A stretch of DNA of 64,000 bases from Haliotis rufescens (Eukaryota). The DNA is taken from the NCBI RefSeq assembly GCF_023055435.1, contig NW_025964268.1, positions 2,418,001 through 2,482,000 on the forward strand, written 5' to 3'. Positions 1 to 64,000 of this stretch are shown here, in pieces. The notes beneath the pieces are model-generated. The model did not search any database and had not been told where the DNA came from. It saw only the letters and a program-made list of their open reading frames with translations. The stretch's first letter is position 1, and every line of letters begins with the position of its first letter. The position numbers and the translations under genes are program-made.

Positions 1-922
1 CCGCGTCCCAAATACCCAGACTGCACAGAATCTCCGACCAGACCGTACGAAAATGTTTAAGAGCAGTAGGTCTGCGAGCAAGACGTCCTGTTCGACGCGT
101 CATATTGAGTCGACAACATCGTCAACAACGACTGCTTTGGTGTCGTCAACACAGGTTATGGCCTCAACTGCGATGGAGAGAATGTCTGGTTCAGCGACGA
201 ATCAAGATTTCTCCTCCGTCGAGGGGATGGAGGAGCACGGGTCTACAGACGTCGGGGAGAACGTTAAGCCGGAAACTGCGTACAGGAAGTGGACAGGTTT
301 GGTGGGGGTAGCGTTATGATGTGGACGGATATCTTTCATCATGGCAGGACAGGTTTGTTCCATATCCAGGGCAATCTTACGGCTCGGCGAAATATCAACG
401 AAATTCTTCTACCACGCGTCCTCCCAATTGCAGCCAACGGCAACGGTGTATTCCAGCAGGACAACGCTCGACCGCATACAGCACGGATCACAAGAGCCTG
501 TCTACAACAACGATGATGTTCTCCCCGACCTTCCAGATCCCCGGATTTGAACCCGATAGAGCACCTGTGGAATGAATTGGATAGACGGCTACGCCGACGT
601 CAACCACAACCCCACACGTTGCAGCAGTTGGCTTTTGCGTTGCAGACCGAGTGGGCTACCATTCGCTGCCATTCCCCAGGATGTGATTCGCATAGTCGTC
701 TCTTCCATGGGCAGGGGATGTCAGGCCGCTATCGATTCCAAGGGGGGACATACGCGTTATTGATGGTAGCTGACCTTCACCGTGGACTTTTCCTATGTAC
801 CGATTACTGAGATGACAAAAATCACCAAGTGTTCTCTCCAAAACATTTTGGCTCAATACCTGTACGGTTCCTCGTATAAGTGTATTTTCCTACCTCACAC
901 AAATCTTTTTTTTTGAAGAGTG
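1..922 (+). mobile_element. Decayed Tc1/mariner (DD34E-type) transposon, 3' part with frameshifted transposase and right TIR
   Basis: Fragments in different frames give VWFSDESRF (~184), FGGGSVMMW, FQQDNARPHTARIT, PDLNPIEHLW and GGHTRY* (763). The end reads ttttttgaagagtg|TA at 922-924, a Tc1-type terminus followed by a TA target. Confidence 0.9.
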
Positions 923-1699
923 TATTTAAAAAATGATGAAAAATATGCACATGATTTTTGACCAAACATATTTTTAGTCACCAGAATATTGCATACATGT
1001 ATTACATTTGTTAAAATCGTGGAGGCAGTGGAAGAAGTCGAGCGAGTGGACTCGAGTGTTCTTCTGATATGCTGACTTATATGTGTTCATACAAGACGGC
1101 GGCAGTCCAAGCAAAATGATAAATGGTATGTCGAGTAATGAAATAAGATTATTATAATAATATGATGAAACATTACATGTACAGAAAACAACTTATTAAT
1201 AAATCTCTTTAATATATCATATATTTTAGTCTGGTACGATACTTCTCTTCGTGTGGACCATGGTTTCATTGGACAGTTCCGAATGTGAATAAGAAAGACC
1301 GCACGATTATATTGTTGTAGATATTATATTTATCCACTGTCGTTTCTGAGCGCCTTGACATGTACTCCAAAATGCGATACCATCAAAGGAATTTTGTGTT
1401 CTGTAAGGGGTTTCCTTTATTAAAATCGCAATTTCCGAATCGAGGTTGTGAAAATTAGAGCCGGATCGTTTGCCAAAGCTGCCATTGGATTGGGTCAAGG
1501 ATCCACACAGCCTTCAGGTAGATTTGGCGTTCATATCTTGACACTGAAAGGTCTTCACGCTGAGAGGTATCGTATCGTCATAAAAGATATAATTTTAATT
1601 AGATCGATTATTAATGAAACAAAGCGTCGTGTTAATGATCCAATAACAGGAATATGTCTTCACAATGATACATAAACTTTGAACTTGAACTTAACTTCT

Positions 1700-1860
1700 G
1701 TGTGATGAAGGTCTTAGACTTCTACCACTTCGGTAAAACCGACGAGCACGGGTATGGTGCTGACAAACCTAGAAACATAATCGGGGCGAACCGGAATTAG
1801 AACCCACAATCATAGGTTTCTGGCATGTCCAAGACTTGCGGCGCCTCAGACGACCATTAT
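1700..1860 (-). mobile_element. SINE family C copy (degenerate)
   Basis: Reverse complement of the family C body (aaacctatgattgtgggttc...tttctaggtttgtcagcaccataccc) seen at 14328 and 16099. Confidence 0.6.
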
Positions 1861-2416
1861 ATCAAGGAACATAAGTTAAATGAAAACAGTAACCATCTTA
1901 AATATGGCTCTTATGGTTTTCTCTTTTCTCTCTTTTATGGTCTGAAAACGAAGCAATGCTGGAAGATGAACTTGAGACATATTACACTGGATAACCGAGG
2001 ATGGTCGCTACCAGGGATATACAACAAATCCAGTAACATTAATTTAGATTAGAATGTGGCTGTATGCTCATTTTCGTTGTATCCGGAATTGGCACATCTT
2101 CAGATTTTAGGTTTTATCGATATGTTTACATGAACATATGTAATATTAAATACATTCGTTAAGTCACTGAGAGCAGACAATGTTTTTCGTCTTGCTTACC
2201 TATCTTAAAAACATATTTCGTCAAGGTCCTAACTAAAAGGAATCGTTTAACGATGCAGGTCCGGAAAGTATCATGATTGTTCTTGTATCAATGATTGTAT
2301 CAATAACAAATCCGAGAAACTTGAAGGGTGCTGTGCAAACGCGGATTACTGAGTGTTCGGATAGATTTTACGACACTTCAGTCAACTTTAGCTAATTTTC
2401 ATAATCGACGCGTTTT

Positions 2417-2590
2417 GTTTGTTTTCTTGTTTAACGCAACACACAAGAATATTCCAGCTACATGTACGTCGAAATATAATCGAGTCTGGACAATACAGTC
2501 CAACGATGGACATCATGCGGAACGATCAAAGCAACTGGGATCCGATGACATACAATCAACCAAGTCACCGAACCTGACTTCCCACAGCAT
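2417..2590 (-). mobile_element. SINE-like family B copy (degenerate, truncated)
   Basis: gtttaacgc...aatattccagcta...taatcgagtctggac...gatgacat...aaccaagtc matches the copies at 16932 and 63736. Confidence 0.6.
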
Positions 2591-2602
2591 TTATAGGCTA
2601 TA

Positions 2603-2760
2603 GTGAGTGGGTATGGTTTTACGCCGCTTTTAGCAATATTCCAGCAATGGGACACCAGAAATGGGCTTCACACATTGTACCCATGTGGGGAATCGAACCC
2701 AGGTCTTCAACGTGACGAGTGAACGCTTTAACCACCGCACGTGGCTACCCCACCGCCCCC
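2603..2760 (-). mobile_element. tRNA-derived SINE family A copy
   Basis: Minus strand has a tRNA-like head with A-box/B-box-like motifs (GGTTCGATTCC) and a tail ending aaagcggcgtaaaacc...actcac. Confidence 0.8.
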
Positions 2761-3019
2761 GTAGACGATGAAACCCACGAGTCTATGTATGGTGTTGAAA
2801 TATCAGGAATTACAACCGGGGCGTGTCATGAACGGCGGATCCGGGCATGGTTAAGGGGAGATCATAGCATCGAGGTGTAACACCAGCGACCACTGGTCGA
2901 CCCCGTGTCCGCTCGACCACACGGAGACCCGTACATAACTAATTCAGTTGGCCAATACTATGGTGGTCGAGAGGTGACATCGCTTTCTCGCTTGAGTTAC
3001 GACCGCGAGAAAGCGCTAA

Positions 3020-3135
3020 CACGAGAGAGAGAAAGCGATAACGCGAGACGACAAAGCCATAGCACGAGACCACAAAGCGATAGCACGAGACGGGAAAGCG
3101 ATCACACGAGACGAGAAAGCGATACCACGAGACGG
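3020..3135. repeat. Degenerate ~21-bp tandem repeat (cgagacgagaaagcgatagca-like)
   Basis: About 5 imperfect units visible directly. Confidence 0.6.
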
Positions 3136-3478
3136 GGTGTTTGTCATGTTGTTTTCTTCATTTTGGGGGGCTGGGGTGGGTTTTTTTCATAAGAAAGAGC
3201 TGAGATTTTTTCCAGTCATATTTTAAATTATACCTATGAAGGGACTGTTGAAATTCTCTGTATTGCAAAGCACAATCTTATAATTGTGGGTGTTCTTTAA
3301 CTTGTTTTGAGTAGTATATGATGTTACATTGTGAATGCCATAGTATTGTTGCCCGTAAATATTCTTTTTGACATTTGATTTAAGATCAACTTGTATTGTG
3401 TCTCTTGTTGTGTGCAAATCTACAAGTATGTGTACTTGCATATACAGTAGTATATGTAGTAATTTGATAAACACCTCT

Positions 3479-3657
3479 GTGAGTGAGTGAGTGATTGAGT
3501 GAGTGAGTAAGGTTTTACGCTGCCTTTAGTGATATTCCAGCAATATCACGGCGGGAACACCAGAAATGGGCTTCACACATTGTACCCATGTGGGGAATCG
3601 AACTGGGTCTTCGGCGTGACGAGCGAAAGCATTAACCAATGGGTTACCTCACCGCCC
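3479..3657 (-). mobile_element. tRNA-derived SINE family A copy
   Basis: Same body as 2603 and 63519, (tcac)n tail, and ctctgtga on both flanks (probable TSD). Confidence 0.85.
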
Positions 3658-3734
3658 ATCTCTGTGACAATGGTGTTATCGCAGTTGATATGTGTACTTG
3701 GGTAAATTACACATATGGAGAGACATCCTAATCA

Positions 3735-3735
<1 letters not shown>

Positions 3736-3811
<76 letters not shown>
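3736..3811. repeat. (GT)n microsatellite
   Basis: Seen directly. Confidence 0.95.
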
Positions 3812-3814
<3 letters not shown>

Positions 3815-5289
3815 GGTTTGTGTGTGCATTTATGTATGTCTGTCTGTGTATATATGTGGTATATTACATAACTCACATCAGAACGCAAATTGATAACAAC
3901 CAGACAGTTTGATCGATGGAGATTTGTTACATAACTATGAATATGCCTGCTTGAACAATGAGCTACTATATGTAGAATATAACACATCAGAGGGTTTATA
4001 TGAGATTTAAAACCCGAATCCAAGGTTTAACACCGAGGGGGTCAGCCAGGATCCGAACCCTTTCCGATCATAGGTTTCGGGCGTGCAATTTTATATGAAT
4101 TTTATACGTGTATGTAACTGATGATACATTTATGTATCTATGCAAATGCATCATGTACATATTTTGTTTTAATGAAAAGACATACATTATAAGGTATCCA
4201 CTCTTCATAATATTTGTAAACAAACTAATGACTGACTGACTGACTGACTGACTGACTGAATGAATCAATAGTAGAACCAGAAAAGTCAAAGGTAGCATAT
4301 CAGCCACTCAAATTCCACGCAAGCGTTATGACAAATGTGTTATGTTACCTGTAGGTAAGTGTATTGCACTTGTTCGCGTCATTCAATCTTTGCAATCTCA
4401 CAATAATGCGGAAACAAGTAAAAGGATTTTATATCTTGACTTTCATAAACCAAACGCTTTCGTAAGCGTTTTACTGCATAAACTACAAATACCTATAATT
4501 AAAGGAAACGATTTGTAGTGCTATATGTGACACATAAATCCTCGATTTATTATAGAAGGCTGGCATTTGTTTCAGGCTGACGTTTCTATTTATTAGAAAG
4601 TCGTTTGTGTGAACCAATCACCCAAGTGCTCGCTTGCTGGTTTACCCAACCAATAGTCTGCCGCCCAGACACTACATAAAAAATGAGTCCAACTCGAACC
4701 TAGAATGTTTGGGCCTGGACAGGATTGACTAAGCTCTACGTAATCAAGCATTTTCTGGGCTCCATTCGAATTTTATTATTTTATTTTGGAGATGTATATA
4801 TCTAAATAAGTTAACTTTATTTCTTGGACTTAATGTCAGGCTACTCTACCAATAAACAAATGCTTCTGGAGAATATTGGGAGTAGCCGCCCTTTGAACGT
4901 TCTCCTTTCTTATTCTTTCATTTATCCAGACCAATATAATGTTTATTGATACAATTCCCAAACTGTTCAATCGAGGTAGTACATCCGACGATCTGCTGAG
5001 AAAACTAAACAAAGTCAACATCGGATTTTGTGGTGACGAGGCTTTTATTATGCAATGTTGATACTCAGTTGAAGCCATTTTGGTTGCGTCGAATTGTTTT
5101 CATGCGTGTTTGTTCAGTTTTACATGCAAGTAATAAACGCTGTAAAACTTTTCAGTGACACGGGCTGCAGACCAATCCATAGCCATTTTTAGACATTTTT
5201 CGCACATTGTTGATTGCTGGCATGTAAACTTTGTTATGAATGGGAATATAGCGAAAGTTAGATTGTTACAATCATGATAAGCATGACCC

Positions 5290-5320
5290 AACGACTACAT
5301 CGGTTTGGATCGGAAGTGAT
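5290..5320 (+). promoter_or_regulatory. Putative housekeeping promoter of DCAF10 (ETS-type CGGAAGTG at 5311, ACTACA motif)
   Basis: Motifs lie ~430 bp upstream of a clear acceptor (ttttgtttacag|5745) that precedes the first coding exon. The TSS is not determined. Confidence 0.35.
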
Positions 5321-5925
5321 AAGTATCGTTTCATAAGGATATAGGCTAATTTCTAAATGAGAACCAGGACTATGTTAGGTTGAACATGGCTGGCTATGGA
5401 GATGTCACTGAGCGTGTCAGGTCATTAATGTGTCGTTTATTATCATTAGTACTACTGTATGTTTGCCATCATCAGTGATATAGTGAACTGTGAGTGGATG
5501 CGGCTACCTCAGTAAATGTGAATATCATTAGCCAAGTGTAAATTACTGTAAGGGGCTAATTTGTAGTGATTCTAGATAATTTCTATCCGCTGAAAATGAC
5601 CCGAGTACAGATCTCCATGGGAACACATTGTCTAGTTCTCATTTGTAGCCTCATTTGCATCTAGTTTGCAAATTGACTGCAAATTTATCCATGTTTATGT
5701 TTGATAGTCGACTGATTCTCATGATGATTGTATTTTGTTTACAGACTAGCCATGGAGCAAACATCCTTGTCACCAACAAACTGAAACTGGGACCAAAATA
5801 GTTTTCCTCAACAACCATTTAACATGTTTAGACAGTTTATTGATACCCACGCTGGCTAGGAATATCCTGAAGGAAACCATCGAGATATGACTGTCAGCAG
5901 GGATTAGTGTTTAAACAAAAGCCAA

Positions 5926-6155
5926 ATGTACCATTCTTCTAGATTTTCTAAGCCAGCTTGTCCAAAATCTACATTCATGCCATGGAAGTGGCTGCAGTCA
6001 AGGGAGACGGGATCTCCAATTCAGACTGGAGAGACAAGCAAAATCACAAAAACATTCTATTCTTCGGTGAAAGCTGTCAACAGCTGGGACCCCAACAGGA
6101 ACACAGACCACTGTCACCATGGAGGGATATTCAACTTTGATTTTTCTGCTGATGG
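5926..6155 (+). CDS. DCAF10: DDB1- and CUL4-associated factor 10 (WDR32), coding exon 1 of 6
   Basis: ORF ...WLQSRETG...HGGIFNFDFSADG ends at donor GG|GTAAG. The start could alternatively be the ATG at 5977. Confidence 0.8.
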
Positions 6156-6801
6156 GTAAGTTCTGGAAGAGCAGAAAATAATGTCGGTGGCATTACATTG
6201 CATCCCACCCATAAATATAAGCATGATCATGGTAATATATTTGGGAGAAATGATCAATTTTCTTTAAGGTTTTTGGGGTCACAGAATTCAGACAGGAGCA
6301 TGTTTCTTGTTTTGGCAAACAGTGAGGATTGGCACCTTAACTTTGAGTCAGTCGGTAAATCAGACCAATGTTTTTTGACATTCATCTGCTGCAAGCTCTC
6401 ATGTAGGAACACTGAAAGGTGTTCGATGTAAACCCTGAAAGTCAAGGGTTCTTGTCATTGTCCTCACCTTAAAAGTTAAGAGATTTAGGATGTTTATGGG
6501 GTTTATGGGAAGACCTCAAAGAACCCAGTAATTCTTAATTTGAACACTGAAAACAGATAAGTAAATAATGAATCTAATGTTGCAGCATCATTGAGATCTC
6601 CAGACATGCAACCAGTTCCATATGGACATGTACATGTTGACACAGGTGCTGTGGTAGCCAAATTGTTATAGCAAAGGCTCATCATGGCTACAATGTGTGA
6701 AGCCTATTTCTGGTGTGCTCCCCCAACATGTTAAAAAAAATGTTAAACTCTACCCACTCACTGTATAGACAGTTAACTGGTATCCATGGTGACTGTTTCA
6801 G

Positions 6802-6915
6802 GTCGGTTTTGGTGGCAGCCTGTGAGAGGCAGAGTATACTCATGTTTGACCCCTTCAATGGGAAACTCGTCGGTCACAAGGACAATGCCCATCAAGACTG
6901 TGTCAACTGTGTCAG
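6802..6915 (+). CDS. DCAF10: DCAF10 coding exon 2
   Basis: tttcag| SVLVAACERQSILMFDP...AHQDCVNCVR |gtaag; phases match neighbouring exons. Confidence 0.92.
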
Positions 6916-7324
6916 GTAAGGAAGCGATGCACTGAGCATGCAGAGGGCTTGTGATTGTAATTAGTTCACCATGACCCAAAGGGATCAGCCATTAATTATT
7001 TTTTAGGGGTCCTGAGATTTTTTCAGTCGCTGCTTCAAGACAATTGTGCTCTGAAAAGAGGAGTCAAACAATGTTTTTTTCACAGCACATTATTTTCAGG
7101 ACATTTCACATGTCCAGCAAACTTATTTTTTTGTGTCTGTGAAATCTGCAGCAAAGTTGTTTTCTTTGGTATTTTCTGAAACAAATTATTTGAAAAAAGA
7201 AAATTCTAGGTTCCTCCTCAAATTTTCAATGGTATGTCCTCAATACACAAGTGTGTCCAAGGGGGCCATGTACTGGTGACAGATCACAAATCAGGCGATG
7301 TTGAGCAACTTTGTTCATGGAGAG

Positions 7325-7660
7325 TAGGTGGATGGGTTGCCGTGTTCGGCAGTTTGGCTCCTGAGAGTTTCGAAGGCTTCGGTCCTGCCCCACACTGAAA
7401 CACGAGTCCCGTTTTGTGTCTCAGTAGGCAAGTGATTTTGTTCAGACTATGTCTCTGTCCACATAGCAGTGCATGGGTGCCAGGTAGGATGAGATGGTAT
7501 TGTGACTGTTTTCCTGCTCGGGCCTCATATGCAGCTTGAACTGTGTTTTCTCTTGGGAGCTGAGAATAACATTGGAGACTACACTGATGGGGGTAGAAAG
7601 GGTGTTGCAGTTTAAGCATATAAGTGTGTGGAATCTTGTGAATTATAAATATATACTCAT
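7325..7660 (+). mobile_element. Degenerate CORE-like SINE (family D) in a DCAF10 intron
   Basis: cacatagcagtgcatgggtgccaggtaggatgagatggt...gcagcttg...ggagctgaga matches the copy at 62290-62540. Confidence 0.5.
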
Positions 7661-8508
7661 TATCATGCAAATAATGTTTGATCAGTCCTACCATTAACAT
7701 TAGTATATTGTGATAATGCTGCTGCTTTTGCTGAAGTGAAGCTAATAATGAAGCTATCCTTCTTTTACTTTGCACTTTTCTTATGTATGACAGTTATTAA
7801 AGCCTCCATGTCTGAATGATGAGATCTGCTTGGTTCATGTGATCTTGATAAATAATGTGTATCCCGCCTTGGTATCCTGCCAACGGCGGAGTAAATCCCT
7901 TTTATTACTTGCCCGTGAAGAGATCACCTGTTTAATAAACATACAGCTTTATTACACATTGTGTAATACCAAAACGCGTGCTAATGTACTCTCGGAACAC
8001 GTTTCACGAACAAATATTGAAAGCTCTCAACATCCCTTGGCGTATTCAACGACATTGTGTGTGGAGATGATAGATCACTGGGATGAGCTTATGCACACTC
8101 GATGACCCCAGCAACCTTGTTGCTAGGCTGACGTCACATGGCATTGTTTCGCAGATGGATCTTGCAACAAAATTCAACAAATTACGTCATCGGGTATTGT
8201 GACGTCATTGTAAACTTTGAGCTGCAAGGCCCCGTTTCACAAGGCGATCGTACTCTAGCGCAACGAGAGTCTTTAGTCTAAGTTAAATTATGTGAGTTGT
8301 GATAGCCTTATCACTACGATAATTTTGTGGGACGAACGCCTGAATTCTAAAGGTGGACTATTGTATGATATTAAATTCATACGTTTCAACTTTTGACGTG
8401 TTTTTAGTATTATTCTGTTAAACTCAATTGGATTATCGTGTAGGTCTCAGCCTATTTACACTCAACAGTATAATTCTAAAAACATTATAAATGACAAGTA
8501 ATAAATAA

Positions 8509-8650
8509 AATACTAAACTCGCTCTCGTGTAAAACCAATTTTATGAAACTCGTGAATAGTTGTGGTATCTGACTCGCTTTCGCTCGTCAGATACCAGAAC
8601 TATTAACTCGTTTCTTAAAATTGGTATTACACGGGAGCTCGTTTAGTATT
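8509..8650. repeat. 142-bp imperfect palindrome (hairpin) with central GCGAAAGC on the minus strand, probably part of a non-autonomous DNA element
   Basis: Arms 8509-8575 and 8584-8650 are reverse complements apart from a few mismatches. Confidence 0.85.
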
Positions 8651-9680
8651 CTATATATATCCTGCATGAACAAGTCAGGTTGCACATGGATTTCTGAGAG
8701 GCAGAATACATCCCTTATACCATCCATGTTATACCCCACTTCGAAGTAAAGAGCCGCAATGAAAGTCATGTGACATAGTACAAGTTAACCTCAACTGAAC
8801 AGCAGCTTTCTATCTATTTTGAATTTGTTTGAACTCTTTTACAATGTCATTAAAACATGTCAGAAACTGTATGTTGACGTTAAGGGTCAAAGGTAGGCTA
8901 ACATTTAGTCTCTGAAATCTTATTTTACACAATATAATATAATTCTTGACTCTAAAAGAAATAAAAATCCCTATGCTGATTTCATGTGGAATAGAGCTAG
9001 CTAGAGCTGGCTAGACTTGCTTTTGTATGCGTTTCTAGATTATTGTTTTTTCATAAAATAAATATATTCCACAGTTATGGTGCAGGACTAGGTCAAAGGG
9101 AGACTACTCATCAAACCTTAGAGGTCTTATCCTGTTGAAAATTTTAACTATAATCTTTATCAATAAAGTCACGCACGTGATCTAAATAACAGATTATTGT
9201 CCTTACACATCACAATTAAGGATAGTAAAACACAAAACAGTGTCAAATAACAAAATTTGGTACCAGCATTTCCATGTGAAATATGTGAGGTGGGTGTTGG
9301 AAAATCCAAGATGGCTGTTACTGATGGTATATGGTCTCATATTTGGTCAGTATCAACCATCTTGGATTTTTTCTGATGGTATACAGGCTCATGTGGGGTC
9401 AGTAGTTCTGCTCTCTGATTGGTCAATCTCACTTTGAGGCATAATAAAACCTAATGTGAGGTGCATAAAACCCCATGTACACCTCGTGATCCTGCTTCAT
9501 CATATATTGTAACCCTCTACTTTCCATGCCTAAAACCCAGGTTGGAATCGCCACATGAGTACAGTGTGTGAAGGCTGTTCTTTGGTGATGATATGGCTGA
9601 AATAATACTATTGTGGCATAAAACACTCCTCACTCTTGCTCACTTTTATCGTGACTACCATGCTGGTTTCCACATTTCAG

Positions 9681-9878
9681 ATTCCTTGACACTCGAACAT
9701 TTGCCACCTGTTCGGATGATTCCACAGTTGCATTATGGGATGTGCGGAACCTGCAGCAGCGCATACGGACGCTGGAGGGTCACTCGAACTGGGTGAAGAA
9801 CATTGACTATGCCTCAAGTCTGGGTCTACTGGTAACTTCAGGGTTTGATGGCAGTGTCTACACCTGGGACATCAACAA
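9681..9878 (+). CDS. DCAF10: DCAF10 coding exon 3 (WD40 repeats)
   Basis: tttcag| FLDTRTFATCSDDSTVALWDVRNL...GHSNWVKNIDY...LVTSGFDGSVYTWDIN |gtaag, a characteristic DCAF10 sequence. Confidence 0.95.
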
Positions 9879-10264
9879 GTAAGCAGTGAATTCAAAATAG
9901 TGCAGTGGTCTCAGGTGCCTCAGCTTGATGTGAAGGGTTGCATTCCCTTAAAGCCATTATGTTTGTTTTTGTTGGAGCACATATCCGTTGAACCTATGTT
10001 CTTCAAAATTGGAAGAAAATCCAAATTTACGCATTTTTTCCTGCTGACACGTCATACACACACAATTATTTTGTGATTGTTCAGTGTTTTTGAAAAAAAC
10101 ATCCATAAAACTTATGATGCTCAATTTGACATCGATATTTTGCAGATTTGTTCATTTAAAAAGACGTAGAGAAATTCCTTGCATGATAAGTCTAGAGTTA
10201 TGTCCCTTGTCCTTGCTACACCTGAAGACAAATGGCATTGTTGGAAACAGTCCTTTGTTTGCCT

Positions 10265-10910
10265 ACCAGAGGCGTGTTCAGGAGGGCGAGCGACTGCACA
10301 AGAGTACAGTGAGGCAATATCACGCCTCTCTGAATGGGAGGCGCGTACTCGCTCTCGCGGCACAGCATCCAAAATGGTGTCGCCGGGGATCAAAACAGCC
10401 CTGTCCACAAGTGTCATAGGTTCACACATTTAATTTCATCACAAGTTTGATGGGTTCATACTTGGATGTTCATGATAACAAAGTGTTTATTTTTATTATT
10501 AGTTACATGTCCCTGTGCTGGACCAGACAATCCAGCATCGATGTGTGCAATGGGGATATGATGACATGCATCACCCAAGTCAGCGAGTCTTATCACTTGA
10601 TCCTTACGGCAAACATATGGGTTGCGGAAGACCTATTGTCTTCCCTGATCATCACGGGTCAATATATTGAAAATGCAAAAATAACTTTTTGATGGTAGAT
10701 CTGGTCTAACAGATTATTCTTTTGTCATCGGTTCCATTCTCGTCAAAGGCAAACATTTGTTCAATGTGCGACGCCATCTTGGATTACGAGGCGAACTACG
10801 CTCGATCGCGAGTACACGCTCGATCGCGAGTACACGCGTGGTTAGCCGTGTTCAACAGCGTGCACTCGCGTAATATCACGAGCGCCCGCCCTCCTGAACA
10901 CGCCCCTGGA
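10265..10910. repeat. Inverted repeat arms (~10265-10385 and ~10765-10910) enclosing a family B fragment (~10519-10658)
   Basis: cagaggcgtgttcaggagggcgagcg pairs with cgcccgccctcctgaacacgcccctg, and atccaaaatggtgtcgc pairs with gcgacgccatcttggat. Confidence 0.7.
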
Positions 10911-11289
10911 TTACTGTCTGGATGTGATGGTCTTGAGAATGTGAAACCTTCCAGCTCCTCAAAGATTTCATGTTCTGTAAATTGTGAAATTAATGCGAGT
11001 TTGAAATTAATGTGACACATTTGTAACTGGACATACTGGAGTATGTTGTCATGTCAAGTTCACTGCACACGACAGGAAACAATGACATACTGTAAATCTG
11101 GAAAGTTTTGTGCCATAAAATTATCGCTCGTGGGTAACAATATCCTTAACTACGTGTGGAAAGTTTCGCGACACCCAACTGATGAGACTACCAATGATCA
11201 AAGCTGCTTTTTACATATTTTATTTTTAAAGGGTAGGAAGCAGGGTGATGAAAAGGTGTCAGTCAGGTTTTTTTTACTATAGATAAATG

Positions 11290-11771
11290 TGTTGTAGTTT
11301 ACAAGGAAGGTTGGAGTGGCGTGTCTATATAACAGTAGTTTTATAAGGCTGGCGTATGTCTGGACTACACAGTGTTGTATACATGTACGTGTTGTTGTAG
11401 TCCACAAGGAAGTTTGGAGTGGCGTGTCTATATAACAGTAGTTTTATAAGGCTGGCGTATGTCTGGACTACACAGTGTTGTATACATGTACGTGTTGTTG
11501 TAGTCCACAAGGAAGTTTGGAGTGGCGTGTCTATATAACAGTAGTTTTATAAGGCTGGCGTATGTCTGGACTACACAGTGTTGTATACATGTACGTGTTG
11601 TTGTAGTCCACAAGGAAGTTTGGAGTGGCGTGTCTATATAACAGTAGTTTTATAAGGCTGGCGTATGTCTGGACTACACAGTGTTGTATACATGTACGTG
11701 TTGTTGTAGTCCACAAGGAAGTTTGGAGTGGCGTGTCTATATAACAGTAGTTTTATAAGGCTGGCGTATGT
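11290..11771. repeat. 103-bp minisatellite, ~4.7 near-identical copies (DCAF10 intron)
   Basis: Identical ORF-track peptides recur every 103 nt. Confidence 0.95.
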
Positions 11772-12657
11772 AAGGAAATTGATGAAATGTGACAGGTTAG
11801 TGAACTTTACTGATTATACTATTGACACTGAGTGACAACGGGTAATAAGGAAACGTGATGTGAGGGACTATAGATTTAACCATGTTATGGATGGTTTGTC
11901 AATGTGTGGAAGTGAATAAATGAAATATGACTCGATCTCCATACATTGTTGTGTTTGTTGTTGGTCTGCAAAAATAACAGCGTCATGAAATTTTTGTGAG
12001 TGTGATTCGCTCTCAGCTTTCGCAGTACTTTCCACATTAACAGTATATAACAAAGCTCACCATAAACAATGTAACTGAGTGCCAGTCTTAGACAGTGCTT
12101 GTTCCTCACCAAATTCCATGTCAAGATTGGTCAGTTTGTTTACTCAAGTTGATCCAGCTGTTAGGACAGCATCTTTGGTTTTGGTAACCTGTCAAATAAC
12201 CTAATGACTTATTATTGCAAGCGAAACACTGTTCACCTACGCAGTGAACATGCCAGTACAACAGCATCAGTTGTCAGGAATACATATTAACATTACTCAT
12301 TTCAATATGCGCTTATGGAATGTCTGGCTTTTGATTTCATGTCAAGCATTTGAATTTGTGAAAATGACAAATGATGTTATTCAATCGAGCTACTGTCCCC
12401 CCATATTATATCATGTCTACAGTCTTGGTGTTATCGTTTGGTGATTTGTTTTAATAGTTGGAGGGAGGACTACTTGAATTATTTTCATGCCACTTTTTAG
12501 GAGTGGGTCCAAATATATTAATTTCATGATTTACAGACTTTCCAACATTCATAAGGATAAAATATCTGACAGTAATTTATTCAAATTGTGTAGCAATCTC
12601 TGCTGTATGTTCCACAGTATGTGAAGGAAGTCTTTCTAATGGCTGGTGTATTTTCAG

Positions 12658-12979
12658 CTACTCAACTGAAACTACAACTCGTAAGAAGGTCTTCTATTCC
12701 AACTCCTTGATGCGCTCAAAGCTGACGCCCGATAATTCCAAACTCATCATCACCACCGCTGGGGGCTTCCTCGTTATCATCCATGACCTTGACCTAGCCA
12801 AGTTATCAGATGACCTCAGTGGGTTTGAACCAAACATCTATCGTCTGATGCAGCTGAATCCAACAAGCAGTGGCCTTGCACTGATGTACAATAAGGTGTT
12901 CGAGAGAAAGAGGAATCGAGTTGAAATCATCAGCGACTTCCCGGCAGAAAACCAGGCTGAAGTCATAGCTTCCCTCCAG
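12658..12979 (+). CDS. DCAF10: DCAF10 coding exon 4
   Basis: ttttcag| YSTETT...LMRSKLTPDNSKLIITTAGGFLVIIHDLDL...RNRVEIISDFP...IASLQ |gtagag. Confidence 0.92.
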
Positions 12980-38420: not shown

Positions 38421-38682
38421 CTGGAATTGAAAGAAACATTCGAGGTTGAGTTTAATGAATGGGTGAGATTGGGTGGGTGAGTTGACGGGTGAGATGGGTG
38501 AGACGTATTACGGAGGAGGACACTAGAAAAAGGTTTAACATTGTTTCCGGGTCATCACTGGGACGAGCCAACTTTAAAACCACTAGGCTACACACCACCT
38601 AGCCTGTCATACATACACTGAAACAAATATATCCAATACAGCCCATGCAAGTCTATAATATTTGGCAAGTCTAAATTACGGC

Positions 38683-38940
38683 AGTTTGTTTGTGTTCCTG
38701 TTTAACGTCCCACTTAGCAATATTCCAGCTTTTAGACGGCGGTCTGAAAATAATTGAGTCTGGACCAGACAATCCAGTGATTGATATCGTGAGCTTCGAT
38801 CTACGCAGTTGGGATATTATGACATGTGTCAACCAAGTCAAAGAGCCTGACCACCCGATCCCGTTAGTTACTTCCTACGGCAAGCATAGTCGCCACTTAC
38901 GACAGGCAAGAGTTGCTGATGACCTATTCTAACCCGGATC
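38683..38940 (-). mobile_element. SINE-like family B copy (hkb intron)
   Basis: Homologous to 16932-17193. Confidence 0.8.
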
Positions 38941-40451
38941 CATATCCAGTAATATTCCAGCTCGATTCATGTAATCAGGGCACGATGACACTCAGTCAGT
39001 CAAAACACCGAGTCGGACCACCCGCTCTTTTAACTCAAGTTACTGAATTCTATTATATTCGCTTAGGGTGGCCTAGTGGTACGTGAACTTGATGTCCTAC
39101 GTTCGAATTCGATATAATTTATGGATCGGTAGGTGTGTGATAAACTGCTGAGATGGGGTATTACATATGACTCAAGAAGTGAACTCGATGTACTTCAGAA
39201 GCAAGTCAGAAAAAGATACTGAGGTTGATTGCTCGTGTTAAGAAACCTATTAACTTGCAAACACAAGTGTAAGGGCGAACCCTCACTGCAAGCGGTTAGT
39301 GAAAGGATGTCACTCAACCGTGGCGAGAAGGACAGTGTCGCTCTATATGTGTACATATATAATTTAAATAGATTGAATTTTGATTCGGTGTCTTTTATCA
39401 AGTATAAACACATAATTTATTCACGATTTCAAAACACCGTCTTTTCTATTGAGTCCGATAAATTCTATGAATACATGCATAAAAGACACCGAAAAAATAC
39501 ACAACCCTGTCTAACCCCGTATCATATTTATGAAACATCCCGACCGAGGAGTGGTCTGCGTCTGTGTAATACATCTACTTTAGGGCAAGTTTAGCAGAGA
39601 GTGACTTTTAACTACAACCTACTCTAGACTCTAAAGCTACTTTGGAGAATTTATATTGCAAATTTATAGCATATATCAGTAAGGGGCTTGTATATCCCCT
39701 GGACAGAAAAAGATTTAGAGAGTTGTGACTACGCAGTCAACAGTGAGCGCAGCATGAACAGGGGCCAAAGATGATCTGAACTAACCACACCCTCAATAAG
39801 ACAACCTGATTCTAATATATTTACTATTTGTCACGTGCCGTTGATTTACAGAGAAGGGCGTGAACGGGTATGTTGTATAAACTCTTTATGTGAATACAGG
39901 TTTTAAGCTTAACGCGTGTTGTATTCACGATCATAGTGGGAGTGAATTTATCGTGTGTGTATGGTTAGGAAAATACGATGTCCACCATGACAACCTAATT
40001 TGTACCAGGTCATACAGATTATGACGTATGTCACGTGAGAGACTGGGTGAGGTTTCGCTTTACTCACGGCGCTAGTGCAACATAAGTGGGCGGTTCGTGA
40101 GAGACATGATATGTTGACGTACATCGCAAAACACTGGGGGCGTATTTGATTCGTCTGATCAAAATGTCATCCAGCTAATCGATACAGGCCAAACTGGAAT
40201 TGGTCAAATTGTAATGCTTGGAGGACATGGGTGATCTTGGCTGGCTATTCTTATGCTTTGACAATTTATATTTACATAATGTCTGTTATATCAAAACAAT
40301 TATTATGAAGTGAATGGATAAGGGAGTGACTTTGATTTTACGCATTTGGGGGCAATATTCCAACAATATCCACATTTCACATAACATACAATAGACATAA
40401 GCAAATGAATGAATGAATGAATGAATGAACCAATATATTCTCTTCCTTTAT

Positions 40452-40626
40452 CCAGTGGTTGACATCAAGAGCATTGATCTACGCACTTCGGATACGATGA
40501 CATGCATCAACCAAGTCAGTGAGCCTGACCGCCCGATCCCGTTAGTCGCTCCTTACGACAAGCATAGTCGTCTATTACGGCAAGCATGGGTTGCTGAAGA
40601 CCTAGTCTACACCGGATCTTCACGGG
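40452..40626 (-). mobile_element. SINE-like family B copy (5' part)
   Basis: ccagtggttgacatc...gttagtcgctccttacgacaagcat...ggatcttcacggg. Confidence 0.8.
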
Positions 40627-40940
40627 TATTATTAAACTGTAATTTTATATGTTTTTTGTCGTTCAAAGTTATCTGCGTTTTGATCCTCTTGTTCTGCATT
40701 TGCATATATAGGTAAATGTAAATCCCGCGAAACCTTGTTAACTTGAAATCTCGTTGTCCATTGACAACACTTCGAGTTATCCGTATTTGGATACACGCGG
40801 AGGGACGATATCAAACCATAGTGTAGATATGGATTCTGCTGGGATCAACGGTTTCGTCTTAATAACGCGAGTATGCAAATTCTCTTTAGGTAGTAGGTTT
40901 ATTTACAGAATATGATACAAATATTGGCTGAGATAATTAC

Positions 40941-43900
40941 ATTGATGACGTTGGTTACAACGGAGAGATGTAAGTGATGTCAAACTGCATGTAACACAGT
41001 GTACTGATGACGTTGTTTATAATGGAGAGATGTAAGTGATGTCATACTGCATGTAACACAGTGTACTGATGACTTTGTTTATAATGGAGAGATGTAAGTG
41101 ATGTCATACTGCATGTAACACACTTTACTGATGACGTTGTTTACAATGGAGAGATGTAAGTGATGTCATACTGCATGTAACACAGTGTACTGATGACGTT
41201 GTTTATAATGGAGAGATGTAAGTGATGTCATACTGCATGTAACACAGTGTACTGATGACGTTGTTTATAATGGAGAGATGTAAGTGATGTCAAACTGCAT
41301 GTAACACACTTTACTGATGACGTTGTTTACAATGGAGAGATGTAAGTGATGTCATACTGCATGTAACACAGTGTACTGATGACGTTGTTTACAATGGAGA
41401 GTTGTAAGTGATGTCATACTGCATGTAACACAGTGTACTGATGACGTTGTTTACAATGGAGAGATGTAAGTGATGTCATACTGCATGTAACACACTTTAC
41501 TGATGACGTTGTTTACAATGGAGAGATGTAAGTGATGTCATACTGCATGTAACACAGTGTACTGATGACGTTGTTTATAATGGAGAGATGTAAGTGATGT
41601 CATACTGCATGTAACACAGTGTACTGATGACGTTGTTTATAATGGAGAGATGTAAGTGATGTCATACTGCATGTAACACAGTGTACTGATGACGTTGTTT
41701 ACAATGGAGAGATGTAAGTGATGTCATACTGCATGTAACACAGTGTACTGATGACGTTGTTTATAATGGAGAGATGTAAGTGATGTCATACTGCATGTAA
41801 CACAGTGTACTGATGACGTTGTTTATAATGGAGAGATGTAAGTGATGTCATACTGCATGTAACACAGTGTACTGATGACGTTGTTTATAATGGAGAGATG
41901 TAAGTGATGTCATACTGCATGTAACACAGTGTACTGATGACGTTGTTTATAATGGAGAGATGTAAGTGATGTCATACTGCATGTAACACAGTGTACTGAT
42001 GACGTTGTTTATAATGGAGAGATGTAAGTGATGTCATACTGCATGTAACACACTTTACTGATGACGTTGTTTACAATGGAGAGATGTAAGTGATGTCATA
42101 CTGCATGTAACACAGTGTACTGATGACGTTGTTTATAATGGAGAGATGTAAGTGATGTCATACTGCATGTAACACAGTGTACTGATGACGTTGTTTATAA
42201 TGGAGAGATGTAAGTGATGTCATACTGCATGTAACACACTTTACTGATGACGTTGTTTACAATGGAGAGATGTAAGTGATGTCATACTGCATGTAACACA
42301 GTGTACTGATGACGTTGTTTATAATGGAGAGATGTAAGTGATGTCATACTGCATGTAACACAGTGTACTGATGACGTTGTTTATAATGGAGAGATGTAAG
42401 TGATGTCATACTGCATGTAACACAGTGTACTGATGACGTTGTTTATAATGGAGAGATGTAAGTGATGTCATACTGCATGTAACACACTTTACTGATGACG
42501 TTGTTTATAATGGAGAGATGTAAGTGATGTCATACTGCATGTAACACAGTGTACTGATGACGTTGTTTACAATGGAGAGATGTAAGTGATGTCATACTGC
42601 ATGTAACACACTTTACTGATGACGTTGTTTACAATGGAGAGATGTAAGTGATGTCATACTGCATGTAACACAGTGTACTGATGACGTTGTTTATAATGGA
42701 GAGATGTAAGTGATGTCATACTGCATGTAACACAGTGTACTGATGACGTTGTTTATAATGGAGAGATGTAAGTGATGTCATACTGCATGTAACACACTTT
42801 ACTGATGACGTTGTTTATAATGGAGAGATGTAAGTGATGTCATACTGCATGTAACACAGTGTACTGATCACGTTGGTTACAATGGAGAGGTGTAAGTGAT
42901 GTCATACTGCATGTAACACAGTGTACTGATGACGTTGTTTACAATGGAGAGATGTAAGTGATGTCATACTGCATGTAACACACTTTACTGATGACGTTGT
43001 TTACAATGGAGAGATGTAAGTGATGTCATACTGCATGTAACACACTTTACTGATGACGTTGTTTATAATGGAGAGATGTAAGTGATGTCATACTGCATGT
43101 AACACACTTTACTGATGACGTTGTTTACAATGGAGAGATGTAAGTGATGTCATACTGCATGTAACACAGTGTACTGATGACGTTGTTTATAATGGAGAGA
43201 TGTAAGTGATGTCATACTGCATGTAACACACTTTACTGATGACGTTGTTTATAATGGAGAGATGTAAGTGATGTCATACTGCATGTAACACAGTGTACTG
43301 ATCACGTTGGTTACAATGGAGAGGTGTAAGTGATGTCATACTGCATGTAACACAGTGTACTGATGACGTTGTTTACAATGGAGAGATGTAAGTGATGTCA
43401 TACTGCATGTAACACACTTTACTGATGACGTTGTTTACAACGGAGAGATGTAAGTGATGTCATACTGCATGTAACACAGTGTACTGATGACGTTGTTTAT
43501 AATGGAGAGATGTAAGTGATGTCATACTGCATGTAACACACTTTACTGATGACGTTGTTTACAATGGAGAGATGTAAGTGATGTCATACTGCATGTAACA
43601 CACTTTACTGATGACGTTGTTTACAATGGAGAGATGTAAGTGATGTCATACTGCATGTAACACAGTGTACTGATGACGTTGTTTATAATGGAGAGATGTA
43701 AGTGATGTCATACTGCATGTAACACAGTGTACTGATGACGTTGTTTATAATGGAGAGATGTAAGTGATGTCATACTGCATGTAACACAGTGTACTGATGA
43801 CGTTGTTTATAATGGAGAGATGTAAGTGATGTCATACTGCATGTAACACAGTGTACTGATGACGTTGTTTATAATGGAGAGATGTAAGTGATGTCATACT

Positions 43901-44042
43901 GCATGTAACACAGTGTACTGATGACGTTGTTTACAATGGAGAGATGTAAGTGAGGTCATACTGCATGTAACACAGTGTACTGATGACGTTGTTTACAATG
44001 GAGAGATGTAAGTGATGTCATTCTGCGTGTAACACAGTGTGC
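40941..44042. repeat. 62-bp minisatellite, ~50 copies (hkb intron)
   Basis: Unit actgatgacgttgtttataatggagagatgtaagtgatgtcatactgcatgtaacacagtgt; period 62. Confidence 0.97.
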
Positions 44043-47000
44043 CGAGATAACGAACTGTATTGAAATAGTCGGAAACAGAAGGAAATGTTACCTTTATGTA
44101 CCTGTATGATAAAGAAGCGTATATATCTGAATACAAGTTATATTGTGTGTGCTGGAAGTGGTGAGGCAGGGGAGAATTTTTGGTCTATTTCAATCCTTGC
44201 ATGCAGTGTTTACATGAGTACAGTGCGAACCGGAATAGCGAGAAAAAACGGCCAACTTGACGATATGGTGCACTCGGCATCATTTGGATCCCTTTTTACC
44301 ATATATGGTTGGAGATCTCATAATCGGAGATCTCATAATGTCTGTGGTATATGATAACGGGTAAAACGTTACTTCTTCCTGTGATAAAACTATTCTCCTT
44401 ACATTTAGGTATGGTTTTGGTTATAATAAATCATTAACATGTAAAGAAATAGACGTCTATCTCAAAGTCCTTATCTGGGGAGCGACGCCAACACCATCTC
44501 ACAAACTGAGGCCATAAAGAAAATACTGGTCATAGCAGATGGCTATTATGGACCCCACGCATACAATACACTGTTGTAGAACTGTTAACATTAAGGAGCT
44601 TTGTTAATACGATCGTTATATACTATATATGGCGCATGAAAACAGCCATTTATGAATATTACACATAATAGAAAAATAAATATAACAATATATTCTTTCC
44701 TAAACACTATATATGTTTCTAGTCAAAGGTCCGGGGACGATATCGTTTTATTTACATCTTGACATATAGAATATATTCAAGTTTGTTTAGCACTGTAGCA
44801 ATAAAAGGGTATTTTACCGTGGGAAGAATTTCTTGCCGAGGACGTGTTATGAAGGGGATAGTTCTTTTGTAACAGTTTATGGGAATAAAGTTATGATAAA
44901 TACATTAAGGAACTTAGATAATGTAACGTGTTATTCCTATCTGAAGTAAAACCCGACATGCCTGTGACGGCGTCATCGCGTGCACGTGCACAAACCTTTA
45001 TTCAAGGTATCTACTCAATACAAGCATTATGATTTTTGTTTCATGTAAGATTTAATTTGTTGAGAAGTTGTTAGCTGTTGCAGATTATATCTACACATTT
45101 TCAAAATCATGTCATGTACTCTCTGTAAAATGTCTTCATATACATGGTGCGTGAACGTAACTCTTGTAGTATGTATATTCAGAGGGATCAGCTCAGTAGT
45201 TTTCTGCGGCGTAAAGGATAAAGGATATGCTTTTGGTGAGTGACGAGTATTGACACAAACATACATGGCTACAGCAGTACAGACCTTAAACGAATCTAAT
45301 TAGTCTACATTTTGTTCACCCCCATACGTTTTCTATTTACATCTGAAATATCTTGTTGCTAAACTGCTGAGCTAAAGAAAGAATACGCCCATGTTTGTTG
45401 GTGGCTAAAATGAAACAAACAAGAAATGATTATTCGATAGTGATGTATTTCATTCGAGTATATTGATATACATGTATGTACTTCTAAAAATCATAATAAG
45501 AAAAACTCGCTTTTTCTTTAAAGATGAACTCTCTTTTTCATAGAAGATTTAAAGTGTTTAATGGACAAGACCCAAAGATGAACCCCACTGCCCTTTCTTT
45601 TTAAAAATGTTTAAAATAATTTTTTTTATGCCTTGCGATGTTTTTATTCTTTACACAAACTGTGGTGAAGTGCTGATATAAAGTTTGAAAGGGAAACAAA
45701 TTGCTACTTCATTTTTAACCCCATAACGGACTGCAAGTGATTAGCGGTGTGCTCAGAAGAACGATCAGCAGTCTTTGGATACGTACAGTCAATGTAATTT
45801 TATTATGAACTTTCAATTATCTGACCCGAATTTTGTTTCTGTATGTACGAAATTCTATATCAAAATCCATCAACTATCATGATTTAAGGGAATTTTTGTG
45901 TCATATGTTCTGTATCATACATTTGAATGTTTTAAACGTATTAAAAAAACATTGTAAAATTTAGTTTTTTACCTATTATTATTTATTGAGAAAAGTAATA
46001 ACGTCGTGAGGAGTTTGTAAAGAAGGTGAAACTAATACTTGAAGTTGACATCTACTAATTATTAGATAATAGATACGGGTCCAAAAAACTGTAGCAGACT
46101 AAACTGACAACCGACTGGTCAGTCTGTCCATCTGGAGTGAGTCCTACATCACTCTGAGTAAGGTGGTAGGTCAAGGTTGTCAGCCTTCCCTTCCTCAGAT
46201 CAGTATGTATATATTTCATAAGCTAACCGACTGAGGCAGCAGATGAGCCATAGCCAGCAGTGTCCGACAGCGGACAGAACCTACAGCCTGATGCTCCTTA
46301 AATCTCTATGTACTTTCTAATACAGACGACTTAGTCCACTTAGTCCGGCTACAATATTACTGGATACAAGACCACGAGCCAGCGGTTTTGTCGAGCCCTG
46401 TATAGGGTGTATATTTTACATTTTCCAAAGACATCTGACACCAAACCATTTAATAAAAGTCTGTGAATAGACCTATGTCACTATCTGGCTACAACAACAT
46501 TTACATTGTTATCGTACAATAGGAGTTCTTAAATATTATAAAAATGCATGATTTATTTCGTTTTAAGCAACACAAAAGGATATTGACATGTATATACATA
46601 AAGGGTCCTGTCGACAAATTCATGCTTGGGCGCCCCTTCACAGCGAAATATATCAACCATAATTATAACATTATGTTTGTTTGAAGTTACCGCTATCAAT
46701 GTTACAGCTACGTTACCATTATGATCAAGATCAGCGTGCACATTTCATTCGACATCTTGTATTAGTGAATTTCTTTTATAGTTGTCGCCCACGTTTCTAA
46801 ACAAACGAAACAGCTCATATTTTACACTATAGTTTTATCATCACTGTTATCGATGCGTGAAGTTACACTCTTCATTATAACGAGGTTTCGTTAAACATTA
46901 TCTAGAACTCCCCTTCACTGGTAAATACATCAACCACAATTCTAACATAAAGTATATGTTTGCGGCATTAGTCACCACTACGTAAACTGCAAGAAGACTC

Positions 47001-47141
47001 CACCCCCCACATGATCTAGAACTGCGTTTTGCCCTTCGAAGCATTACCATATTAGTAAAAATGTCATGTACACTTTGTATAATTAGACCTCATTAATACA
47101 AACATTTAAGGCACAATCTATAGTTTCAAAACAACGGTATA

Positions 47142-47382
47142 CTAAACTGCCAGGCAAAAGAAAATAAACACCCATATTTGATAATGGCTAATACTGATAC
47201 TAACAAGAAATTGTTATTCGATGGTGATGTATTTGATATGGTGTTTGATATCGTAGTTGTGTTTTGATCTTAAGTTTGCAGTGTTTCGGCGACAGTTTCA
47301 ACGAAGTAACGTTTGATAACGTTGTATTTTTAGTAAAATCTAATTTTCAGTGTGTATTCCTTTTTTTGCCCCGGCAGTTCAG
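47142..47382. mobile_element. TA-flanked MITE (Tc1/mariner-type) near the hkb exon 1 donor
   Basis: TA|ctaaactgccaggcaaaa ... ttttgccccggcagttcag|TA; related copies at 29778, 32242, 32717 and ~45390. Confidence 0.7.
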
Positions 47383-47476
47383 TACTTAATCTGCACTAAA
47401 TATGCAAATGCTGTAACGCCCCGGAGTAATAGTGTCCATATTGTCGAGGTTTCGTTGTAGCTAGTTCCATTCCTAC

Positions 47477-48035
47477 CTGTGTGTATCCGAATGTGCCCAA
47501 GTAGTTGGCCTCTGTTACTGCAACTAATTACACAATACGGGCACTTGAATATCTTCACCTTGGATTTGAACCGACCCCCGCACTTGAGACCATCTGGGGA
47601 CATTCCCCGGGGGCTATCCTCTAGGGAGGGGGAACTATCCTCACCCCTGCTGTCATACAAAGCCGACACAAAATGGCGTGGACTGCCGGACATACTGAGG
47701 TCTTGGGGTCTCTCTGACCTCCAAGGCCACGTTGGCCCCCTGGACACATGATGCGGTTCTCGTTCCGATACAGCAGCCTCCCCGAATCTCGGCGACGTTT
47801 TCACATAGTCTCGTTCATGAATAGGGTCCCGCACTCTATGGTCAAGTATAGAACTGAACACGGAACAACACGACGGCCTATTCGGTTTCTCCCAACACTG
47901 CACTGAGAGTGTCAAATCTGTGGGTTCGAATCTGGGTGGCTTCGGATCAAAATCGTTAACTCTGCTAGAGTCTCTTATCAAAACCCTCGGAGAAAATATT
48001 TTCGGAAATCGAACAGCTGGTACCACCTCCATCAT
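47477..48035 (-). CDS. hkb: Huckebein-like C2H2 zinc-finger transcription factor, exon 1 (N-terminal region plus finger 1)
   Basis: MMEVV...FKCPYCVISCSNRGQLLGHIRIHT-G|gtagg. The phase-1 join to 38420 rebuilds the TGERPF linker; total 759 nt (252 aa). SNxGQLxGHIRIH matches Huckebein finger 1 from memory. Confidence 0.85.
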
Positions 48036-48324
48036 ATCTTGGACTAAAATTGATGAGACAAGTGAGTCATTTCTTCATTTCGTGCAAATGCCTTCCAAAT
48101 GTAATCACGTGGTAGGGCGGATATGTACCGATTTCTTTACATATGTTTTCAAACCCCATCTTCACCAACATAACGTTAGAAATATCGGACAATGGCCACG
48201 GCGACCCTCCACTTCCCATAAGACCGCATGTTTGCAGAAGAGGGTTCGGCGTGTTCCTCTTCAAATAACCGTCCTTTGAGACCGTTCATATCAAGTCCTT
48301 TACCAGCGCAATTGCAGCTCTCAT

Positions 48325-48485
48325 TCAAACCTTAAATAGTATGCAATGAATTAACCAGAATCGCGCCCACTATTATCCCTATTTGACGACCCCAACCGAC
48401 AGTCGTATTTCCGTCCCTATTTTTGTTTATCTCCGTGTGAATACATGTGTCCATCACGATGGCACCTACACTCTGATTGGACAAA
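48325..48485 (-). promoter_or_regulatory. Putative hkb promoter (TATTTAA ~48332-48338, CCAAT ~48476-48480 on minus strand)
   Basis: Motif positions 300-450 bp upstream of the ATG; no TSS evidence. Confidence 0.3.
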
Positions 48486-49094
48486 CGAGCGAGGTAAATA
48501 TATATCAATGTATACCGCTCAATGCGCGCTCATAAATCTTATACCTTCACGGATGAGAGGCTTGGGAAAAGGGCGTTTCGCTCAGTTAGATAAAAAAAAC
48601 AACTGTTGTACTCACTCTTACTAAACGTTAGACCCGTCAAAAATATCCGGGTATTCAGTCTCGTGGTGGGGTACGTGTAGAGGAGACGCTCTTGTTGTCA
48701 TTGTACACTATAGTACATGATAATATTGAGTTACTTTTTACAAAACCGAGTCATTCGAGCTGCCACGTATTTGCATACACTTGGGTGTATGCTTATTCAA
48801 CGGGCTTGCAGCAATGTCGCATTGTCTATATTCACGTTGAGATTGACACAGGATTATGTTTTTTGGAAAGCTCAGACGTATACATGACGTAGCATCGATA
48901 TGATGCAACACTAATGCACAAAGACATATTACGATGTTGCACTCGGGCTTCCTCTCAAGGGGAACATATACCTATTACAGGGATATTCCTCCTACCCCAT
49001 GAAACTTGATCATCGTGTGAAATAACCTCCCACGATATGGCTTCAATGCGACGTAGATGTATATTCATGTTGGGGGCAATGTTGGCCCTGCCGA

Positions 49095-49509
49095 CTTAGG
49101 CGCTGCCGTTCGCTGTGAAAAGTAGCAGCCCTCAAGTGTGCCAGAAAGTTGTGATCGAAGGTTCGAATCCCTTTTGCGCCCTGATTTTGTTTCTAGGTTT
49201 TTCAGTACCACATCTGTGCTCATAGGTTTCACCAAAGTGTTAAACGTCCAAGAATTCTTTCCTCCCACATAAAACTGACATGCTGTGATTTTAGTATTTG
49301 TTGTAATATGAGGACGGTCTGTATATAATCGATTCTGGACCAGACAATCCAGTGATTGACATCCTGAGCATCGATCTACGCAACTGGGATACGATGACAT
49401 GCATCAACCAAGTCAGCGAGCCTGACCACCCGATCCCGTTAGTCGCCTCTTACGACAGAGTGTCGCCTCTTACAATAAGGATGGGTTGCTTAAGACCAAT
49501 TCTAACCCG
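49095..49509. mobile_element. SINE family C fragment (+) abutting a family B copy (-, 49313-49509)
   Basis: Homology to other copies in the window. Confidence 0.7.
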
Positions 49510-49619
49510 AAGGGAAATCCTGTTCAAAGCGGCGTTAAATCACTCAATTGTCGTGTTACTCAGTCTTTTGTCACAGCACGGAAAGTAAATCGGTGGTTTT
49601 AGAAACTGAATCTACGATA

Positions 49620-49808
49620 ACAGTGAAACCTCGTTAATCCGGATCCGTTCATCCGGCAACTCCATCTTCCACACTATTACTGCTTAGAACACTTAAAATG
49701 AAACAAAGTGGCAATACTCCGTACCCAGGATTTCTTAATCAGGATTCTTTTTTAATCCGGACAAATTCAGTGGGAACACTGCCGCCCGGGATATCGGGGT
49801 TTCATTGG
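49620..49808. mobile_element. pogo/Tigger-like MITE
   Basis: acagtgaaacctcg...cggggtttcattg terminal inverted repeats; related ends at ~18170 and ~51204. Confidence 0.55.
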
Positions 49809-51001
49809 ATAGTTATGTAAATTATGGTAAATTCCGTATCTCTGTAAATGCACATTGTAAATTGATATCTCTTCTTTTCGCAATGCTACGATATCAATAT
49901 GCTGCTATTGTTATACTTAACCACTTATGAATGAAAAGTCATTTACAAATATTTGTTGTTGAAGAATATAGGATTACTTTTTTTCTATTTCTGTGACATA
50001 TTGTTGGCTAAAAATGTGGTTGGCTCAGCCCAGACCGACAAAAGGACAGTCTCGGCAAGCCTATTGGAAGGTGTATACGATCTGTATCTCCAGTTCATAG
50101 CACTGAAAGCGCACGACGCATTTAATTAAAAAAATTACACATATTGGTACCTTGTCAGTGTCAACATCATTATTCGCGTTGCTACAATGTGACACCCTGG
50201 TTACGTGCAATGGGAACGGTAGTGCTTTGAGGTCAAGTGTGTGAATCACATAGTTGTCATGGCAACACTAAAGGTGTAGATTTCATACAGCCCTGGCGGC
50301 TATACAATTATTACCAAAACGTGAATTTTCTTTGATTTTATTAAACGAGACACAGATTTACAGTTGTTCGAAATTGTGTTAAAAACAAAACACAAGGAAA
50401 AGTAGCGACATTTAAGTACATTAGCACGATTTAAGTCATTTGAAGCAGTGGCGGAAGCTCTCGAACTTAATTTGAAATAGGTATTGACACGTCTGGTTTG
50501 TTTGATCCATCACTAGTTGTTTATGCAGGTCAATAGATGAATATTGTATCCCAGACTATGGCTAAATCGTAGGCACCCGCAACCTTATGTTAAAATATGA
50601 ATGGAAAAACAAATGATATAGCTCCGTCTATTCCCTACATGATAAAGCATAGTTATTCTCTGATTTTAGATGGCTTAAATTTGATTGAACTTAAAAAGAA
50701 CCCTTTTCGATCTTATATATTTGTTCAAATATATTACAAATAGGCATCAGGATATAAAGTAAACTCCGGATGTGACGAAGTCTGATATACCGAATAGTTG
50801 TTATTACGAACTGGATACTTGTACCGTGGTGGTGGTAATGAACGTAATTGTTCATGTGAGTAACAAAATGCAGATGGGAGACAGACGTTGAGGGTCCCTT
50901 TGAGTTCGTCACATCCGGAGTTGAGTGCATATATATTAGAACACAGGAAGAGGGTCTTTTGTCAATGGAAGAGCTCCTTTATCTACACACGCAGTGTCCT
51001 C

Positions 51002-51140
51002 CTAGAGCATGTTAAATCCTTCCTTGTCCCAGGTGCCCATGTCAAATCGGCTGCGAGACATGATATTCATCCAGTTGGTCACAGGTTTGGGGGCTGCGAG
51101 GGTTCCTTGCATGGGAGATTTGCCGGCTGTTGACCGAGGT
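51002..51140 (-). CDS. AP24: Aragonite (nacre) protein AP24, exon 4
   Basis: tttcag| (G)PRSTAGKSPMQGTLAAPKPVTNWMNIMSRSRFDMGTWDKEGFNML*; phase-2 join to exon 3. Confidence 0.9.
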
Positions 51141-51611
51141 CTGAAATAATAACAGAAATGTATAGCGACATTCGCTGACATCCAAGCATCCACCCCACAT
51201 ATGCAGTGAAACCTCGTTAATGTGGACAATACCTTAGCGAAGAAGTGCACAAACAGATGTGTTCGGGGTTAGAATCCAGTAACGTGCATGTAATTCGTTA
51301 AATACATTGACGGTTCCGCTCCGTCAACTGAACCTCGATATACGGGGCACCGACTTGTTACATTACTTTTCGAAATCAGTGTGAGACTGAATGTTTTTAA
51401 ACAAAAGTTTCACGGCGACCACAGACAACAGCTGTTGATAGCAAGGTCAACGATCCACGCAGACCGGGTACGAAAAAACACAATGACAATCTATCCGAAT
51501 ACACGTTGTAACCGCCCAATCTTCAGTTTATTACTTTGTCCGACATGCATGAGATAATTGGGGTAAGCGATATGATGTGGGATCACTGTATAGAGATTTT
51601 ATATGTATGTA

Positions 51612-51615
<4 letters not shown>

Positions 51616-51674
<59 letters not shown>
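51616..51674. repeat. (GT)n microsatellite in AP24 intron 3
   Basis: Seen directly. Confidence 0.95.
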
Positions 51675-51676
<2 letters not shown>

Positions 51677-51914
51677 TTTTCTAACATACGCACACACTTT
51701 TATGTGATTTCATTTCAAAGCAAAGGATTTGTTATATCGCGACACAGCCTTTCGCAACAGTTATATGAGACCCGTTCTTCAAGTCGTTTGGACCGGTTTC
51801 TGCTAATTTTGTCAATCATTTGTACAAGCACTACGTTACCAACATGTAAATAAAAATGTGTGAAAATATGTACACGGTGATGGTCAATGCGCATGCGTAC
51901 GTCTAAGATAAACA

Positions 51915-52998
51915 TACGCTCTTCACGACAACGTCACGTGTGTTTACATACCCAGATACGCCCGTATCTACACACAGCTGGTTGGAAACGCTCTTCACGA
52001 CAACGTCACATGTGTTTACATACCCAGATACACCCGTATCTACACACAGGTGGTTGGAGACGCTCTTCACGACAACGTCACGTGTGTTTACATACCCAGA
52101 TACACCCGTATCTACACACAGCTGGTTGGAGACGCTCTTCACGACAACGTCACATGTGTTTACATACCCAGATACACCCGTATCTACACACAGCTGGTTG
52201 GAGACGCTCTTCACGACAACGTCACATGTGTTTACATACCCAGATACACCCGTATCTACACACAGCTGGTTGGAAACGCTCTTCAAGACAACGTCACATG
52301 TGTTTACATACCCAGATACACCCGTATCTACACACAGCTGGTTGGAGACGCTCTTCAAGACAACGTCACATGTGTTTACATACCCAGATACACCCGTATC
52401 TACACACAGCTGGTTGGAGACGCTCTTCAAGACAACGTCACATGTGTTTACATACCCAGATACACCCGTATCTACACACAGCTGGTTGGAGACGCTCTTC
52501 AAGACAACGTCACATGTGTTAACATACCCAGATACACCCGTATCTACACACAGGTGGTTGGAGACGCTCTTCAAGACAACGTCACATGTGTTTACATACC
52601 CAGATACACCCGTATCTACACACAGGTGGTTGGAGACGCTCTTCACGACAACGTCACATGTGTTTACATACCCAGATACACCCGTATCTACACACAGGTG
52701 GTTGGAGACGCTCTTCAAGACAACGTCACATGTGTTTACATACCCAGATACACCAGTATCTACACACAGGTGGTTGGAGACGCTCTTCACGACAACGTCA
52801 CATGTGTTTACATACCCAGATACACCCGTATCTACACACAGGTGGTTGGAGACGCTCTTCAAGACAACGTCACATGTGTTTACATACCCAGATACACCCG
52901 TATCTACACACAGGTGGTTGGAGACGCTCTTCAAGACAACGTCACATGTGTTTACATACCCAGATACACCCGTATCTACACACAGCTGGTTGGAGACG
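51915..52998. repeat. 72-bp minisatellite, ~15 copies (AP24 intron 3)
   Basis: 24-aa periodicity in the ORF track; unit acgctcttcacgacaacgtcacatgtgtttacatacccagatacacccgtatctacacacagctggttggag. Confidence 0.97.
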
Positions 52999-53962
52999 AG
53001 TGGCAGCGTGGTAGCTTACTCAGTAATACAAAGGACATATTCCGGCACGCGAGATCCCTCGATTCTACCTGTTGCTAACTACGTGACACGCTATTTTTGC
53101 AAAATGGCCCCTAAGATACAGCAAACAGCTTGGCTCCCATTCACTGTTAGTAATTAGGTGGTAATCGGGGAATGCAGACATGTTGACATGATATTCGAAA
53201 GTGTTGGAGCATGAAAATATATAGGTCACTCGAAGATGAGTTTGACGGTAGCCATTTTAGTGTGCCCGTTGCCTCGTGATCACGTAATGTAATGCGATGT
53301 CCTCAGATCTTTGTATAGCGGTAGCGAGAACTAAGATTTGATTTAAATGAGATACGCTTATACACGCACACTCACAAACGTTACACTCGCATTTGTACTC
53401 TCAGATGCGCAACTAACGTACCTTAAACTGAGCAGATAACATTTGACATCGACCAACCATCGCATGTTCAACACAACATACCCATATCCCCTGCTAAACA
53501 CACAGTGATTTGGATTCATATTATGGCAGGATTCAAGAGGCGTAGTAAGCTCTACGGATCGCGGATCCAAAACTCAATATAAAAGGTGGTATAAACATAG
53601 ATATCATTAAAGCAATAAACATAGTGTCTCTGAACAAATTTCAGTGGTAAATAACACTTTACCTAATAATTCAAGGACTAGTAATTCAAAGATAAGTAAT
53701 TCAAAGAATAGTAATTCCAACCAGCGGTTCTTTCATTACATAGTTTTATTTATTTTAAGTCCTACCAATAATATTTTCAAGAGATCACTCTGGAAAAAAA
53801 GTATTCTGATATTAAAGTAATTACTTTATTTCGACCCATTTATTTTAAAGCAATAGATATATCCGTAGTAGAATGCTTGATCGCTTTCGCATTTTACCGA
53901 CGTAGAGTCGGTAGTTACGACCTCGCACTTGCTTTCGAAACGTCCCCACAACGATAACCTAC

Positions 53963-54093
53963 CCTGGGTTTGTGATGTCCTTAGTGTTACATTCCTCGAC
54001 GACGAACGTGCCAGAGCATCCCTTCTCCACCCACCAGTGAGTTGCGTTGAAGTCGTAGTGCCTCCAGTGTTTAATACCATCCTCCTCCTCAAG
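53963..54093 (-). CDS. AP24: AP24 exon 3
   Basis: gtttcag| LEEEDGIKHWRHYDFNATHWWVEKGCSGTFVVEECNTKDITNP-GG |gtaggt. Confidence 0.9.
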
Positions 54094-55536
54094 CTGAAAC
54101 AAGGAACATTATTGTATTTATATACAGCGAAACCCTTTTGGTCCGGAACATTCGGATTCCGGACAGTTACTGCTGGAACTTCATTGTAAGTACGATGCTG
54201 TCTGGTGGTAGATATTGTTGTAAGCTTATTTGTAGTGATTGTCATTGGCATCAAATTAAAATGATGGAAGATCGGCAGCGAGTGAATGAATTTAGAGTTA
54301 CGTCCCTTGGTTGTTGATAAACAAGGGAAGGTTGATCGTTCGAGAAGTTTCGTGATGTGACACTTTCTGGAAGGCTGGCGGTTCCTTTAATATGAGTGAC
54401 AAGAAGGCAGTTCGAGCCTTTAAGTCGACGTCACTTGTGTCTTATGTACCTGCCAAGTGCGGAAGGGATCTCTATTTGAAAACACCGACTTCCCGCCAGC
54501 TCCCAGCACTATTTCCGTGTTCAAGAACTGAGACATTCGACAGAACCTTCGCGAGTTCACCTACATTAATTCCTTGGCGTGTTACGCTGTTGCTACGTAT
54601 TTGACCCTTTTTACTGATCTCACAAAGTAGTCCTGCCGTATTGATCATGGGTTAACCTTCGTGTTTCAGTTTGGAAGTCACATCGTAACAACAAAGGGAC
54701 ATTACTCATCATGTCCGAAAATATGATTATCCGGAAGACTTCCTTGGTATCGGTAACATCCATATTAACGGGGGTCCACTCTTGCCTTATTTTGATAAAG
54801 GACATGAAGAAAAATGTATGAAATGAAAACCGTACTCAAAGACTGGGGTCACCAATTGGCTTGATGTAACGTCACCAGATAGTGACGTCAGGGAATATAC
54901 TTCCAGACACATATACCGAACGATGAACTTGACGTCAACACATCTGTGGGCCCTATAGAAACTGACACTATCTAAGCAGAACGCAACCATTGCTGCCAGT
55001 CGTTAAAAGAGAGGAAATACGTCATTTCGAAATGCATTTGAGCAAGCTATTAACTCTTTTATTAACTCGTGTTTTACATTTGTTGGTAAACAAACAAAAA
55101 GCAAGGCTTTCTACAGCTGTTTCTTCACGCAAACTGTGGTCATTTGAATTTTAAACTTGATTTGAAGCACTTTCGCATTGCTTGGTCCACAGTTATTTTG
55201 AAACAACTGCAACCTTGCTGGGTCCTATGCTTTGGGGTATACACCGAAGCCTATTCTTTCGGCAACAATGCCTATTTGTGGTCAGTTCTTACAGTGTGTG
55301 AGTGGGTTAGGTTTCAATCCGCTATGAACAGTATTTCAGTTATATCACGGCCTGCCAGCTGAAGTGATGGAGGGCTTATACGTTTACCACTTGGGGAAAC
55401 CCACGAATAAGGGTATCGTGATGACAACCCCATTCTTACAATATGACTAACGAAAATGATTTGAATTGTTCTCTTAGTCTAACCATCTACCCCTTAATAA
55501 TAAGTCAACGTCCATGAAATAAACATATTTACTCAC

Positions 55537-55682
55537 GCTAAAGTCGCACCAGTAGACAGTGTTGGGGTCTCTCCAGATGTTGTGGACGGAGATAATCTCA
55601 AAGTTAATGTTTTTTCTCAGAAACATCTTAGGTTTGTTGTTTGGCCTTGTGGTGACATTCTGGTTGTACTGGTTACATAGTC
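55537..55682 (-). CDS. AP24: AP24 exon 2
   Basis: ttccacag| (G)LCNQYNQNVTTRPNNKPKMFLRKNINFEIISVHNIWRDPNTVYWCDFS |gtgagt. Confidence 0.92.
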
Positions 55683-56011
55683 CTGTGGAAAACAGCAACG
55701 TATACACATGGTCGAGTGGAGACTGCAATATGACTCAGTCTGTATTCTGTGAATATAGTTCTGTGGAAAACAGCACAGTATACAATTGGTCGAGTGGAGA
55801 CTGTTATATGACAGTATTCTTCGAATATAGTCCTTCGGAAAACAGTATTTTATACAAATGGTCGAGCGAAGACTGTAATATGACTGTATTCTGTGAATAT
55901 AGTCCTGTGGAAAACAGTATTTTATACAAATGGTCGAGTGGAAACTGTAATCTGCCTGCTCTCTGTGCATAGTTCTGTTGAAAACAGTAATTATTTTATA
56001 CAATGGTCGAG
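55678..56011. repeat. Degenerate 70-78-bp tandem repeat (~4.5 units) overlapping the AP24 exon 2 acceptor
   Basis: tagt(c/t)ctgtggaaaacag-like motif recurs with its ct at 55683, 55761, 55833, 55905 and 55975. Confidence 0.9.
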
Positions 56012-56261
56012 GGCACAGATATTGAAGTCGAATCCGAATTAATAATATACATATGTGCTATTAACCTAACAATAAAACATCAACAACATTGGATGACTGC
56101 TGGTAGCTTGTCAGAGAGACCCGACGCCGTTTATATTTGCTCACAATATCAATCACTGTCTGACCCTGGTTCGATTATTTACAAGCCGCCGTCATATAGC
56201 TGGAATATGGATGAGTGCGGCGTAAAACAACAATCAGGAAACGCTGTAGTAAATATGTGCT

Positions 56262-56509
56262 TGTTTGTTTGTTGTTTAACGCCACACTCAGCAATATTCA
56301 AGCAATATGACGGCGGTCTGTAAAGTCTGGACCAGACAATCCAGTAATTGACATCATGAGCATCGATCCAAGCGATTTGGAAAGGATGACATGCATCAAC
56401 TAAGTCAGCGAGCCTGACCACCCATTAGTCGCCTCTTACGACAAGCATAGTCTCCTTTCACGGCAAGCATGGGTAGCTAAAGACCTATTCTACCCCGGAT
56501 CTTCACGGG
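56262..56509 (-). mobile_element. SINE-like family B full copy in AP24 intron 1 (plus an opposite-strand tail fragment at 56165-56232)
   Basis: Homology to other copies; agtaaata on both flanks. Confidence 0.85.
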
Positions 56510-56612
56510 TCTACAGTAAATAACATTGCCAGAACCAAGATGCCCCGACGTCGAGCGGCGTTAAACAAACAAACATATTGGTTCTGTCATTGACGATGAC
56601 GTGTACTCTTAC

Positions 56613-56712
56613 CTGAGCTGGCATCTTCGTCATCATCAGCCGCGGCGACGGTGACGAGGAGAACAGCGGCTGTGACAGCCAGAGTAAGGTAGAACATCTT
56701 CATCCACGTCAT
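56613..56712 (-). CDS. AP24: AP24 exon 1 (signal peptide plus acidic N-terminus)
   Basis: MTWMKMFYLTLAVTAAVLLVTVAAADDDEDASS-G|gtaag. The spliced ADDDEDASSGLCNQYNQNVTTRPNNKPKMF is the mature N-terminus I recognise for Haliotis AP24. Four exons total 516 nt (171 aa). Confidence 0.92.
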
Positions 56713-56799
56713 CGTTGTCGGTGGCTAGTTTGGAAATGAGGTTAAGTAAGACTCGGCGTTAAGAGACTACACATAACAGTATATTTCGGTTCTAAAATG

Positions 56800-56815
56800 G
56801 CTCTCTATATATGTG
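56800..56815 (-). promoter_or_regulatory. Putative AP24 TATA box (TATATAGA)
   Basis: ~95 bp upstream of the ATG at 56712. A candidate AATAAA for the gene is at 50337-50342 (minus strand). Confidence 0.5.
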
Positions 56816-57496
56816 TTACACAATGTCTTACAAACCAAATGCCCTTGGCTGCGGCGCTAAACAGTAGTAGCTTGCACACTCACAAATATCTTTAACTCGA
56901 CACTTGGTCGCCTGAACCTTTTCTACGTCACAAACTGCCCATCCTCGTTGATCATGTGTATGATATCTCCTTTCTTTTATGATTATCATCCTTGACCCAT
57001 TCGCTGCCATAGCTTTGGTTTGGGAGTGTGGTTCCTTCTCCCCGTCTCTAACTGAGCAAAACAGTTCGCTAGCTTTTGAGAGTAATATTATTGTTCGGTT
57101 AATTTAAGCACCTTTCTATTCGAATCGGGCTGCGGTAGTGAAAGGGTACGTGGTGTCTATCACAATAGAATGAAGATATATAACACTGTCATTTGAGACT
57201 ATATCAGAGTATATATACATATCGGTAACAGAACTCAGTTTCTATAATAACCCCATTTTTCAATGTTCAATGTTCAGTAAAAATCGTAGCGTAACATCTT
57301 AACATCTTGCAGTGATCAATTTGGAATAAATCTGAAGGTTATATCCGAGATTTGACTACCCATATAAACAATACCGTTGATAACAGCTGTGCGGGCGGGA
57401 CCTGAGGTCGTCATAAGCGATAATTTCGGTATTTCGTTGCTTATGCATACCTATCACTATTCGAGTATTTCGTAGCAAGAATGAGTCACAATCTAT

Positions 57497-57640
57497 AGTA
57501 AGTGAGCGAGTATTGTTTTACTCCGCTTGTAGCAGGATCCCAGAAATATCACGGCTGGAGTCACCAGAAATGGGCTGTTGGGAATAGAACCCGGGTCTTC
57601 GGTATGACGAGTAGGCGAGTAGGCTTCTCCCCTCCCCACA
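57497..57640 (-). mobile_element. Degenerate SINE family A copy upstream of AP24
   Basis: atatcacggc...caccagaaatgggct...gaatagaacccgggtcttcggtatgacgag. Confidence 0.65.
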
Positions 57641-59207
57641 ACAAACCTCCTACCTCCATTTGTCTTAAAACACTTCATCTGTGGCTGAATAATTTCAAAA
57701 CAAATTCGTGAGGCATACATAAATCCTCTGGAACACTATCAATGACGACTTTCGGGCACTTATAAATAAGTCTCTTCTTTAATTTGCCATTTCTCATTAA
57801 TCTGCGCATAATGTTTCATCGAAAGTATCTGCTTGAAAACGTAATGCTAAAGTCCACATGCATGTCAGTGACACAGGTATTCCCACGTGTGTACACGCGT
57901 TACATGCCTTGGGCTAAACGCTATGACAGTTTTATCACCTCGAGCAACAACGACTGCATGACTTTAAATAACGGTTTGGGGCGAACATTTAAACATTTTT
58001 TTCTATATATTCACATTTTGCCGCAAACAGTAAACATAAAATATCAAAAAGATAATTTGATATAAAAATGATAAAAAGTTTTAACAACACTACACATGCA
58101 CAAAATTTGTTACGAACGCGTTGGTCGCGGTGGCGAAGAGTGACTTACGAAGACACAAATTCATAATAATGCAGTTATTAAAAAATGGCAGGGCTGTCAA
58201 TTATACATTTCCCGTGACGCGTATAAATTCCACACATACACACTATAAAACGCCTGAAAAAAATCGGATAAACTGCTTAAAAATATACACTTAATTATAG
58301 TTTTAATATACCTGCGTATATCGATAATTGGTTTTCAATATTTAGTTACAGTTAAGTTGTCATAATGAAATGATATAACATGTATAATAAGTTGGCATAC
58401 AATTGAGACTACTTGAACCTCTATGGAAAAATAAGGCACATAAGGACCTTTTTACTTGATTAAACAATCAAAATTATCTAAAATGTATCAAAATTAGATA
58501 CATTTAAACAGCTGTTAATAAGCTGGGGATAAAAATTACACGCCTGTATTAATAGTATATGTTGATAATTAATTTCAAAGATAAAATGTACTGAAACTAA
58601 AGCTTACCTCCTCGTGTTTGTTTCGAAATATCCGGAAAACGGAGAAATGGAACGAGGGAGAGAGACCAGAGATAGTTATACGCATGCGCTGTATGGGAAC
58701 CCATCAATCACTGTTACTTCCTGCCTCACCTGGGACAGGCCTGAAAAGCCTTAAGGCATTGTGGGTAATTAAATCTCAACTAGATATTCATCAATGCGTT
58801 TAAATCAATAACACCTGAACTGTATTCATTATTCAATGACTTTATATTCTGTACAATCTAAAAATAAATGTAGAAATATTATAAAATAATTTCCCTGCAG
58901 TCCATGATGGCATTACTCTATATCTATCAATTTGAACTCATCGGGAAAATTTTCGTTATAGCCTTGAGGGACTATATGGACTATAAGGTAGGGATGTAGA
59001 TTTAGGATGTAACGAATCGCTACTAATTATACCTATGATGTAACTACTAGGATAGTCGCTGCCTCGTTATAGGGAGTGTCAACTTATATTTACATGGGGT
59101 TATTACCGAGACCCACGACATAAGATGTGTTAATAGTTTGAGGTGATAAGCTACACATTTACTTAAAAGCTCGTTTCAGTTTAGGACCAAACCTTTTAAA
59201 TAGTGCA

Positions 59208-59372
59208 GGACCGCATCCGTAGTCTAGTGGATAGAGTCTCTGCCCGGAGAATGGAAGTTTGGTGGTTCGATATCCTGGTCGCGTCATGCCAATCAAGTTT
59301 AAAGATGGTACTTGTTGTTTCCCTGTCGGTGGCACGGCAATAAGGTGATAAAACAAGGACTGTTCGACACGG
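59208..59372 (+). mobile_element. tRNA-headed SINE with Meta/MESC-like central domain
   Basis: A-box-like tagtctagtgg, B-box-like ggttcgatatcc, then tcatgccaatcaagtttaaagatggtacttgttgtttccctg, resembling the Meta domain as I recall it. Confidence 0.55.
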
Positions 59373-59672
59373 TGAGTGAGTGAGTGAGTTAAGATTTAAC
59401 GTCACATCGGCAGTATTTCAGCCATATCGTGATTGTTCGACACGGAGTCATAGTGTGCCGGAGTAGGGTATTCAGGGTTTACCGTACGAATAGTATCTCG
59501 GAGGGTTCGCATAAGTTCGGACTAGCACAAACAGCCACACACACATGTATCACACGCACGACGTTGTGTAAGTGCAATAATTTTGAACTCGACGTTAAGC
59601 TATTTTTCACCTCACTTCAACTCTTAATAGTGCCATCTGTGAAACTTAGATATTGTCTCTGCATAATCAGGA

Positions 59673-59717
59673 GAGGTGAGGTGAGGTGAGGTGAGGTGAG
59701 GTGAGGTGAGGTGAGGT
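59673..59717. repeat. (GAGGT)n microsatellite
   Basis: Seen directly. Confidence 0.95.
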
Positions 59718-62289
59718 TGAAAGTCGCAATCAAGATTAGTGCAACACATGTTATATTTGTGTCGTTAACGGGGTTTCCTTGAGGTGAGGACAAAATTAAT
59801 GTATAAACAAAAATGGCAGCTGGGCCTTGTTCACATGGTCATGGTGATAAGTCTATTTTTGAGCATTGGAATTACGATGGTCGCAGAGCTGAGGTCATGT
59901 AGTCTAATGGGACCCAGGATATCTTGCACAGTTGGGCGTCTGTGTAGTCGAGTGGCTCAGGCGTTCATTCGCTGAAGACCCGGGTTCGAATTTGTAGGTA
60001 TATAGGGCATACGCTGAACACAAGAGCCAGCCTACAGAACCAAAACATGATGAACACAATCTCAAACTAGTTCTTACATTGCACCCTTTTACAGCAGTAT
60101 AGGCTAGTGGTGGGTCAGAGCATAGTCGATTTCCAGTGTTACGTAGCCATCTGTGTAGCTCTTCTCACTGACCTAACACAGGATCGCTCTCGCATCATGA
60201 GTGCAATTTGACTGGGCGGTTTATTTTAGCGACACAATCCGGTTTTAGATCAAAGCTATAGTAGCGAATTGATCCCAGCTGTGTATTCTAACAGAATTAG
60301 GATATAAAACACGGGGTACAAGAGGATGGTTCGAGTCCCTGTTACTGAACTTTGGTCAGCATTATACCTTACAAGCCTCACCAATATGGCAAACTGATTT
60401 AAACTGAAACGACATGAAATACTATTCAAGTAATACTGTGTTTGCTTGTTTGGTGTTTAATGCCGGACTCATTTATAAGACGGCGGTCCGTAAATAACCT
60501 ACTCTGGACCAGGCCATGTATTTATTCTACAGGGAACGATGACACGCTATTAAGTCATCGAATCTTACCACCCGATCCGTGAAGTGGCCTTACGTTCAGC
60601 ACAGGTTGCTAACCCGGGTCCTATGCGGGCCACGTTATATATGTAACCTCACGCTCCGGTAAACGCCAGTAGCGGCCTCTTGATGGCGTTCCAAGTAATC
60701 GCCCCTCATCCACCCGCGACGTTCAATGCCCAGGCCATCACAGCTGCTGTCTCGAAACCGATATCTCAGTGCACTGGAGACCATAGCAAGTCTCCATTTT
60801 GTTATTGCGCCGTGCCTTATTTGTTTTCGGTTTGAGAATATTACATGGGGTCATGAGCCATGGGGATTAGTAATCGTTGGAAAGATGTAACCAAACTTTA
60901 GAAAAAGAATTTAAGTTCTTACACTAAAAATGATACTGTTACAACAGGGAGCCACGTCCTGTCCTAGACCGGTTTACCTGCCCTATAACGCTTGCGCTCC
61001 TCGCCTGCAGCCGCTATGAGGGTACCAGTCCAGCTCTATCCGACCTATTTCCCCATACAACATTGAAACGTTGACCATTTTCCGTCTGTCGAGAGGGAGG
61101 GGACAGGCCTACAGCATATCGCCAGATACCATATGGTCTCTGATATCACTCTGCGGGAAACGTTGACCCAGTTTCCGTGTAGCGAGATATTAACTCTTTT
61201 GGACAGAGTGAATAATTGACGTGAGAGGCTACAGCAGTAAACATATTACCACTAGGGAGGTAACTCTCATAGAGAAGTATGGTGCATGGTTAAAAATTAC
61301 AAACGCACTCACAACGTTGTGGGTTTCAATTTTAACAATATCTGCATGTCTCGTCAGGTCTTCTGCATGTTTCAGGAAGGCATTGTTGTGAAACATATTA
61401 CTAGTTTTGTTTTCATAATATGTTTGTGTTCTACTTATATTTTACATAGATATTTAAACTGAAATGTGCAATATTCTCATTCCTGATTCTGAAGGTACCA
61501 CATGGAAATTTGTTTTATCTTCTGGATTACACATGTGTGCTTTATGGCAGTGTAGGTAGGAATGCTACACAATATCTTTGCGCCGTGTTGACCCCCTGGA
61601 TTAAAGTCATATTTATTAAAATGAAACATACACAATGTAACCACAGTGTATATCTCATATTATTATATTTTTAATGTATTACATGTATTTTAATTCCTAT
61701 CGGAAGCAGGGACTGATCCAGGGACACTCACCCCTTTGAACCCGTAAACAACATTGACAAATGCCGAATCACGAACATAACAACATCTACTCTATAATAC
61801 ACATACTAAGGCTCTATCGGAATTCTATACACCCCTTTAGCAAGCTCACTTGACCTACGTTTCAGGGTCAAACCAACAACAACAAAAGATTTATTTAGTT
61901 GCCATTGAGGTAACGACGCTTTTAATGTCCCTTTATGAAAGCCATATTCTATATGAAGGCAAGGGTGTGCCTGGATACTCGTTTGTTTAGAGATAAGCTA
62001 TATTGTTATAAATTATAAACATATGGTATGAAATGATGAGCTGACAAAAACGTATTTAAGTCATAAACTAAGTTGACTGAGTTGGTTTGCGGTTCCAGCA
62101 AGGTTATAATATAATGCAATCTGCACGCTAAACGTAGAGTAGACGTCCGAGTTGTTGGAATCATAGGATTCGAACTTGCATAAAAGTCGTCGTATGAGTG
62201 AAGTTTATGGTTTATGCAGGTTGCACATATTTGCATCCTTAAAAGGATCTAGTCTGGACCACAGAAAGTGATGATCGAAGCACATGTAG

Positions 62290-62540
62290 CACATAGGTGT
62301 TTCTTTAGGCTAGTTACTTTGTTGGAAATGCGCCTCTGTTCACCCAGCAGTGAATGGGTACCCGGTAGGGTGAGGTGGTGGCTGTTAACCTTCCTTGTAG
62401 GCAGCTTGTTTGCATACTCCCCATGGAGCTGAGAGTGAAAATCGAGTGCACACTGATTCATCGGCCCTAGTAATAATGTAACGCTTTGAACATGTTGTAG
62501 GTATACATGTACACACTATTATAAATATGCACATTATTAT
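62290..62540 (+). mobile_element. CORE-like SINE (family D) with L2-type tail
   Basis: ctgttcacccagcagtgaatgggtacccgg...tgtaacgctttgaac...tataaat...attattat. Confidence 0.55.
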
Positions 62541-62711
62541 GTTAATCGATAGTGTCGACAACGCGTTTTGCCTTCAGCTTACAAGGTTAGTTTGTAACTT
62601 GTAGAAGGTTACACACCCTGACTTGTGTTGTTTAGCGTGATGCTTTAGGCTTGGGTAATATCGTGTGATGCTTAGGTAATATCATGTGATGGTTGGGTAA
62701 TATCATGTGAG

Positions 62712-63232
62712 GCATCTTCCCGAGGCAAGGGAGTTAACTGACTATAAAAGTCCAGTTTCTACCCTTGCCGAACTAGGCTGGAAAATCTGGGCTCGATCGT
62801 AGCGCCACCAGTGGCTATTACGAGTTATTTCACTTCTATGTCCCTCCTATTGACCAATCAGATTCCACCTCTCATATCACTTGCATTTGTTTCAAACAAT
62901 ATGGCGGCCACCAGTCAAGACAATCTGATCGATAATCAAAATCTATATTGTAAAAAAGGGTCTTACTTTGGTGTGCATCAAATCACATGAGCACCCTGAT
63001 TTAAAAACATGAAACAATTTGGAAAATATCTGCTGACGCCTTGCGTTTGCTTTGCAAATCCTACAACCTGCACGGCAGTTAACGAACCAGATGTCGATTT
63101 CGTTACGCGATTTGATTGGACTATGCTTAGAGTCGTTAGTCCGACCAAACAATAACTAAAAATTCCAGCCTAGTTCGGCAAGGGCGGAGACTGGACCGTT
63201 AAGTCAGCGTCTCCGTTACTTTGAGAAGATGC
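62712..63232. mobile_element. MITE-like element with ~75-bp imperfect terminal inverted repeats
   Basis: gcatcttc...cccttgccgaactaggctggaa versus ttccagcctagttcggcaaggg...gaagatgc. Confidence 0.75.
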
Positions 63233-63518
63233 GACGAACGTGACGCTTAAACCGCTTTGTGAATCTTAATCACGACTTCAGCAAGAACCCGCCCCTGTTT
63301 ACTGAAAGCTTCCATTGGATTCAATGAATGTAACAACAGGAGTTAAGTGAACCTTTCTTCAGAAGATGATTTTGCACCAGCCGATCTCCCTGTAACCTCG
63401 TCTCATTGGGTTTGGACAAGAGACCAAATAATCAGCGTGTTCTTTATAACATAATGCATACAATGTGTTTGTGATTCGCTGACTGTATTCTTTGTGTGTG
63501 TTGGTTTTCAAAATATGA

Positions 63519-63680
63519 GTGAGTGAGTGAGTGAGTACAGTTTTACGCCGCTTTTAGCAATATTCCAGCAATATCACGGCGGGGGACACCAGAAATGGGC
63601 TTCACACATTGTACCCATGACGGGAATCGAACCCGGGTCTTCGGCGTGACGAGCGAACCACTAGGCTACCCGACCGCCCC
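63519..63680 (-). mobile_element. tRNA-derived SINE family A, well-preserved copy with TSD
   Basis: A box TAGCCTAGTGG, B box GGTTCGATTCC, (tcac)n tail; ttt(c/g)aaaatatga at 63506-63518 and 63681-63693. Confidence 0.9.
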
Positions 63681-63735
63681 TTTGAAAATATGAACTTTTT
63701 TATAATGTGTATATGTTTGGAAAGTTAACAATTTT

Positions 63736-64000
63736 GTTTGTTTGTTTGTTTGTTGTTTAACGCTGCACTCAGCAATAGTCCAGCTTTATGACGGCGGTCT
63801 GAACATAATCGAGTCTGGACCAGACAATCCAGTGCTTGATGTCATGAACATCGATCCACGCAATTGGGATACGATGACATGAATCAACCAAGTCAGCGAG
63901 CCTGATCTCCCGATCCCGTTATTCGCCTCTTACGAGAGGAATAGTCGCCTTTCACGACAAGCATGGGTTGCTGAAGACCTATTCTCACCCGGATCTTCAC
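63736..64000 (-). mobile_element. SINE-like family B copy (runs to window edge)
   Basis: Homologous to 16932 and 56262. Confidence 0.85.

What the first reader, a model, noticed from the sequence alone, without database searches (positions are those of the whole stretch)
56421..56509. Family B elements start with a covarying pseudoknot-like RNA domain instead of a tRNA head
Seen (element sense strand): CCCG-UGAAGAUC-[CGGGGUAGAAUA]-GGUCUUYA-GC-(A/U)ACCC-AUGCUU, then two tandem copies of a hairpin GYCG-UAAGAGG-CGAC-UA, then (C/U)GGG able to pair with the 5' CCCG. The loop and the downstream segment stay complementary while changing between copies: GGGUAG/CUACCC (this copy), GGGGU/ACCCC (~17155-17180), GGGUU/AACCC (~49483-49508) and GGGUU/AACUC (~38908-38935). 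The 40452 copy breaks the pairing. No A/B boxes are evident. Inference: a conserved structured 5' RNA domain, possibly a self-cleaving ribozyme or LINE-5'UTR-derived module that defines the element's 5' end. Non-LTR elements are known to use HDV-like and twister ribozymes this way, but I could not fit this to those consensus folds.
Basis: partly seen in the sequence, partly recalled or inferred. Interest (0 to 1): 0.7.

Follow-up and report, generated by a model that had tools for sequence, protein, structure and literature searches.

The report
RNA double knot: retrotransposons and viruses
The start of a very common short jumping element in this animal genome is a 70-90-letter stretch, predicted to fold into two stacked RNA knots, that also begins long jumping elements and sits behind the last gene of several unrelated RNA viruses; it likely blocks the cell's RNA-chewing enzymes and so fixes where the element begins, rather than cutting itself.

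Summary
The stretch is the head of a 252-nt, TSD-flanked SINE (about 1.5e5 copies by extrapolation), very likely the published 'LP-SINE' (PMC4758252), whose 70-bp LINE-shared head was proposed as a promoter and given no structure in the parts read. The motif lies upstream of ORF1 in 29 of 30 I-group LINE loci and on the coding strand behind the last ORF of 6 distinct RNA-virus contigs, tandem in 2. TSD-mapped elements start 1-3 nt before the first stem. In 25 of 30 LINE loci an HDV-like ribozyme directly precedes it and is copied along, which argues against the motif cutting, or starting transcription, at its own edge. Best reading (0.5): an exoribonuclease roadblock (xrRNA-like) of undescribed fold; untested. 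No Rfam match. This scan found the same motif and reading before on other DNA of this genome (e1-10133478).

The parts
56261..56512 (-). Whole SINE copy, 252 nt: motif head, body, LINE-like tail, (CAAA)n end; possible degenerate TSD (8 shared letters)
   Evidence: Haliotis LP-SINE consensus length 255 in PMC4758252 supplement 3
56506..56510 (-). S1 5' strand (segment a), the first paired letters; elements start 1-3 nt before its CCCG
56505..56505 (-). L1, single U
   Evidence: U in 15 of 20 families by the automatic register
56498..56504 (-). S2 5' strand (7 bp stem)
   Evidence: 7 of 7 pairs with two-sided changes
56494..56497 (-). S1 3' strand (segment b); with S1a, L1 and S2 forms pseudoknot 1
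   Evidence: z 5.2 against partner swaps; 84% of cells paired
56486..56493 (-). L3 with conserved AGAAU; tolerates long inserts on its 5' side in other families
   Evidence: invariant columns; inserts, 7 of 9 and 5 of 10 copies
56479..56485 (-). S2 3' strand
56475..56478 (-). P3 5' strand (3-4 bp), directly after S2
   Evidence: 3 of 4 pairs with two-sided changes, 90% paired
56469..56474 (-). P3 loop (segment c), 5' strand of pseudoknot 2; 6 bp with 56425-56420 in this copy
   Evidence: z 4.2; sequence
56448..56469 (-). 22-nt subfamily duplication of P3 3' strand plus a degenerate first hairpin
56444..56447 (-). P3 3' strand next to the intact hairpin
56425..56442 (-). P4 hairpin (4 bp, 7-nt loop) and following UAA: near-invariant 18-nt core
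   Evidence: used as search anchor, so its invariance is partly selected
56420..56425 (-). 3' strand of pseudoknot 2 (segment d)
17100..17197 (-). Another copy of the head
   Evidence: 55.9 bits
40532..40629 (-). Another copy of the head
   Evidence: 52.3 bits
63893..64000 (-). Another copy, cut by the window end
38876..38952 (-). 5'-truncated copy of the head
49429..49517 (-). 5'-truncated copy of the head
10570..10661 (-). Decayed copy of the head
   Evidence: 16.4 bits

Best explanation
The SINE head is a conserved RNA motif, predicted to fold into two stacked pseudoknots plus a fixed hairpin, that is shared with I-group LINE 5' ends and RNA-virus 3' UTRs, and it likely works as a roadblock to 5'-to-3' exoribonucleases (xrRNA-like). 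Shown: the covarying helices, the three contexts, the 5' ends 1-3 nt before the first stem. Inferred: copies are transcribed by read-through from host promoters; after decapping, cleavage or intron release, Xrn1/Xrn2 would trim the host leader and stall at the knot, leaving an RNA that starts at the motif; the LINE-like 3' tail would then recruit an I-group (Nimb-like) ORF2 protein for insertion. The motif would thus replace the tRNA promoter head (SINE) or a 5' ribozyme (LINE). In viruses the same block would yield a short non-coding 3' RNA, as known xrRNAs do.
For: Structure: 89.3% of cells paired against 72.9% shuffled, covariation 0.476 against 0.177, 0 of 500 (19 rows); anchored partner-swap test z 5.2 and 4.2 (20 of 41 families). 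5' ends: 4 of 4 motif-first LINEs start 1 nt before the 5-nt S1 strand; 33 of 36 SINE copies with a TSD (73 tried) start 1-3 nt before CCCG. Viruses: 7 records, 6 distinct, with RdRP or capsid Pfam hits; motif on the coding strand, behind the last long ORF, 17-122 nt from the contig end, no ORF behind it; tandem in 2. 3' UTR position and tandem copies are described traits of xrRNAs (PMC8374639, parts 1-2 read). HDV-like ribozyme directly upstream and co-copied in 25 of 30 LINE loci: the motif does not itself remove what lies 5' of it, as expected for a passive block behind a 5'-OH end (Xrn1's need for a 5' phosphate is recalled, from no call). The motif also precedes a tRNA-like head in one metagenome family (by eye; ARAGORN calls none) and in scallop MESC SINEs.
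Against: No experiment and no RNA end data: small-RNA runs gave 24 reads on the SINE and no sense pile-up. No 3D model, so the ring that defines xrRNAs is not shown; the fold matches no described xrRNA class. None of the 25 HDV-first loci starts at the motif, yet the motif is 93% identical among 24 of them while ORF1 is 63%: a mere backup barrier explains this poorly, and a second role (or exchange of 5' modules) is likely. A near-invariant 18-nt core suits a protein-binding site or catalytic core at least as well. PK2 is short or absent in 3 of 7 viral copies. 21 of 41 families were left out of the swap test (11 no anchor, 10 weak S2). Families are related, so z values are not probabilities.
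Confidence: 0.5

Rival explanations
1. A protein- or ribosome-binding element that lets uncapped RNA be translated or stabilised (works like a 3' cap-independent translation enhancer or the tobamovirus upstream pseudoknot domain; both recalled). The 5' end would be set by something else.
For: Near-invariant hairpin sequence; kept behind an HDV-like ribozyme that would make an uncapped RNA; 3' UTR position in viruses; ribozyme-linked cap-independent translation is reported for retrotransposons and RNA viruses (PMC13725137, passages).
Against: SINEs encode nothing yet keep it exactly at their 5' end, in several unrelated families; it gives no reason for ends 1-3 nt before S1; no ORF follows it in the viruses.
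Confidence: 0.2
2. A self-cleaving ribozyme of an undescribed class that cuts about one letter before S1.
For: Precise 5' ends; fixed core in a variable double-pseudoknot scaffold; LINE clades use 5' ribozymes (PMC5786205, passages); ribozymes occur in UTRs of linear RNA viruses (PMC13725137, passages).
Against: 25 of 30 LINE loci carry an HDV-like ribozyme directly upstream and insert with it, which efficient cutting at the motif edge would prevent; in viruses it lies in the 3' UTR, where a cut would part the genes from the 3' end; no Rfam ribozyme match.
Confidence: 0.15
3. An internal DNA promoter (the 'LINE promoter' of the 2016 paper) whose start site is the motif edge.
For: 5'-terminal position and replacement of tRNA heads (PMC4758252, section 10); L1Tc Pr77 is promoter and ribozyme in one (PMC3383444, passages); one copy lies between genes of a DNA-virus record.
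Against: Helices covary; present in RNA viruses with no DNA stage; 70-150 nt can lie between the two halves of S2; transcripts starting at the motif would lose the upstream HDV part.
Confidence: 0.08

Closest known systems
LP-SINEs (Hdi_LP, Hmi_LP, Lsa_2, Sgl_LP) and the shared 5' domain of Nimb-17_LMi, I-3_DR, RTE-9_CPB (Matetovici 2016, PMC4758252)
   Same: Non-tRNA head of about 70 bp shared with LINE 5' UTRs; length 252 against 255; TSDs; short terminal repeats; the scallop head in supplement Fig. S2 has the same hairpin core and, by eye, the same helices with other letters.
   Different: The paper proposes a promoter, mentions L1Tc ribozyme only as an analogy, and in the parts read gives no fold for this head, no viral copies and no partner LINE. 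The Hdi_LP consensus is in a figure and was not seen.
Viral xrRNAs, classes 1a/1b/2 (Flaviviridae), Tombus/Luteo type, Benyviridae type (review PMC8374639)
   Same: Pseudoknotted, in viral 3' UTRs, sometimes tandem; the protected end lies at the first paired letters.
   Different: No three-way junction closed by a 5'-3' stem; two tandem H-type knots instead; occurs in cellular retrotransposons, where the 2021 review says xrRNAs had not been characterised; resistance untested.
HDV-like 5' ribozymes of non-LTR elements (R2, RTE, L1Tc; PMC5786205, PMC3383444)
   Same: Structured RNA of similar size at the exact 5' end of elements; two pseudoknots.
   Different: Knots are tandem, not nested; no HDV match; a real HDV-like module sits next to it in 25 of 30 LINE loci.
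3' cap-independent translation enhancers and the tobamovirus upstream pseudoknot domain (recalled, from no call)
   Same: Start of viral 3' UTR; stacked pseudoknots or a fixed short hairpin sequence.
   Different: No shared consensus seen, no Rfam match; also heads non-coding SINEs.

Membership tests
LP-SINE | Head of about 70 bp shared with LINE 5' UTRs | tested here: met
   29 of 30 LINE ORF1 loci carry it upstream; ORF2 is APE-RT-RNase H; scallop 'Nimb-17 homology' block has the same core
LP-SINE | Variable TSDs and short terminal tandem repeats | tested here: met
   TSD in 36 of 73 copies tried; (CAAA)n ends
LP-SINE | No tRNA-derived head | tested here: met
   ARAGORN 0 genes in the window; TSDs abut the motif. 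A/B boxes were not scanned separately
LP-SINE | Identity to the Hdi_LP/Hmi_LP consensus | not testable with these tools
   Consensus is in Fig. 3, an image; not found in the supplements searched. Only length agrees
HDV-like ribozyme | Nested double pseudoknot starting with P1 at the cut site, catalytic C in J4/2 | tested here: not met
   No Rfam match on the head; helix order differs. Met instead by the separate 57-nt module upstream in LINEs (RF02682, E 0.0044, below gathering score)
Twister, hammerhead, pistol, hatchet, other Rfam ribozymes | Match to the family covariance model | tested here: not met
   No match over the motif at E up to 10 or up to 1
Self-cleaving ribozyme (any class) | Site-specific self-cleavage | not testable with these tools
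   Needs an in vitro assay; indirect evidence against
xrRNA class 1/2 (Flaviviridae) | Three-way junction with PK1 to the 5' end and PK2 | tested here: not met
   5'-3' closing stem at chance across families (z 0.2)
xrRNA (functional class) | At least one pseudoknot at the protected 5' end; 3' UTR position, often tandem | tested here: met
xrRNA (functional class) | Ring of 15-16 nt around the 5' end | not testable with these tools
   No RNA 3D tool
xrRNA (functional class) | Blocks Xrn1; 5'-phosphate RNAs pile up at the edge | tested here: inconclusive

The most novel reading that the evidence does not exclude
An undescribed class of exoribonuclease-resistant RNA shared between animal retrotransposons and unrelated RNA viruses, giving a third way (besides promoter and ribozyme) for LINEs and SINEs to set their 5' end, and supporting a promoter-less SINE made by nuclease trimming of host transcripts.
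Probability: 0.45. Interest if true: 0.88.

Novelty: new variant of a known kind. Interest (0 to 1): 0.7.

Why it matters
The 2021 xrRNA review (PMC8374639) names cellular xrRNAs as an open question, and the 2016 paper left the function of this LINE/SINE head and its partner LINE open. Here one 80-nt RNA makes both testable in a single enzyme assay. Whatever its function, a fold kept between snail and worm-type retrotransposons, positive-strand and double-stranded RNA viruses is a mobile RNA module of unknown class; if it blocks Xrn1 it would also be a compact new RNA-stabilising part.

Tried and rejected
Rfam: nothing over the motif. Antisense hammerhead: a CUGAAGA-like word exists on the other strand of abalone copies but not in the other families (by eye). 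Bacterial occurrence: of 10 genome-contig hits L284 and L293 lie inside opposite-strand ORFs and lack the fold; L288 and L292 precede LINE ORF1; L287 and L291 sit by simple repeats near contig ends, so these are likely animal DNA in bins. No phage match. Single-sequence folding is not significant for the window head (z -1.4; no pseudoknots modelled). One search used a mis-registered structure string and is discarded. The free long-range search passed 65 of 120 shuffles and is discarded; S2 pair counts are off by one letter and unused; no RNA holder listed; too few sense reads. The covariance model could not be run on the whole genome; only 600 kb were covered. The ORF1 tree places the 4 motif-first loci among HDV-first ones, on weak forks: order of gain or loss is not settled. 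PMC3308841 is not held. Of 122 loose viral anchors 14 passed a first filter; L056 and L119 gave no model hit and were dropped.

Full report
1. What is there. The finding lies on the minus strand at the 5' end of a 252-nt repeat (56512-56261) with a (CAAA)n end. Seven copies with the head lie in the window. In 60 evenly placed 10-kb stretches of G000 there were 68 head-bearing hits, 61 starting within 12 nt of the element start, about 1.5e5 copies by extrapolation. 36 of 73 near-complete copies (random and best-hit loci mixed) gave a TSD. There is no tRNA gene in the window and no Rfam family over the head. The host is taken to be an abalone from the match to the paper below; no call names it.

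2. It is a published sequence domain. PMC4758252 (seen: outline, passages, section 10, supplement 3 whole, supplement 4 part 1 of 5) describes 'LP-SINEs' in Haliotis (255 bp) and other molluscs whose first 70 bp are shared with Nimb and RTE LINE 5' UTRs, proposes a promoter and calls the partner LINE unidentified. Its scallop alignment carries the same hairpin core. The Haliotis consensus is in a figure and was not seen, so membership is very likely, not shown. Parts 2-5 of supplement 4 were searched by terms only.

3. The fold. With G000 LINEs and SINEs, 166 instances fell into 42 clusters; after one substitution of the SINE representative 41 remained, 11 lacked the anchor, 10 had a weak S2, and 20 were tested. 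Four segments can pair two ways: a (5' end), b (loop start), c (P3 loop), d (after the hairpin). Discriminating cases include CGCCC/GGGCG and GCCG/CGGC for a-b and CCUGG/CCAGG, CUCA/UGAG and UUCCCC/GGGGAA for c-d. On a 19-row MAFFT alignment S1, S2, P3 and P4 gave 89.3% paired cells (72.9% shuffled), 12 pairs with two-sided changes, covariation 0.476 (0.177), 0 of 500 shuffles, and beat all slid registers; the rows were chosen for an intact fold and the structure came from them, so this leans in favour. The model is two tandem H-type pseudoknots (S1/S2 with a one-U L1 and an AGAAU L3; P3/PK2 with the fixed hairpin in its L3). Coaxial stacking is inference. Two metagenome families keep the 5' half at the element start with 70-150 nt between the halves of S2 (7 of 9 and 5 of 10 copies; shuffles 1 of 450 and 2 of 500).

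4. Where it occurs. LINEs: a search of G000 with an ORF1 found next to the motif gave 30 loci, 29 with the motif upstream; two full-length ones tested encode APE-RT-RNase H, an I-group layout. One LINE tail matches the SINE tail weakly (27 of 32 letters, E 0.02), so this clade is the likely, not proven, partner. Four loci start at the motif, 1 nt before the 5-nt S1 strand, with 11-13-nt TSDs. In 25 a 57-nt HDV-like ribozyme directly precedes it (RF02682 E 0.0044, below gathering score); 4 of 6 such full-length loci gave a TSD at its first G or one letter off; one of the 25 has an altered 5' part; none starts at the motif. Viruses: 7 RNA-virus records (6 distinct) with RdRP_3, RdRP_4, S-domain, nodavirus-type or A21 capsid hits carry it on the coding strand behind the last long ORF, in two cases within about 5 nt of the stop, 17-122 nt from the contig end; two have tandem copies, with compensatory S2 differences between the copies of one. 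One 212,482-bp DNA-virus record has it between genes. The viral set is small because the collection is mostly DNA phages and exact patterns were used.

5. How it likely works. SINE copies start 1-3 nt before CCCG in 33 of 36 TSD cases, 17 at the same dinucleotide. Something at the RNA level must set this end. A promoter or a ribozyme acting at the motif edge would drop the upstream HDV module, yet it is copied along; a ribozyme there would also cut viral genomes from their 3' ends. A passive block to 5'-to-3' decay fits all three contexts: host read-through RNA trimmed to the knot, a 5'-OH ribozyme product left untouched (Xrn1's 5'-phosphate requirement is recalled), and a 3'-UTR, tandem arrangement like known xrRNAs (PMC8374639, abstract and parts 1-3 of 5). 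I give this 0.5. Against it: no direct data; the 93% conservation behind the HDV module while ORF1 is at 63% (the next 100 nt are as conserved, so module exchange may explain it); the fixed 18-nt core; weak PK2 in 3 of 7 viral copies. A translation or protein-binding role (0.2), a slow new ribozyme (0.15) and a promoter (0.08) remain.

6. Reads. No RNA holder was listed. Three small-RNA runs of a related label gave 24 reads on the SINE and 127 on the LINE 5' end, 104 of them one antisense 31-nt species over pseudoknot 1. This says nothing on 5' ends.

7. Novelty. Ten full-text searches found no paper that gives this fold, its viral copies or an xrRNA in a retrotransposon; subscription papers and Repbase notes are not covered. 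PMC5786205, PMC13725137 and PMC3383444 were seen as passages only; other listed papers as search listings only. An earlier unreviewed report of this scan on another piece of the genome (e1-10133478) reached the same xrRNA-like reading; my notes predate seeing it, but it is not independent support. Verdict: known sequence domain, newly resolved and well-supported RNA structure, unexpected virus link, function untested. Interest 0.7.

Noticed in passing
L328:712-768 (G000:C13 near 24750311) and 24 other LINE loci L296-L323: A minimal 57-nt HDV-like ribozyme with almost no P4 forms the 5' end of many I-group (Nimb-like) LINEs; this clade is not among the six listed with ribozymes in PMC5786205 (passage).
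   Followed up: partly
L288, L292, L294-L323, about 30-130 nt behind the hairpin: A further block (with a hairpin-like palindrome) is 95% identical among HDV-first LINEs and also present in LINEs from two other sources, but absent from the SINE; candidate promoter or translation element.
   Followed up: no
L288, L292, L287, L291, L286 (genome contigs): Animal-type LINE or SINE sequence inside bacterial genome bins, likely host contamination.
   Followed up: partly
L220, L228, L240, L245: Metagenome SINE family in which the motif is fused directly upstream of a tRNA-like head.
   Followed up: partly
L328:775-805: 104 antisense small-RNA reads of 31 nt with one start, piRNA-like, over pseudoknot 1 in run X20.
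   Followed up: no
window 56110-56290: Another repeat with the same 3' tail lies tail-to-tail with this copy, giving a long inverted repeat that scores weakly as miRNA-like hairpins.
   Followed up: no
G000:C445 31.1-32.1 Mb, C46 4.8-6.5 Mb, C101 8.4-9.1 Mb, C614 0.47-0.79 Mb: Dense clusters of these LINEs, several nested inside one another.
   Followed up: no
window 55800-56000: A short tandem repeat of about 60 nt upstream of the region, seen.
   Followed up: no
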